Shown: in pieces, positions 1-64,000 of the stretch
Numbering within the stretch: the first letter of the stretch is position 1
How the letters are laid out: every line of letters starts with the position of its first letter
Source: Candidatus Tenebribacter davisii
GTDB lineage: Bacteria > Cloacimonadota > Cloacimonadia > Cloacimonadales > TCS61
Assembly (NCBI GenBank): GCA_030765535.1
Contig: JAVCCH010000086.1
Location: forward strand, 5,930-69,929
Length of the DNA stretch: 64,000 nt
Direction of reading: 5' to 3'
Made by a program: the position numbers and the translations under genes
The notes under the pieces: generated by a model
What the model saw: only the letters and a program-made list of their open reading frames with translations
Told to the model about the DNA's origin: nothing
The model's database searches: none

Positions 1-2
1 CC

Positions 3-737
3 AGGTACGGTATTCTTGCTTTCACGGATGCTGATTGTATCCCTACACTGAATTGGCTGCAACAGATTAATGCTCACTTTACCGAAAACACTGATATTAT
101 TGCTGGATATTCCTATGTGCAATATAAAAGTAAATTGTTTAAACTACTTAAGAATTTGGAGCGATCATCTATTTTTGCTGTTATAGCTGGAGGTTTTGGC
201 TGGAATTGGGGTATAACAATAACAGCGGGAAATATGGCTTATCGAAAAGGATTATATCACAAAGTTAATGGTTTTGATGATATTGGCACTATAAGATCCG
301 GTGATGATGTACTGATGATCCAGAAAATGAGTAAATATGCTCGCAATATGAGTTTTATGTTTCATCCAGATTCTATCATTAATACAGGCAGAAATGAAAC
401 TGCTGGCTCACAAGTACAACAGGAGACCAGAAGAGGTTCAAAATGGAAGTACTATATTATTCCGGTTAAAATAATGACACTTTTTATCTTCCTATACTAT
501 CTAATATTTACCGGATGCTTCTTAAGTTTGTTTTTAAATGTGTTCTCATTATCATTCTTCCTAAATATATTACTAATAAAAATAATTCCAGAATTTCTAT
601 TAATGACATTGTTTCTTATTAGAATAAAGAAGTTAAAATTAATGTGGGTCTTCCCTATTGCTGAATTGTTCTATATACCATATTTCATTTTTTTTGGTAT
701 CAAGGGAACTTGGGGAAAATATAAATGGAAAGAATAA
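3..737 (+). CDS. Glycosyltransferase family 2, membrane-anchored (5' truncated by window edge)
   Basis: Frame is open from base 3 (RYGILAFTDADCIP, DxD motif). It also has SGDD, a QxxRxxxW-like motif and C-terminal TM helices. Confidence 0.85.
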   Translation, partial: RYGILAFTDADCIPTLNWLQQINAHFTENTDIIAGYSYVQYKSKLFKLLKNLERSSIFAVIAGGFGWNWGITITAGNMAYRKGLYHKVNGFDDIGTIRSGDDVLMIQKMSKYARNMSFMFHPDSIINTGRNETAGSQVQQETRRGSKWKYYIIPVKIMTLFIFLYYLIFTGCFLSLFLNVFSLSFFLNILLIKIIPEFLLMTLFLIRIKKLKLMWVFPIAELFYIPYFIFFGIKGTWGKYKWKE

Positions 738-2167
738 AGCATCAGTTTGATGTCGTATTGATCTATCCTAGTGAAAATGTTAATGCTTTTTATTACATGA
801 TCCCATTGGGAATAGCTAGTATCGCAGCAGTACTTCTGGATAACAATATCTCTGTTAAAGCGATTGATCTTAATTTTTACTCAGGGGATCTTTTCAGAGA
901 TCTAGAGAAATGGAATCCTAAATTAGTTGGTATTGGAGGTACAACAGGCACTAGAAAAGGAAGTTACAAAATCGCAAAAATCTGTAAATCCGCTTTACCT
1001 TTGGTTCCTGTTGCCTATGGTGGTGTTCATGCAACTTTTACAGCTGAAGATACACTTTCAAACATAGAAGCAATTGATTATATAATAAAAGGTGAAGGTG
1101 AATTCTCATTTTTAGAACTTTATAATTCACTTAATGGAAAATCAAGTAAACAAATTTCCAAAATCCCGGGAATATCATTACGAATAGAAGATCAAATAAT
1201 TCATAATAAAGCAATAAGAATAGATAATCTAGATTCTCTTCCCATACCTGCCAGGAATATATTTGAAGGGAACTATCACTTGAAATTAGATTATCTCGGT
1301 CTTGATGCTGATTTTATGATGACATCAAGAGGATGTCCATTTGCCTGTAATTTTTGTGCAGCTTCCCGCATGTTTCCCGGTGGTGTCCGCTACCGTTCTA
1401 TGAAAAATATTAAGCAGGAGTTAGATCAAATACTTTCAACAAAAAAAATCCAGGCAATAAAACTTTTTGATAGTACATTCACAGCATCAAGAGAACACGT
1501 GCTGGCTTTCTGTGAGTTAATTTCTGGATACAATTTATTTTGGGAGTGTGAAATTAGAGTTGATACTGTAGATTTTGAACTTCTTGAGATTATGAGTAAT
1601 GCCGGATGCCGATATGTAGATATCGGTTTCGAAACAACAAATGAAAAAATATTAGCATCTATATTTAAAACAATAACAGTAAAGCAAGTTGAAGATGTTT
1701 TATCTTGGTGTAAAAAATTAGATATTAAGACAAAAGTATTTTTTACATTTGGACATCTTGGACAAAGCTATTCCAACTGCCTGGTAGATGTAAAATATAT
1801 TTTACAGAATAAAGCAAAAATGAACTTTTTTGCAACAACTATAGGTTTAAGGATTTATCCTGGAACAATGTTAGAGAAACAAACTAAAGATGCGGGCTTA
1901 ATGAAATCTGATTTTTCCTGGGTTAAGGATAAACCTAATCCTCTTCGATATCTGCTTTTTGAATTCGAAAATCAGCAAATACTCATTCAAAAAGAACTCG
2001 GATATTTTAAGTTGTCAATAATTCTCTGGAAACTTGTCTTTAATGGAACTGTAGGCTCACTGAACTTTATCTGGGAGCTGGTGGTTATTAACCTGCATAA
2101 ACTCTTAAAACTATTTCCAAGGTCATTAAGAACAATATCTTATAAAATTAAAAGAATATGGCATTAA
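725..2167 (+). CDS. B12-binding domain radical SAM protein
   Basis: N-terminal PLGIASIAA/GGVHAT/GEGE B12-binding domain; SRGCPFACNFC CxxxCxxC motif. Confidence 0.9.
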   Translation: MERIKHQFDVVLIYPSENVNAFYYMIPLGIASIAAVLLDNNISVKAIDLNFYSGDLFRDLEKWNPKLVGIGGTTGTRKGSYKIAKICKSALPLVPVAYGGVHATFTAEDTLSNIEAIDYIIKGEGEFSFLELYNSLNGKSSKQISKIPGISLRIEDQIIHNKAIRIDNLDSLPIPARNIFEGNYHLKLDYLGLDADFMMTSRGCPFACNFCAASRMFPGGVRYRSMKNIKQELDQILSTKKIQAIKLFDSTFTASREHVLAFCELISGYNLFWECEIRVDTVDFELLEIMSNAGCRYVDIGFETTNEKILASIFKTITVKQVEDVLSWCKKLDIKTKVFFTFGHLGQSYSNCLVDVKYILQNKAKMNFFATTIGLRIYPGTMLEKQTKDAGLMKSDFSWVKDKPNPLRYLLFEFENQQILIQKELGYFKLSIILWKLVFNGTVGSLNFIWELVVINLHKLLKLFPRSLRTISYKIKRIWH

Positions 2168-2199
2168 GATGATTTTATTATATTTTAAAACGTTTGATC

Positions 2200-2763
2200 A
2201 TGAATAATTTGAAAAATAAATACCAAAAAGAGTTATCGCTTTTTGAAACACAAAGAAGACATATGCGGCGTTTATGGAACATTTCTCAGAATACTGCTGA
2301 GCTACTTTATACTTTCGTTAAGATAAAAGCTCCTTCTCATATTTTGGAAATAGGAACTTCAAACGGATTTTCTACTTTTTGGCTATCACTTGCGGCGGAA
2401 ACCTGCAATGCAACAGTAAACACAATAGAGGTTCATGAAGGCAGATTTGCGCTTGCTAAAGAAAATCTGGCAAAAAGAGATAATATTATTCAGCGTTTTG
2501 GAAAAGCTGAATTGATCATTCCAGAACTTACAGATAAATTCGATTTTGTTTTTATTGATGCCGGCAAGATAAATTATGTAAATTATATAAAACTATTGGA
2601 AAATAAATTAAATGATAATGCTATAATAGTTGCAGATAATATAATTTCACATAAAAATACTGTTAAAGAATATCTTGACTATCTAGATAGTAATGAACTT
2701 TTTGATAGTGTAACATTGGATATTGATTCAGGAATAAGCCTTGCAGTATATAAGAAGAAATGA
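2200..2763 (+). CDS. Class I SAM-dependent O-methyltransferase (YrrM/caffeoyl-CoA OMT-like)
   Basis: ILEIGTSNGFS, FDFVFIDAGK and IVADNI motifs; ATG at 2200 preferred over TTG at 2194. Confidence 0.85.
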   Translation: MNNLKNKYQKELSLFETQRRHMRRLWNISQNTAELLYTFVKIKAPSHILEIGTSNGFSTFWLSLAAETCNATVNTIEVHEGRFALAKENLAKRDNIIQRFGKAELIIPELTDKFDFVFIDAGKINYVNYIKLLENKLNDNAIIVADNIISHKNTVKEYLDYLDSNELFDSVTLDIDSGISLAVYKKK

Positions 2764-2787
2764 AGCTTAAGAAGGAGTAATAAATTA

Positions 2788-3402
2788 ATGAACACTCCCG
2801 TTGTAATTGGAATTTCCGGTGGTACCGGCTCTGGTAAAAGTACAATAACGAATGCTATTCAAAAAGAAGTGGAAGATAAGATCACAACGATCCAGCAGGA
2901 TAGTTATTACAAAAATTTTGGTCATCTTCAACCACAAGAACAAAGTAAGATAAACTTTGATCATCCAAGTACTTTAGATAATGAACTTCTTATTAAACAT
3001 CTTAAACTACTAAAAAATAATCAAATGATTGAAATGCCGATCTATGATTTCAAAACACATTCACGAATGAAGAGAACTATAACAAAAAAACCATCAAAAT
3101 TAATAATTATTGAAGGTATCTTAATATTTGAAAATATTGAACTTAGAAACCTGTTGGACATCAAAATATTTGTCGATACATCTGCAGATATTAGAATATT
3201 AAGAAGGATCAAGCGTGATATGCAAGAACGCGGAAGAAGTTTCCAATCTATTGTTGATCAATATCACACTACTGTCAGACCAATGCATATTGAATTTGTA
3301 GAACCAAGTAAAAAATATGCAAATGTGATCATCCCTGAAGGTGGTCAGAATAAAATTGGTATTGATATGATCGTATCAAAAATAAAACAAATCATTAATT
3401 AA
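2788..3402 (+). CDS. udk: Uridine kinase
   Basis: GISGGTGSGKS P-loop, QDSYYK, NFDHP, RRIKRDMQERGR, FVEPSKKYA. Confidence 0.95.
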   Translation: MNTPVVIGISGGTGSGKSTITNAIQKEVEDKITTIQQDSYYKNFGHLQPQEQSKINFDHPSTLDNELLIKHLKLLKNNQMIEMPIYDFKTHSRMKRTITKKPSKLIIIEGILIFENIELRNLLDIKIFVDTSADIRILRRIKRDMQERGRSFQSIVDQYHTTVRPMHIEFVEPSKKYANVIIPEGGQNKIGIDMIVSKIKQIIN

Positions 3403-3413
3403 TTGGAGGAAAA

Positions 3414-4751
3414 ATGAAAATTAAGATTACAGTACTGATTCTTGTATTAATAACTTGTCTTTATTCAAATGACCAGGTAACTATCTATAATGATAATTTC
3501 TCTCTTGTTCGCTCTTCTATTGATCTTAAATTATCAAAAGGAATTCAAAGTTATTTTATGGATGACATCCCCATGACAATAGAAGCAAATTCTGTTATCA
3601 TTAAGCCATTAAATACTGGAATTGAGATATTTTCACAGAATTATGAATATGATCTGGCAAATACTTCAAAAATCCTGGAGAAGTATATTGGTGAGGATCT
3701 CGAGATCATCACAAAAAATGATACAAAATTTTTAGGCAAATTACAATTCAATGATATTAATACTATTGGTATTATAGAAAACAATACAAATAAACTTATA
3801 CTAGTTCAAAGAGACGAAATTAAAAATATCAATTTAGCAGAACTTCCCGCAAATTTCTTTTTAAAACCAACATTACACTGGCGTTTAAATTCAAATAAAG
3901 CAGGTAATTTCCCTGTAGATTTCTCTTATATGTGCACTGGAATGAAATGGGATGTTACCTACAATACTATATGGAATGATGATAAGGGAAAACTGGAGAT
4001 TAACAGTTGGGTTACAATAAATAATCAGACTGGTAAAGCTTTCAATGACACTAAATTAAAACTTATTGCCGGTGATGTTCAGAGGATAAAAAAGTATGTT
4101 GAATCACGTACTTATGATAAATTTGCTGTTGAAACAACTAATGGAAGTGCACCTGGTTTTGCAGAAAAAGCATTTCATGATTTCCATATGTATACTTTAA
4201 GTGAAAATGTTAATATAAATAATAATCAGACAAAACAATTACGTTTGTTCCCAACTAAAAAAGTGAATGCACAATCTAAATATGAATATAAAACAGGTTC
4301 AAAAGATGTGCAAAGTAGGATCAAGTTCATTAATTCACAAAAAGAAGGATTAGGATTACCATTACCTAAAGGTATTGTGAAGATATATAAACTAGATGAT
4401 TCTGATAATGAACTGGAATTTATAGGTGAAGATAATTTAGATCATACAGCAAAAGATGAAGAGATCCTTCTTACTACCGGTAATGCCTTTGATCTTATCG
4501 GAAAAACAGAAACTATCAAGTACAGAAAAATATCACCAAAAATTCAGGAAAGAGATATGAAGGTAACCTTGAAGAATAGATCAAAAAAAACAAAAACCAT
4601 TACTGTTCATCATAATTTATATAGTGATTGGTCAATTTTAAAGCATAGTCTACCTTTTATAAAGAAAAATGCAACTCTGATAAATTTTGAAAAGAAATTA
4701 GAACCTAACGAAATTTACGAATTAACCTGGACTGAAAGAATAGAATCTTAA
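3414..4751 (+). CDS. DUF4139-family secreted protein
   Basis: Signal peptide; VTIYNDNFSLVR, QNYEYDL, LKLIAGDV and FIGEDNLDHT are typical of the family. Confidence 0.8.
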   Translation: MKIKITVLILVLITCLYSNDQVTIYNDNFSLVRSSIDLKLSKGIQSYFMDDIPMTIEANSVIIKPLNTGIEIFSQNYEYDLANTSKILEKYIGEDLEIITKNDTKFLGKLQFNDINTIGIIENNTNKLILVQRDEIKNINLAELPANFFLKPTLHWRLNSNKAGNFPVDFSYMCTGMKWDVTYNTIWNDDKGKLEINSWVTINNQTGKAFNDTKLKLIAGDVQRIKKYVESRTYDKFAVETTNGSAPGFAEKAFHDFHMYTLSENVNINNNQTKQLRLFPTKKVNAQSKYEYKTGSKDVQSRIKFINSQKEGLGLPLPKGIVKIYKLDDSDNELEFIGEDNLDHTAKDEEILLTTGNAFDLIGKTETIKYRKISPKIQERDMKVTLKNRSKKTKTITVHHNLYSDWSILKHSLPFIKKNATLINFEKKLEPNEIYELTWTERIES

Positions 4752-4764
4752 GATAGGAGAAAAA

Positions 4765-5718
4765 ATGGAAATTAACTTGTTATCATTTGATGAGATGCTG
4801 CATAATTTACTTAAAAAGCATGAATTAGAAGAGCAATTGAGCCACATTATTCGCAATATAGAAGATGAATTTAATTTTCAATCATTGGGAATATATCTTA
4901 AAGTACCAAATTCAAATATTTTTAGAATGAAGATATCACGTTATATCAGTCATACTTTTTCAAAAAATTCAATCTTCACGAAAGGTGATCCGCTGATAAA
5001 AGAACTGATGCAGTTAAAATTTCTTGATCTTCAAACACCTGGCAGATACAAATTTGAAAAAGACTATTCACATTTATTAATACAACCACTTCATCATGAT
5101 GATAATTTGCTTGGATTTATGTTTATCGATAAAGACAATGAAATATTTGAAAGTACTGAAATGACGAAGATAAAATTATTTTCATCCATAATCTCTCTGG
5201 TCGTACAGATCTATATTTTTAGTACTGAGATCGAGCAGCATCGTGGATTATATGAAACTGCAAAAGTATACACATTTAAGACATTTATAGACAAAAGTGA
5301 TGTCATATATTCTATGATGAAACGTTACAACAGGTACCTCTCAATTGCTGTAGTAAAAATAGAGAATTTTGAAAGTATTGTCAGAACGATCGGTGAGCAT
5401 GAAACTGCTGATCTATTAAAACAGATTTCTTATATCATCAAAAGTGATATGCGTGATACTGATATCCTGGGTAAGATCCATAAAGATACATTCGCAGTTT
5501 TGATGCCTGAAACTTCCAGCAAGAATAGCCTAATAACCATAAATCGAGTTAATAACAGGATCATGAAGTTAACAATAATGAAAGTATGTAAAATCGGATG
5601 GGGACTTGCCAGTAAAGGTGATGAGACTAAAGATGTTTCTGAACTTCTTAAATTTGCTGAGCATGCCTCAAATGATTCCAATAGAAAAGAAGAAGGTAAT
5701 ATAACAATTTATAAGTGA
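4765..5718 (+). CDS. GAF-like plus degenerate GGDEF domain protein
   Basis: GEHETADLLKQIS..RDTDILGKIHKDTFAVLMPET follows the GGDEF fold but lacks GG(D/E)EF. Confidence 0.75.
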   Translation: MEINLLSFDEMLHNLLKKHELEEQLSHIIRNIEDEFNFQSLGIYLKVPNSNIFRMKISRYISHTFSKNSIFTKGDPLIKELMQLKFLDLQTPGRYKFEKDYSHLLIQPLHHDDNLLGFMFIDKDNEIFESTEMTKIKLFSSIISLVVQIYIFSTEIEQHRGLYETAKVYTFKTFIDKSDVIYSMMKRYNRYLSIAVVKIENFESIVRTIGEHETADLLKQISYIIKSDMRDTDILGKIHKDTFAVLMPETSSKNSLITINRVNNRIMKLTIMKVCKIGWGLASKGDETKDVSELLKFAEHASNDSNRKEEGNITIYK

Positions 5719-5735
5719 TAATAAAAATTTAAAAA

Positions 5736-5767
5736 AAAGATCTTCAAGGTAATCCTTGAAGATCTTT
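5736..5767. terminator. Bidirectional intrinsic terminator
   Basis: AAAGATCTTCAAGG-TAAT-CCTTGAAGATCTTT perfect 14-bp stem between convergent genes. Confidence 0.85.
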
Positions 5768-5771
5768 ATAT

Positions 5772-6476
5772 TTATTCAACAATTAATTTCATTGTAAGTA
5801 CTGCTTCAGAAAGACCGGAAAAAACAGCACGGGAAATTATGCTATGTCCAATATTGAATTCTTCAAAAATATTTAAATCAACTAATTTCTGGGTATTATA
5901 ATAGTTCAAACCATGGCCGGCTACAGCACGCATCCCAAGCTTTTTAATTAAAATTGCTGCGTCATTGATTCTTTTTATTTCATTATTTATATCGATCTTG
6001 TTTTTAAAATTTGCATATTTTCCAGTATGGATCTCTACAGTATCAGCACCAAGATCTTTTGCTTTTTTTATCATTTTGATGTCCGGTTCAATAAAAACAC
6101 TAACTTCAATTCCAGCTTTTTTCAAAGTAGCAAAAACTTCTCTATGCTTTTCTTTTAAGATCAAACCGCCTTCGGTGGTAAGTTCTTCTCTTTTTTCCGG
6201 TACCAGTGTAACAGTATCAGGTTTAATAGCGCAAGCAATAGAAATCATTTCCTCTGTTGAAGCCATTTCTAAATTCAGTTTTGTTTGTATAGTCTGTCTC
6301 AGTAACTTAAGATCACGTTCTTGCATATGTCTTCTATCTTCTCTCACGTGAATCGTTATTTGGTCTGCCCCATTTTGTTCAGCAATACCTGCAGCATATA
6401 CCGGTTCCGGTTCGATCCCTTTTCTAGCTTCCCTTAATGTTGCAATATGATCTATATTTACACCTAATAATGCCAT
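5772..6476 (-). CDS. pdxJ: Pyridoxine 5'-phosphate synthase
   Basis: LGVNIDHIATLREAR, HVREDRRH, LVPEKREELTTEGGL, AGHGL, NIGHSII. Confidence 0.97.
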   Translation of the reverse strand: MALLGVNIDHIATLREARKGIEPEPVYAAGIAEQNGADQITIHVREDRRHMQERDLKLLRQTIQTKLNLEMASTEEMISIACAIKPDTVTLVPEKREELTTEGGLILKEKHREVFATLKKAGIEVSVFIEPDIKMIKKAKDLGADTVEIHTGKYANFKNKIDINNEIKRINDAAILIKKLGMRAVAGHGLNYYNTQKLVDLNIFEEFNIGHSIISRAVFSGLSEAVLTMKLIVE

Positions 6477-6494
6477 TTTAATTCTCCCCTAAAT

Positions 6495-7346
6495 TTATAA
6501 TTCTTTATGCTTGATAACTATTTCAGCTTTGCTGCGAAGTCCTTTGAGATATTTAATTAATTTCAATTCTGAATCTATCTTCTTAAGACGATCTTGCAGA
6601 GCATCTTTTACTTCTCCAAAATTAGCAGTTACACTATCCTTTCTACCTGTATTCATAATTATATGATAACCAAATTTTGTTTTAACCGGCTTACTGATTT
6701 CATATTGTTTTAAGTTAAATGCAACATCTTCAAAACCCTTAACCATCTTCCCCTTAGGAAAGAATCCTAAATCTCCGCGATGGCACTTACTAGGGCAATC
6801 AGAACATTCTGCTGCTATTCTTTGAAAATCTTCAGTAGTTTTAATTTGATCATGTAATTCCTGAGCTTTCTTTAAACTTTTTTCATCAGTTCCTTTTATC
6901 AAGATATGGGAAGCTTTAATCATCTCTTGAGTTTTAAATGAATCAATATTTTCTTCATATATTTCTTTAAGCTTATCCACAGAAGTTTCAGAATTATCAG
7001 TAAAATTTGTTTTTATATAATGAGAGATCAAGAGATTATTTTTTATCCTGTCTTTGATCATTTCAATATTTAAATTATTTTCATTTAACATATCATTGAA
7101 TTCATCAGCTGATTCGAATTTTAATTTAAGTTCGACCATTTCATGTTCAATATCATCTTCAGGAATTTTTGTTTTAGAATCTTTAGCTGATGTTAAAAGC
7201 AAATATCCATCTATAAGCTGCTCTATTGCTCTTTTTTTTGCTTGTTCATTTGGCTGTGAAATGTGCATGCATTTCAACACTTCTTTTAATTCAGCCTGAT
7301 ACTCATGAAAATCAATTTCATAATCATTTACTCTTGCTACGATCAT
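6495..7346 (-). CDS. Parvulin/PpiC-type peptidyl-prolyl isomerase with SurA-like N-domain
   Basis: ASHILIK, SDCPS..GDLGFF, MVKGFEDVAF, KTKFGYHII. Confidence 0.9.
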   Translation of the reverse strand: MIVARVNDYEIDFHEYQAELKEVLKCMHISQPNEQAKKRAIEQLIDGYLLLTSAKDSKTKIPEDDIEHEMVELKLKFESADEFNDMLNENNLNIEMIKDRIKNNLLISHYIKTNFTDNSETSVDKLKEIYEENIDSFKTQEMIKASHILIKGTDEKSLKKAQELHDQIKTTEDFQRIAAECSDCPSKCHRGDLGFFPKGKMVKGFEDVAFNLKQYEISKPVKTKFGYHIIMNTGRKDSVTANFGEVKDALQDRLKKIDSELKLIKYLKGLRSKAEIVIKHKEL

Positions 7347-8284
7347 TTATTCTCCTGCATTTTTTGCTTTATTTCTTTTACGATATTTGAAAAGTTAATG
7401 CGTTTACTATCTAATGTCAAATCAAAATCAATTTTTCTATACCAGGTGAACTGCCTTTTGGCAAAATTGCGTGTATTCTGTTTTATTTTATCAATACATT
7501 CATCAATTTCAGCATCACCTGCCAGGAAAGGGTAGAATTCTTTATAACCGACAGAATTCATGCCGGGATCTGTCTTCTTATAACCTTTTTTCATAAGATC
7601 TTCCATCTCATTTAGCAATCCCCTGTCTATCATTGTATCTACTCGATCGTTTATTCTGTTGTAAAGTAATCCACGATTTTCTGTTACCAGGATATTCACA
7701 GTTTGGAAGTTCTTTTCCTCAATTGTATCTTCTTTCCATAATTGTGTTATAGTTTTCCCGGTTGTTCTATATATCTCTAATGCTCTTAAAATTCTATTTG
7801 AATCGTTTTCATTTATTCTTGCAGCTGATTCCGGATCTATCTCTGTTAACTTATTGTAAAAATATTCTGTCCCTTTTTCTATTATTGATTTCCTGAGATC
7901 TTTCCGGATGTCTCCTGGTATTTCAGGAGCTTTAAAAATTCCTTCCAGAAGTGCTTTTATATAAAATCCTGTACCACCGCATACAATTGGTATCTTTTTT
8001 TGCTCTGAGACCTGTTTTATTATTTTAACTGCATCTGCTGCAAATGATCCTGCACTGTAATCTTCATCAGGATTTATGATATCAATAAGGTAATGTTTGA
8101 TTTTATTTTGATACTCTATAGAAGGTTTTGCAGTTCCTATATCCATATATTTATAAACTTGTCTTGAATCTGCTGAGATTATAGAAGAATCCAGTGCTTC
8201 TGCAAGATTCATTGCAATTCTACTCTTTCCGGAAGCAGTTGGTCCTTGAATGACAATGAGTGTGATTTTATTACTTTCTATCAT
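7343..8284 (-). CDS. miaA: tRNA dimethylallyltransferase
   Basis: GPTASGKS, DSRQVYKYMDIGTAKP, GGTGFY, TRNFAKRQFTW; directly follows mutL. Confidence 0.97.
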   Translation of the reverse strand: MIESNKITLIVIQGPTASGKSRIAMNLAEALDSSIISADSRQVYKYMDIGTAKPSIEYQNKIKHYLIDIINPDEDYSAGSFAADAVKIIKQVSEQKKIPIVCGGTGFYIKALLEGIFKAPEIPGDIRKDLRKSIIEKGTEYFYNKLTEIDPESAARINENDSNRILRALEIYRTTGKTITQLWKEDTIEEKNFQTVNILVTENRGLLYNRINDRVDTMIDRGLLNEMEDLMKKGYKKTDPGMNSVGYKEFYPFLAGDAEIDECIDKIKQNTRNFAKRQFTWYRKIDFDLTLDSKRINFSNIVKEIKQKMQENK

Positions 8285-10116
8285 GTGGTACGTTTAAATT
8301 TTTTCTCGAATTCAGGCATTGTCATCTTAATGATAAGAGGTCTGCCATGAGGGCAGAAATAAGGAACTTCACAGGCAAATAGATCATTAATTAGTGCCAG
8401 CATTTCCTTCCTGTTCATTTTCCTTCCTGCTTTTATTGCAGCTTTACAGGCTACAGATTTCGAAAGGCTGTCACGGAAATCTTCGGTCTGCTCAAATTCA
8501 TCTTCTATTTGTTTGATAATATCTATGAAAATATCTCCACCATCCCAATCTTCAAGTTCAATTGGTATTTCATCAATAACAATGGAATCACCGCTAAATG
8601 TTTTGATTGAAAAACCTATCTTATTGAAAATATCAATATTTTCTGAGATCAACTCTGGAATGGTATTACTTAGATGTGGCGGCAGATCAATAACGATTGG
8701 AAATAATAATTTCTGCGTTTGAGCTGGAGCACCATGAATTCTATGTAATATCTTTTCATAGATTATTCTTTCATGAGCAGCATGCTGATCAATGATCATC
8801 AGACCCTCTTCTACCTGTACAAAAATGTAACTTTGGTGTAATTGCCATGGATTTATTACATCTTCTTCAGTTCTCAGGAACATATCAATCTTTTGATCTT
8901 TGATGTTTTTCTCAATTTGAATTTCATCTTCTGTCTTCTTTCTAAAAAGATCTGGTTGATATATTTCTTTCAGCTCCTTTTTAACTTGATTGAAACGTTT
9001 TTTTCCCATTTTATCATTAAATATTCTCGATTCAACTTTTGTAGTTTTATTAGTTTGATAAGATGAGCTCATTATATTTTTTATCTGTTTAAATTTATCT
9101 TCTTCATATTTTAAGAGTAAGTTTTCAATAGTTTTTTTTACAAAGCTATACACTTTACCGGGATCTCGAAAACGAATCTCCATTTTAGCTGGATGGACAT
9201 TGAAATCTACATGTTGTGGATCAACATTTAGAAATAGAATATATGGCGGTGTCTTACCTTGCTGGAATATACGAAGTTTCTTCATAAAAGGGTCATATGC
9301 TGACCTGAGACTATGTAAAATGATTTTGTCGCGAATATACCTACCATTAACAAATAGATACCTGTAATCCGCTAAACCCTCTTTCTCTTCGTTTAATCCA
9401 CTTATGTAACCAGATAGTTTTATTCCCAGTCCTTTTTCAGAAACTTCAATTAGATCCTTTTTTAAAAAATCACTACCAAAAACTGTAGTCATTCTTGCTT
9501 TTATCTCTTGAACAGCAGGATAATTTATCTTCTCTCTTCCTTCTGATAGAAAACGAAAATGAATTCTTGGATAGAGTATAGATTGGTAATGAACATAATT
9601 TAATATATGCTTCAATTCTACCTGATCTGATTTTAGAAATTTTCTTCTCGCCGGGACATTACTGAATAGATTCCTAACTGTTATTGAAGTACCGGTATTA
9701 GCAGAAGTTTTAGAAAAATCTTTTAGTTTTCCTCCGCCAAATTCAACTCTGGCAGCTACTTCACTCTCTGCATCTTTTGAAATGAGAATTAAGTGACTCA
9801 CTGAAGCAATACTGGGAAGTGCTTCACCCCTGAAGCCAAGGGACGATATATTGAAAATATCTTCTATTGTATTAATTTTACTTGTAGCATGCCTCTCAAA
9901 AGCTTGTAGTGCATCATTTTCACTCATACCTCTTCCGTTATCAATAACGCGTATAAGCTTCTTGCCGCCACTTTCAATATGTATCGTTATTTGTGATGCC
10001 TTGGAATCTATAGAGTTTTCTACTAATTCTTTAACAACCGATACAGGTCGCTCTATAACCTCTCCAGCAGCAATACGATTTGCAACTTCTTCTGATAATA
10101 CTTTAATTCTACCCAT
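8281..10116 (-). CDS. mutL: DNA mismatch repair protein MutL
   Basis: IAAGEVIERP, GFRGEAL, DQHAAHER endonuclease motif, CPHGRP. Confidence 0.98.
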   Translation of the reverse strand: MGRIKVLSEEVANRIAAGEVIERPVSVVKELVENSIDSKASQITIHIESGGKKLIRVIDNGRGMSENDALQAFERHATSKINTIEDIFNISSLGFRGEALPSIASVSHLILISKDAESEVAARVEFGGGKLKDFSKTSANTGTSITVRNLFSNVPARRKFLKSDQVELKHILNYVHYQSILYPRIHFRFLSEGREKINYPAVQEIKARMTTVFGSDFLKKDLIEVSEKGLGIKLSGYISGLNEEKEGLADYRYLFVNGRYIRDKIILHSLRSAYDPFMKKLRIFQQGKTPPYILFLNVDPQHVDFNVHPAKMEIRFRDPGKVYSFVKKTIENLLLKYEEDKFKQIKNIMSSSYQTNKTTKVESRIFNDKMGKKRFNQVKKELKEIYQPDLFRKKTEDEIQIEKNIKDQKIDMFLRTEEDVINPWQLHQSYIFVQVEEGLMIIDQHAAHERIIYEKILHRIHGAPAQTQKLLFPIVIDLPPHLSNTIPELISENIDIFNKIGFSIKTFSGDSIVIDEIPIELEDWDGGDIFIDIIKQIEDEFEQTEDFRDSLSKSVACKAAIKAGRKMNRKEMLALINDLFACEVPYFCPHGRPLIIKMTMPEFEKKFKRTT

Positions 10117-10158
10117 TTTTATATTCTTTTTAAATTTATTTAATTGTTTTGATTAATT

Positions 10159-10596
10159 CTAATCAATCATATCAAAACAATCCATCTCTTTTATAAACGG
10201 CTTGATGTCTAAAAGTGGTGTTCCGTCTATAATGTCAATATTAGTTATGTTTATTATATTACTCTTGATACTCTCTAATCTAACAATAGACAAACCGATC
10301 TGATTTGGTCTGTGCGGACTTCTGGTTGCAAACACTCCACTTGTATGATTTTTTCTATAGGGTACAACTTGCAGATTGTAGTCATAAGAAAGATGAAAGT
10401 TGAAAAGAAGAACGATATGAGAAAACTTTTCCAGACATTTCAATCCATCTACAAACTCAGGGAATATTTCCACTGTTGCTTTCACATCTCTTCCTTCATA
10501 TGGTTGTTTAGGAATTTCATTCCTGTCTTTGAAAGGCGAATGGATGATCCCGATAGGTTTGGATAATACTTCTTTTTGATCATTCTTTAAATTCAT
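10159..10596 (-). CDS. tsaA: tRNA (N6-threonylcarbamoyladenosine-37-N6)-methyltransferase TrmO/TsaA-like
   Basis: PIGIIHSPF, GVFATRSPHRPNQIGLS, DGTPLLDIKP; ATG at 10596 is preceded by a GGAG RBS. Confidence 0.9.
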   Translation of the reverse strand: MNLKNDQKEVLSKPIGIIHSPFKDRNEIPKQPYEGRDVKATVEIFPEFVDGLKCLEKFSHIVLLFNFHLSYDYNLQVVPYRKNHTSGVFATRSPHRPNQIGLSIVRLESIKSNIINITNIDIIDGTPLLDIKPFIKEMDCFDMID

Positions 10597-10615
10597 CAAT
10601 ACTCCACAAATATAA

Positions 10616-10644
10616 AGCCTGCCAAGAAACAATCTCGGCAGGCT
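10616..10644 (-). terminator. Probable intrinsic terminator after nifJ
   Basis: Minus strand AGCCTGCCGAGA-TTGTT-TCTTGGCAGGCT (12-bp stem with one G-U), then a T-rich tail. Confidence 0.7.
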
Positions 10645-10741
10645 CAATTTATCAGCATTTATCCGCTCATATCAGCGGTTATAAATCTCCTTGCTATTCT
10701 ACTTTTTCTCTTTGATGAAGAGAAACTGCAAAGAGTTCAAA

Positions 10742-13700
10742 TTATTTTTCTTCTGCCATTTTTACATATTTTTCGTAACGTTCTTTGGCATATATCTCAA
10801 ATCCAGTACGGAAACCCTCAACCTTTTCAGGGAATGTCCTTTCAAGAGATTTGTAACGTCTTTCACCATCAAGGAATTCTCTAACTGGTATGGTAGGTTT
10901 TCTTGAGTCTAATACAAGCGGATTCTTTCCTTCTTTCTTTAATTCAGGATTAAATCTGTAAAGAAGCCAATAACCTGTATCAACAGCCTTTTTCTCTTCC
11001 TTAAGAGTTTGTGACATATCAATACCATGATTTATACATGGAGCATACGCCATTATTATTGAAGGTCCATCATAAGCTTCTGCTTCACGAATTGCTTTCA
11101 GAGCTTGAACTTTATTTGCTCCCAATGAAATTGAGGCAACATAAACATAACCATAGCTCATCATCATAAGGCCCATATCTTTTTTAACTGTTTCCTTTCC
11201 AGCTTCAGCAAATTTAGCTACAGCACCAAGCGGAGTTGCTTTTGAAGCTTGTCCACCAGTGTTTGAATAAACTTCTGTATCAACAATAAAAATGTTAACA
11301 TTCCTGCCAGAAGCCATTACGTGGTCAACACCACCATAACCAATATCGTAAGCCCAGCCGTCACCGCCAAAAGACCATACTGATTTATCAACAAAGTGAT
11401 TTTGCAGTTCGATGACCTTTCGGATCACTTCTTTATTCTCCCCAGATGATTTCTTTAAAACTTCCGGAAGCAGCTTTTGTATTTGCATTGAGTTTTCAAC
11501 AGCTTCATTATTTTTTTCATTCCACAATTCAAGAGCATTTCTCAAGATAGACTCTAATTTTGCATCCGTACCGCTTGTGAGAAGTTTTTCAACATTATAA
11601 CGAAGTTGTTTCCTATTTGAATCAACAGCTAATCTCATTCCAAACCCATATTCAGCATTATCTTCAAATAGACTGTTTGCCCATGCTGGTCCATGTCCAT
11701 TTTTATTTTTGCAATACGGAATAGTTGGAAATGTTCCACCCCAGATCGATGTACAACCTGTAGCATTGGCAACGATCATTCTGTTTCCAAAAAGCTGTGT
11801 TATGAGTTTAATATAAGGTGTTTCTCCACAACCGGCACATGCACCAGAGAATTCCATGAGAGGTTGTTTAAACTGACTGCCTTTTACTGTAGTTTCCAGA
11901 TTTGATCCTAAAACATCATAGGGAAGTGATTCAAAGTAATCTACATTAGCTTTTTCACCCAGTTCACGTTCCTCTTCAATTGGTCTCATTTCCAAAGCAC
12001 CTTTTGGACACTCATTTACACAAACTTTACAACCCTGGCAATCTTCTATAAAAACCTGGATCTTATACTTGTATTCTTCTTTATCTTTCCCCATTGCTGT
12101 AAGTGTATTAAAGCTTGCCGGAGCATTCTTCAAATCTTCGTTCTTGATCAATTTTGGTCTTATCGCAGCATGAGGACATACGATAGAGCACTGATTACAT
12201 TGAATACACTTTTCAGAATCCCAATGTGGAACGAATGGTGATACTCCACGTTTTTCAAGCTTCGTAGTTCCGGAAGGAACAAAACCATCTAATGGCATAT
12301 GAGAAACAGGAATATCATCTCCTTTTTCTCTCATTATTTTCTCAATAATGTTTTTAGTGAAATCATCAGAATCGTCAGGTATAAGTTTTTTAATCTTTGC
12401 ATGATCTGCTGGAAGTGATTTTGGAACTTGAATTTCATTCAATGCTTCATTTGTTTTATCAACTGCTTTCCAGTTCATCTCAACTATTTTATTACCTTTT
12501 TTCAGGAAAGTCTTCTCAATAGCTTTTTTGATCATTTTTATTGCTTCATCTCTATTTAAAACACCTGATATAAGGAAGAAAGCTGTTTGCATAACGGTAT
12601 TGATCCTTCCACCAAGACCAACTTCATTTGCTATTTTAAGCGCATTGATATTGTATAATTTAATATTTTTTTTAATTATTGTTTTCTGCATTTCTAATGT
12701 AAGATTTGCAAAAACTTCTTCATCATTCCAATGTGAATTCAATAAGAAAACTCCATTATCTTTAATGCCTTCAAGTATATCATATCGTCCGATGAAAGCT
12801 TGATTATGACATCCGATAAAATCAGCATTTTCTACAAGATATTCAGACTGAATCAGGCTTTTACCAAAACGCAGATGTGAACGGGTAATTCCACCTGATT
12901 TTTTTGAATCATACTGGAAGTATCCTTGAGCATACATATCAGTGTTATCACCAATGATTTTGATAGAGTTTTTGTTTGCACCAACTGTTCCATCTGATCC
13001 CAATCCCCAAAATTTACAACTGATTCCACCTTCCGGCATTGAGTCTACATGATCGGTAACTTTAACTGAAGTATGAGTTAAATCATCATTAATACCTACG
13101 GTAAATCCATGAGTTGCCTTTCCATCAAGGTGATCATAAACTGCTTTTACCATAGAAGGAGTAAATTCTTTCGAAGAAAGTCCGTAACGTCCACCAATAA
13201 TAGTAAGATCTTTTCTATCTTTAAGTGCTGCAACAATATCTAAATAGAGTGGCTCACCAATTGATCCTGGTTCTTTTGTTCTATCAAGAACTGCGATTTT
13301 CTTAACTGATCCCGGAAGAGAATTAATAAATGCATCAACAGAGAAAGGACGATAAAGACGAACTTTTATAAGACCAAGTTTTTCACCTTTTGAATTAAGA
13401 TAATTAATTGTTTCTTCAATAGTATCAGCACCACTACCCATTGCAATGATCACTTTATCGGCATCTTTAGCACCAACATAATCAAATAGATGATAGTGTC
13501 GTCCGATTACCTTAGCCAATTTATCCATGTAATCCTGCACTATTTCAGGAGCTATATTATAATAACTGTTGGAAGTTTCACGACCCTGGAAGAATACATC
13601 AGGATTTTGTGCTCCAACCTTTACCATAGGTCGTTCAGGATTCATAGATCTGTTCCTGAAATCTTCTACATATTTCATATCAACCATTTCACGCATTGTA

Positions 13701-14269
13701 TCATAATCGATAACTTCAATTTTTTGAATCTCATGTGAATTTCTAAAACCATCGAAGAAATTTAAAAATGGGATCTTTGTTTTTAAAGTAGAAAGATGTG
13801 AAACAATACCCAGATCCATGATCTCTTGAATTGAACAAGCTGCCACAAGAGCAAAACCAGTATTTCTTGCTGACATTACATCTGAGTGATCTCCAAAAAT
13901 TGAAAGTGATTGCGCAGCAAGTGATCTGGCAGAAACATGGAAAACAGTAGGTAGCATTTCACCCGCTATTTTATGCATATTTGGAAGCATAAGCATAAGA
14001 CCTTGAGATGCAGTAAAAGTAGTGGTAAAGGCACCTGCAGAGAGTGAACCGTGAACAGCACCTGCAGCTCCAGCTTCAGATTGCATTTCCATAACGTCAA
14101 CAGTTTGATCAAAGATATTCTTACGATTATTAGCTGCCCATGCATCTGCATATTCACCCATTGGAGATGAAGGAGTGATCGGATAAATCGCAGCTACTTC
14201 ACTAAAGGCATAAGCTACATGCGCTGCAGCTGTATTACCATCTAACGTAACTTTCTTAAATTTTTTCAT
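10742..14269 (-). CDS. nifJ: Pyruvate:ferredoxin (flavodoxin) oxidoreductase
   Basis: YPITPSSPM, QSEAGAAG, two CxxCxxCxxxCP ferredoxin motifs, ACAGCGE, GGDGWAYDIG TPP motif. Confidence 0.97.
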   Translation of the reverse strand: MKKFKKVTLDGNTAAAHVAYAFSEVAAIYPITPSSPMGEYADAWAANNRKNIFDQTVDVMEMQSEAGAAGAVHGSLSAGAFTTTFTASQGLMLMLPNMHKIAGEMLPTVFHVSARSLAAQSLSIFGDHSDVMSARNTGFALVAACSIQEIMDLGIVSHLSTLKTKIPFLNFFDGFRNSHEIQKIEVIDYDTMREMVDMKYVEDFRNRSMNPERPMVKVGAQNPDVFFQGRETSNSYYNIAPEIVQDYMDKLAKVIGRHYHLFDYVGAKDADKVIIAMGSGADTIEETINYLNSKGEKLGLIKVRLYRPFSVDAFINSLPGSVKKIAVLDRTKEPGSIGEPLYLDIVAALKDRKDLTIIGGRYGLSSKEFTPSMVKAVYDHLDGKATHGFTVGINDDLTHTSVKVTDHVDSMPEGGISCKFWGLGSDGTVGANKNSIKIIGDNTDMYAQGYFQYDSKKSGGITRSHLRFGKSLIQSEYLVENADFIGCHNQAFIGRYDILEGIKDNGVFLLNSHWNDEEVFANLTLEMQKTIIKKNIKLYNINALKIANEVGLGGRINTVMQTAFFLISGVLNRDEAIKMIKKAIEKTFLKKGNKIVEMNWKAVDKTNEALNEIQVPKSLPADHAKIKKLIPDDSDDFTKNIIEKIMREKGDDIPVSHMPLDGFVPSGTTKLEKRGVSPFVPHWDSEKCIQCNQCSIVCPHAAIRPKLIKNEDLKNAPASFNTLTAMGKDKEEYKYKIQVFIEDCQGCKVCVNECPKGALEMRPIEEERELGEKANVDYFESLPYDVLGSNLETTVKGSQFKQPLMEFSGACAGCGETPYIKLITQLFGNRMIVANATGCTSIWGGTFPTIPYCKNKNGHGPAWANSLFEDNAEYGFGMRLAVDSNRKQLRYNVEKLLTSGTDAKLESILRNALELWNEKNNEAVENSMQIQKLLPEVLKKSSGENKEVIRKVIELQNHFVDKSVWSFGGDGWAYDIGYGGVDHVMASGRNVNIFIVDTEVYSNTGGQASKATPLGAVAKFAEAGKETVKKDMGLMMMSYGYVYVASISLGANKVQALKAIREAEAYDGPSIIMAYAPCINHGIDMSQTLKEEKKAVDTGYWLLYRFNPELKKEGKNPLVLDSRKPTIPVREFLDGERRYKSLERTFPEKVEGFRTGFEIYAKERYEKYVKMAEEK

Positions 14270-14372
14270 TTTAGCTCCTCTTTATTTTATATTTTTTTAT
14301 TTTTATTTTAAGAACAATACAAAAAATGTATCAAGCATTTTGGAGTCAATAATTTAATCTAATAAAAACTTA

Positions 14373-15347
14373 TTATTCTTTATCTGATATTTGCTTATGT
14401 ATATCTTCTTCAAATACAGGTTTCAGATATTTAAATTGATCGTTCACTTTATTACTTTCATATATTCTTTTTTTAATTTGTTCAATTTCATTTTGAAGTT
14501 TAAATTTTTGAGCTTCATTACTAATTTTATACAATTCATTCAGCATATACCAACTCATCAAATATTGCTGTTCCCACTCAAATACCTCAGCTAATCCGGA
14601 AAGGATCTCTATTCTATTCGGATGATTTGGATATTCTAAATATAATCTTAGAAGGGAGTTTTTAGCTTTTTCATACCGTTCAAGTGAAATATTAGCAATA
14701 TAATCTAAGAAAAGTAATTTTTCATTATTAATCGAATCATTTTCAGCGATAAGCGGTTTAAGAATATTCAAAGTTTCATTATATTCTTTTTGAAATATAC
14801 TATTTGTTGCTATTTTGATCTGCAAAGAGTATTTTTCAGATTCATCAACTTCCAATATTATAGTATTATAAACATCATTCGCTTCACTATAAAGCTGATT
14901 ATTTTCATACAAGCTTGCCAGTATATAAAGAAATCCAGTATGTTTCTGGGGAATTAGTGCTTTTGTGACAGCAGATGATACTATATCAATAGCCTGTAAA
15001 GGAGACACGAGCATTATTGCTTTTTCAAAATCTACTAAAACTTCATTTATCAATTGCTCGTCTTGAGTATATAAAATTGCTTTTGCATAACATTCTGAAG
15101 CTTTTAACCAATCTTCCTGATCTTTATAGATAAATCCTTTAAAAATGAAGAGAGAATCTTTTTGTGCTGATACTTCCAAAGTTTTATCAATATATTCAAG
15201 TGCAGTATCATATTCGTTTTTTTCTATATAGAATTTTATCAATTTTATGCTATATTGTATATCATTAATATTAGATGAATTTACATTTTGTGCAGATAAG
15301 TTCACACAAAAAATTAAGATAACAAATAATATAACTATTGATCTCAT
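14373..15347 (-). CDS. Secreted tetratricopeptide-repeat protein
   Basis: Signal peptide followed by helical TPR-like units (YDTALEYIDKTL, LYSEANDVY, YEKAKNSL). Confidence 0.65.
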   Translation of the reverse strand: MRSIVILFVILIFCVNLSAQNVNSSNINDIQYSIKLIKFYIEKNEYDTALEYIDKTLEVSAQKDSLFIFKGFIYKDQEDWLKASECYAKAILYTQDEQLINEVLVDFEKAIMLVSPLQAIDIVSSAVTKALIPQKHTGFLYILASLYENNQLYSEANDVYNTIILEVDESEKYSLQIKIATNSIFQKEYNETLNILKPLIAENDSINNEKLLFLDYIANISLERYEKAKNSLLRLYLEYPNHPNRIEILSGLAEVFEWEQQYLMSWYMLNELYKISNEAQKFKLQNEIEQIKKRIYESNKVNDQFKYLKPVFEEDIHKQISDKE

Positions 15348-15424
15348 TTTGTTTCCTTAAATATAATTATGATTTGAGGAATAAATAATCAAATGTAGTG
15401 TCAAGTTGAAAGTTCTTTTTCAAC

Positions 15425-16189
15425 TCATTCTTGAGCAAATATTGCTGCACCTAATGCTCCAGTTATAAATGACTTTTCCGGTACAATAATTTCTGAGCCC
15501 ATAATCTTTGAAATTGCGGTTTGCATTCCGGTATTTTTTGCTACTCCACCTGTAAATACTACCGGCTCCTGCCAATGAAGTTGAGAAGCAAGATTTTTTG
15601 TTCTCTTTGCAATTGAATGATGTACTGCCTTAATTATATCTTCCTTTCCCCAACCTTCTGCAATAAGGCCAATTATTTCTGATTCGGCAAAAACAACACA
15701 AGTACTATTGATATCGACCTTTTTGGTAGAATGTTCTGATAATTCTCCCAACTCGTCAATAGTCGTTTCAAGGGTTGTAGCAGTAACTTCTAAAAATTTA
15801 CCGGTACCTGCTGCACATCTGTCATTCATTACAAAGTCAATTACATGCCCTTCCCCATTTAAAAGAATGATCTTAGAATCTTGTCCTCCAATATCTATAA
15901 TCGTTCTCACCTGAGGGAAAAAATATCTTGCTCCCTTTGCATGACAGCTGATTTCTGAAATTCGTTTATCAGAGAAGGGAACAATATTCCTGCCATAACC
16001 GGTAGAATAAATATTTTTTATTTCAGAAATGTGTAAAGATGTTGCTTCCAAAGCTTCAGCTAATAACTCTTCTGATCTCTTTCTGGGATTAACTCCTGTA
16101 TCGGTGACTCTTGAATATATTATTTTATCCTTTTGCAAAACAACAATTTTTGACATCCTGGAGCCAAGATCAATACCAATAGTTTTCAT
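15425..16189 (-). CDS. 2-hydroxyacyl-CoA dehydratase activase (HgdC/BadF-type ASKHA ATPase)
   Basis: IGIDLGS, TGYGR, EISCHAKG, DIGGQDSK, MNDRCAAGTG, TCVVFAESE, TGGVAKN. Confidence 0.92.
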   Translation of the reverse strand: MKTIGIDLGSRMSKIVVLQKDKIIYSRVTDTGVNPRKRSEELLAEALEATSLHISEIKNIYSTGYGRNIVPFSDKRISEISCHAKGARYFFPQVRTIIDIGGQDSKIILLNGEGHVIDFVMNDRCAAGTGKFLEVTATTLETTIDELGELSEHSTKKVDINSTCVVFAESEIIGLIAEGWGKEDIIKAVHHSIAKRTKNLASQLHWQEPVVFTGGVAKNTGMQTAISKIMGSEIIVPEKSFITGALGAAIFAQE

Positions 16190-16209
16190 TCTTCTCCGTT
16201 CCAAATTGT

Positions 16210-18732
16210 TTATATCATGATCTGTACAAAATAATTATCTTCATTGAAATATTCTTTTGCAAGATCATGTAGAATTTTAACATTCACATTTGCTAAACGC
16301 GCATCTCTTTCGAGATAATATTTATATCCTAATCCTAATGATTCTAGTATTGAAAGTGTTTGTGCTTGATTTAATACGCTCTCTTCTTCCATTAATCTTT
16401 GCCCCCGGATATAGTTCTTTGTGGTTTCCAGCACTTTATTGCTTATACCATTAGTTTTTACTTCTTTCAGAACATTACGGATAATATCAACGGCTTGATA
16501 TTTACTTTCTTTATCAACAATAGCAGAAGCAACCCAAAAACCAGCAGTTCTCACTGAATTAAATGTAAAGTCTACAGAATAAGCAAGTCCTCGTTCTTCT
16601 CTAAGTTCACGGAACAGAATAGAATCACTCTCACCGCCAATGATCTGTGAGAGAACATGGAATGCAGTGTTTTTCTTTTTATCAGTAGTATCACAGGCAA
16701 ATCCGCCAATATTAATAATTGCTTGATCCATTCCTTTTTTGATAAGTTTATTCCTATTTTTAGATGAGTTTATGATTGCTTGCTGGATAGATTTAGGATG
16801 TTTTCCTTTTTCATAAATAAAATTCGATTCACATAAGCTATAGGCTTCTTCAAAATTAAAATCTCCAACAATAGATAGAGAGATATTCTCTGGCAGATAA
16901 TACTGTTTATACCAGTTTCTTACCTGTTTTAATGTGATGTTTTGAATCGTAGTTTTTGAACCGGAGCGGCTGCTAATATTACTTTTTTTACCAAAAAGTA
17001 ATTCCTTAAAAAGCATGGCAGCATGATGTTGAGGATAATCCTTTATTCTATCAAGGTTGCTTTTAGTTGTTAGTTTAATGTTCTCAAAATGTTCTTTAGG
17101 GAAAGTGGGATGCAATACAACATCGGAGATTAATTCTAAACTCACCGGCAGTATCTCTTTAAAACATTTTGAACTGACAATGGTCGTTTCACTTTGTGGA
17201 CTTATACTGAAATTGATTCCTTTGGAAGTACAAAAATTCAAAAACTGCTGATAATTTCTATTTTCGTTACCATACAACATCAATGCAGATGTAAGATAGT
17301 TAATTCCCAGATTTTCCTTTGTCTCATTTAATTGAGAAACTTCATACGAAAGAGAGATACCAATTGTAGGTTTTCCCAAAACTTTTTTAAAAAGTATCTT
17401 CATTCCATTTTTTAAACGGGTTTCAAAAAAATCTTTCTCAGTAATTTTGTTATTTACGGGTCTATTTTTAAGTAGCTTTCCAATAATGTTTTCATTGATA
17501 TTATCAGGACCAGTATAATATAATTTCAAGTGATCTTTTTTAAAATAATCTTTAATTATCCTGTTTATATCATTTCGGGAAATATTCCTTACCATCTCCG
17601 GATACTCGAAGAATTTTTTATAAGTTGATAATATCTCTTCACTTCCCAAACTTGATGCAAGTGATTCAACATATTCAAAAGAATATCTATAGAAGAAGAC
17701 CATCTCTTTTTTATTATCTTCAAGTTCAATATCATTAATCCCATGTAAAAGATATTGTTCCAATTCTTCCAGAAATATTCTGCAGATCTTTGTTATATCA
17801 GCTTTCTTTTTGGGCATGATCATAATAACTGATGCACCGTCATTAATTCCACTGAGAGAATGGACATGCACATTATCAATTAATTTTTCCTCAGTAAACA
17901 ATCTATTATAGATCCTAGAATTCTTCCCTAGTGTAAAAGCTTTTGTTGCAAGTGATATTGCATAAGAATCAGGATCCGTTTCAGATAAATCAGGCATTAC
18001 AAATGCCAGCATATTACTGGAAATTTCTCTCGGCAGATGTTTTATCTCAGGTTTTGTAGGGAAATGATTACTAATTCTTTTACGTTCATTAAGTTTGGAA
18101 GGTTTCCAATTCCCAAAATATTTTTCAATGATATCATCAATTTCATTTCCTTTTATATCACCAGACACAACCAAGAAACAGTTATTAGGAACATAATACT
18201 TTTTATAAAAACAGTGTAATAGATCCGGTTTTGCTTTCCTGAGCGAATTCATATTTCCAATAATTGGTTTTTTATATGGGTTCTTAGTAAAATAGTTTGC
18301 TGCAACATCTTCTATAAATGAGTCTTCAGGTTCATTTTTTAATTGCTTTAATTCTTCAATAACTACTTTTTTCTCAGAAATGAAATCCTTATTAGAAAAA
18401 TTTGCGTTTATCGCTAATTCAGAGAGTATTTCAATTCCTTCCTCAATAAATTTAGAGGGAATAGTAATATACAAACAGGTAGAATCAAACTCTGTATACG
18501 CATTTATTGATCCGCCCAGGTTGGTTACTTTATTCATTATCGCATTCTGAGGGAACTTTTTGGTTGATTTAAATACAAGATGTTCTGTCAAATGTGAATA
18601 TCCTGCTTCTGATCTATCTTCCCAGGCAGAACCGATACGAATATAGAATTGAAGACAGATAAGAGGATTAGAATTATCCCTTGCAATTATTACTTTAAAA
18701 TCATTATTAAATGTTTTTGATGTTACTTTCAT
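16210..18732 (-). CDS. M16 family zinc peptidase (pitrilysin/PqqL-like, two-half)
   Basis: HLTEH inverted HxxEH motif, NAYT; the second half is inactive and carries LREERGLAY. Confidence 0.92.
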   Translation of the reverse strand: MKVTSKTFNNDFKVIIARDNSNPLICLQFYIRIGSAWEDRSEAGYSHLTEHLVFKSTKKFPQNAIMNKVTNLGGSINAYTEFDSTCLYITIPSKFIEEGIEILSELAINANFSNKDFISEKKVVIEELKQLKNEPEDSFIEDVAANYFTKNPYKKPIIGNMNSLRKAKPDLLHCFYKKYYVPNNCFLVVSGDIKGNEIDDIIEKYFGNWKPSKLNERKRISNHFPTKPEIKHLPREISSNMLAFVMPDLSETDPDSYAISLATKAFTLGKNSRIYNRLFTEEKLIDNVHVHSLSGINDGASVIMIMPKKKADITKICRIFLEELEQYLLHGINDIELEDNKKEMVFFYRYSFEYVESLASSLGSEEILSTYKKFFEYPEMVRNISRNDINRIIKDYFKKDHLKLYYTGPDNINENIIGKLLKNRPVNNKITEKDFFETRLKNGMKILFKKVLGKPTIGISLSYEVSQLNETKENLGINYLTSALMLYGNENRNYQQFLNFCTSKGINFSISPQSETTIVSSKCFKEILPVSLELISDVVLHPTFPKEHFENIKLTTKSNLDRIKDYPQHHAAMLFKELLFGKKSNISSRSGSKTTIQNITLKQVRNWYKQYYLPENISLSIVGDFNFEEAYSLCESNFIYEKGKHPKSIQQAIINSSKNRNKLIKKGMDQAIINIGGFACDTTDKKKNTAFHVLSQIIGGESDSILFRELREERGLAYSVDFTFNSVRTAGFWVASAIVDKESKYQAVDIIRNVLKEVKTNGISNKVLETTKNYIRGQRLMEEESVLNQAQTLSILESLGLGYKYYLERDARLANVNVKILHDLAKEYFNEDNYFVQIMI

Positions 18733-19518
18733 TTAGTCCTTTCTTTTATCAAATTCAACGCAAGCATAAGCATTATGATTATGAATTGATTCATAATTCT
18801 CTGATTGTACTTTGAACCAATCCACTCTTGCATCTTTTTTTAATTTTAGTGTTACTTCTCTAACAATATCTTCCACAAATCTGGGGTTATCATAAGCTTT
18901 CTCTGTAACATATTTTTCATCGACCCGCTTGAGCAGAGAATATATCTCACAACTAGCACAACTTTCCACCAGTTCAATCATCTCTTCCAACCAAATAAAT
19001 TTATTATATGTGATCATGACATTCACCATTGAACGCTGGCTGTGCGCACCATTATCACTTATCTCTTTTGAACATGGACACAATGTAGTAATAGGTACTT
19101 CAACTCCAATCTGCATTTTAAATTTATCATCCAGAGAAGCTTGAAAAAAACAATTATAAGAAAGTAGAGAAGTAGTTTTGGAAACTGGAGCAGTCTTTTT
19201 CATGAAATAAGGAAACCTAATATTAACAGAAGCATATTCGGAATTAAGCGCTTTCTTTATTTCAGCAAGAAATTCCGGTAATCTCATGATGAGATTATCT
19301 TTATGAAATTTATTAAGAACTTCCAGGAAACGACTCATGTGTGTTCCCCTGTGATGATGCGGTAGTTCTACATATATATCAAGATCAGCAATCGTCGTTT
19401 GCTGATTGTTTTCTCGATCATCCACAATAATGGGATACTTAACATTTTTTACACCAACTTCATTTATTGTTACTTTCCTGTTATCTTCTAAACTTTGAAT
19501 ATCAATTTTATTTTTCAT
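18733..19518 (-). CDS. folE2: GTP cyclohydrolase IB
   Basis: RGTHMSRF, TTLCPCSKEIS, GAHSQRS, FVEDIVR, ESIHNHNA. Confidence 0.96.
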   Translation of the reverse strand: MKNKIDIQSLEDNRKVTINEVGVKNVKYPIIVDDRENNQQTTIADLDIYVELPHHHRGTHMSRFLEVLNKFHKDNLIMRLPEFLAEIKKALNSEYASVNIRFPYFMKKTAPVSKTTSLLSYNCFFQASLDDKFKMQIGVEVPITTLCPCSKEISDNGAHSQRSMVNVMITYNKFIWLEEMIELVESCASCEIYSLLKRVDEKYVTEKAYDNPRFVEDIVREVTLKLKKDARVDWFKVQSENYESIHNHNAYACVEFDKRKD

Positions 19519-19544
19519 AATATGTCCTTATACATTTTATATAA

Positions 19545-20528
19545 TTATTTATAATCACTAATTCCTTTTGTTTCAAGTTTTTCTATTTTATTTTCTTTAA
19601 AATAATATACGATAGCTTCAACATCATCTGTTCTATTTGCAAGTTCAATAGCCGATTCCGGTTTTAAAAGGAAAAGTGCAGTTGAATGTGCATCGGCTAT
19701 TAATGCAGTTTCCGCAATTACTGTAACAGATATTGCCTCATGAGACGGATAACCAGTTAATGGATCAAGTATATGATGATAACGAATTCCATCCTCAATG
19801 AAATATCTTTCATAATCTCCAGAAGTGACTACAGATCTATTAATTATGCTAAGTACATCAATTGTTTCATTTGAATCGCTTCTTGGATGCATAATGCCTA
19901 TCTTTACAGGCTTTTTATTACCAAATATTCTTATGTCTCCACCTGCATTTATGTATCCTGATATCACATCTTTCTGAGTTAAATATTCAATGGTTTTATC
20001 AATAATGTACCCTTTTGCCAGACTTCCTAAATTTATTTTTATCCCCTCTGATCCCTTCAGATACCCGTTTATAATTGTTAATTTATTGAATCCGGTACTT
20101 AACTTTGCTTTTTCGATCTCTTTACCTGACGGGATAATATTATTTTCAAAATCCCAGATTTCAGATAATGCACCGATAGTGATATCGTAATGTGAATTAG
20201 TATCAATGTTCAGCTGGCGGGAAATCGCTAAAATATTTTTGAGATCTTCATCAAGATACAAACTTTCAATTTCATTGTTATTGAATTGCCAGATTGGACT
20301 TTCTTTTTTATAAAATGAAAATTTTTTTTCATAATCTTCCATTAATTTAAAAGCACCAGCTATGGTTTCATCTGTATTTTTATCTTTTGATTCAATTTTT
20401 ATATCTACGATCGTATCCATAACAAAAGCTGATTTCTGATTAGAATACGTTAATTTAGAAAATCGATAAGCTGCAAAAGCAAATACGATAACAAATAAAA
20501 CTATATTAATTATATCTTTCCGTTTCAT
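19545..20528 (-). CDS. apbE: FAD:protein FMN transferase
   Basis: LGSLAKGY, NAGGDI, TSGDYERYF, YHHILDP.TGYP, ADAHSTA. Confidence 0.93.
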   Translation of the reverse strand: MKRKDIINIVLFVIVFAFAAYRFSKLTYSNQKSAFVMDTIVDIKIESKDKNTDETIAGAFKLMEDYEKKFSFYKKESPIWQFNNNEIESLYLDEDLKNILAISRQLNIDTNSHYDITIGALSEIWDFENNIIPSGKEIEKAKLSTGFNKLTIINGYLKGSEGIKINLGSLAKGYIIDKTIEYLTQKDVISGYINAGGDIRIFGNKKPVKIGIMHPRSDSNETIDVLSIINRSVVTSGDYERYFIEDGIRYHHILDPLTGYPSHEAISVTVIAETALIADAHSTALFLLKPESAIELANRTDDVEAIVYYFKENKIEKLETKGISDYK

Positions 20529-20654
20529 ATATTCGTCACAAAAAAATTAGATGTTAATCTGTCAATTCTTATGGTTTTAGGTTAATTATTTGTTAATCTG
20601 CGGTTTCTTTTTGATGAGATTAACTGGTTAGACATGATCTAGATGTATATTGTT

Positions 20655-21149
20655 TTAAAATGTTATAGCCAATCCGACATTAATTATATTTGATTGCAGT
20701 CCAATATCAATTGAAGGACGAATATAACACATGTTTTTTATATTAAAACTGTATCCATATCCTATCGATAACATTGGTATTAGAACAGTTTTACAATCCT
20801 CACAATAAAAAATGGGGGAAATAATAATACCACCAATTTTGAATATTAAGAATGATCTCTTTCTTTCAAGGTTCCAAAATCTGTTTGCTTGCAGATAAAT
20901 ACTGTCGAAAGTGCTGGAATTCATTGGCGTGAAAGTTATTTTCGGTCCTGCAACATGAGATATTAATTCATTCTTGTAATTCAAAATCAATTCCCATACA
21001 TGATTTTCATAAACATTAGTTACTCCAATACCAACTCTTATTCCAGAAAATACTCCAGTTGTAGGTGAAATAACGATTATTGGTTTTTGAATTTCAGCAG
21101 AAATTGAAATTGCTATTATTAACGCAATAACAATAAAATATTTTTTCAT
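20655..21149 (-). CDS. Small predicted outer-membrane beta-barrel protein (paralog 1)
   Basis: Signal peptide, alternating beta-strand pattern, C-terminal Phe. Confidence 0.6.
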   Translation of the reverse strand: MKKYFIVIALIIAISISAEIQKPIIVISPTTGVFSGIRVGIGVTNVYENHVWELILNYKNELISHVAGPKITFTPMNSSTFDSIYLQANRFWNLERKRSFLIFKIGGIIISPIFYCEDCKTVLIPMLSIGYGYSFNIKNMCYIRPSIDIGLQSNIINVGLAITF

Positions 21150-21161
21150 TTATTTTTCCAT

Positions 21162-21626
21162 TTAAAATGTAATTGATAAATTCAGATTACTTATTACCGC
21201 TTTAATACCCAAATCAATTGATATACGGAAATATGAATTGTCTCCAATTTTTTTACTATAACCAATTCCTCCAGCAATATTAGGTAGAGTTAATCTTGCA
21301 CTACGACCTCCAATTGCAGCAATATGATCAATCCCAATATTAAATGTGTAGAACATGCCTGTTCGTGTTGAATCTTTAAAATACCTATTTTGGAAATATA
21401 TGCCGCCTCCAAAAAAGAAAGGACTTAAACCAGCATGCACGATAATCATTTTCTCAATTCTTTGATTCTCTGATACAGGTCCAATACCTAAACTAAGTGT
21501 GGAAAAAAATCCGAGTGATAAAGAACTTGTATAAACCGTTTGATTTATTAAATCCATTTCCAATTCATCAGAAAATGCAAATGACATTATTAAAATGCAA
21601 ATCATAATTACAATGATTCTCTTCAT
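21162..21626 (-). CDS. Small predicted outer-membrane beta-barrel protein (paralog 2)
   Basis: Signal peptide; GIGYS..FRISIDLG..LSITF matches the neighbour's GYGYS..IRPSIDIG..LAITF. Confidence 0.6.
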   Translation of the reverse strand: MKRIIVIMICILIMSFAFSDELEMDLINQTVYTSSLSLGFFSTLSLGIGPVSENQRIEKMIIVHAGLSPFFFGGGIYFQNRYFKDSTRTGMFYTFNIGIDHIAAIGGRSARLTLPNIAGGIGYSKKIGDNSYFRISIDLGIKAVISNLNLSITF

Positions 21627-22008
21627 TTAGTTTCTCCAAAATTTATTGTTTACTTGCTTCCTTTCCAGACTATCTTTTCTAATTCATTCTTTCCAATCGT
21701 TCAGAGAGGACTTATCTGAATGAATTTATTTTCACCGATGTAGATTATGCTATTTGATTTCTATACTTCATTCTCTAAAACTGCTAAGTTAATTTTTTCT
21801 GTAAAGAGTAAATTTGTTAAGCATTTAAGTTTCATTTTTTTAAAAAACACGTTTCATTCCTTTTTTGGGTGTAAATATCCCTTTTACTTATACATGTCGA
21901 AAATCCTGAAATTGGGACACAGACACTCAAAAAAAATTAAAGAATTTTAGAAGTATAGAGAAAAAATTACTATAGAAATAAAAAATTTATATTTATTTTA
22001 GAAATTAA

Positions 22009-22749
22009 TTATAATAATTCAACACTTTTCAAGTGCATATTCTTATTAAAATGTTCGGATAAATGTATAACAAATATCTTGTTAATATGCTTAAATATTG
22101 ATTTTGGAATTGATATCTCATTTATAAACTGTCCAATATTTGGTAATTTTCTAATCAGATCGGCTTCAATATCATTTATTCTGATCACTTGCTCATCATA
22201 TACCGGCATATAACAAATATCACAGATAAATCCATGTTTTTGAGGAAAGTAAGCTACAAATTTATTATTGTGAGAGCATTCTATACAATTATACACATTT
22301 AACTCAATTCCAATTATTTTACATAATTTTAACATAAACCGCCAAAAGATTACAATACCGTTTTTTGGTACCGTTTTTATATATTGCAAGTATTGTGTTA
22401 ATAATTCGTACACAGCTTTTGAATCATCCACAGTTATAATGATCTGCCTTATTATCTCGATTGCAGCCTGCATAAGGATACTTGTATGAAGTTTAATATT
22501 AAATAAATTGGCATTGATCAATTGTGCTGATTTAAAGATGTACCAATCCGAACTGGGATTCTTATAAAGTTCCATTTCAAGTTCATTTAGTAATTCTAAG
22601 ATTCCTATTACTTTATTACTTTTGCGAACACCTTTTGCCATAACCTTAATGACTCCATACTCTGGAGTCAGTACGTCGATAATAAGACTTGTATCTCTAA
22701 AATTAACTTTCTTAATAATTAAACAATTTGTTTTTAGATCTCTACTCAT
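22009..22749 (-). CDS. recO: DNA repair protein RecO
   Basis: FRDTSLIIDVLT..GVIKVMAKGVRK OB fold; CxxC...CxxC zinc site. Confidence 0.9.
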   Translation of the reverse strand: MSRDLKTNCLIIKKVNFRDTSLIIDVLTPEYGVIKVMAKGVRKSNKVIGILELLNELEMELYKNPSSDWYIFKSAQLINANLFNIKLHTSILMQAAIEIIRQIIITVDDSKAVYELLTQYLQYIKTVPKNGIVIFWRFMLKLCKIIGIELNVYNCIECSHNNKFVAYFPQKHGFICDICYMPVYDEQVIRINDIEADLIRKLPNIGQFINEISIPKSIFKHINKIFVIHLSEHFNKNMHLKSVELL

Positions 22750-22818
22750 AATTTACCTGAATCAATAATAAACCTGATTTCGTAATCAATAATTAATATT
22801 CCAAAAATCTAGCAAAAT

Positions 22819-24852
22819 TCAATATTCTAAGCTATTATCTTGTGTTTCAGCAGGATTAAAAGTATGTAAACCTTTGACAACGAAATAAATTATTATTACA
22901 GCAGGTATTATAACCCAATATGCTATATTTCCATCTTTAACAATAAAATCGAGAAATTTAAATTTATCTGAATAATTGGTTATAAGAATAGCTAACGAGT
23001 TTTGCATGATATGAGCTAAGATAGGTACATATAAGCTCTTGGTCTTCCAGGCTAAATAACCTAACCAGATACCTAATAAAGATACTGGTAAAAAGCGAAA
23101 CGGATCAAGATGGAAAACACCAAATAAAACAGCTGTAAAAATTATTCCATGCCAAAATCCACTCTTTTTCAAAGAACTTAGGATGAAACCTCTAAACATA
23201 ACCTCTTCACAGATACCAGGCAAAATTCCAACTACAAAAATTATCAGCCATATACTATTTTGATCGGTTGATAATAGACTCTGCAAATTTTCCAGATATG
23301 TATCAGAAAGAGGAAAGATCAAATTAATTATTTGACCTACAATACCGGCTAATAACAGAAATGGAAGTGCAGCAATTATAACCAGCAGGAAATTCATTGG
23401 ATTTGTATAATTTAATCTCAATGTTTTTTTAATATCTGTCTTTGAAAAACGTAAAATTACAATAACAGGTAATAAAATAAGCAATACTTCAGTTTTTACC
23501 AATCCTCTCATCAAGTCTTGTATCTGCCATCTTTCGCCAATATAATAAAGAGCTAATATCATAATAACAAAATAGACAAGAACGAACTGTAAATTTAGAA
23601 TATTCTTCTTATTTTTACCCCAGAATTTCAAAGATTTTTCTTCTGCAGTTCTAAATAAGACATTTTCGCTATGGAACAACTTAATTGAAATGTAAACTGT
23701 TACAACATCAAGTACAAGAGTAGATCCTATAACTATGAACAGATAACTTAATTGATAGTTATTCAGCATTATATCACGCATTAACAAAGAAAAATTAACA
23801 ATCGGAATTAATGAAAATCCCAGATTCAGTTCAAAACCCGGTAAAAAACTAACCATTGAAAGCATGATAGCTCCAAACAGCAAAGGCATTTGATAACTTT
23901 GAGCTTCCTTGATATTCCTGGAATAAGTTGAAATTGAAAGAAGAATAGCAGAGAAAAAAGTTATTAGCGGGATCATCAGAAGCAGGATAAGTGCAAAGTT
24001 CCCAATTGGCAACTGGAAGTTTCCCATGGTCTGCCCCATCTGCATAAAGATATGGCGAAATGCAATGTACATACTTAATAAGTTAAGTAATACAGTAATG
24101 ATAGAAATAGTAATTATCGTAAGATATTTACCAATAACCAATTCGTTCCTTTTAGCTGCACTAACCAAGATCGTTTCAAGTGTACCCCTTTCTTTTTCAC
24201 CGGCAATAAGATCTGAAGCAATTACTGAAGCACCACTTATAGTTAATATAATTAACAAATAAGGTAAAAATTTTCCAACAATAAAACCAACCATTTGTTC
24301 AGGTGGTGCAATGTTTTCTTTTTTGATCTCAACAGCATTCAATATCTCACTGTTAATTTTAATTTTATCCAGTCTCTTGCTTATCAGCACTTCTTCCAGA
24401 TCACGTAAATTATCTCTGATCTTTCTATATGCCATGGAACTCTTCTCGGAAGTTTCATCATAAAAACAAGTAAGATTAAGTATTGTATAACCGGTTGATG
24501 ATAAACTATCTTCAACAGTAATTAGAGCTTCTATTGATTTATCTTTTAGAAGGTCAAGATATGTGTCTTCATTATAAACAATAGCTTCATCCATAATTTG
24601 AAGTGTCTCTATTTCAGATAGTGATCCCCTTATCTCACGTGATATCTCATTTTGTGACATATCATTAAGATATATAACTATTTCCTGTTGTTCCAGTTTG
24701 ATTTCCTGACGTGATGTCATAGATGTTAAACCGATCATTAATAACGGATATAGTATAATTGGAAGAACAAATGATGTTATAATTGTTCTTTTATCTCTAA
24801 GAAGATCCAGCATCTCTTTTTTGTAAATTACAATTATTTTTTTAATATTCAT
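22819..24852 (-). CDS. NatB-like ABC permease fused to CPBP/CAAX intramembrane metalloprotease
   Basis: KEMLDLLRDKRT, AGEKERGTLETIL, KEAQSY; C-terminal EEVMFRG..FH..AH protease motifs. Confidence 0.9.
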   Translation of the reverse strand: MNIKKIIVIYKKEMLDLLRDKRTIITSFVLPIILYPLLMIGLTSMTSRQEIKLEQQEIVIYLNDMSQNEISREIRGSLSEIETLQIMDEAIVYNEDTYLDLLKDKSIEALITVEDSLSSTGYTILNLTCFYDETSEKSSMAYRKIRDNLRDLEEVLISKRLDKIKINSEILNAVEIKKENIAPPEQMVGFIVGKFLPYLLIILTISGASVIASDLIAGEKERGTLETILVSAAKRNELVIGKYLTIITISIITVLLNLLSMYIAFRHIFMQMGQTMGNFQLPIGNFALILLLMIPLITFFSAILLSISTYSRNIKEAQSYQMPLLFGAIMLSMVSFLPGFELNLGFSLIPIVNFSLLMRDIMLNNYQLSYLFIVIGSTLVLDVVTVYISIKLFHSENVLFRTAEEKSLKFWGKNKKNILNLQFVLVYFVIMILALYYIGERWQIQDLMRGLVKTEVLLILLPVIVILRFSKTDIKKTLRLNYTNPMNFLLVIIAALPFLLLAGIVGQIINLIFPLSDTYLENLQSLLSTDQNSIWLIIFVVGILPGICEEVMFRGFILSSLKKSGFWHGIIFTAVLFGVFHLDPFRFLPVSLLGIWLGYLAWKTKSLYVPILAHIMQNSLAILITNYSDKFKFLDFIVKDGNIAYWVIIPAVIIIYFVVKGLHTFNPAETQDNSLEY

Positions 24853-25598
24853 GCATCTTCCTTCACAACATTGTTAACATAGTGAATGAAGATGTCATCA
24901 AGGTCGTGTAATCCTGTATTTTCAATGAATTCTTCCCAGCTTCCTTGAGCTAATACTTTTCCCTGGTGGATCATGACAATTTTATCAGCAATACGTTCTG
25001 CTTCCCGCATTATATGAGTGGAGAATAGTACACATTTACCATCCTCTTTACATTTATGAATAAAAGAAATTATATTCTTAGCAGTAAGGATATCAAGTCC
25101 GGCTGTTGGTTCATCAAAGATCATTATGGGAGGATCATGAATAATTGAACGGACAATAGAAACCTTTTGCTTCATTCCAGTAGAGAGAAAATCAATTTTT
25201 TTATCCAGAAAATCATGCATGTCTAGAAGGTCAGCCATCTTGTTGATCCTATCGTGTATCTTATTTTCAGGAACATCATACAATCTGGCAAAATATGTAA
25301 TCGTCTCTCGTGCTGTAAGCCTGGCATAAAGTCCCGTATCTCCTGAAAGGAAACCTAGATTTGCTCTCACATTCTGAGGATCTTTTTTTAAATCATAACC
25401 TTCCAGTGTTGCTGTTCCGCTGGATGGCTGTAATATAGTAGAAAGCATTCGCATCGTCGTAGTCTTTCCAGCTCCATTAACACCTAATAACACTACAATT
25501 TCACCTTTATCTGCTGTGAATGAAAGGTTATTTACGGCATACAACTCTTCCCCATTTTGTTGACGGAATACTTTTGAGAGATTATTTACGGTTATCAT
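24849..25598 (-). CDS. NatA-like ABC transporter ATP-binding protein
   Basis: GVNGAGKTT, LSTGMKQK, FDEPTAGLD, STH. Confidence 0.92.
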   Translation of the reverse strand: MITVNNLSKVFRQQNGEELYAVNNLSFTADKGEIVVLLGVNGAGKTTTMRMLSTILQPSSGTATLEGYDLKKDPQNVRANLGFLSGDTGLYARLTARETITYFARLYDVPENKIHDRINKMADLLDMHDFLDKKIDFLSTGMKQKVSIVRSIIHDPPIMIFDEPTAGLDILTAKNIISFIHKCKEDGKCVLFSTHIMREAERIADKIVMIHQGKVLAQGSWEEFIENTGLHDLDDIFIHYVNNVVKEDA

Positions 25599-25616
25599 TT
25601 ATCCTCTTAATTGTAT

Positions 25617-25651
25617 TAAAAAAGGTAGAGGTAGTTTTCCTACCTCTACCT
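25617..25651 (-). terminator. Intrinsic terminator after M42 peptidase
   Basis: AGGTAGAGGTAG-GAAAA-CTACCTCTACCT followed by a T run on the minus strand. Confidence 0.8.
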
Positions 25652-25663
25652 GAAATTAATAAT

Positions 25664-26719
25664 TTATACTTTTGGAATAAAATCAGTTTTATCGTTGATC
25701 AAGCAGACAAATTCTGTAAGAAGTTTTATTGCTCCATCAAGATCTTTAAATGAGATCACTTCATTTGGAGTGTGCATATATCTATTGGGAATACTGATGA
25801 GCCCTGTCGCTACACCGGCTCTATTAACCTGAATTGCATTTGCATCAGTGCCGGTTCCGCGTGGAGCGGCTTCAATCTGATATTTAATTTTAGCATTATC
25901 CCCTGCTTTTTTGAGAAGCTCAAATACTTTTGGATTTATATTTGCACCAACTGAAATAACCGGTCCTTTTTCTAAGGATATATCACCTAACTGTCCTTTA
26001 TTCATTCCCGGATAATCAGTTGCATGTGTCACGTCTATAGCTACGCCAACATGAGGATCAATGCCGAATGCACTTGTTCTGGCTCCACGAAGTCCAACTT
26101 CTTCCTGAACTGAAGAGACGGAATATATGTTTGCAGTAATTTTTTTTCCTGCAAGTTCTTTAAGAATACATCCCACAATGTAAACTCCAGCTTTATTATC
26201 AGTAGCTTTAGTTGTGATCACACTTCCAGATAATATTTCCAAGCCAGGTGAATAAGTTATATGATCACCAATCGCAACTTTTTTCTCAGCTGCTTTTTTA
26301 TCTTTTGCGCCAATATCTATCCAGAGGTCAGACATTTTTGGAGTACTCTTTCTATCTTCAGGGCTCATCAAATGAATTGGCTTTCTTCCAATGATTCCAC
26401 GAACAACTTTTTTATTATGATAAATATTTACGCGAATACCTGGCAACAAAGTTGCATCTACACCACCAATAGCAACAAATCTGACAAATCCGGTATCTTC
26501 AATATAATTAACCATTAAACCGACCTCATCAGCATGACCGGACAACATGATGCGAAGTTTTCCTGTTCCTTTTTTAAGGGCTATAACATTACCATGCACA
26601 TCAGTTTTAATTTCATCAGCATATTCTTTTACAAAATTCCTGTACACTTCCTGTGCCGGTTGTTCAAATCCCGATGGACTTGGAGCTGTAACTAGATCTT
26701 CAAAGAATTTTTTTTCCAT
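25664..26719 (-). CDS. M42 family aminopeptidase (TET-like)
   Basis: SPSGFE, GHADEVG, DNKAG, QEEVGLRGA, GTDA, PNRYMHTP. Confidence 0.93.
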   Translation of the reverse strand: MEKKFFEDLVTAPSPSGFEQPAQEVYRNFVKEYADEIKTDVHGNVIALKKGTGKLRIMLSGHADEVGLMVNYIEDTGFVRFVAIGGVDATLLPGIRVNIYHNKKVVRGIIGRKPIHLMSPEDRKSTPKMSDLWIDIGAKDKKAAEKKVAIGDHITYSPGLEILSGSVITTKATDNKAGVYIVGCILKELAGKKITANIYSVSSVQEEVGLRGARTSAFGIDPHVGVAIDVTHATDYPGMNKGQLGDISLEKGPVISVGANINPKVFELLKKAGDNAKIKYQIEAAPRGTGTDANAIQVNRAGVATGLISIPNRYMHTPNEVISFKDLDGAIKLLTEFVCLINDKTDFIPKV

Positions 26720-26742
26720 CTTTCTCTCCTATATATATTTAT

Positions 26743-27144
26743 TTAACAATTATTTGCTCTACCCGATGCAAAAGGGTTAATATTTTTTTTAACTTGTTTA
26801 ACAGGTTTTTCAATAGGGATCAAACAAAGAAACTTAAGTGTTGTATCACCCGTATTTTTATAGTTGTGTTTCATATGCGGATCAACATATATTACATCAC
26901 CTGGTTTAAATGGCAATTCTCCATCTTCTGTAACCAGAACTCCAGTACCTTCAACAATGAAATTTTCATGTTCCCAGCTGTGTGAATGATATGGTGTAAA
27001 TCCTCCTGGTACAACTTCAAACATTCGCATTGCAAAATTTGGTGCTTTATCCTTATCCGAGATAAGCCAACGTATATTTGCACCTTTTGCTCCTTCCATA
27101 GTTACTTTTTCTAATTGAACTTTTTTATATGATATAAGTTTCAT
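26743..27144 (-). CDS. Cupin domain protein
   Basis: PGGFTPYHSHSWEHE and PGDVIYVDPHMKH cupin motifs. Confidence 0.9.
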   Translation of the reverse strand: MKLISYKKVQLEKVTMEGAKGANIRWLISDKDKAPNFAMRMFEVVPGGFTPYHSHSWEHENFIVEGTGVLVTEDGELPFKPGDVIYVDPHMKHNYKNTGDTTLKFLCLIPIEKPVKQVKKNINPFASGRANNC

Positions 27145-27156
27145 AACTCCTCCAAT

Positions 27157-27190
27157 AAAAATGAGGTATCCTTTTTATCCAGACACCTCA
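27157..27190 (-). terminator. Probable terminator after NifU-domain gene
   Basis: Minus strand TGAGGTGTC...GATACCTCA-TTTTT. Confidence 0.6.
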
Positions 27191-27213
27191 CTTTCTATAA
27201 TTCTGTTTCAAAC

Positions 27214-27441
27214 CTATACTGAAATTACTTCTTTTACTTCAGGTATTTCTTCTTTCAGAACTCTCTCGATACCTGCTTTAAGTGTAAGTGTTGCCATTGG
27301 GCAATTTCCACAAGCACCTTTCAATTTTACTTCTATAACATTATCAGCAGTTATATTAACAAGTTCACAATCTCCGCCATCAGCCTGCAGCGAAGGTCTA
27401 ACTTTATCTAGAACTTCCTGTACCTTTATTTTATCCAGCAT
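27214..27441 (-). CDS. NifU C-terminal/NfuA-like Fe-S scaffold
   Basis: [20 protein letters not shown] CxxC, TLKAGIE. Confidence 0.93.
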
Positions 27442-27615
27442 TCTTCCTCCATTTATTTTTATACCTTAAATATATTAACTAAAAATTAGTAAAGTTAAAA
27501 TTATAATTTTTTTTAATTTGTTATTATATTAATCTAATATAAATTTCCTTGACTTCAAAACCCTATTTTTAAGCCTTGCTTCTAAATTATTCATTAAAGA
27601 AAAAAGGAGAGAAAG

Positions 27616-28929
27616 ATGAAAAAGAAAGTCATCATTATGGGTGCTGCAGGGCGTGATTTCCATAACTTCAACTGTTATTACAGAGACAATGCAAATTACG
27701 ATGTTGTTGCTTTTACAGCAACACAAATCCCTGATATCGATGGAAGAAAATATCCAGCTGAATTAGCTGGTGAATTATATCCAGAAGGTATCCCTATCTT
27801 CGCAGAAAATGAAATAGTGAACCTGATAAATAAACACAACGTAGAAGAAGTTGTGTTTGCTTACAGTGATGTTCCTCATGAAAGAGTTATGAATAATGCT
27901 TCATTAGTTAATGCTGCTGGAGCTGATTTCAAACTTATCGGATTGAAGAATTCTACTGTAAAAACAACTAAACCACTTATAACAGTATGCGCTACCAGAA
28001 CTGGCTGCGGAAAAAGTCAAACAACACGTGCGGTTGTGAAAGCTCTTAAAGCAAAAGGACTGAAAGTAGCTTCTATCCGTCATCCAATGCCATATGGCGA
28101 CCTTGTTAAACAAAAAGTTCAAAGATTTGCTGCTCTTGAAGATCTGGTAAAACATGAATGTACAATAGAAGAAATGGAAGAATACGAACCACATATAATT
28201 ATGGGTAGTATTATCTATTCTGGTGTAGATTACGAAGCAATAGTTCGTGAAGCTGAAAAAGAAGCTGATGTAATTATTTGGGATGGCGGGAATAATGACA
28301 CACCATTCTACGTTTCAGACAAAATGATAAACATCGTTGTTGTAGATCCACACAGACCTGATCATGAAAGAACTTACTATCCTGGCGAAACTAATGTCAT
28401 CAATGCTGATGTTATTGTGATCAATAAGATCGATTCAGCTGATCCGGAAGGAATTCAGATCGTGAGAGATAATGTTCGAGAACTCAATCCTAATGCTATC
28501 GTTATTGATGGTGCTTCACCTGTAAGCATTGATAAGCCTGAACTTGTGAAAGGTGCTGATGTTCTTATCGTTGAAGATGGTCCTACTCTTACTCATGGTG
28601 AGATGAAGTATGGCGCAGGTGTTGTAGCTGCTGAAAAATACGGTGCTGCTGACCTTGTTGATCCTCGTCCTTTCGCTGTTGGTTCTATCAAAGAAACATT
28701 TGAGAAATATCCTGAGATAGGTATTCTCCTGCCAGCAATGGGCTATGGCGAACAGCAGATCAAAGATCTTGAAACTACAATTAATAATACAGAATGTGAC
28801 GCTGTTGTTATAGCAACTCCTATCGATCTTAGAAGGATCGTTAAGATCAATAAACCTTCAGTTCAGGTAACTTATGAGCTACAGGAAATTGGACATACAA
28901 CAATAGCTGACGTTCTTAAAGATTTCTAA
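27616..28929 (+). CDS. COG2403 'GTPase'/cDPG-synthase-like protein, probable arginine synthetase (ArcE-type)
   Basis: GAAGRDFHNFN, FTATQIP, RTGCGKSQT, RHPMPYG, EEMEEYEPH, WDGGNND, EDGPTLTHG, LPAMGY. Confidence 0.75.
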   Translation: MKKKVIIMGAAGRDFHNFNCYYRDNANYDVVAFTATQIPDIDGRKYPAELAGELYPEGIPIFAENEIVNLINKHNVEEVVFAYSDVPHERVMNNASLVNAAGADFKLIGLKNSTVKTTKPLITVCATRTGCGKSQTTRAVVKALKAKGLKVASIRHPMPYGDLVKQKVQRFAALEDLVKHECTIEEMEEYEPHIIMGSIIYSGVDYEAIVREAEKEADVIIWDGGNNDTPFYVSDKMINIVVVDPHRPDHERTYYPGETNVINADVIVINKIDSADPEGIQIVRDNVRELNPNAIVIDGASPVSIDKPELVKGADVLIVEDGPTLTHGEMKYGAGVVAAEKYGAADLVDPRPFAVGSIKETFEKYPEIGILLPAMGYGEQQIKDLETTINNTECDAVVIATPIDLRRIVKINKPSVQVTYELQEIGHTTIADVLKDF

Positions 28930-28949
28930 ATAAAATATTAATCTAAAAC

Positions 28950-28982
28950 AAAAAGGGCAGAATTAAATTCTGCCCTTTTTTT
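28950..28982. terminator. Bidirectional intrinsic terminator
   Basis: AAAAAGGGCAGAAT-TAA-ATTCTGCCCTTTTT between convergent genes. Confidence 0.9.
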
Positions 28983-29039
28983 CATCTTATTATCACTCTA
29001 ATAGATAGAGAGCAATAAGCACTCTTTCAAATGTTTCTC

Positions 29040-32000
29040 TTATTTCAAAAGTAACATTTTTTTAGTTTCAGTTTTACTATCAGTTATTAGCCTATAGAAA
29101 TATACTCCTGAGCTGCAATTGTCAGCATTCCATAAATAATTATGAGTGCCGGAATTGAAGCGTTGAGTTTCAACTATTTGCCCTTTCATATTGAATATGG
29201 TCAATACACCCGTTTCATTTTCACTGATATCTAACAAGATACAAGTATCAGGATTAAATGGATTAGGACGATTCTGGTAAAGTTTAGAAACTAATGGTGT
29301 TAAAACTATACCGGAATCAAGAACATTTTCTACAACTACATTCCATGCATAATATATTGCATCCCTAGATTCACCTTCTCCAAAGTTATCAGTAACATTA
29401 AGCGTTATTTCATATTCTCCAGCAGAGTTTTCATCAGTAATGAAATCGTAAGTAGCTTCTATTGATTGTTCTACTCCATCTATCTGCCAGCTATATTCAA
29501 GGTCATTTCCATCCGGGTCAAAAGCATCAACAGAGAAATTGATAATCTCACCCTCATCTATAATTATAGTACCTACATCAGGAACTAATTCATTTACGAC
29601 AACACTCTGATCTGAATCAATTACGATCAATTCCCATTCCTGAGATACACTTGCTCTGCTTTCTTCTTTATTCATAGCAGATTCAACTGATTTATCAATT
29701 TTGGAAACTTTTCCTTCTCTTTCTGAAATTCCATCATCAACAATGCACTTAATTAAGTATGTACCTGCTGAGTAATAATCAGATTCATAAGTATAAGTAC
29801 TAACAGTTTGATCAACTTGCATGATATCATCAACGAACCACTGGTAAGCCAGTATTTCAGAATCAATATCTGTTGCAATTACCAAGAATGTCTGCATCTC
29901 GGTTTCATTGATCGTAATAGATGATGCAGAAGGATCAAATTCAATGATTACTGGAGCATCATTTACGTTATTTACTGTAACTCTTACTTCATCAGTAACT
30001 GATGCCATGCTATCATCTGTTGCTGTAAATATGATATCTTCGAAACCGAACCAATCAGCATCAGGTGTTAATGTAACGATTCCTTCATAAACACTTACAT
30101 CGATATTGGAATTACCAGTATAAGTGAAGGTAAGGAAATCACCATATGCAAGATCTTCATCATCAAATACATTATTCAGATCTATTGAAGAATCTGTTGT
30201 ATCTTCATCAAATGAGAAATCTACAATTGGATATTGAACAAATGGTACTGCATTAGCGTTAGGATAGCCGGCTGCAGCTCCGCAATAAGCCCAAACTGAC
30301 TGCCATGTATCATCGCTATTCCCACTTTCATGGATGTAAACTACCATTGGTCCTTCTTTATTCATAGATTTCATATTTGCCATTTCATCAGAAGATGATG
30401 AACCGTCGATAATTACTGCAGCCATTCTGTAATCATATTCAACAAATCCATTAGGAACTTGAAGCATTACTGATGCATTATTTTCAACTGGAGGATCATA
30501 GAGGTATACATTAGCAACTGCCTGCCAGTTTTGTGCTGCTGTTGTATCAGCATCACTTTCAACAACGTAGTAATCTATACTAGGCATTTCTGCTTCATTA
30601 TGGAAAGGATCATTAACTGATAATTCATAATCAATATAGATCCATCCACCTTCATCTCCCGGTACGTCATATGCAGTTGTATTTGTAGGAGGTTCAATTG
30701 TTGGATATAGAATTTCTATAGGATCTGAGTAACTATGATTTTCAAATGGATACATTCCATATGCTTCTATTACAAGATCACTCATGATTTCAAATGAAAT
30801 ACAGTTATCATAAACCTGATATCCATATGTTTGGTAAGGTTCATTAGGCAAAGTAACATCATCTGGATAATTTGACAGGAAGTGAATTACATTTGAATAA
30901 TCACAATCAAGCATTCCAGCGTCATCTAAAGCTGCAACATTAACACTGAAATATGTCCCATATTCTGGTGATTCCGGTGTAGTTGTAATATCGAACCCTG
31001 TAGCAATGATGTCAACTTCAACCGGTACTATAGGATCAATATCAGTTTCAATATTGCCGGGAACATCTGTTGCGATCGTATAGAATTCATAAAGACCTTC
31101 TGCACATATAAATGAACTTGCCTCAAGACAATAGCTGAATGTACCGTCTTCATTGCCTGTGACATCTGTATCTGCTAGAATGAATCCTAAGCCGTCATGA
31201 TTTACATAAAGTTCAACTTGTTGAATACCATTGTAATCATAAGCTTCCCACTCGACTTCTATACAAGCAATAGCAGTGTTATACATTGCTGATGTAACTT
31301 CAGAAAGTGGATTTTCTGTATCTATACCGAAAACATCCGCTTCTTCATATGGAACCATTACATTCTCTGCCGGATAATCTTCAGCACCTTCAATATGTAC
31401 ATCAATATCAGGAAGTGTAACACCTGCATCTGCAACGTCATAGTAAGCTATGTATGTGTCAGTGTATAACCACTCACCATGATTTAGAATTATCGTTGTA
31501 CCAGGATCCTCATTAGGGAATGTTATTACAGGATCTGCAATTCCAGTCATCATCATGGATCCGCTAAATCCTATTTCTAAAGTAAACATACTTGTTCCAA
31601 CATCTGCATCAGTTATTAACAATGGACTTGCAATTAACGAAACAACAGTTGGATTCTCTGTATCTATACTGAAGACATCTGCAACATCATAAGGGATCTG
31701 GATGTTCAAAGCAGGATAGTCTGTAGCTCCCTCAACATGTACATCTATATTCCAAATTGTCACACCGGCATCATATACATCATAATAAGCCATGTATGAA
31801 TCCGTATCAATCCAACTACCTTCACTAAATACAATTGTACTAGATGGGTCTTCAACCGGGAAGGTAATTAAAGGATCTGACATTACTCTACTATCCGGAT
31901 ACATATTCTCGTTGTAATTAATGGTTAGAGTAAACATATCAGGACCTTCATCGGAATCTGTGATCAATAGAGGATCAGCTACTACAGAAATAACATAAGG

Positions 32001-35000
32001 ATTTTCTGTATCTATATCAAAGACATCTGCTTCATCATATGGATCCTGCGGATTACCATCAGGAAAGTCTGCAGCACCATCGACATGCACATCAATGCCC
32101 ATTACTGTTTCATTTACATCAACAACAGTATAAACAGCTTCATAAGTATCATGAGTTGTTTCATAAACTAACCAATCACCACTTATAAAAGTTATTGTAT
32201 TTAGAGGATCTTCGTTAGGGAATGTAAGCACAGGATCAGCAGTTCCGTCTTTTAGCATAAGTTCGCTGAATTCCACTTCAATAGTAAATTGTCCAACTCC
32301 AACATCATCGTCTGAAATTAATTCAGGATATGCAGTTAAACTAACTACAGTAGGATTTGCTGTATCTATGCTGAAGACAATTTCTTCTTCATAAGGAACT
32401 TGAATATTCCCTGCAGGATCATCTAAAGCTCCCTCTACAAGAACATCTATATCCTGACCTACTTCATTTACATCTGCAACATCATAATGAGCTACATATG
32501 TGTCTATATCAAACCATACACCATAATTAAATGTCAGCGTACTATTTGGTGTAAGTGAAATTACCGGGTCAGCAGTTGTATCTGTTAACATATCTTCACT
32601 ATAATCTACAGTTAATGTAAACATATCAATACCAACAGTAGCATCTGTAATCAAGACAGGATCTGGTGTTAAGCCGGTAACCCATGGATTCTCCGTATCG
32701 ATACTTGCAACATCAGCAAACCAAGTTGGATTTGGATCTTGTAAATTCCCTGCTGGATAGTCGGTACCGCCACTTACCCCTACAGTAAGGTTCAATTCAG
32801 TAGTATTAAGATCAACAACATCGTAATGCCATACATATGTATGTGTATCTGTCCATCCACCAGATATTAATAGTGCAGTACTGAACAAATTCCTTTCAGG
32901 AAGAACGATCTCAGGATCACTCCTGGTAGGTGCAGTCATATCTTCACTAAAAACTGCTGTAAGTGTAAAGGTATCACTACCGACATCTGAGTCAGTAATA
33001 AGATACGGATCAGCTGTTAATGAAAGAACAATTGGATTCTCAGTATCAATATCAAACGCATCTGCTTCATCAAATACAACCTGAGCATTTCCAGCTCTGT
33101 CATCTAAAGCACCTTCTACATGTACATCAATATCCAGAACTGTCTCACCTACATCTATAATGTCGTAGGTCAATACAAAATTAAATGCATCTGTCCACAA
33201 AGGAACGGGATCAATTAACGTTGCAGAAACAACAGGATCAAATTCAATAGTAGGATTTACACCCATATCCATCTCTTCGTCATACTCCAAGGATACAGTG
33301 AATAAACCTCCTGCATCAACATCTGTAATAAACAAATCTGAAAGTGTCATATTAACCACTGCCGGATTTTCTGTATCTATACTTACTACATCTTCTTCCA
33401 TATAGTAAATCTGAACATTTCCAGCTGGATCATCGGTAAATCCTGAAACGTATATATCAATATCCAGTTCAGTAGTGTTAATATCAACAACATCATAATG
33501 CGCTACATATGTTTGCGGATTTGGCCATTCATCGTATGATAAAGTTATAGTACTGAACAAATACCGTTCAAGACAACCGATCTCAGGATTACTCCTGGCT
33601 AATGGGTACATATCTTCACTAAATACAACCGTAAATGTAAATTTATCTACACCAACATCTGCATCAGTAATAAGAGCCGGATTGGCTGTTAATGAAACAA
33701 CGGTTGGATTCTCAGTATCTATACTGAAAACATCCACCTCATCATAAGGAACTTGGTCATTCCCCGCTGGATCATCTAGCGCACCCTCAACATGTACATC
33801 AATACCTACTATATCTACTCCGTCATCGCTTACATCATATGTCATCTCGAACACTGTATTGCTAAGCCATACTGGTGTTGGATTTGATAAGGTTGATGGT
33901 ACAAGAGGATCAAATACAATAGTAGGATTTACGGTCATATCCATAACTTCAGAATATTCAACTTGAACAGAAAAGTTTCCTGCTCCTGCATCGGAATCTG
34001 AGATTAGAATCATTGATGGTGTAATAGAAACTACGGTAGGATTTTCTGTATCTATACTGAATACATCCACCTCATCATAAGGATCTTGAGGATTTCCCGT
34101 ACAAGCTTCTACAGCACCCTGGACATGAACATCAACAAAGGGTACAGTTTCATCTACATCTATAACATCATAATAAGCAACGTAAATGTCATAGCAATAA
34201 TAACAATCTGCTCCTTCACTCTGCTCCTCACCTCTATTTTCGGCTTGTTGTTGGGAATACCACTCACCATAACTGAATGATATTGTATTCAATGGATTCT
34301 CAACTGGGAATGTAATATCCGGATCTATGTTTTCATTCATACATTTATCGTAAACAACAGTTAGAGTAAACATATCATCTCCAACAGTTGCATCTGTAAT
34401 TTCTACAGGATCTGGCCATAACTCAACAACTTCCGGACCATCAGTATTTATGTCGAAACCTTCTTCTTCAGTAAATGGAATTTGAGTATTTCCGGCCGGA
34501 TCATCTATAGCGTCAGTTATCGTATAACCAACACAATTTTCAATAACATCATTATCTATAACATCGTATGTCATCACAAATGTATCAGAATCTGTCCATA
34601 ATGGAACAGGATTTATTAAAGTTGTAGATACATCAGGATCAAATACAATAGTTGGATATACAGTCATATTCATATTCTCGCTGTAATCCACTGTTAATGT
34701 GAATGTGGTGACAAGAGCGTTAATAGAACCTGGATTCGCTGTTACTCCGGTAACCCATGGATTCTCTGTATCAACACTTACACAATCTTCTTCCATATAA
34801 GGAATCAGATAATTCCCAGCTGGATAATCGGTACCACCTGAAAGATAGATAGTGATATTAAGTTCAGTAGTATTTTCATCTGATACATCATAATGCCAAA
34901 CTTTTGTATATGAATTTGTCCATTCGCTATATATTAAGGTTATAGTATCGAACAGATATCTTTCCTCAAGATAAATCTCAGGCTCACTCCTGTCAGCTGG

Positions 35001-37217
35001 AATCATATCTTCACTAAATACTGCCGTAAATGTAAAAGTATCTGAACCAACATCTGAGTCAGTAATAAGAGCCGGATTTGCTGTTAATGAAAGAACGGTT
35101 GGATTCTCAGTATCTATATCAAAAGCATCCGGTGCTGTATATGGTACCTGGATATTCCCAGCTTCATCAACAGCATCAGCTACGGTAATATCAATATCCT
35201 CAATGTCTACTCCAGCATCCGCTATGAGATAAGTCATCTTGAAAAGTGTAGAGCTAAGCCATAATGGCGTTGGAGTTGGTAAGGTTGATGATACATCAGG
35301 AGCAAATTCAATAGTAGGATTTACGTTCATATCCATTGCTTCATAGAATTGTACCATAACTGTAAATGGTGTTCCAACTTCAGAATCAGTAATGAAAGGA
35401 GGAGTTGCTGTTAATGCATCTACCATTGGATTATCGGTATCTATGCTGAATACTTCCTCTTCAGTATATTCAATTTGAACATTTCCAACTTCATCTTCTG
35501 CCTCAGCAACGGTAATATCAATATCGTCAACTTCTATTCCTGCATCTGCTACATCATATGTCATCACAAATGTATCAGAATCTGACCAGTCAGGATCAGG
35601 ATTTGATAAAGTTGATGCTACATCAGGATCAAATTCGATTGTAGGATTTACAGTCATATCCATATCTTCAGAATATTCAACTGTTACAGAGAAGTTTCCT
35701 ACTCCTACATCCAAATCTGAGATTAAAGCAATATTAGAAGATAAGGAAAGAACGGTTGGATTAAGAGTCTCAACCTCAAAAGCATCTACTTCTATACCTT
35801 CAAACTGGACATTGCCTGCTTCATCTTCGGCATCATTAACTGTAATGTCAATATCCTCAATTTCTACTCCAACATCAACTACATCGTATGTCATCACGAA
35901 TGTATCAGAATATGGCCATGAAGGATTAGGATTAACCAATGTTCCAGAAACAGCCGGATCAAATACAATAGTAGGATTTACCATCATATCCATATCTTCA
36001 TTATAAACAACTTCAACTGAGAAATTGCCAGCTCCTGCATCAATATCTGTGATCATAATATCTGACGGTGTTATACTTCGAGCTGTTGGAGAAATACCAT
36101 CTTTAATATTAACCCATGTAATTACAGTGTTCTGATCACCATAAATATCCTCAATGCAGAGAGTTGCAGTTAATCTTAGTCTATTGATACCAATTAAGAA
36201 AGGTGGTATGTCTGCAATTTCTAAAGTTACGATAGGACCATTTACAGCAAAAGCTACTATTGGAGAAGGAACAGGAGTATCCAGAACTACTTCAAAATCA
36301 CTGATCTGAACGCTAGAGAATTCAATATCTTCTGAAAAGAAAACATCAATGTAAGTATCTGCACCATCCTCCCTAGTTATTGCTTCCTCGATATAAGGTC
36401 CACCGCCATATACAGCAAGGTTAGCCATTGGATCACGTAGCGCAAACGGGTTATCGAGCATAGTATTGTGAAATCCTAATCTTGGTAACATCGGCACATA
36501 GCCCACGGTGGGATTCCCGCCATTTAATAAATTAGGATTGGGAATGTCCATCACATACGTATCATTTGGTAAGACTGTAGTTTCAAAACTGTCATGTTCC
36601 AAAGGAATTCCGGCGAATATACCATCTGTAAATTGGAAGATCGTAGTTGGATCATCGAAAGCACCTTGAGGAAACCAGGTCGGATTCAAAGGCTCTGTAA
36701 ATCTTACTTTGATCTTATCAACATAATCATCTGAATTTGTATCGAAAGTATTCAGTTCAATAAGTAGAGGTGAAGCACCGTCAAATACAGGCTGCGGTGT
36801 AAATGTCTCTAAATATTCACCATAGATGTCCATAATTCTTCGTGTCGGATTACTGATATACCACAAAGTAATATCACCAGTAAAACCTGTTCCAAGATTA
36901 CTAGGCATAGTGATATGAGCTCTGAATATGTTATCACCTGCTGTCTCACCTGTATCCAGATAATCTATTATAAGGGCATAAGAACCACCTACAATAAAAT
37001 CACTATTAATGCCAGCCGCATTAAGTGCCACCCAATCGGTAGCACCTCCATCATCATCGATTGAGTTGGACATATAGATATCGAATGCATCAATCCAACC
37101 ATCCAAGTTATCGTCTTCTGTTACAATATTGCTGACATTGCTTCTCTCTTGAGCAAAAGCAACAGTAAATAAACTTAAAATCAGCAGTATTACTAATAAG
37201 CAACTAATTTTTTTCAT
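29040..37217 (-). CDS. Giant acidic secreted/surface protein (2725 aa) with 14 tandem Ig-like repeats, cadherin-like/PKD domains and C-terminal T9SS-type-A/FlgD-like sorting domain
   Basis: Signal peptide; repeats end in DTENP; VNNVNDAP; C-terminus LYQNRPNPFNP..IFNMKGQ..SSGVYFYRL..KKMLLLK. Confidence 0.85.
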   Translation of the reverse strand: MKKISCLLVILLILSLFTVAFAQERSNVSNIVTEDDNLDGWIDAFDIYMSNSIDDDGGATDWVALNAAGINSDFIVGGSYALIIDYLDTGETAGDNIFRAHITMPSNLGTGFTGDITLWYISNPTRRIMDIYGEYLETFTPQPVFDGASPLLIELNTFDTNSDDYVDKIKVRFTEPLNPTWFPQGAFDDPTTIFQFTDGIFAGIPLEHDSFETTVLPNDTYVMDIPNPNLLNGGNPTVGYVPMLPRLGFHNTMLDNPFALRDPMANLAVYGGGPYIEEAITREDGADTYIDVFFSEDIEFSSVQISDFEVVLDTPVPSPIVAFAVNGPIVTLEIADIPPFLIGINRLRLTATLCIEDIYGDQNTVITWVNIKDGISPTARSITPSDIMITDIDAGAGNFSVEVVYNEDMDMMVNPTIVFDPAVSGTLVNPNPSWPYSDTFVMTYDVVDVGVEIEDIDITVNDAEDEAGNVQFEGIEVDAFEVETLNPTVLSLSSNIALISDLDVGVGNFSVTVEYSEDMDMTVNPTIEFDPDVASTLSNPDPDWSDSDTFVMTYDVADAGIEVDDIDITVAEAEDEVGNVQIEYTEEEVFSIDTDNPMVDALTATPPFITDSEVGTPFTVMVQFYEAMDMNVNPTIEFAPDVSSTLPTPTPLWLSSTLFKMTYLIADAGVDIEDIDITVADAVDEAGNIQVPYTAPDAFDIDTENPTVLSLTANPALITDSDVGSDTFTFTAVFSEDMIPADRSEPEIYLEERYLFDTITLIYSEWTNSYTKVWHYDVSDENTTELNITIYLSGGTDYPAGNYLIPYMEEDCVSVDTENPWVTGVTANPGSINALVTTFTLTVDYSENMNMTVYPTIVFDPDVSTTLINPVPLWTDSDTFVMTYDVIDNDVIENCVGYTITDAIDDPAGNTQIPFTEEEGFDINTDGPEVVELWPDPVEITDATVGDDMFTLTVVYDKCMNENIDPDITFPVENPLNTISFSYGEWYSQQQAENRGEEQSEGADCYYCYDIYVAYYDVIDVDETVPFVDVHVQGAVEACTGNPQDPYDEVDVFSIDTENPTVVSITPSMILISDSDAGAGNFSVQVEYSEVMDMTVNPTIVFDPLVPSTLSNPTPVWLSNTVFEMTYDVSDDGVDIVGIDVHVEGALDDPAGNDQVPYDEVDVFSIDTENPTVVSLTANPALITDADVGVDKFTFTVVFSEDMYPLARSNPEIGCLERYLFSTITLSYDEWPNPQTYVAHYDVVDINTTELDIDIYVSGFTDDPAGNVQIYYMEEDVVSIDTENPAVVNMTLSDLFITDVDAGGLFTVSLEYDEEMDMGVNPTIEFDPVVSATLIDPVPLWTDAFNFVLTYDIIDVGETVLDIDVHVEGALDDRAGNAQVVFDEADAFDIDTENPIVLSLTADPYLITDSDVGSDTFTLTAVFSEDMTAPTRSDPEIVLPERNLFSTALLISGGWTDTHTYVWHYDVVDLNTTELNLTVGVSGGTDYPAGNLQDPNPTWFADVASIDTENPWVTGLTPDPVLITDATVGIDMFTLTVDYSEDMLTDTTADPVISLTPNSTLTFNYGVWFDIDTYVAHYDVADVNEVGQDIDVLVEGALDDPAGNIQVPYEEEIVFSIDTANPTVVSLTAYPELISDDDVGVGQFTIEVEFSELMLKDGTADPVLTFPNEDPLNTITFISGDWLVYETTHDTYEAVYTVVDVNETVMGIDVHVDGAADFPDGNPQDPYDEADVFDIDTENPYVISVVADPLLITDSDEGPDMFTLTINYNENMYPDSRVMSDPLITFPVEDPSSTIVFSEGSWIDTDSYMAYYDVYDAGVTIWNIDVHVEGATDYPALNIQIPYDVADVFSIDTENPTVVSLIASPLLITDADVGTSMFTLEIGFSGSMMMTGIADPVITFPNEDPGTTIILNHGEWLYTDTYIAYYDVADAGVTLPDIDVHIEGAEDYPAENVMVPYEEADVFGIDTENPLSEVTSAMYNTAIACIEVEWEAYDYNGIQQVELYVNHDGLGFILADTDVTGNEDGTFSYCLEASSFICAEGLYEFYTIATDVPGNIETDIDPIVPVEVDIIATGFDITTTPESPEYGTYFSVNVAALDDAGMLDCDYSNVIHFLSNYPDDVTLPNEPYQTYGYQVYDNCISFEIMSDLVIEAYGMYPFENHSYSDPIEILYPTIEPPTNTTAYDVPGDEGGWIYIDYELSVNDPFHNEAEMPSIDYYVVESDADTTAAQNWQAVANVYLYDPPVENNASVMLQVPNGFVEYDYRMAAVIIDGSSSSDEMANMKSMNKEGPMVVYIHESGNSDDTWQSVWAYCGAAAGYPNANAVPFVQYPIVDFSFDEDTTDSSIDLNNVFDDEDLAYGDFLTFTYTGNSNIDVSVYEGIVTLTPDADWFGFEDIIFTATDDSMASVTDEVRVTVNNVNDAPVIIEFDPSASSITINETEMQTFLVIATDIDSEILAYQWFVDDIMQVDQTVSTYTYESDYYSAGTYLIKCIVDDGISEREGKVSKIDKSVESAMNKEESRASVSQEWELIVIDSDQSVVVNELVPDVGTIIIDEGEIINFSVDAFDPDGNDLEYSWQIDGVEQSIEATYDFITDENSAGEYEITLNVTDNFGEGESRDAIYYAWNVVVENVLDSGIVLTPLVSKLYQNRPNPFNPDTCILLDISENETGVLTIFNMKGQIVETQRFNSGTHNYLWNADNCSSGVYFYRLITDSKTETKKMLLLK
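31308..36089 (-). repeat. 14 intragenic Ig-like repeats of about 114 aa
   Basis: Counted 14 units of pattern P.V.SLT..P.LITD.DVG...F...V.YSEDM...W...YDV.D...A.D..AGN.Q...FSIDTEN. Confidence 0.85.
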
Positions 37218-37324
37218 AATTTCCCCCCGAAATTATTCAATTTAGTTAGCTACGAAAGTACATTAGTACTATTCATAATTCAATGTAAAACTAGATTGCG
37301 AAATTTTGCGATGTTATATATTAA

Positions 37325-37454
37325 TTAGCAGATTTTTATAAAAAAAAGACCTCAATTTAAATAGACAATAAAAAAGTTAGCAGCCTTTTAAAATGACCTC
37401 AATTTACAATTACATTTTAAACTTAGCAGTTTTACTTTCATAAAACCTCAATTT
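37325..37454 (-). repeat. Three copies of bipartite motif AAATTGAGGT-N(12-17)-CTGCTAA upstream of the giant gene
   Basis: Plus strand TTAGCAG at 37325, 37377, 37423 and ACCTCAATTT at 37349, 37396, 37445. Confidence 0.85.
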
Positions 37455-37604
37455 GACATCATTAATACCATATTTTTTGAATCTTGAGATTTTTTTTACG
37501 TACTAATACATCCTAAGCTTACAGAATCACAAATTTCTGAATTAAAATATTTTTTACAATTTCATGGCACTTGTGTTTGATAATTTATTTTTTTAGTACC
37601 GTAT

Positions 37605-37632
37605 AAATTTAAAACTCGATTTCCTTTGTCAA
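37605..37632 (-). promoter_or_regulatory. Candidate promoter for the giant surface protein gene
   Basis: TTGACA at 37632-37627 with AT-rich TAAATT about 15 nt downstream; the -10 match is weak. Confidence 0.4.
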
Positions 37633-37842
37633 CAACTTTTTTATATTTAAATTATTATATGAGTATATATTAGACTTTAATTTGCATTATTAACTATTTA
37701 TTATAAATATGCGCAACTAAATAATTTATATTATTTATTATATATACATATACATTAATTATAATTAATAACTTCTAATAATTAATATATATGTCAGTGT
37801 AAACAATTTTTGCAAACTTAGTAACATAAATATTTAACTAAT

Positions 37843-39138
37843 TTATTTTGAACTGCATGCTTCACAAAGGTGATGCTTGCAATATTCATAATAGATATTT
37901 AGCAGTCCCTGCTGATTGATCGCATTTCTTTTAACTATCTTTTTCTGTTCAATATTAAGGAACTTTTCCATGTATTGAGTAAGAAAATTTGAAGGTAATC
38001 CTGAAAAACTTTGGTAAATGGTATATACAGTTCCTTCCAAATTATTATATTTCTTTTCTCTGGAATAAACTACTGCAAGAGGAAGAATAATATTAATTAG
38101 CAAGGTGTCAATACGTGTTTTGCCAAGTTTATATCTTTCCGGGAGATAATTATTTTTTATTTGGAAATAAGCGTATAATTTATTCTTAAAATCTCTTAAT
38201 ATAAAATTATCTTTTGGAAAAGAAAATGGTTTCAAAATATTATGAAAGATAGATGTTTCCAGGCTATCATAGATAATATCCGTAACCTGCAATATTCTCA
38301 CTGCAGGATGATTAATGGGTCTTACCCTAAATAATTTCCAGCTGATATCGAGAATCTGTATTTGTGGAAATTTTTGAAAAAGCGATATCCATTTCAGTTT
38401 CTGTTCATTGCAGATAATTGAAGGGATATGTTCAATTATTCCGGAAGAACATAATAAGATCGAAATGAACTCTTCTTTTGTCATACCTTTATTATAAAAT
38501 TCTTTAAGATTTTTATAAGTCAAATTTGAAGCTATCTGCATCATTTGATATTTATTCTTACTGTAACCCAATGCTTCCATAAAGCCCATATAGAATAGTT
38601 GATCGAAATCACTAAAGAAATGCTCAGCCGTAAATCTTTTAATTTTCTTCTCAAATCGCTTCATTCCCATCTGTTTGAGAAATTGTTCTGTTTCAGTTAT
38701 ATTCATATTATTGAATAAATCACAAGATCTATCTTTTTCTGAATACGGTTTATTAGAGTAGTGCTTAATTAGTTTACTTATATCTTCAGTTAATTGATCT
38801 TTAACCTCAAGAATCTCAATTCTAGTGCCATTTTCACTGATTGTATATGGTTTTTTATTTTTATTTTCGTAAACTAAATGCAATAAAACATTATTAAATT
38901 CGGGATTCTCATGATGAGAATGTGATTTCCAGTGATATGATGTTAAATCTATTTCAACATCTCCCTTAAGAGTTTGAGTATCTACTTCAATTATCGCATC
39001 TTTGAAATCTGGTCCGGAATCTGTATTCCAGCGACCAGGGAATTTAATATTAACTTGCTTTCCTGATTGTGTAAATAATTTTTCATTTAAATGTTGAGCA
39101 TCCCAGATATGATACAAAAATTCTTCAGTAAACTTCAT
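37843..39138 (-). CDS. DUF2851 family protein
   Basis: EEFLYHIW, PGRWNTDSGPDF, GDVEI, WKSHSHHENPEFNNVLLH, RVRPINHPAVRI. Confidence 0.85.
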   Translation of the reverse strand: MKFTEEFLYHIWDAQHLNEKLFTQSGKQVNIKFPGRWNTDSGPDFKDAIIEVDTQTLKGDVEIDLTSYHWKSHSHHENPEFNNVLLHLVYENKNKKPYTISENGTRIEILEVKDQLTEDISKLIKHYSNKPYSEKDRSCDLFNNMNITETEQFLKQMGMKRFEKKIKRFTAEHFFSDFDQLFYMGFMEALGYSKNKYQMMQIASNLTYKNLKEFYNKGMTKEEFISILLCSSGIIEHIPSIICNEQKLKWISLFQKFPQIQILDISWKLFRVRPINHPAVRILQVTDIIYDSLETSIFHNILKPFSFPKDNFILRDFKNKLYAYFQIKNNYLPERYKLGKTRIDTLLINIILPLAVVYSREKKYNNLEGTVYTIYQSFSGLPSNFLTQYMEKFLNIEQKKIVKRNAINQQGLLNIYYEYCKHHLCEACSSK

Positions 39139-39193
39139 AATAACTCCTTGTTAGCAATGAGTTTCGGCTAACTTACATCATGTCATTAAAAAA

Positions 39194-40291
39194 TTATATA
39201 ACAGGAAGGAATATCTCTCTTCTCCAAGTTTTAAGCAACTTATTACAAGACAAATTATCACTTTTTTTATCTTCTAAAAATTTTACCAAATCCGAACGTG
39301 TAGCGATTAATTCAACAGGCATATTTAATTCATGTGCCTTATCAGCAATAAATTTCTTAAGTTTTATTAAATCATTGTTATTGATTATTATTCTTTGATG
39401 TTTTAATTGTAATTTTTCTTCATGAACTCTAGCTTTTTGTAATATTTTAATGATTTCATGACCATACTTCTTAATTTTTTCAGTTAGCATACCCTCTACA
39501 TTTCCCAGTTCAGCGATATTTTTTGGATCCTTCATTACTATTTTAAATAGGATACCATCCTTAAAAATAAAAGTTTTTGGAATATTTTTGTTTTCAGCTT
39601 CCGTTTCTCGCCAAGCTGCTAAATATTTAAGAAGTTTAATATTATAATTGGATAATCTATTGATTATCTTAAACTTAAGGTATCTCTCCTCAGGACTAAT
39701 TACCCGGTATGAATCCTTATCTTCATAAATTTTCATTTCATCAATGAGCCAATTCTCTAATCCATTATTTCTGGCTCTTTTTAGTAGTATCTCACGCATT
39801 TCACACATGTAGGTAACATCATCAATAGCATACTTGATCTGATTTTTCGTTAAAGGTCTTCTAGTCCAATCAGTTGTCGTTTCACTTTTGGATAAAGATA
39901 CATTAAATAATTCATAAATTATTTTTGCTAAAGATGCAGTATGATCTAAACCGGCAAAACCAGCGGCACGACGGGTATCAAATATATTTACAGGAACTAC
40001 GTAATTACAAGATCTTGATAATATTAACAGATCCTGATGCGCATCATGCAGTATCTTAATAATATTTCTGTCAGCTAATATTTCTCCCAAAGCAGTGATA
40101 TCTTTTAGGGCTATCGTATCAATTAGATAGTATTCATCTTTTGAGAAAGCAGCCTGGATCAATCCTAAAATGGGATAATATGTTTTTCTCCAAAGAAATT
40201 CTGTATCAAGTGCTATGACTTTTTGCTGTTTTGCTTTTACAATAAATTCATTAAATTTATAGTTTGTATCAATATAAAAATTATCGTTCAA
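39194..40291 (-). CDS. rnd: Ribonuclease D with HRDC domain
   Basis: ALDTEF..TYYP.LGLIQ, ILHDAHQDL, FDT, DWTRRPL..QIKYAIDDV, WRETEA. Confidence 0.9.
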   Translation of the reverse strand: MNDNFYIDTNYKFNEFIVKAKQQKVIALDTEFLWRKTYYPILGLIQAAFSKDEYYLIDTIALKDITALGEILADRNIIKILHDAHQDLLILSRSCNYVVPVNIFDTRRAAGFAGLDHTASLAKIIYELFNVSLSKSETTTDWTRRPLTKNQIKYAIDDVTYMCEMREILLKRARNNGLENWLIDEMKIYEDKDSYRVISPEERYLKFKIINRLSNYNIKLLKYLAAWRETEAENKNIPKTFIFKDGILFKIVMKDPKNIAELGNVEGMLTEKIKKYGHEIIKILQKARVHEEKLQLKHQRIIINNNDLIKLKKFIADKAHELNMPVELIATRSDLVKFLEDKKSDNLSCNKLLKTWRREIFLPVI

Positions 40292-40347
40292 TTTAATTTA
40301 CTCCCGTTATTAAAACATTATTTATCAACAAATAAAAAACAATTATG

Positions 40348-41448
40348 TTAATTTTTTACTTGTTTACTTACTTCTTTAGCAATTGCAAAACAGGAGGTTA
40401 ATCCAGGAGATTCTATCCCTATGCAATTTATAAAGTTACGAAACCCTTTCTCAGATTCTTCTTTAATATAAAAATCTCTAAAATTTCCATCTTCTTTTTG
40501 AAGTTTTGCTCTAATTCCACTATCATCAAGATGAATATCTTTATCGTTTACTTTTATATAATTATTTATAGCTTTGAGGAACTCAGGTTTATACTTCTCA
40601 TTCATTTCGTAATTTACAGTATCAACGTAATAAGCATTTGGTCCGAAACGTACTTCTCCCTGCAGGTTAATGGTTAGATGAATTCCCAGAAATATTCCTT
40701 TTGGATCAGGAACAGGATAGACCAGATGATCAATATTTTTTATTTTTGAAGATTTATAATATTCACCCTTGCAAAAATGTAATTTGAGGTCTTCTCTTTC
40801 TATATCAATCCCTACCATTTCTGCAATTTTATCTGAGTAGAGGCCGGCACAGTTGATAACTGAACTTGCCTGGTATTTTTCTCCATTTACAAACGTTACA
40901 ATATATTTACCATTTTGGTAATTGATGGATATTACCTCCATATCATAAACAATAAATGCACCTAGTTTCTCAGACTCAATTTCTATTTTTCTCATCAGTT
41001 TGTGAGAATCTACTATTCCTGTTGATGGTACTTTTAATGCGTATTTGGCGATTATCTGCGATTCTAAAGCCTTGCATTCTTCTTCATCAATGATCTCTAG
41101 TTCATTAACTCCGTTTCTTTCACCATTCAGTTTTAATTCTTTTAGGACTTGAAGTTCTTCATCATCTTCAGCGATAATTAGTTTCCCGCAATTTTTATAT
41201 GGAATTGAATATTGTTTTACAAACTGATAAAGGTCTATTGCTCCATTAACGCATAGTTTAGCTTTTAAAGATCCCTGCGGATAGTAAATTCCAGAATGGA
41301 TCACTTCACTATTTCTACTGCTTGTATGTCTTCCAAAAGAGTTTTCTTTTTCTACAACAACAACATCCTCAAATTTAGCAGAAAGCTCTTTGGCAACAGC
41401 TAATCCCACTACTCCTGCACCAATAATGAGGATATCTATCTGCTCCAT
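40348..41448 (-). CDS. FAD-dependent oxidoreductase, L-2-hydroxyglutarate oxidase (LhgO)-like
   Basis: IIGAGVVG, TSSRNSEVIHSGIYY, KGEYY, LGIHLT, GIESPGLTS. Confidence 0.88.
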   Translation of the reverse strand: MEQIDILIIGAGVVGLAVAKELSAKFEDVVVVEKENSFGRHTSSRNSEVIHSGIYYPQGSLKAKLCVNGAIDLYQFVKQYSIPYKNCGKLIIAEDDEELQVLKELKLNGERNGVNELEIIDEEECKALESQIIAKYALKVPSTGIVDSHKLMRKIEIESEKLGAFIVYDMEVISINYQNGKYIVTFVNGEKYQASSVINCAGLYSDKIAEMVGIDIEREDLKLHFCKGEYYKSSKIKNIDHLVYPVPDPKGIFLGIHLTINLQGEVRFGPNAYYVDTVNYEMNEKYKPEFLKAINNYIKVNDKDIHLDDSGIRAKLQKEDGNFRDFYIKEESEKGFRNFINCIGIESPGLTSCFAIAKEVSKQVKN

Positions 41449-41463
41449 GTTTTCCTTTTAAAA

Positions 41464-42300
41464 TTATTTGATTTGAATATTGTCTATCAATCTTGTATTT
41501 TCTATAACTACAGCAATTGCTATTCTGCATCCGGATGCTACTTTTGGAATATGTTCTAAAGTATCAGGGTCAAATACTTCTATATAATCGATAATGCCGC
41601 CATTAGAATCTATCAAATCAGTCATTTGAGCGATTATTTTATTTGTAGAGTAAATTCCATCATCAAATAATTTTTGAGCCAGCAGAAGCGAATTATGTAG
41701 GCATAAGGCTTTTCCTCTACCTACTGAAGATATATATTTATTGCGGGAACTTAAGGCAAGTCCGTCATTTTCTCTAATAATGGGGCAGCCAACGATTTTT
41801 GTATGAAAGTTCAGATCTTGTAACATTTGTTTTAAAATAGTTAATTGTTGAAAATCTTTTTCACCCATAAACATAAATTCCGGATCAAGAATATTTATTA
41901 ACTTGGTTACAATGGTTGTAACACCACGGAAATGTGTGGGACGTGACTTTCCACAAAGAATTTGAGTAATTTTCTCAACATTCACCCATGTTTTATAATC
42001 AGCCGGATACATTTGTTTGTCATTGGGGAAAAATACGTAATCTACTTTTAATTTGGAAAGAAGCTCAATATCATGTTTGATATCTCTTGGATATTCACTG
42101 AGATCTTCATTAATGCCAAATTGAGTTGGATTCACATAAATACTTACAATAGTTATATCCGAAACTTTATTAGCTTCACTAATTAAACTTAAATGTCCCT
42201 CATGCAGGAATCCCATAGTTGGAACGAACCCTATCTTTCCATTTAGCTGCTGACGAATTTCCAGCATGGATTCGATGCTATTGACAAGTATCGTTTTCAT
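41464..42300 (-). CDS. panC: Pantoate-beta-alanine ligase
   Basis: FVPTMGFLHEGH, VNPTQF, RPTHFRGV, GEKDFQQ, LALSSRN, RLIDN. Confidence 0.97.
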   Translation of the reverse strand: MKTILVNSIESMLEIRQQLNGKIGFVPTMGFLHEGHLSLISEANKVSDITIVSIYVNPTQFGINEDLSEYPRDIKHDIELLSKLKVDYVFFPNDKQMYPADYKTWVNVEKITQILCGKSRPTHFRGVTTIVTKLINILDPEFMFMGEKDFQQLTILKQMLQDLNFHTKIVGCPIIRENDGLALSSRNKYISSVGRGKALCLHNSLLLAQKLFDDGIYSTNKIIAQMTDLIDSNGGIIDYIEVFDPDTLEHIPKVASGCRIAIAVVIENTRLIDNIQIK

Positions 42301-42659
42301 TTTATTAAGTGATATTTTTTGTTTTCGTTATCATCGACGACAAGAATTTTTTGTGAATAGTTTTTAAGCTCTTCCTCATCTAACATACCATAATTTACAA
42401 TTATAACTTTGTCATTTATACTAACTAAACGTGCAGCAGCACCATTTATACCAATCATACCACTACCGCTCTCACCTACCAGAACATAAGTTGAAAATCT
42501 GTTGCCATTACTTATATTGTAAATATCTACTTTTTCGCCATCTAGTATTCCTGTTTTATCTAAAAATATTTTATCAATAGTAATACTGCCAACATAGTTA
42601 AGATCACGCATTGTTATATTAGCACGATGTATCTTTGATAAAAGCATTGAACGTTGCAT
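42297..42659 (-). CDS. panD: Aspartate 1-decarboxylase
   Basis: SKIHRA, YVGSITID (G-S autocleavage), NGNRFSTY, NGAAAR. Confidence 0.97.
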   Translation of the reverse strand: MQRSMLLSKIHRANITMRDLNYVGSITIDKIFLDKTGILDGEKVDIYNISNGNRFSTYVLVGESGSGMIGINGAAARLVSINDKVIIVNYGMLDEEELKNYSQKILVVDDNENKKYHLIK

Positions 42660-42725
42660 TTATCCTCCATATAACTTTTAAATCGTAATCAATTATTTTT
42701 TTGTTAATTTTTTTGTAAACTAATT

Positions 42726-43973
42726 TTAAGTTTGATCTCCATCTTCTTTCCATTGCAACGCCATCATTTTTCCCTTTTCTTCATCAACAGTTTGAAGAAT
42801 AATTACTCCCACAATAAAAAAAAGAACTACAGAAAGTATAGCCCATTTCTGTTCTCCTGTAATTCTAGCAATTTCTCCGTAAACAAGAGGGCCCAAAATG
42901 GAAGCTATACGGCCGGTCACAGAATAAAAACCAAAGAATTCAGCCATTTTACTGTCCGGTGTAAGAAGTACCAGCATTGCTCTACTACTGGATTGACTTG
43001 AACCTATTGCTATTCCTGCTAACATCCCAATGAAATAAAATTCTTTAATACTTTTACACATAAAAGCCCATATTACCACAGCAATCCAGATAATTATTGT
43101 TATACTTATAGTTTTTTTTGCACCAATTTTGTCAAAGATATACCCAAAAACAAGAGCACCGATCATAGAGGTTACATTTGCAATTACAAAATAGGTGATC
43201 AATTGCTTCGTATCCATTCCAAACCTGGTTGCACCGTAAATTGCAGCAAAACTTATTACCACAATAATTCCATCATTATATATAAGATAACTGATAATAA
43301 ATTTTATGAGTTCACGGAAATTTCTAATATTTTTATAAGATTGTTTTATGCGGATCAATGCTGTTCTTAAATAATTTGTTCTTTTAGAAGGTTTCTTGAT
43401 CTCTTTTAGAAGTATGAAAGTGGGAATTGCAAAAATTCCAAAAAAAGCAGCTACTGTTGGAAATACAAGCCGGATCCAGTTATTATGCACTAAAGGTAGC
43501 ATAAGTAATAGTGCAGCCAGTCCGCCAATATACCCCACAGCCCATCCCCAGCCTGATACTTTTCCCATCTCATTTCTAGAAGCTACGTCGGGTAATAGTG
43601 CATTGTAAAATACATTGCCACTATTAAAAGCAAAATTAGCTATGATGAAGAAGATCATTCCCTTAACAATATCACCAGCATGAACAAAAAACAATAACGC
43701 AGTAAAAATAACAGTCAGATAGCAATTATAAAATAAAAACTTCTTTTTAGCTCTGGAAAAATCTGCGACAGCTCCAAATATTGGTGCTGTAACTGCAACC
43801 ATCAGCATGGAGATACTGATTGCTCTTCCCCACAACGCTGTTCCAAGTTCACCTTGATTCACCACAACATTTCTAAAATAAACACTGTAGATCACAGTAA
43901 CTATGATAGTTGTAAATGATGAATTTGCGAAATCATACATCACCCAGCCAAAGATATTTTTATTAAACTTCAT
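42726..43973 (-). CDS. MFS transporter (UMF1/Atg22-like)
   Basis: WVMYDFANS, FYNALLP, GWAVGYIGG, EFFGFY; about 12 TM helices. Confidence 0.88.
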   Translation of the reverse strand: MKFNKNIFGWVMYDFANSSFTTIIVTVIYSVYFRNVVVNQGELGTALWGRAISISMLMVAVTAPIFGAVADFSRAKKKFLFYNCYLTVIFTALLFFVHAGDIVKGMIFFIIANFAFNSGNVFYNALLPDVASRNEMGKVSGWGWAVGYIGGLAALLLMLPLVHNNWIRLVFPTVAAFFGIFAIPTFILLKEIKKPSKRTNYLRTALIRIKQSYKNIRNFRELIKFIISYLIYNDGIIVVISFAAIYGATRFGMDTKQLITYFVIANVTSMIGALVFGYIFDKIGAKKTISITIIIWIAVVIWAFMCKSIKEFYFIGMLAGIAIGSSQSSSRAMLVLLTPDSKMAEFFGFYSVTGRIASILGPLVYGEIARITGEQKWAILSVVLFFIVGVIILQTVDEEKGKMMALQWKEDGDQT

Positions 43974-45047
43974 TTATTTTCCATTTATATTACTAAGATC
44001 AATTTCAGGTAAGCCAAATGAACTGTAATTAGAGATATTTGGAGTTGCAATAAATATCTGATGTTTTCCTTTGAGTATTTCAATTATTCTCTCAGTTCTC
44101 ATTTTATCAAGATCTGCCAGAACATCATCGAACATCAAGATTGGAGTATCAGTATCTTTTTCTTCAATAAGTTCTGATTGAACTAAACGTATTGCTATGG
44201 CAATAGATCTTTTTTGCCCCTGTGAGCTAAAACTTCTAGCTGGATGAGTATCCATGAAAATATCTATATCATCTAAATGAGGTCCTGTAAGGCTTCTTTC
44301 CTGATGTTTTTCCTGTTCTTCTATTCTTATCACATGCTCTAATAGATCATTATAAATATCATCATTTTGGGTTGGGAAAGAATATTTGTATTCAATGCTA
44401 AGTTTTTCTCTATTACCACTAATTTCTTCATAACTTTTTTTCAACAAAGGTGAAAAATTATTTAAATATTCTAATCTGAATTTTATTATCTTTACTCCAA
44501 CCCGTATAAATTGTTCATCCCATACTCTTTTTTCTTTACTTGTGTAATCTGTTTTAAATAGAGCATTACGCTGTTTTAAGATCCTTTTATAATTTCTAAG
44601 AAGTTCAATGTATTCAAAAGAGTATTGAGAAATTGCCTGATCTAAGAAATTTCTGCGGTATACAGGTGAGCCTGCGACTATCTCAATATCATTTGGTGAG
44701 AAATATACAACTTTGAGATATTTATATAATTCACTAATGCGAGCTATATTAAAGTTATTGATCTTAATTATTTTTTTTTTTTTGTCGGAAGCTGCTTCGA
44801 ATTTATGTATTTTGTTTTTTATTTCAAATTCAGCCTCTATACGAAAAAATGCTTTTGAGAAATTAATCAACTCCAGATCACTACTGGTTTGAAACGATTT
44901 CCCAAAAGCAAAATATGATATAGATTCCAGAAGATTTGTTTTACCGGCTCCATTTTCGCCAAGAATCAGTGCACCTTCCGGATCGAATTTTAATTTAAAA
45001 TCCGAATAATTACGAAAATTCTTTATTAAAAGAGAAGATATCAGCAA
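43974..45047 (-). CDS. recF: DNA replication/repair protein RecF
   Basis: NFRNY, GENGAGKTNLLE, GPHLDD, SQGQ, LMFDDVLADLD. Confidence 0.96.
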   Translation of the reverse strand: MLISSLLIKNFRNYSDFKLKFDPEGALILGENGAGKTNLLESISYFAFGKSFQTSSDLELINFSKAFFRIEAEFEIKNKIHKFEAASDKKKKIIKINNFNIARISELYKYLKVVYFSPNDIEIVAGSPVYRRNFLDQAISQYSFEYIELLRNYKRILKQRNALFKTDYTSKEKRVWDEQFIRVGVKIIKFRLEYLNNFSPLLKKSYEEISGNREKLSIEYKYSFPTQNDDIYNDLLEHVIRIEEQEKHQERSLTGPHLDDIDIFMDTHPARSFSSQGQKRSIAIAIRLVQSELIEEKDTDTPILMFDDVLADLDKMRTERIIEILKGKHQIFIATPNISNYSSFGLPEIDLSNINGK

Positions 45048-45048
45048 C

Positions 45049-46167
45049 CTAAACTAACCGAAGCGGCATTAATAAAAATCTAGCTGAGAAACCATCTTTA
45101 GTTTCAGTATTAAAGAAAAGAGCAGGTTCATTTGATTTACCCATTCTTACCTCAACTTCATCAGATTCTACAACAGAAAGAATAGCAATAAGGTATCTAT
45201 AATTAAAGGCAATAGTAAGAGGTTCACCTGAATATTTAAATTCACTGAGTTTCTCATTTGCTTCACCTTCTTCACGTTTAGCACTATTGATGGTTAAGGC
45301 ATTATCTGCAATATCCATCTTAACTTTGAATGTCTCTTCAGAGGCAAGAAGTGATACTCTTTTTACAGCTTCTCGCAATTTTTTCTTATCAATAATGAGA
45401 ACATTGTTATTATTTGTAGGGATGGCTTTTGTATAATCCGGGAATCTACCCTCAATGATATGTGTAAATATCGTATAATTTCCATAAGTGAACATAACAC
45501 GATTTGATTCAAGTAATACAGATATTTCAGGAAGATCATCAGCTATAACTTTATCCAGGAAAAGAAGTCCTTTGGTAGGAATTATCTGTTCTACAGGTTG
45601 CGGAAGATCAATTTGTTTATCCAGTTTAAATTCAGCGATCTTCTTTCCATCTGTAGCCACCATTAATTGTGAATCAGCTGCCATTTTCCAGAAAATTCCT
45701 GAGAATACCGGTCTGTTAATTTCAGAAGATACTGCAAAATGGGTACTATCGATCATTTTTTTGAACATTTGGGCATCTAATTTGATCACGTTTGAAAGAT
45801 CTTTTTGTGGTACAAGCGGGAACTGGCTGCTTTCTGCACACAATAAGCTGAACTTAGATTGTTCGCATTGTATTTTCAAAGTATCTTCATCAATGAGAAA
45901 ATGAACCATGGATTCAGGTAAAGAATTGATGATCTCATTGAGATTTTTTGCTGATACTGCTGTCTTACCACCATCTGTGATATTTGCCTCAAATTCAACT
46001 ACAACTGTGATCTCAAGGTCAGTAGCAGTAAATTTAATAATATTATTTTGTTCATCTGCTTCTATAAGATAATTTGTAAGAATTGGCATTGTGTTCTTAC
46101 TAGGTACAATATTATAAAGATACTGAATCTGAGCTTGTAAGTCTACCTTTTCAATAGAAAATTTCAT
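45049..46167 (-). CDS. dnaN: DNA polymerase III beta clamp
   Basis: ATDLE, VATDG, IEGRFPDY, AFNYRYL, LLMPLR. Confidence 0.96.
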   Translation of the reverse strand: MKFSIEKVDLQAQIQYLYNIVPSKNTMPILTNYLIEADEQNNIIKFTATDLEITVVVEFEANITDGGKTAVSAKNLNEIINSLPESMVHFLIDEDTLKIQCEQSKFSLLCAESSQFPLVPQKDLSNVIKLDAQMFKKMIDSTHFAVSSEINRPVFSGIFWKMAADSQLMVATDGKKIAEFKLDKQIDLPQPVEQIIPTKGLLFLDKVIADDLPEISVLLESNRVMFTYGNYTIFTHIIEGRFPDYTKAIPTNNNNVLIIDKKKLREAVKRVSLLASEETFKVKMDIADNALTINSAKREEGEANEKLSEFKYSGEPLTIAFNYRYLIAILSVVESDEVEVRMGKSNEPALFFNTETKDGFSARFLLMPLRLV

Positions 46168-46216
46168 ATTATCCTCTTTACTTTTTAATATTTGTTAACT
46201 TAATAAAAAATAGATA

Positions 46217-46255
46217 AAATAAAAGCAAGAGTTTTTTCTACTCTTGCTTTTATTT
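46217..46255. terminator. Intrinsic terminator after HU gene
   Basis: AAATAAAAGCAAGAGT-N7-ACTCTTGCTTTTATTT perfect 16-bp stem. Confidence 0.85.
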
Positions 46256-46267
46256 ACAAAACAATTT

Positions 46268-46540
46268 TTACTTAACTGCTTCTTTGAGTTTTTTACCAGC
46301 TTTGAAAACTGGAACTTTGCGTGCAGGTATTTGAATTTTAGCTTTAGTTTGAGGATTTACACCTGTACGAGCATTTCTTTTGTTTACTTTAAAAGTACCA
46401 AAACCAACTAATGATACTTTATCACCTTTTTCTAATGCAAGTGTAATGCCATCAATTACAGCATTTAAAGCAAGATTAGCAGCTTTTTTTGTAACACCAG
46501 CTCCTTCAGCAATCTTAATAATCAAATCTTGTCTGTTCAT
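46268..46540 (-). CDS. hup: DNA-binding protein HU
   Basis: LVGFGTF, RNARTGVNPQT, PVFKAGKKLK. Confidence 0.96.
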   Translation of the reverse strand: MNRQDLIIKIAEGAGVTKKAANLALNAVIDGITLALEKGDKVSLVGFGTFKVNKRNARTGVNPQTKAKIQIPARKVPVFKAGKKLKEAVK

Positions 46541-46821
46541 TCATATCCTCCTTTTTTATTCGGTTAACAAACATGGATTTAGTTTTTCCGTTTACAAAAT
46601 ATCTTGTCAATAAAAAAAACTATAGATAGCCATTTTTACAGGGTTTTTATGATTTTTTATACCATTTAAAGCAATAACAATATTCACAAAATATCTTCTA
46701 ACTTATTGATTTATATACTCTTAAGAAAACACTTAATATTTTTCAAAGATCAATATAATTTTTTACATTTTTTTAATACTTATGCATATCCTTTTAATAT
46801 AGGCACTTCTGTGAAATATAC

Positions 46822-48687
46822 TTATATCATACTTATTAATTCATGAATTTTTATAATTATCGTCTTGCCTTTTACCGTTGCATCATCAATAAAGTTAGCA
46901 ACAACTTTATCTTTAACCTGTTTATAGGTACTATCACTTATGATAATATTATTTTTGGTTTCGTATTCTCTGGTTAAAGATTCAACTCTGGCACCAGCAT
47001 TCATATTATCACCTATAGCAGTATAATCAAATATCTGTTCTGAACCCAGATTTCCAACAGTTACCATACCTGTATTTATACCAATACCCATATCAAGAGG
47101 ATCTTTATTTTCTGCATTCCATTTTTCCTGAAGCTCATTCAATCTCTGACGCATTTCCAAAGCAGCTTTACAGGCATGGAATGCATGATTCTCAAGGTTA
47201 ACCGGTGCACCAAATATCGCAACTATCTCATCTCCAACAAATTTATCTATAGTTCCCTTATTATCTGTAATGATTTTTACCATCTCAGTTAAATATTCTC
47301 TAAGGATATCAACTGTTTGTTTAGGAGTATGACTTTCAGTATATGGAGTAAAAGAAACAATATCTGCAAATAGTACTGTTATCTCTTTCTGAACTCCACC
47401 GTACTCAAGCATTTTTGGATCTTTAATAAGTTCTTCAACCAGTTCTGGAGCAATATACTGTCCAAATGCCTGTTTGATAAACTTACGTTCTTTAACTGTT
47501 TGCATATATTGAATTACTAACCCGGTAAAATAAATAATGATAATTAGTATGGGAATTTCCAATGTTGGTATCATAATCCTATTGTGACTGAACAAATAAT
47601 AAGAAAAATAAATATAACTAATGATCAATATAAAATTAATGAAAACAGATATTGTTGGTTTTACTAATGAATTGAAGATGAATAGCAGCACAGTCGCTAC
47701 AAAAATGAAGAGCAGGTAGGGAATTATAGGAAATTCTTTCAAGAATTCTTGTCTTAAAACCGTTTCTATAAAATTAGCATGAATCTCTACACCAGGCATT
47801 AACTGATTTTCTTCTGAAAAAAATGGTGTATGGTGTGTATCATGGAATTCAACGGATGTAAGACCAATAAAAACAATTTTATTTTTAAATTTATCTGCAA
47901 TTTGATAATATTCATCTAATTCTATTTCCAGTTCTTTTTCAAAATTCGTTGTGTAAGAAGAATCATCGATCACATCGGCATAATCATATGTAGAAAAAGA
48001 TTTGGGAGGTCCGTAGTAATTTATCAAAGCACTTCTTGATGTAGCTTTAGGAATAAAATGTCCTCCGATCTTAAATAATTTTGAATAATTCTGTATCTCA
48101 TCCGAATATGGGTCGATCTGATAATGTTTTGCAAGTGTCAGTACCCCAATTGAAAGTTTTATCTCTTTTGCTCTTTTCTGAAATAATTCATAACGCCTTA
48201 CAAACCCGTCATGATCAGTTGATATATTTACAGTTCCCCAGGTTGTCCCTGTTTGAGTTAAAAGAGAAATTGGAGAAAGCAACTGTTCTCTGACAGAATT
48301 GTTATATTGAGTTTTTATCAGTTTCCCAGATAGAATTATGTTATCATACTTTGCTATAGCTGCAGCTAATTTTGAATCTGAATTGATATTACTTCTTTCA
48401 GTAAATTCAACATCGAAGATTATCTGTCTTGCTCCAGCTTTTTCCAGGTTCTCGATTAGTCTAGCATGATATTCACGGGGAAAAGGCCATCTTTCATTTA
48501 ACGTACTAAATGTATCATCACCAATTTCTACAATTACTATATCGTTGGATATCTCCTGCTCACCGCGAAGTATAAAGAAAATATCATTTACTTTATGCTC
48601 CAGATTATGCCAAAAGTTAGTTACAAAAAAAATTCTGAATATAACGAAAAAGATTAATGATATTACTATATATTTTATAATTTTCAT
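46822..48687 (-). CDS. CHASE2-domain class III adenylate cyclase
   Basis: CHASE2 motifs (RWPFPR, DHDGFVRR, PGVEIHAN), 3 TM, then LFADIVSFT, DKFVGDE, YTAIGDNMNAGARVE. Confidence 0.93.
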   Translation of the reverse strand: MKIIKYIVISLIFFVIFRIFFVTNFWHNLEHKVNDIFFILRGEQEISNDIVIVEIGDDTFSTLNERWPFPREYHARLIENLEKAGARQIIFDVEFTERSNINSDSKLAAAIAKYDNIILSGKLIKTQYNNSVREQLLSPISLLTQTGTTWGTVNISTDHDGFVRRYELFQKRAKEIKLSIGVLTLAKHYQIDPYSDEIQNYSKLFKIGGHFIPKATSRSALINYYGPPKSFSTYDYADVIDDSSYTTNFEKELEIELDEYYQIADKFKNKIVFIGLTSVEFHDTHHTPFFSEENQLMPGVEIHANFIETVLRQEFLKEFPIIPYLLFIFVATVLLFIFNSLVKPTISVFINFILIISYIYFSYYLFSHNRIMIPTLEIPILIIIIYFTGLVIQYMQTVKERKFIKQAFGQYIAPELVEELIKDPKMLEYGGVQKEITVLFADIVSFTPYTESHTPKQTVDILREYLTEMVKIITDNKGTIDKFVGDEIVAIFGAPVNLENHAFHACKAALEMRQRLNELQEKWNAENKDPLDMGIGINTGMVTVGNLGSEQIFDYTAIGDNMNAGARVESLTREYETKNNIIISDSTYKQVKDKVVANFIDDATVKGKTIIIKIHELISMI

Positions 48688-48688
48688 A

Positions 48689-51046
48689 TTAAAACTTCTG
48701 TGATACTTTCATTTTGAAATTCATTCTGGAATAATTTGCATACTCAAGTTCTGCATCTTGATACAATTTTAATCCTGCATCAGCAGAAATAAATGTATTT
48801 GGCGTTATCTTATAACTTGTGCCAAGATTGAACATCTGGGCTGATTGAGAATTAATATCCCCGCTAAAAAGATTGTAACGAAAATCAATATAAGGCTTTA
48901 ATTTACTTTCTAAAAGATTTATTTCTCCACGCATAAATAATGAATGGTAATTGGATTTTTCCTCCAATGTTGTTAATTCCTGTATAACTGAGTTGTCATT
49001 TACCGTGAAAGTATAAGAAAATAATGTTACTAATGGGATTTGATCAAAATAAGTTCGCGCACTTAATGTAAGATTATTTCTTTTATAGTTAAATGAATCA
49101 TTCAATTTATCTTTATTTAATGAATTTGAAAAGTTCAAGGCAAACCTGGTTGGAACATTGGGTAAATATCTTGCATTATATCCTGTACTAAAGCTCACTG
49201 TCGTAGAATGGATGTCTGAGGCAGTATTTATAATGTCAGTTGAATCCGGAACAAATCCATCTTCAGAGCCACTTGTATTAAAATTCAAATTGAAATACAT
49301 TTCATCATTTGGTTTATACATTGCTTGTGTAAATATTACAGTTGAACTTGACGTATTATTTTTTGTGTCATCTACATTATCAGAAAATAAATTAAATCCA
49401 AAATTCATGGCAAGTCGGTTATTCATCAACATCAAGTTATCATTAAATGAAATTATCATAACATCTTTTTGAAGATAATTTGTGGAAAGCGAATTGAAGC
49501 TCGAGCCAATTGTTGAAAAGGAAAAATTCATAAGATTTCTATAGAAGAATAACCGTAAATACGATTTTAAGGCAAGATTAGCCATTCCAGGTTTAAAGGG
49601 GATCATTGATTCATTAATAATAAAAATATTTTCGAAATCTTGCGGATCTATTGAGATATCAATATCTTCGTCAATATCATCTAGAGATGCGGCACCATCA
49701 ATTATATTATCATTGTAAAGACTCATTGCTGCCTCGGTTCCAAACACAAGTCGTTGATTAATCAGCGAAAGACGGAAATCTGTACCAAGTAATAGATTAT
49801 CTTTAGGACTTATAACTAAGAGACTATCCGCATCACGATAATACATCTCATCTAAAGAACTTATATCATCTTTATTTTTTACAAAGCCAACACCCCAGAT
49901 AAAGTTTTGTGGATTGCCAAATTCCATTCTTAATGAATTGTTCACTTGTTTAAAAGCCCCAGCATTTACTAATGCATCCTGAATCACTTTTCCATCTATA
50001 TCTCGTTTGATATTTCCATGAGTGAATAATAATCTGAATGTTTTAAAATCCAATTTTGTATGTATTCCCCGAACATTTTTACAATTTAGCAGAAAACTAT
50101 TCATTTTCGGTGAGTAATCACCAATTGTAAGATCAAAATGAGGAACATTAAGCATAAAGTTAAATCTATTTACAGCTTGAGCTGAACTTGTCTCCAGTGA
50201 TGTTAGGAATAATTTTGATCTGAATTTTAACCATTTGTGTGAACCTTTGAAAAACAATGAAAAATTGGCAGATCTATCTGAATCATTATCGAGAGTATCC
50301 TGCTTTGTATTCATATACCGCATGGAAACAAGTGATTTTCCGGAAAGATCAAGAGGAAGTTCAAATCCTTTACCTGTAACTTCTGTGATCCAGTGCTTTG
50401 ACTCGATCCTGCTTCCATCTAATAATTGAGCTTCTACAAAATAGTTATGTGTTCCCAGCCTGGCATTAGATACCTGGAAGGTTATTACATTTGTAAAAAC
50501 CCTCGTATTATCTGTTACATCTTCCCCATCGAAGTAAACTTTGATCGAGTTATAATCGATCTCATCTGAGATCGCAAATGTCGAAATTGCTATAAGGAAA
50601 TCCTCAGTTAGATCAGTGTAAAAAGCATCTGGTGACAACAGCACAAAACCGTCATTCTCATCCTGGGGTATATTAACTGTTATTCTAAATGGATTAATTT
50701 CCGGTTGGATGGAAGGATATGTAACTTTATTACTGGAAGTGAGATAAATTTCAAAATAGTATTCAGCACTTGAAGTGTAATCTATAAATTCATCCATTAT
50801 TGATGAAAATTGCGGATTAGATTCAGAACCGGGTTCCATCTCTTTTTCATTATATTCTGTTGCACCTGTTTGCTTATACAGAATATTCACTTTCACGATT
50901 TCAGAGAAACCTTCTCTTACTTCAAGATCAAGTTTAACTTTTTGCCCATTTAATTGATAAACGGGTTGATCATGATTAAGGATAACTTCAGAGAAGAGCT
51001 GAACAGTTATGAATAACAATACAAAAAGAAAAAATAATTTCTTCAT
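48689..51046 (-). CDS. Predicted outer-membrane protein (N-terminal Ig-like region, C-terminal beta-barrel)
   Basis: Signal peptide, long run of amphipathic beta strands, terminal MKVSQKF. Confidence 0.65.
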   Translation of the reverse strand: MKKLFFLFVLLFITVQLFSEVILNHDQPVYQLNGQKVKLDLEVREGFSEIVKVNILYKQTGATEYNEKEMEPGSESNPQFSSIMDEFIDYTSSAEYYFEIYLTSSNKVTYPSIQPEINPFRITVNIPQDENDGFVLLSPDAFYTDLTEDFLIAISTFAISDEIDYNSIKVYFDGEDVTDNTRVFTNVITFQVSNARLGTHNYFVEAQLLDGSRIESKHWITEVTGKGFELPLDLSGKSLVSMRYMNTKQDTLDNDSDRSANFSLFFKGSHKWLKFRSKLFLTSLETSSAQAVNRFNFMLNVPHFDLTIGDYSPKMNSFLLNCKNVRGIHTKLDFKTFRLLFTHGNIKRDIDGKVIQDALVNAGAFKQVNNSLRMEFGNPQNFIWGVGFVKNKDDISSLDEMYYRDADSLLVISPKDNLLLGTDFRLSLINQRLVFGTEAAMSLYNDNIIDGAASLDDIDEDIDISIDPQDFENIFIINESMIPFKPGMANLALKSYLRLFFYRNLMNFSFSTIGSSFNSLSTNYLQKDVMIISFNDNLMLMNNRLAMNFGFNLFSDNVDDTKNNTSSSTVIFTQAMYKPNDEMYFNLNFNTSGSEDGFVPDSTDIINTASDIHSTTVSFSTGYNARYLPNVPTRFALNFSNSLNKDKLNDSFNYKRNNLTLSARTYFDQIPLVTLFSYTFTVNDNSVIQELTTLEEKSNYHSLFMRGEINLLESKLKPYIDFRYNLFSGDINSQSAQMFNLGTSYKITPNTFISADAGLKLYQDAELEYANYSRMNFKMKVSQKF

Positions 51047-51054
51047 ATATACCT

Positions 51055-51714
51055 CTATTCGAATTCGATTGTGATCGTTCTTTTCTCTCCATTATCGTTT
51101 TTCAATTCAATTTTCAAGTTCTCTGACATCTTAACATCATAATCTTTCATTTCATCTTCTTCTATCTCAGCAACCAATATTTCATTTTTCCCGATTGAAT
51201 GAGCTTTCTGTCCTGCTTTAACATCTGCTTCCTTATCATCCAATTTATTTTTTATATTAACTACACCATCAAGTGTGTATAGATCTGTAAAACCACTCTC
51301 ATCAACTGAGAGAATGAATTTAGTTCCCTTTACAGATACAACTGTAGTTGGAGTATCAACAATAAAACTACCAGTATTTTTAGATACTTTTGCCCAAAGT
51401 TCACCTAATTTCATAGTGCTCTTTTTATTTAATTTACCATTTGTTTTACTAGCATTAATGGTAAGTATACTATTTGGAAATAGTTTTACTACAGAGCTTC
51501 CATCAATGAATTTAACTACAGCAAAAGATTCATCCTTACTCTCTAAAGTATCTTCATTTTCCAGTTCCGATCCATTCTTAGCATTCAACAAGTCCTCACC
51601 ATGTGTTAAAATAACATCACCTTTTACTTTCAAAGCTATTCCAACCGTATCCTGTGCAATTAATGGAAAAGAAAATAATATAATTATTATAACTATACAT
51701 AATATTTTATTCAT
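51055..51714 (-). CDS. Secreted FecR-domain protein
   Basis: Signal peptide; FIDGSSVVKLFPNS, GELWAKV, TPTTVVSVKGTKF, LDGVV. Confidence 0.88.
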   Translation of the reverse strand: MNKILCIVIIIILFSFPLIAQDTVGIALKVKGDVILTHGEDLLNAKNGSELENEDTLESKDESFAVVKFIDGSSVVKLFPNSILTINASKTNGKLNKKSTMKLGELWAKVSKNTGSFIVDTPTTVVSVKGTKFILSVDESGFTDLYTLDGVVNIKNKLDDKEADVKAGQKAHSIGKNEILVAEIEEDEMKDYDVKMSENLKIELKNDNGEKRTITIEFE

Positions 51715-51723
51715 TTTATACTC

Positions 51724-52788
51724 CTATTCAACCGTTATTTTTGTTGGCGTAATATTACCGGAAGAAATACTTTCTAGAATATGCATAAGATCTTCAACCT
51801 TGATATCATTATTCTGCCAATTTATTTTATCTATTGTATATCCAACTTCAAGTAGATTAATCAATTCACCTACTCCTTCAATATCTAACTGGTTGAAAAA
51901 ATTTATCAGATTCTGCAAACCTGACTCATCGGAGGCAGTATCTGAAAGTTTAAAAAGATAGATAGTACTTTTATATTCACTTTCTGATGCCATGATAGGA
52001 TTCATTGTTCTGGCTATGATCTGCCAGGCATAAGTTTTATTGTATTCAAATCCGGGTGCTCTGGGCGGATAAGAATAACTTGTAACTGCAATATCACTTT
52101 CAGTATAGTATGGTTCCAACATCTCTATCTCATCAACAGAATCGTAAATACGGTCTAACTCATAGCATTTGAATGTATAACTTTCCAAGTTGGAAAACCA
52201 GATAAAATTCGGATATTGTTCAGTAATATTAGTTACTCCAAGACCAATCGGGTTACCCGGAGTGATAAGAGAAATTGATATTGGTGAGCGAATAGTTACG
52301 ATAGCAGTAACCGGATTAGATAGTAGATATGCCTCCTCACCCTGGTGTCCTTCTTCATAGATCCCAATATTAAAGATGTAATTACCATCCGGCATTCTGC
52401 CTGTATTCATGATAAGATCTTCAATGTTATCTAGAAAGTCATCAAAGTTTTGTACTGTAGTAAATCCACCCGGAGCAGAATTGATGATATCAATACTATT
52501 GAGTAATGTAGGAAACTGACCCGGAGTATTAGGAGTAAGGGTCATTGTCGCCTCTTCATCTTCCCAAACCATTCTACAGTAGAGAACAGCATTCATACTT
52601 GTAGGTCCATTTATTCCAACCGTAAAAAGACTCGGTTGCATTTCTGGTTCATCCGGATTAAAATTCGCAGGATAAAGAACATGGTAAGTTTTATGTAAGG
52701 GGGGAGTTACAGTTAAAGTAAAATCATATGTTTGGGCAAAAAGACTGATGGACATTGCTAAAATTAAAATTACTAAGATTTTTTTCAT
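51724..52788 (-). CDS. Secreted hypothetical protein (beta-sandwich/Fn3-like)
   Basis: Signal peptide MKKILVILILAMSISLFA after a GGAGGA RBS; PNFIW..YTF..YAWQI pattern. Confidence 0.6.
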   Translation of the reverse strand: MKKILVILILAMSISLFAQTYDFTLTVTPPLHKTYHVLYPANFNPDEPEMQPSLFTVGINGPTSMNAVLYCRMVWEDEEATMTLTPNTPGQFPTLLNSIDIINSAPGGFTTVQNFDDFLDNIEDLIMNTGRMPDGNYIFNIGIYEEGHQGEEAYLLSNPVTAIVTIRSPISISLITPGNPIGLGVTNITEQYPNFIWFSNLESYTFKCYELDRIYDSVDEIEMLEPYYTESDIAVTSYSYPPRAPGFEYNKTYAWQIIARTMNPIMASESEYKSTIYLFKLSDTASDESGLQNLINFFNQLDIEGVGELINLLEVGYTIDKINWQNNDIKVEDLMHILESISSGNITPTKITVE

Positions 52789-52799
52789 TTTTTCCTCCA

Positions 52800-53750
52800 T
52801 TATAATTTCCGATTTAATGATAGTTCAATTATTTTATTAAGAAGCTCCGTAAAATTTATATTTACTTCTTTCGCTGCCATTGGTGTTAGACTTAATGGAG
52901 TCATACCAGGTAGAGTATTTACTTCCAGAAAGTAGAAATCTTTTCCGTCGTAACGGAAATCAACCCTTCCATATACTTCACATCCAAAAAGAGCAAATAC
53001 ATTCGTGGCTTGTTTCTGAATTAACTTTAATTCTGAATTAGAAAGTTTAGCAGGAACTTCATAGATAGTTTTGCCTTTTGTATATTTATTTTTATAATCA
53101 TACCATCCATTGTGAGGAATTATTTCAATTACAGGTAAGGCTTTTTTCCCCAGGATCGTAACTGTGAGTTCTCGTCCATCAATGAATTGTTCAATGATAA
53201 CTTTCTCACTAAATTTAAAAGCTTCAATAATTGCTTCTTTCATTTCGCATTCTTTCTCAATAATGCTAATTCCTACTGATGAACCAGAATCATTTGGTTT
53301 AATTACCATTGGGAAGCCGATAAATTTTACGATGGGATCATAATCATATTCATAATTATTATAGATAAGTCTTCGTTTTGGCAGTTTAATGCCTACATAC
53401 TCGGCAATGATTCCTGAGATATATTTATCCATTGATATTGCACTAGCCCGTTGACCAGAACCGGTAAATGGGATATTTTCAAGTGCTAAAAGCGATTGAA
53501 TTCTGCCATCTTCTCCTTCAGCACCATGCAGCCCGTTGAATACTATGTCAGGTTTTATTTCTTTTATTCTGTTTATCATATCAGAATAGGAAGCAAATTC
53601 GACAGGATCTATCATAGTGACTTTTTTACCATTTTTCTGCAGAGCTTTTGCAATCATATTTGAAGATGTTTTTGATACTTTTGCTTCGTGTGAAAAACCA
53701 CCTGATAGTACAATAACGTTTTTTATATTTACCATATACGTTTTATCCAT
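52800..53750 (-). CDS. ddl: D-alanine--D-alanine ligase
   Basis: GGFSHEAKVS, LHGAEGEDG, GSSVG, YDYKNKY, EVNTLPGMT; the start could be 53735. Confidence 0.95.
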   Translation of the reverse strand: MDKTYMVNIKNVIVLSGGFSHEAKVSKTSSNMIAKALQKNGKKVTMIDPVEFASYSDMINRIKEIKPDIVFNGLHGAEGEDGRIQSLLALENIPFTGSGQRASAISMDKYISGIIAEYVGIKLPKRRLIYNNYEYDYDPIVKFIGFPMVIKPNDSGSSVGISIIEKECEMKEAIIEAFKFSEKVIIEQFIDGRELTVTILGKKALPVIEIIPHNGWYDYKNKYTKGKTIYEVPAKLSNSELKLIQKQATNVFALFGCEVYGRVDFRYDGKDFYFLEVNTLPGMTPLSLTPMAAKEVNINFTELLNKIIELSLNRKL

Positions 53751-53786
53751 ATTCAAAAAAAATATGTCAAGAATAATAAGAAATCA

Positions 53787-55025
53787 TTATTTAAATGATT
53801 TAACATCTTCCAGAAAATTAGGATAAGATTTTGCTACCGACAACACATCAGAGATCATTATTTGGGGGAAGACAATCTTTAAAATATGAAAAGCCATTAC
53901 CAGACGATGATCTCCATATGTCTTAAGAATTAATCTTCCTGGTATTGTATCCAAACTATTTATTTTAAGTATACCATCCCTATATATTATCTTTGCTCCT
54001 ATATGAGTTAATTCCGTTATAAGTGCTTTAATTCTGTTTGATTCCTTAAATTTTAAATGTTCAATATCCTTAATTATAACTTGTGAATCTGCAAACAAAG
54101 CCAATACGGCTAGCGTTGGAACCTGATCCGGCATATTTCTCATACTTACTGAAATCCCTCTCAATCTGTTTTTGGTAACACTGATTTTATTTTTTTCGAT
54201 TTTTACATTAGCACCCATGTTTTTGAGGATTTCTATAAATCCATGATCTGCTTGAATTGAATTATGATTAACATTATTTGTAGAGATAACTGATCTGCTA
54301 AGAGCTCCTAATGCCCAGAAATAAGCAGCAGAAGAGAAATCAGGCTCTATACCATACTCTCCAAGTTCATTATATTCCTGACCTGCCTCAATAAATATCC
54401 TCTTGCCACTATATTCAGCAATTACACCAAAATCCTGCATGATCTTAATTGTCATATTAATGTAAGAACTTGAAACCACCTCTCCATCCAAAAATAGTTC
54501 CAGGTCATTTTTATACGATGGAGCTATTAATAACAATGAACTGATGAACTGGCTTGAGACATTAGCAGGAATATCAAAAACACCACCTTCCAAAATGGAA
54601 CCTTTTATCAACAATATATCATCAGAAAATTCAATCTTAGCACCCATTTCCCTTAGAACTTCGATTAATGGTTTTATTGGTCTTTTTTTCAACTGTTCAG
54701 ATACTTGTATACTGATCTTTGTTCTATTTAATGCAGCGGTTCTTGATATTAGGAATCTATATGCAGTTCCTGAATCCTGAATAAAGAGATCGCAATTCCT
54801 ACAAGGTTTTTTTGGAGGAGTAATTATCCAATTTTTATTAGTTTTATCAATTTTTAATCCCAATTTACATAAATTATCTGCCATTGTTGTTACATCAAGA
54901 CAGTTTGATGGATGAGATATTGCAATTTTATTTTGCAAATATGAAGCAATTATCAATACCCTATTTAAAATCGATTTCGAACCATTTAAAGTTATATGTC
55001 CTGAAATATTTATATGATTTATCAT
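53787..55025 (-). CDS. aroA: 3-phosphoshikimate 1-carboxyvinyltransferase
   Basis: GSKSILNR, DSGTAYRF, SSQFISSLL, KESNRI, DHRLVMA, KSYPNF. Confidence 0.95.
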   Translation of the reverse strand: MINHINISGHITLNGSKSILNRVLIIASYLQNKIAISHPSNCLDVTTMADNLCKLGLKIDKTNKNWIITPPKKPCRNCDLFIQDSGTAYRFLISRTAALNRTKISIQVSEQLKKRPIKPLIEVLREMGAKIEFSDDILLIKGSILEGGVFDIPANVSSQFISSLLLIAPSYKNDLELFLDGEVVSSSYINMTIKIMQDFGVIAEYSGKRIFIEAGQEYNELGEYGIEPDFSSAAYFWALGALSRSVISTNNVNHNSIQADHGFIEILKNMGANVKIEKNKISVTKNRLRGISVSMRNMPDQVPTLAVLALFADSQVIIKDIEHLKFKESNRIKALITELTHIGAKIIYRDGILKINSLDTIPGRLILKTYGDHRLVMAFHILKIVFPQIMISDVLSVAKSYPNFLEDVKSFK

Positions 55026-55148
55026 CCATTCTCCATATTTAAAGTGAGATTTAGAAAATTACCTTGTATAAGTCAATAAACTATTTTTTATTTTGACAAC
55101 AAAAGCATACGTTCATTTATTCCCTTATTATTGAAAAGAGGTTTATGG

Positions 55149-55832
55149 ATGAATGATATTATTAATATCAAGGAACTGAAGAAAGAATACCGAATGGGAA
55201 AAATTACAGTACCAGCGTTAAATGGTATTGATATTTCAATAAATGAAGGAGAATTTGTAGCTATTATGGGACCATCCGGTTCAGGAAAATCCACCCTCAT
55301 GCACATCTTGGGATGCCTGGATACTCCTACTGAAGGCATTTATTCACTTAATTCCGAATTAGTGAGTAAAATAAAAAAAGGTAAGCTTGCACTTATTAGA
55401 AACAAACAGATCGGATTTGTGTTCCAGACCTTTAATCTTTTACCCCATTTAAACATACTCAAAAATGTTGAATTACCTCTTATGTATGCCGGATTGAGTA
55501 AGAAACAAAGGACCAGTACTGCTAAAAAGGTGTTATCGGAAGTAGGACTGGGTGATAGGTTAAAGCATAAGCCTTCAGAACTATCCGGAGGTCAAAGACA
55601 AAGAGTTGCTATCGCTCGTGCTATTGTTAATAATCCTACCATCATCTTAGCTGATGAACCAACCGGGAATCTTGATACCGCCTCAGGCAGTGATATACTA
55701 TCAATATTTTCTGATCTTAATGACAAAGGACATACTATTATAATGGTTACACATGATCCGGCTGTTGCAAAAAGAGCTACAAGAGTAATAAAAATCGTTG
55801 ATGGATTGATACAAGATGGCAATATCAGTTAA
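55149..55832 (+). CDS. ABC transporter ATP-binding protein (MacB/LolD family)
   Basis: GPSGSGKST, LSGGQRQRVAIARA, LADEPTGNLD; ATG at 55149. Confidence 0.93.
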   Translation: MNDIINIKELKKEYRMGKITVPALNGIDISINEGEFVAIMGPSGSGKSTLMHILGCLDTPTEGIYSLNSELVSKIKKGKLALIRNKQIGFVFQTFNLLPHLNILKNVELPLMYAGLSKKQRTSTAKKVLSEVGLGDRLKHKPSELSGGQRQRVAIARAIVNNPTIILADEPTGNLDTASGSDILSIFSDLNDKGHTIIMVTHDPAVAKRATRVIKIVDGLIQDGNIS

Positions 55833-57042
55833 AGAAAATTTAATTGTAGGATTCTCTGATTTCTGGTCTAGAAAGGTTAGAAGTATAATTACAGTAATTG
55901 GAATTGTGTTGGGAACGATGTCAATTATTGTCGTGTTATCTCTTGTAAACGGTGTAAATGCACAAACTATGAAATGGATGATAGAACGTGGTGGTTTAAG
56001 CAAGATCAGCGTTTACAGAAATTGGGAATACAGGCATTCGAATTATGTTAAAGATTATTTTACCTGGAAAGAACTTAAACTTATAAGATCACTTATCCCT
56101 GAAGCAAAATATTTTAATCCGCAGCAGCGGCATTGGGTTCGACATTCCAAAGACGATAAAGATTACAGTACCAGAATTTATGGAGTTTTACCTGATTATT
56201 CCAAGATCGAGGAATGGGATGTGCAGGAAGGAAGATTCATAAGTAATTTTGATATAGATCAATCAAATGACGTTATCGTGATTGGTACAACTGTAAAAGA
56301 GGAACTTTTCGGAAATAAAAATGCCATTGGTGCAGTAATTACAGTCAATAATAGAAGGCTAAAAGTTATAGGTATAATGGCTTACCGTTATATGAAAAGT
56401 AATGGCGCCTTTGGTAATGAAAATTCCTTTTCTTATTTAAACCGGCAAACATTTGTTCCTCTTACAACTATGATAAAAAAAGGAAGCGGAACTGATAAGA
56501 CGCAATCATTCACACTTAAAGCTCAGGATGCTGCAAGTGCACCGGAACTGCGAGAGAAATTGAACAATATAATTTTAAATTTAAGAAGAGGTTTACCTGT
56601 TTTTCGGGTAGAATCTGCTAAAGAAGAAGCAGAAGAGATGGCTGAGAATTCTAAAATGTTTCAAATAATCTTTTATATAATCAGCGTGATCTCATTGTTA
56701 GTGGGTGCTATTGTAATAGCAAATATTATGTTAGCTACAATCCAGGAAAGAACACGTGAGATCGGGATAAGATTAACAGTTGGAGCCAGGCGAAGGGATA
56801 TTTTTGTTCAATTTCTTGTTCAGACCATTCTGGTCACAACTATCGGAGGAATTTTAGGGATAATTGTTGGATTATCTATATTGGATATTGTTAGTAAATT
56901 CTTAGAAATGGAGTTGGTCGCTGGTATATCAATGATTTTTGTTGCATTACTGGTTTCTGCTGGTGTAGGACTTGTATCAGGAATCATTCCAGCAATAATG
57001 GCGAGTAAATTAGATCCTGTAGAAGCATTGAGGTATGAATAA
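55816..57042 (+). CDS. ABC transporter permease (MacB/FtsX family)
   Basis: MacB periplasmic core; ERTREIGIR..GA, PAIMASKLDPVEALRYE. Confidence 0.92.
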   Translation: MAISVKENLIVGFSDFWSRKVRSIITVIGIVLGTMSIIVVLSLVNGVNAQTMKWMIERGGLSKISVYRNWEYRHSNYVKDYFTWKELKLIRSLIPEAKYFNPQQRHWVRHSKDDKDYSTRIYGVLPDYSKIEEWDVQEGRFISNFDIDQSNDVIVIGTTVKEELFGNKNAIGAVITVNNRRLKVIGIMAYRYMKSNGAFGNENSFSYLNRQTFVPLTTMIKKGSGTDKTQSFTLKAQDAASAPELREKLNNIILNLRRGLPVFRVESAKEEAEEMAENSKMFQIIFYIISVISLLVGAIVIANIMLATIQERTREIGIRLTVGARRRDIFVQFLVQTILVTTIGGILGIIVGLSILDIVSKFLEMELVAGISMIFVALLVSAGVGLVSGIIPAIMASKLDPVEALRYE

Positions 57043-58058
57043 TGAAATTTAAATTAATATTAAAACAAATTTACACTTTTTTAAAAACATTCTGGAAAAA
57101 ATATAATGAAGACAAGATCTTCAAGGAATCTGCCGCTCTCACCTATGTAACATTATTGGGATTTGTACCCTTTATTATCTTCCTGCTCTACTTTCTGCCG
57201 AATTTATCATTCATGAAAATGGAAGACCAAATATCAAAACTGGCGCTATCAATATTTGTTCCGGAATCTGCTGAAGCGATCTTTGATTATATAAATCAAA
57301 TAGCTCACAAAAGGATCCCATTTAACTTGATCAGTTTTGGTATCCTTATTTTCACATCTTATTCACTGTTTCAGATCATCAACTCTTCTTTTGACAGGAT
57401 ATTGTGTGCTAAAGAGATAAAATCAAAAAAATTTTTTACTGAGATTATCAGGTTTTTTGGAATGGCTATTTTTGGTTCTGTAATAATTCTGGCTCTACTT
57501 TCCGCAACTTCACTTCCCTTTGTTTCAAAATATCTGGAAATACCATTTTTACAAAATCTATCCCTTTATTTCACACCATTCCTGATCCTTTTTTTCATCT
57601 TCACACTGGGTTTCTTTTATATACCCACAGTTAAGGTGAAAAAACGTTCTATAGTTGCAGGAGCTGCTATTTCAGCAGCAATCTGGATCTTATTCAAAGC
57701 ATTTTTCAACTGGTATATTGCCACACTTACAAATATTGAAATAATCTTTGGTGTCTTAGGTGCAGTTCCTATCTTCCTTATCTGGATATATACAAACTGG
57801 ATAATTATGCTAAGTGGTGTTGTTATCGTATCTATCTTAGAAGGAAGGGACAGCGCAGAAGATGATACACATAAAGACCTGCAGGCAGTAAAAATTACTT
57901 TTGAAAAATATGTTGATAAAAAAGACATGAAGAACCTGCAGAAAACAACATTGAACAAAAGTGAACTTAAAAATATACTAAGAGAATTAGTCAAAGAAGA
58001 AGAAGAAACAGAAGAAATAGATATCCAAAAAAATGAGTTTACAGAAAAAGACGAATAA
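57042..58058 (+). CDS. YihY/virulence factor BrkB family membrane protein
   Basis: SAALTYVTLLGFVP, IFGVLGAVPIFLIWIYTNWIIMLSG. Confidence 0.88.
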   Translation: MKFKLILKQIYTFLKTFWKKYNEDKIFKESAALTYVTLLGFVPFIIFLLYFLPNLSFMKMEDQISKLALSIFVPESAEAIFDYINQIAHKRIPFNLISFGILIFTSYSLFQIINSSFDRILCAKEIKSKKFFTEIIRFFGMAIFGSVIILALLSATSLPFVSKYLEIPFLQNLSLYFTPFLILFFIFTLGFFYIPTVKVKKRSIVAGAAISAAIWILFKAFFNWYIATLTNIEIIFGVLGAVPIFLIWIYTNWIIMLSGVVIVSILEGRDSAEDDTHKDLQAVKITFEKYVDKKDMKNLQKTTLNKSELKNILRELVKEEEETEEIDIQKNEFTEKDE

Positions 58059-58087
58059 TTTTTTTCACAATTAATAAAATATTAAAC

Positions 58088-58175
58088 GGAGACGTGTCCG
58101 AGTGGCTTAAGGAGCACGCTTGGAAAGCGTGTATGCGGCAACGTATCCTGGGTTCGAATCCCAGCGTCTCCGCCA
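58088..58175 (+). tRNA. tRNA-Ser(GGA)
   Basis: GGAGACG acceptor pairs with CGTCTCC-GCCA; anticodon arm CACGC-TTGGAAA-GCGTG; long variable arm; GGTTCGAATCC T-arm. Confidence 0.97.
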
Positions 58176-58239
58176 TTATAGTTTAATAAACCATTGTTAT
58201 TAAAGCATATACCAAATATCATTTCCTTTTTTATATTGC

Positions 58240-58263
58240 TATATGTGGCTATATATGTGGCTA
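58240..58263. repeat. Tandem 12-mer TATATGTGGCTA x2 (integrase arm-site-like)
   Basis: Perfect tandem copies 65 bp downstream of the tRNA-Ser CCA, plus a partial copy at 58232-58241. Confidence 0.6.
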
Positions 58264-58290
58264 TATTTTTCAAACTTCAACAATATATAC

Positions 58291-59319
58291 TTAGTCATGC
58301 TTATCAAATATAATTTTCTTCGCATTCTCGTTAATTGAATCCTTCTTTGATTTTATAGGATTACTTGAAAAATAGTTATCTAGAGTGCTCCGTTTAATAT
58401 AAAGCTTACCTCCTCCTGGCTTTGCAAATGGTATCTTCTTTTTTGATGTTAACTGATAAATTGCACTTATTGGACGGTCTATATAATCTGCTGCTTGTTG
58501 TGAGTTAAGCATATCTTCTGGAGAGTAATCTTTTTGAGTTTCTTCATGTTCAACACTGACTCCAATATTTTTCTCGTCTTTGGAAGTATTAGAAAAATCC
58601 TCTTTCCTTATTATATATAGATACACAATCTCAACAAATTTCTGGAATACTGCCCCGTTAGATTTATTAAATTTAGTATAGGCATCCGTTACTTGCTTAT
58701 ATTCATTCTTCATAGTATATTTTTTTTTTACAATACTATTATTTACAATGAATCGACTAACTATTTCAGAGAAAAAAGATTCTAACAAATCATTTAAGGA
58801 GTATAATCCGCTATTTGTATAAGATGTGATAAAATCCTTATATCTTTTATCATCTTCCTTTTCAAAGTCTTTAGTGTAAGGCATCAAGAAGTAAGAGTTA
58901 ACTCCTTCTTCGAATATCCTTGATTCTGCAATCATTATCACAAAGTAACATAGAAACGTAATTGTTTGGTGAACATTAAATCCATAATGTTCCATACATT
59001 TATCAAGACTCTCACCTTTACAGCTATTTAAAAATTGTTCTTTTGTAATATTGTCCTTCACCTGTTCTTTAAAGATTAATATTGGTACTCTCCTCTGAAG
59101 TTCAAGGTAATAGCATAGTTGAGAGTCTAACAATCTCCCTTCAATAGTTGCTTTATTCTTAGGATAACTCTGAACATGTTGTAAGAACCATTCAATAGTA
59201 ATATTCTTTAATAATTCGTCGGCCATTGTATTGGGCATAATGGCTTCGTATTGTTTTCCTTCTTCAACCTTCGACATAATGCGATCAAACTCTTTAAATG
59301 GATCCACTATCTTAACCAT
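58291..59319 (-). CDS. Hypothetical protein with C-terminal excisionase-like HTH (HTH_17)
   Basis: MLNSQQAADYIDRPISAIYQLTSKKKIPFAKPGGGKLYIKRSTLDNYF. Confidence 0.75.
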   Translation of the reverse strand: MVKIVDPFKEFDRIMSKVEEGKQYEAIMPNTMADELLKNITIEWFLQHVQSYPKNKATIEGRLLDSQLCYYLELQRRVPILIFKEQVKDNITKEQFLNSCKGESLDKCMEHYGFNVHQTITFLCYFVIMIAESRIFEEGVNSYFLMPYTKDFEKEDDKRYKDFITSYTNSGLYSLNDLLESFFSEIVSRFIVNNSIVKKKYTMKNEYKQVTDAYTKFNKSNGAVFQKFVEIVYLYIIRKEDFSNTSKDEKNIGVSVEHEETQKDYSPEDMLNSQQAADYIDRPISAIYQLTSKKKIPFAKPGGGKLYIKRSTLDNYFSSNPIKSKKDSINENAKKIIFDKHD

Positions 59320-59421
59320 CCTCTATTCTATTTGCATCATCACCATTTACCGCTCATGTATGAGCAGTAAAAAACTTTGTCGATCATATTTTGCATTTAT
59401 AAGCTACAAGATATCATTCAG

Positions 59422-60849
59422 CTATATTTTTTCGATAACTTCCCAATAGCCACCTTTATCTGGTCCTACTCTTTTTATTAATCCCCTCTCTTGTAGTACC
59501 CTTAAATTATATTTAACACCATCCTCTGTAATATTATCTAACTTTTCTGATATTTCTTTTCTGCTTGCTTTAGGATATTTTATCAAGAAATCTATAATCT
59601 CTTGTTGTTTCTGGGTAGTTTTCTGGGTAGTTTTCTGGGTAGTTTTCTGGGTAGTTTTCTGGGTAGTTTTCTGGGTAGTCATCTTGAGATCTACATAATC
59701 CAACCGGCTAATATAGATTGGTATATCATCCACATAGGTGCTCCATCCTTTGAATATCTTGTCAAAGCCATAACCAGCAGTTTCTGCAAGTTTGATAACT
59801 CTGAACATCTTGGCTATCAAAGGATTGCGTGGCTGTGAAATATCTGCTTTTCGTAGATCATTAAGATCTTTGGGTAATCCACCCGGATTATAGAATTCTA
59901 TATGATCAAGGAAAATCCGGATGCGTGGCTTAGAAGTACTAAAATAATCTGCATGCATCAACATGTTTACCAATGCTTCTCGAAGTGCTTGCACATGAGG
60001 TTGTTCTTCAGTTGCCATTCCTTCAGCTGTCATTTTAAAAGGAATATCTATTTTTTGCAGTAACCTGGGATAAATAGCGAAATAATACTCAAAGATGTTC
60101 TGCTGCTGATCTAATCTGAAGCTATATCTCTCTTCAGCATCATCCAAAGATGTACCTGGTATCTCTAAGTAATCTATCCTGAAGTCTGCAATCATCTCTT
60201 CGATTTTCTCTGCTTGCCCAAAGAAAAGCAGTCCGGCAACTGTTACTTTACCTTCTTTTATAACCTGTAGTTTCTGTAGCAAATCATCATCAGATATTAA
60301 GTTGTAAGGATGGGAAGGATTAGTTGTAGCAAGATAATTTCTATAGCGTTCGATTGATCTCTGATCGAGAGCATCAGGAGCATTAGTGGTAAGTTCACGA
60401 TCTTTTGTACCGAATGCTTGATCCCGATACATAGCATCAATTTCTGCTTGTGTAGCTCTCTGATCTCCACTGGCAGTTCTGATGAATGTGTTCTTAACAT
60501 TGTTGTAATAAACAGGCTTTTGAGCTGAAACACGGATGTAGAAAGCCAATACTGTTTTGCTTTCAATCTCATATTTCCTACAGATCGGATCGATCCTTAC
60601 ATTGAATTTCTGGTTCGATCTTAAGGTAGTGATAAAGCTTTGCTCGATCTTTTCCGGATCTACTACGCCGTATATTGTATACTTTTCTTTTTGTTGAAAG
60701 ACACCAAATACTAACCAGCCACCACCTGTATTGGCAAACGCACTTACTGTTTCCCAGCTATTTTTGGGAATCGATTTTTCTGCCTTCTTTACTTCGAAGT
60801 CATCCCACTCGATGTCTTGCAATCGTTTGATCAGATCTTCTTTTGTCAT
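59422..60849 (-). CDS. Schlafen/AlbA_2 + HATPase_c_4 ('RecG C-terminal') + wHTH protein
   Basis: EWDDFEVK..WETVSAFANTGGGWLVFGV; LREALVNMLMHADY; PRNPLIA; ETAGYG; C-terminal GPDKGGYW wHTH. Confidence 0.88.
   Translation of the reverse strand: MTKEDLIKRLQDIEWDDFEVKKAEKSIPKNSWETVSAFANTGGGWLVFGVFQQKEKYTIYGVVDPEKIEQSFITTLRSNQKFNVRIDPICRKYEIESKTVLAFYIRVSAQKPVYYNNVKNTFIRTASGDQRATQAEIDAMYRDQAFGTKDRELTTNAPDALDQRSIERYRNYLATTNPSHPYNLISDDDLLQKLQVIKEGKVTVAGLLFFGQAEKIEEMIADFRIDYLEIPGTSLDDAEERYSFRLDQQQNIFEYYFAIYPRLLQKIDIPFKMTAEGMATEEQPHVQALREALVNMLMHADYFSTSKPRIRIFLDHIEFYNPGGLPKDLNDLRKADISQPRNPLIAKMFRVIKLAETAGYGFDKIFKGWSTYVDDIPIYISRLDYVDLKMTTQKTTQKTTQKTTQKTTQKTTQKQQEIIDFLIKYPKASRKEISEKLDNITEDGVKYNLRVLQERGLIKRVGPDKGGYWEVIEKI
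59608..59679 (-). repeat. Perfect 12-bp tandem repeat x6 encoding (TTQK)6 linker
   Basis: TTTCTGGGTAGT repeated six times on the plus strand. Confidence 0.95.
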
Positions 60850-60949
60850 ATTAATCTCCTATATCAATCCAACCGTCAATCTACTATTCAAATCGTCAAT
60901 CTTTCTAATTATATTTATTACAGTATCTTGGATTTCTACTTATCCACTT

Positions 60950-60967
60950 TGGTGGGCCCAAGTGGAC
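60950..60967 (-). mobile_element. Relic tRNA 3'-end (tRNA-Ile-like), att-like site
   Basis: Minus strand GTCCACTTGGGCCCACCA resembles the T-stem 3' half, acceptor and ACCA of tRNA-Ile(GAT); no 5' half is present. Confidence 0.6.
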
Positions 60968-61070
60968 ACTATCAGAACTTTATTTATGAATCCAAGTGAT
61001 AAAATATTATCAACGATTCATTTAGCTGAAAATGTGTAAAACAGGTCATAATTAATTGATCTTTATTCTT

Positions 61071-61180
61071 CCCCAATTACATAACGGTTACATATGTAAT
61101 GTTATTGTATTACATAGAGTTAGTAAACTATTACGAAATTTATCAAGATTATAGTTACATAAGCCGGTTAAGCTTATTTC
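61071..61180 (-). repeat. 110-bp recombination-site-like element, copy A
   Basis: 83/110 gapless identity to 62671-62780; TTACATA at 61077, 61088, 61110, 61155. Confidence 0.85.
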
Positions 61181-61213
61181 TAAGAACTTTTCATAATGAA
61201 ATTAAGATCAGGA

Positions 61214-62665
61214 TCAAGCCCAAAAAGGGAGATAGGCTGCATGTTTTCTAGATTTGCTCTTAGGATCTGCGTCTATTATCAATTTAGATATTAGTGCATC
61301 TTTAATAATTCTGGAAGCCATGGGATAGTTTTTATCTGAGATTTTAAAACGTTCTCGAATAGATTTATTTGTCATTTGCTCTCTTTGTACGTATTTTAAG
61401 CAAGCATGTTGATAACAAGCCCTTATTCGATCTTCTTTAGACATTTTAGATAATTCTTTGTATGAGTATAAAATTACTTTTGTAGCATTTTCTTCCCGAA
61501 TAAATTCTGGAGCAGGTAATTGATATAATTCTACGTTAAATATAACCCTATCAACACCAGAACCACGTTCTTCACAAATTTTGATTCTACGGAGAAAAGA
61601 TGCAATAGCTTCATTACGTGATTGTGGTGCAGCATCAATAAATCGGTGAATATCAATAAGTGGAGTACCAGGATTAGTAATTTCTATTCGGTTATTAAAA
61701 ATCTCAATCATCACGCTGGTTCCAGTTATAGTAAAATCCTGGTGAATAATTGCATTTGCTACTAATTCTCGAATCGCTACTTCCGGATAAATTTTTGATT
61801 CTTCTCTAAAAATTTTTGTGATTGTTTCATTTGTAGGAAGCTGGGAAATAATAAAGTTGATTAATCCTTCAAATGCTGAGGCATATCCTTTCTTACCTGT
61901 TTGTTCTAATTTTGCATTTAATTTATTAATTCCATCATAGACTATGACTCGGACGGCCTTTCGATTAATTCTGTCAAACTCATTAAGATTCTTCGCAAAT
62001 AATAGTGCTCCTAGGTTTGTTATAGAGTAATAATCATCTGAATTTTGAATAATAAACTTCTCATCTTTCATCTTGTGGATTATCCCATCCTTTGACTCCG
62101 GAAGTGGCTGTTTTAACAGCCTGAAGTAGTTATCGAAGTCTAAAAAGCGAATAATTTCTTCTTTTGTACAATTATGTTTAGCTAAGCCAGATTCAAAGTT
62201 AATATTTGCAGTTTTGGAAATCATTGTAGCTACTTCTTGCCGTGTCATTTTTCTTGTTTGTCCAGCAGATCTCGTATAGCAATGATATATGTCCTTACCT
62301 CTCATATGCACAGGCCTAAACTGACTTGAAGGAACATATACAGCAAGAAATGATTGTTTTTTGTATTCTAATATAGAATGTTTTATAATGATTGGTGGTT
62401 GTAATGATTCTCGGGAGATATTACCAATTTTTTTTATAATTTCTTTGCATTCATCGCTACCTATTCCTGTATATTTTCCTGAATCGTTAAACCCAAAAAC
62501 CATGAAGCCACCGTTATCAAGATTAGAAAATGCCGAAATATGTTGTGACAGTCGTTGCGTATTAGGTGATAAATTTTCTTTCCAATCCAACTCATTTAAC
62601 TCGGTTGGCACACTATCAAGACTCTTGTTCAGCAACTCTAAACATCTCTTTTCCCAACTCTTCAT
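61214..62665 (-). CDS. Schlafen/AlbA_2 + HATPase_c_4 + HTH protein (second, divergent)
   Basis: ELNELDWKE..ISAFSNLDNGGFMVFG; YPEVAIRELVANAIIHQD; SRNEAIA; EERGSG; C-terminal YLPFWA. Confidence 0.88.
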   Translation of the reverse strand: MKSWEKRCLELLNKSLDSVPTELNELDWKENLSPNTQRLSQHISAFSNLDNGGFMVFGFNDSGKYTGIGSDECKEIIKKIGNISRESLQPPIIIKHSILEYKKQSFLAVYVPSSQFRPVHMRGKDIYHCYTRSAGQTRKMTRQEVATMISKTANINFESGLAKHNCTKEEIIRFLDFDNYFRLLKQPLPESKDGIIHKMKDEKFIIQNSDDYYSITNLGALLFAKNLNEFDRINRKAVRVIVYDGINKLNAKLEQTGKKGYASAFEGLINFIISQLPTNETITKIFREESKIYPEVAIRELVANAIIHQDFTITGTSVMIEIFNNRIEITNPGTPLIDIHRFIDAAPQSRNEAIASFLRRIKICEERGSGVDRVIFNVELYQLPAPEFIREENATKVILYSYKELSKMSKEDRIRACYQHACLKYVQREQMTNKSIRERFKISDKNYPMASRIIKDALISKLIIDADPKSKSRKHAAYLPFWA

Positions 62666-62670
62666 TCGAC

Positions 62671-62780
62671 CTCCAGTTACATAACAGTTACATAGGTATT
62701 ACCAATGTATAACATAGACTTAGCAACCTACTAGTAATTTAACCCGGCTTAGAGTTACATAAGCCAGTTATGTTTATATC
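62671..62780 (-). repeat. 110-bp recombination-site-like element, copy B
   Basis: Exactly 1600 bp from copy A; fills almost the whole gap between the MTase stop (62789) and the ATG at 62665. Confidence 0.85.
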
Positions 62781-62788
62781 ACGCTCCA

Positions 62789-64000
62789 TCACACTCCCCT
62801 CAACTTCGCATAACCCGCCATAAATTTCTTCATCTCTCTACCAAATTTCACTGTAAGCTTCGCTGACTCTCCTGCCCCGGCAATGTATACGATTTCACCT
62901 TCACCAAACTTATCATGGAAGACGTGCTGGCTAACATGGAAGCTGGTAAGGATGCCTTCTTCCGTTGGTTGTGTTTCCGGCTTTGGTGCAGAGATAGTGG
63001 AAAACAAATCCATCTGGTGTTTATCTTCTTTCTTCGATTCTGGTTTGGTTTTGGTAAGATCGATACTCTTACGCACAAATTTCGGCTGTTCTGCTTTCTT
63101 TTTACTCTTTCCTTTCTTATGCAATCCCTGCTTTTCTTCTTCCTCATAAATTTTATGGTTAAGGAGAAGCAGACGCTTTAGCACTTCTTTACGTGCTTCG
63201 GGAGAGATTGTATAGCGCACCCGATCATTCTCCGGCAGATAATCCACCTCATAGAAATCATGTTTAAGCTCAATAGCGGGACTATCTTCAGAATCTACGT
63301 TCCAACCATACGCTTCCAATACTGCCTCATCCATTTCTTTGTGCAGTTGGCGCAGTTTGATGATATCTGCAATTGCTTCTTCCATTGTGCAAGTACCTGG
63401 AGTTTTCTGCAGATGATTCCACAGATAGACAGTGTCTTTGCCGAACTTTTTCTCCAGCTCTTTTCTATTCTCAATTTGGCTACTGGCTATTTCGCTTGTT
63501 AGCTTTGCATTATGAAACTGATTATAGGTTTTGGTAAGCCCCAACAACAACTTTTGCATTAACTGACGGCGGAACTCGTTATATTCCTCGCCGATTTGTT
63601 CCAGATTGGATTTTGTTTCTGCTAAAAGGGGGTTTGGAAAAGGGAAAGTTTCAAATGCATCTGTATTTGTATAACTTAAAGTAGAGCTACCAAGTGTTGA
63701 GCAATTTCTCCATGCCCAGATGGAATGAATAGAAGATTGGATGATAGAAAACTTGTAAAATTGATCAAACAATATAACACCAACCGAATTTGAAAAAATA
63801 CAATGCTTTGAAAAAATAGAAAAATTTAAAAACTTACTTGAAAGAGCGGTTACAATAACAAATTCTGCATTTGCTATATTATTATATAATTCTGGTCTTA
63901 GCCTTTCAAACAACCACCATTTTTCTCTTAACTTTTTGTCTTTACTATTATCTCTGATTGGTTTTACTCTTTTTTTCACAATTTCTAAAGCTTGCCGATA
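62789..64000 (-). CDS. C-terminal part of an MmeI/type IIG-IIL or DISARM DrmMI-like DNA methyltransferase, with terminal UvrD/PcrA-type Tudor domain (5' truncated)
   Basis: Frame open to base 64000. WWLFERLRPELY, SSIHSIWAW..STL..FETFPFP, GLTKTYNQFH, LRQLHKEMDEAVLEAYGW; catalytic motifs lie outside the window. Confidence 0.75.
   Translation of the reverse strand, partial: YRQALEIVKKRVKPIRDNSKDKKLREKWWLFERLRPELYNNIANAEFVIVTALSSKFLNFSIFSKHCIFSNSVGVILFDQFYKFSIIQSSIHSIWAWRNCSTLGSSTLSYTNTDAFETFPFPNPLLAETKSNLEQIGEEYNEFRRQLMQKLLLGLTKTYNQFHNAKLTSEIASSQIENRKELEKKFGKDTVYLWNHLQKTPGTCTMEEAIADIIKLRQLHKEMDEAVLEAYGWNVDSEDSPAIELKHDFYEVDYLPENDRVRYTISPEARKEVLKRLLLLNHKIYEEEEKQGLHKKGKSKKKAEQPKFVRKSIDLTKTKPESKKEDKHQMDLFSTISAPKPETQPTEEGILTSFHVSQHVFHDKFGEGEIVYIAGAGESAKLTVKFGREMKKFMAGYAKLRGV

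Follow-up and report, generated by a model that had tools for sequence, protein, structure and literature searches.

The window, i.e., the whole stretch of 64,000 nucleotides from Candidatus Tenebribacter davisii that was analyzed, contains a defence island in which a minus-strand gene for a 483-aa protein is flanked by two similar sites, one past its stop codon (site A) and one before its start codon (site B) (Table 1). The methyltransferase gene upstream of site B runs past the window on contig C17, where it is preceded by a DrmD/DpdE-like SNF2 helicase gene that is cut by the contig end.

Table 1. Genes, sites, and repeats around the 483-aa Schlafen gene (window positions)
Feature	Position	Strand	Remarks
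DrmMI-like / type IIG methyltransferase, 1369 aa, 3' part	62789..64000	-	Pfam Eco57I, MmeI_Mtase, MmeI_TRD; PADLOC DrmMI E 3.7e-218
Site B, upstream module	62671..62780	-	Begins just past the methyltransferase stop and reaches the Schlafen gene's ribosome-binding site
Site B, distal repeat TTATGTAAC	62754..62762	-	Preceded by an inverted half-copy, ACATAAC (62767-62773)
Site B, middle repeat CTATGTTAT, degenerate	62709..62717	-	
Site B, proximal tandem pair CTATGTAAC-TG-TTATGTAAC	62676..62695	-	11-bp phasing
GGAGG and ATG	62670-62674 and 62663-62665	-	Downstream of the proximal pair of site B
Schlafen gene, 483 aa	61214..62665	-	AlbA_2/Schlafen, GHKL ATPase (HATPase_c_4), predicted C-terminal winged helix (Pfam, AF2, Foldseek, co-variation)
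Site A, downstream module	61071..61180	-	Followed by a decayed ribosome-binding site and start (GGGGAAGAATA)
Site A, repeats	TTATGTAAC 61154-61162; CTATGTAAT 61109-61117; ATATGTAAC 61087-61095; TTATGTAAT 61076-61084	-	
Spacer, site A to next gene, 220 bp	60850..61070	-	GATTGAC/T at 60895-60901, 60875-60881, and 60863-60869, before the ribosome-binding site of the next gene
Second, distant paralogue, 475 aa	59422..60849	-	25% identical; same domain order; winged helix detectable by Pfam
342-aa protein	58291..59319	-	C-terminal HTH_17 (excisionase-type; Pfam); last island gene before tRNA-Ser
tRNA-Ser(GGA)	58088..58175	+	Edge of the defence island

In the 483-aa protein, Pfam identified an AlbA_2/Schlafen domain (PF04326, E 6.5e-15) and a GHKL ATPase domain (PF13749, E 1.3e-23). 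Foldseek searches with the AF2 model (pLDDT 89.3) returned 3lmm and the N-domains of SLFN11/12/13/14 (E 4e-5 to 1e-3) and, for the GHKL part, histidine and PDK kinases. The model contained two helix-helix-helix-strand-strand units (residues 168-216 and 410-480), the second being a predicted winged helix (H410-426, H433-440, H444-459, E463-465, E477-480) with the recognition helix K445-N-Y-P448-M-A-S-R-I-I. A C-terminal HTH was called by Pfam in the paralogue and not in the 483-aa protein; its presence in the latter is supported by the model and backed by the co-variation with DNA described below. E22 and K29 were invariant in 58 orthologues, and D27 lies five residues past E22; the pair E22/D27 resembles, by spacing alone and not by structural superposition, the E15/D20 pair of RorSlfn5 as given in the available text on that protein. 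PADLOC yielded only weak matches for the gene, namely to Schlafen parts of pAgo-associated proteins.

A repeat search recovered a two-copy direct repeat of 108 nt with 76% identity at window positions 61073-61180 and 62673-62780, the copies starting 1600 bp apart. Together with a gap-free alignment, this bore out the preliminary description, in which twin direct sites of 110 bp, 1600 bp apart, had been reported to bracket one AlbA_2 gene. The similarity of the copies extends beyond the site and across the ribosome-binding site up to the start codon (copy B, GGAGGTCGAATGAAGAG; copy A, GGGGA-AGAATAAAGAT). On the coding strand, the sites begin with the described heptamer and spacer (ACATAAC-TGGCT-TATGTAAC in copy B, GCTTAAC-CGGCT-TATGTAAC in copy A), and both carry the GTTATGT end. 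Two details of copy B had to be corrected: GGAGG does not follow this end directly but after four bases (AACT), and the ATG lies 19 nt, not 20 bp, past the G/TT. The described TATGTAA offsets of 0, 11, 33, and 78 (from the 3' end) are exact for all four repeats of copy A, and the repeat at offset 33 of copy B reads TATGTTA.

In each site, TTATGTAAC 9-mers are arrayed on the same strand at offsets 0, 45, 67, and 78, in agreement with the earlier characterization of the sites as unlike typical attC, of fixed length, with a non-palindromic interior and helically phased direct repeats. TATGTAAC was observed eight times in the window against 2.77 expected, five of the eight inside the two sites, these five all on the minus strand, so that the repeat pattern goes beyond chance. 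The full site is present at only two places in the whole 3.0-Mb genome, with no third copy, and the tandem pair of 9-mers was found in this genome at sites A and B only, which points to a local function in cis.

A sigma-70 scan gave 20 promoter-like sites against 24.1 expected, none of them within sites A or B, and the single terminator-like match (62746-62765) is a stem, GGCTTA/TAAGCC, that flanks the distal repeat in copy B alone. A permissive Rfam search over positions 60700-63000 gave no match. The sequencing runs containing the locus were nine DNA runs (marine and salt-lake metagenomes), with no RNA run listed. An extension of the reading to the second paralogue failed, as the GATTGAC/T copies before its gene were not seen upstream in eight orthologous loci inspected by eye.

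Integron-like ends of the sites

Both copies match RYYYAAC ... GTTRRRY (ACATAAC or GCTTAAC ... GTTATGT), the appearance on which the preliminary description had based an integron attC geometry and which would suit ordinary attC sites served by an IntI integrase. This appearance arises because the 9-mer TTATGTAAC is accompanied by one inverted half-copy, i.e., the heptamers belong to the repeat, and it calls for caution in annotation, as unrelated repeat words can produce integron-like heptamers. Folded as single-stranded DNA, both copies scored no better than shuffled sequences on either strand (z -1.10, -1.97, -1.00, and -1.55, i.e., -1.0 to -2.0) and formed no hairpin, and the contig carries no integrase. 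The linked tyrosine recombinase that had been suggested was not found either: the genome has 13 PF00589 matches, all of them outside contig C17, which ends 4.7 kb past the window. Further copies were present in relatives, though not as arrays of different cassettes each behind a different co-oriented gene, and a single orthologous gene family was found bracketed (loci L009, L024, and L034), which argues against a general system for shuffling defence genes. Ordinary attC sites are hence scarcely credible here.

Recurrence and layout of the arrays in relatives

Of 61 other Cloacimonadota genomes, 13 carry the site; with the window's own genus counted, it is present in 5 of 22 genera. Among 15 copies, the core TATGTAACNGTTATGTAA was exact in 11, had one to two mismatches in three, and was absent in one; the remainder of the site diverged by 15-40%. 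Outside the phylum, the core was located directly 5' of orthologues in a Nitrospirota locus (L041; 58% identical) and a Bacteroidota locus (L051; 48% identical), directly 5' of the orthologue start in Chitinophaga (L052; gene cut by the contig end), and directly 3' of the orthologue stop in a Janthinobacterium MAG (L038; Proteobacteria). The repeat spacings of 66/67 and 11 were kept across phyla. A 20-mer shared by five near-identical Bacteroidota loci (L043, L048, L049, L054, and L055) was excluded as a possible chance or unrelated match; the surrounding element encodes HTH_17 and D5-primase proteins and lacks an orthologue.

The layout of the arrays was determined in a metagenomic set of 80 orthologue loci (70 after deduplication). 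Two or more coding-strand cores in the 130 nt that follow the stop were present in 45 of 59 non-redundant loci, against 0/59 on the other strand and 9/1180 in coding controls, and the first core began 1-20 nt from the stop in 43 of the 59. A pair phased at 11 bp was present in the first 45 nt past the stop in 32/66 loci (controls 38/1400) and in 20/68 within the 60 nt that lead up to the start (controls 43/1220). Offsets between copies peaked at 11 (58 cases), 66-67 (25), and 77-78 (19), with a strand bias of 174 to 15. The copies thus have the same orientation and the phasing of about one helical turn that characterize direct-repeat operators and iteron-like arrays. Judged from these sequence comparisons, the layout of arrays around the gene is common to relatives in many phyla.

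The 3' module is commoner than the 5' module among orthologues (45/59 against 20/68), and many orthologues lie directly behind hsdS without an upstream array; autorepression can therefore not be the general role. A sizeable same-strand open reading frame within 60 nt past the 3' module was found in only 7/45 cases, and the module was hence rejected as a leader or operator of the next gene by general rule. In the ten loci examined for neighbours, the gene was preceded by hsdS (4), hsdR (2), MmeI (1), or dprA (1) and followed by hsdR (5), hsdM (1), or others (4). Elsewhere, the gene follows DrmMI, precedes serA-like and rarA-like genes, or occupies the dprA-rph and dnaJ-rsmE hot spots.

These many unrelated contexts with sharp borders, together with the bracketing itself, would fit modules that are recombination sites, the gene and its 3' module forming a mobile single-gene cassette of integron-like layout and other chemistry. 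In that case, recombination between the direct copies would release a 1600-bp circle, with a single site staying behind; recognition of the site would fall to the winged helix, acting on behalf of an unknown recombinase or of the Schlafen/GHKL protein itself. The cassette-like bracketing noted in the preliminary description was upheld. In two relatives, in genomes without the orthologue, the same site runs at its ribosome-binding site into another gene, UDG-like in L025 and Bro-N in L026. G022 and G058, which have no close orthologue (best identity 25-31%), retain a perfect solo site before other genes. Such solo sites are the expected remnant of a deletion between copies; however, five 'empty' sites in relatives hold stubs of the same open reading frame (12-50 aa), which indicates decay and not clean excision. 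The 5' edge of the 3' module is the exact point of divergence between alleles L064 and L065, but the copies within a locus are not homogenized: upstream and downstream copies are 61-74% identical, whereas upstream copies among themselves, and likewise downstream copies, are 85-88% identical across genomes. In integron cassettes, attC begins shortly past the stop of the open reading frame, as the module does here in most loci; yet neither a nearby recombinase nor a hairpin was found, arrays of different genes were not seen, and the UDG-like and Bro-N genes are not followed by a second site.

The proposed circle and empty site were searched for in contigs from four metagenome runs (positions 58000-64000), in which no joint skipping 1600 bp was present, contigs being weak evidence of absence. 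In three of the four runs, there was an allele of about 10% divergence in which the gene end at 61213 is followed by 43 nt that match the proximal pair of site B and then by unknown sequence; it is read as a relative with the pair directly past its stop, not as a circle junction. Taken together, a mobile cassette of this kind appears rather unlikely.

Co-variation of the protein and the repeat

Residue 448 of the predicted recognition helix was compared with the repeat of each locus. P448 occurred with ATGTAA in 21/21 rows and S448 with ATGTGA in 23/25, so that the P/S rule held in 44 of 46 rows overall; A448 (helix N-A/S-A) occurred with ATTTGA in 4/5. Both traits changed at least seven times on a tree inferred by a quick method with residues 405-483 left out, and residue 448 and base 5 of the repeat (P with A, S with G) changed jointly in all six independent lineage pairs (sign test on the six pairs, p 0.031). 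Out of sample, in seven annotated plasmids, the P/S rule held in all four applicable cases; pairings were NYS with ATGTGA in Desulfosarcina, NYP with ATGTA in Hymenobacter, and N-S/A-A with TTTGA in Cupriavidus and Pseudosulfitobacter. Six of the seven plasmids had repeated copies starting 3-10 nt past the stop. This co-variation suggests specific recognition of the arrays by the protein encoded in cis, and at the level of sequence it is the decisive result for reading the two as cognate.

The co-variation also bears on an action at the level of mRNA, in which the Schlafen/Alba domain or another RNA binder would read UUAUGUAAC in the 5' leader and 3' tail and thereby control translation or stability. 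The strict sense-strand orientation (45/59 against 0/59) and the position of the proximal pair of site B, 4 nt 5' of the Shine-Dalgarno sequence, would suit such an action, as would the RNA binding and cutting by Schlafen domains described in the available text of two papers (PMC13056530, PMC13462974). However, the partner in the co-variation is the recognition helix of a winged helix, a reader of double-stranded DNA, and the 11-bp phasing and the conserved distance of 66/67 nt (about six turns), with the sequence in between unconserved across phyla, point to a face of the DNA and not to an RNA fold. Given that there was, in addition, neither an Rfam match nor a significant fold (DNA parameters), regulation through the transcript is quite improbable.

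The sites might instead be passive copies, i.e., a duplicated 5' leader or an insertion scar kept by hitch-hiking and recent transfer. Stubs are common, and the likeness of the copies reaches the start codon, which in copy A has decayed from ATG to ATA; nevertheless, the 9-mers are selectively retained while the spacers diverge by up to 40%, the same architecture is found in orthologues of 42-58% identity from several phyla, and the motif variant shifts together with the protein in 6/6 independent pairs. Passive copies are therefore considered highly improbable.

Proposed function and comparison with known systems

The twin 110-bp sites are probably (roughly 60%) cognate DNA-binding arrays, serving as operators or anchors, for the Schlafen-GHKL-winged-helix protein encoded between them. 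The C-terminal winged helix would read, on double-stranded DNA, the 9-mers TTATGTAAC placed about one helical turn apart and the distal copy about six turns off, probably as head-to-tail dimers or tetramers. Site B spans the 5' leader of the Schlafen gene, together with its ribosome-binding site, and would most likely be an auto-operator; repression by binding would keep the amount of a potentially toxic tRNase-type effector small. Site A would be this lineage's version of the 3' module that most orthologues have right past the stop, and most likely acts as a second operator, a roadblock, or an anchor that insulates or gates the downstream DNA. Several results weigh against this reading: no promoter-like site was found in either array, G022 and G058 have a solo site but no close orthologue of the protein, and the repeats of the second paralogue are not conserved in its orthologues.

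PhoB/OmpR boxes, plasmid Rep iterons, and the R1 ParR-parC system are direct-repeat operators or centromeres of winged-helix or ribbon-helix-helix proteins. The arrays described here share with them head-to-tail repeats with phasing of about 11 bp, grouped as two clusters separated by a few helical turns and adjacent to the gene of the binder; they differ in that the predicted binder is a putative defence nuclease-ATPase instead of a response regulator, replication initiator, or partition protein, and in that the main array lies just past a stop codon. PrrC and RloC are anticodon nucleases within type I restriction operons, PrrC being kept latent through protein contacts with the restriction enzyme. 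Like the putative effector here, they are latent tRNA-cutting effectors encoded between hsdS and hsdR (for the orthologues here, HsdS upstream in 4/10 and HsdR downstream in 5/10), but their domains are unrelated, and the present family has a predicted sequence-specific DNA-binding tail and flanking sites. Controller (C) proteins with their C-boxes in type II restriction and BrxR/CapW are dedicated regulators that act on inverted repeats upstream of their own gene; the small HTH-operator circuit within a defence locus is similar, whereas in the present family the effector itself carries the HTH, and the repeats run in direct orientation and lie for the most part past the 3' end of the gene. 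With integron cassettes, the locus shares a promoterless open reading frame with a site of about 60-140 bp almost immediately behind it, a site on either side of the gene, and RYYYAAC/GTTRRRY-like ends, and it differs in lacking an imperfect palindrome or hairpin, IntI, and diverse arrays, and in that site and cassette-encoded protein co-vary in sequence.

The closest known proteins are prokaryotic combinations of Schlafen, GHKL ATPase, and HTH, termed 'pSlfn-HisKinase-HTH' or 'Schlatpase', and bacterial Schlafens are described in the available text of the same 2026 papers as phage-triggered tRNases (PMC13056530, bioRxiv 10.64898/2026.05.29.728809, PMC13462974). As far as that text goes, there are roughly 60,000 Schlafen-GHKL proteins, more than 90% of which have a C-terminal HTH (bioRxiv 10.64898/2026.05.29.728809), and Schlatpase proteins share the domain order and the association with restriction-modification and defence of the 483-aa gene. 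It leaves open what the HTH does and how the restriction-linked members are activated, and it makes no mention of cognate flanking DNA sites, to which the supplements may add more. In the published literature on Schlafen/AlbA_2 proteins with an HTH or with restriction-modification, no description of such flanking sites was found.

In a far-reaching form, the Schlafen-GHKL-HTH proteins, the commonest bacterial Schlafen defence class, would all be sequence-specific binders, each with private, co-evolving flanking arrays. The arrays may then be the latch of an immune switch, in which tetramers on both arrays silence the tRNase until infection frees or reshapes them, or they may define a new single-gene mobile cassette whose cargo protein recognizes its 3' site and which wedges precisely between restriction genes. 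This extension is speculative and, as a whole, unlikely. For the control of restriction-linked Schlafen-ATPase proteins, for which the available text of the 2026 papers gives no role of the HTH tail, the locus and its relatives offer a concrete and testable part-answer: the tail is predicted to read a 9-bp word, one residue (P/S448) tracks one base (A/G), and the words have a fixed, phased layout around the gene. This yields predicted binding sites for hundreds of orthologues, including carriers in cultured organisms, i.e., in a type I restriction operon of the order hsdM-hsdS-gene-hsdR on plasmid pAQ3 of Picosynechococcus PCC 7002 and on a Cupriavidus necator plasmid.

The paired sites and the surrounding island

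The twin direct repeat reported in the preliminary description was confirmed as two 108-nt copies (A and B, see table) with 76% identity and a start-to-start spacing of exactly 1600 nt, placed around a 483-aa gene. On the coding (minus) strand, copy B starts with ACATAAC-TGGCT-TATGTAAC and ends with GTTATGT-AACT-GGAGG-TCGA-ATG, and copy A starts with GCTTAAC-CGGCT-TATGTAAC and ends with GTTATGT-AATT-GGGGA-AGA-ATA. Since both ends are alike, the similarity extends across the ribosome-binding site up to the start codon, whose position has decayed in copy A (ATA vs. ATG in copy B). The word TATGTAAC was counted 8 times in the window (2.77 expected), and 5 of these 8 occurrences fall inside sites A and B, all on the minus strand. 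In the whole genome (3.0-Mb MAG, 218 contigs, 95% complete), the full site was found only at A and B, as was the tandem pair.

Features of the defence island and further elements of the window (minus-strand order; window coordinates)
Feature	Coordinates	Strand	Size	Remarks
DrmD/DpdE-like SNF2 helicase				first in minus-strand order; truncated by contig end
DrmMI-like type IIG methyltransferase		minus	1369 aa	between SNF2 helicase and site B
Site B	62673-62780	minus	108 nt	upstream copy
483-aa gene	61214-62665	minus	483 aa	AlbA_2/Schlafen and HATPase_c_4 domains; between site B and site A
Site A	61073-61180	minus	108 nt	downstream copy
Spacer			220 bp	site A to 475-aa paralogue
Paralogue	59422-60849	minus	475 aa	25% identical to 483-aa protein
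Tandem repeats ACTACCCAGAAA	59596-59691	minus (coding)	12 bp, ~7 copies	in frame in paralogue, between GHKL part and winged helix
HTH_17 (excisionase-type) protein	58291-59319	minus	342 aa	after 475-aa paralogue
Tandem copies of ATATAGCCACAT	58240-58275			directly 3' of HTH_17 gene stop, before tRNA-Ser
tRNA-Ser(GGA)	58088-58175	opposite to defence genes		
ORF	29040-37217	minus	2725 aa	

By gene order, the sites lie in a defence island adjoining a tRNA gene. The contig (C17, of which the window is 5930-69929) extends 4.7 kb past the window, and the island, bordered by tRNA-Ser(GGA) with the HTH_17 gene next to it, may be an integrated element with its integrase past the contig end. The GATTGAC/T copies upstream of the 475-aa paralogue did not generalise to its orthologues. 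In orthologues of the paralogue (L138, L139, L143), repeats similar to its in-frame 12-bp ones (TTCGGTGAAAAC and others) lie past a stop codon, followed by HTH-like coding sequence. The 12-bp repeats may form a length-variable linker, at which slippage could join or split the HTH.

Repeat arrays in Cloacimonadota and other phyla

The site was present in 13 of 61 other Cloacimonadota-family genomes and in 5 of 22 genera, including the window's own. Across 15 aligned copies, the core TATGTAACNGTTATGTAA was exact in 11, carried 1-2 mismatches in 3, and was absent from 1 (L034_2); likeness over whole sites was only ~60-88%. An orthologue of the 483-aa gene directly follows the site at L009, L024, L034, and L027 (frameshifted in L027), stubs of such an ORF (12-50 aa, MKSWEKRCLELL...) follow it at L029-L032, and a more decayed one at L033. 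A UDG-like gene (L025) or a Bro-N gene (L026) follows it in two genomes without a close orthologue of the protein (best match 25-31% identity). Contexts numbered at least three, i.e., a dprA-rph hot spot, a dnaJ-rsmE hot spot, and the DISARM-like island of the window. Both hot spots are recurrent defence hot spots in the relatives (L025-L034), with variable content including type IIG and type ISP enzymes, N6_N4 methylase, DUF3800, DUF5655, DUF6577, and DUF559. A palindrome, ATCCGGAT, is kept ~4 nt past the distal repeat in most Cloacimonadota modules (L025, L027-L033, L057, L058, L065) but both window copies have a degenerate form (AGCCGGGT and ATCTTGAT). The palindrome may serve a second factor or be a methylation target.

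The exact 20-base core pattern was recovered from 21 records of a species-level genome collection. Outside Cloacimonadota, it immediately precedes orthologues in MAGs of Nitrospirota (58% identity), Bacteroidetes (48%), and Chitinophaga (orthologue start cut by the contig end), and immediately follows the orthologue stop in a Janthinobacterium MAG. Repeats in these loci are positioned at 0, 66, and 77, vs. 0, 67, and 78 for the window. Several Bacteroidota records and one labelled Epsilonproteobacteria (L043, L048, L049, L054, L055) share a near-identical element that contains a 425-449-aa ORF without Pfam match, HTH_17, a D5-type primase-helicase, and DUF6371; its first ORF is followed by the same 20-mer, ATGTAACTGTTATGTAACTGG.

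Scanning metagenomes with the 483-aa protein yielded 525 confirmed relatives from 595 candidate stretches; the best 80 (42-100% identity) were used and reduced to 70 by near-identity, the relatives compared being mostly MAG or metagenome contigs. Sequence of 200 nt or more beyond the stop was available at 59 loci. In 45 of these, the first 130 nt contained at least two coding-strand cores (AT[GT]T[AG]A[CT]), compared to 0/59 on the opposite strand and 9/1180 coding-region controls; in 43 of the 59, the first core began within 20 nt of the stop. Pairs phased by 11 bp occurred in the first 45 nt past the stop at 32/66 loci (controls 38/1400) and in the final 60 nt before the start at 20/68 (controls 43/1220). 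Locus-specific seeds (46 loci) gave 174 flank copies on the coding strand (92 by construction) vs. 15 on the opposite strand, a density of 13.6 per kb in flanks vs. 0.6 per kb elsewhere, and copy-to-copy offset peaks at 11, 66-67, and 77-78. Upstream and downstream flanks aligned with a score of at least 30 in direct orientation at 15 of 57 loci and inverted at 1, a score that the best coding control reached in none. The repeat word depends on the clade (TTATGTAAC, TTATGTGAC, TTATTTGAC/T, GATGTAAC/GATGTGAC, TTATGTGAT, and others) and is identical on both flanks within a locus. The intuition of "designed sites" in the preliminary description was sound.

Neighbour families were assessed for 20 genes selected by size, 10 on each side of the orthologues, and were mostly restriction genes: upstream HsdS (4), HsdR (2), MmeI (1), and DprA (1), downstream HsdR (5), HsdM (1), and others (4). 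A sizeable same-strand ORF began within 60 nt past the downstream module in only 7 of 45 cases, contradicting this module as the usual leader of the next gene. At L108 and L118, the upstream module overlaps hsdS: its first repeat pair falls within the 3' end of that gene and lengthens the usual ...TGQLKV terminus by ~20 codons, as though an in-frame junction of module and hsdS had arisen. The same partial orthologue occurs in opposite orientation at the two ends of a 27,161-bp metagenome contig (L064/L066), probably a palindromic assembly artefact.

Recombination site or protein-binding array

The integron attC interpretation, with shuffling of defence genes, proved largely wrong. Compared with shuffled sequence, neither strand of either copy showed a folding advantage (z -1.0 to -2.0), Rfam returned 0 matches, none of the genome's 13 tyrosine-recombinase matches is on C17, and arrays of sites were lacking. 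The attC-like heptamers (RYYYAAC/GTTRRRY) are present, but they are pieces of the 9-mer TTATGTAAC and of an inverted half-copy that sits beside the distal repeat. A site-specific cassette system of another kind, in which the gene and its 3' module form the mobile unit, has low odds. Gene and 3' module do recur, sharply bordered, in many different contexts, lone sites are joined to other genes where the genome is without the protein, and one allele pair splits precisely at the module edge; however, neither a recombinase nearby nor arrays were found, "empty" sites show decayed stubs instead of clean excision, and, as weak evidence, contigs of four sequencing runs show no skipping joint. The second copy lies ~1600 bp downstream in 3/3 loci with intact gene and downstream sequence (L009, L024, L034); the UDG-like and Bro-N genes have no second site behind them. 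Identity across genomes was 86% between upstream copies and 85-88% between downstream copies, whereas the two copies inside a single locus were only 61-74% alike; the copies thus stem from an old duplication and have not been homogenised, which also speaks against the cassette model.

Binding of the repeats by the protein itself is favoured by its structure and co-variation. The AF2 model (58 orthologues, pLDDT 89.3) displays the Schlafen and GHKL domains and two helix-helix-helix-strand-strand units (168-216 and 410-480), with Foldseek matches to 3lmm (E 6e-20), mammalian SLFN N-domains, and GHKL kinases. Residue 448 of the C-terminal unit's third helix (K445-N-Y-P-M-A-S-R-I-I) tracks core base 5: P448 accompanied ATGTAA in 21/21 rows (rows having at least two copies), S448 ATGTGA in 23/25, and A448 (N-A/S-A in the helix) ATTTGA in 4/5. 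On a tree omitting residues 405-483 (quick method), at least 7 changes were seen for the residue and likewise for the base; counting well-supported branches, the two co-changed in 6/6 independent pairs (sign test p 0.031, 6 pairs only), and counting all branches, in 7 pairs; some switches fall between very close relatives, e.g., L118 vs. L108 and L110. Out of sample, 7 of 66 orthologue-bearing plasmid records were read: NYS went with ATGTGA (Desulfosarcina), NYP with ATGTA (Hymenobacter), and N-S/A-A with TTTGA (Cupriavidus and Pseudosulfitobacter), whereas Providencia, Aliarcobacter, and Picosynechococcus had new words and other helices; repeated copies began 3-10 nt past the stop in 6/7. Together, this makes a strong computational case for binding of the repeats, as double-stranded DNA, by the protein's own winged helix.

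Possible roles of the arrays

At site B, which covers the gene's leader and ribosome-binding site, autorepression of the 483-aa gene would be the simplest role of the predicted binding. The post-stop module is a more general feature than such a leader array; it cannot repress its own gene's promoter and is usually no leader of the next gene. It could act as a second operator looping with the first, as a roadblock against read-through, or as a parking place for protein made in cis. A tetramer with four winged helices would fit two phased pairs. In the available text of recent work, most Schlafen-GHKL proteins have a C-terminal HTH (bioRxiv 10.64898/2026.05.29.728809), Schlafen-Argonaute tetramers are driven by the GHKL domain, bacterial Schlafens are phage-activated tRNases, and activation of restriction-linked Schlafens is left open (PMC13056530, PMC13462974, bioRxiv 10.64898/2026.05.29.728809).

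A literature search, covering the Schlafen papers without their supplementary tables, found no description of such gene-flanking arrays. The arrays are of a known kind, the direct-repeat operator or iteron-like array, here attached to a newly characterised defence family. The Schlafen-GHKL-winged-helix defence gene is flanked, in an architecture conserved across phyla, by private phased repeat arrays predicted to be read by the protein that it encodes.
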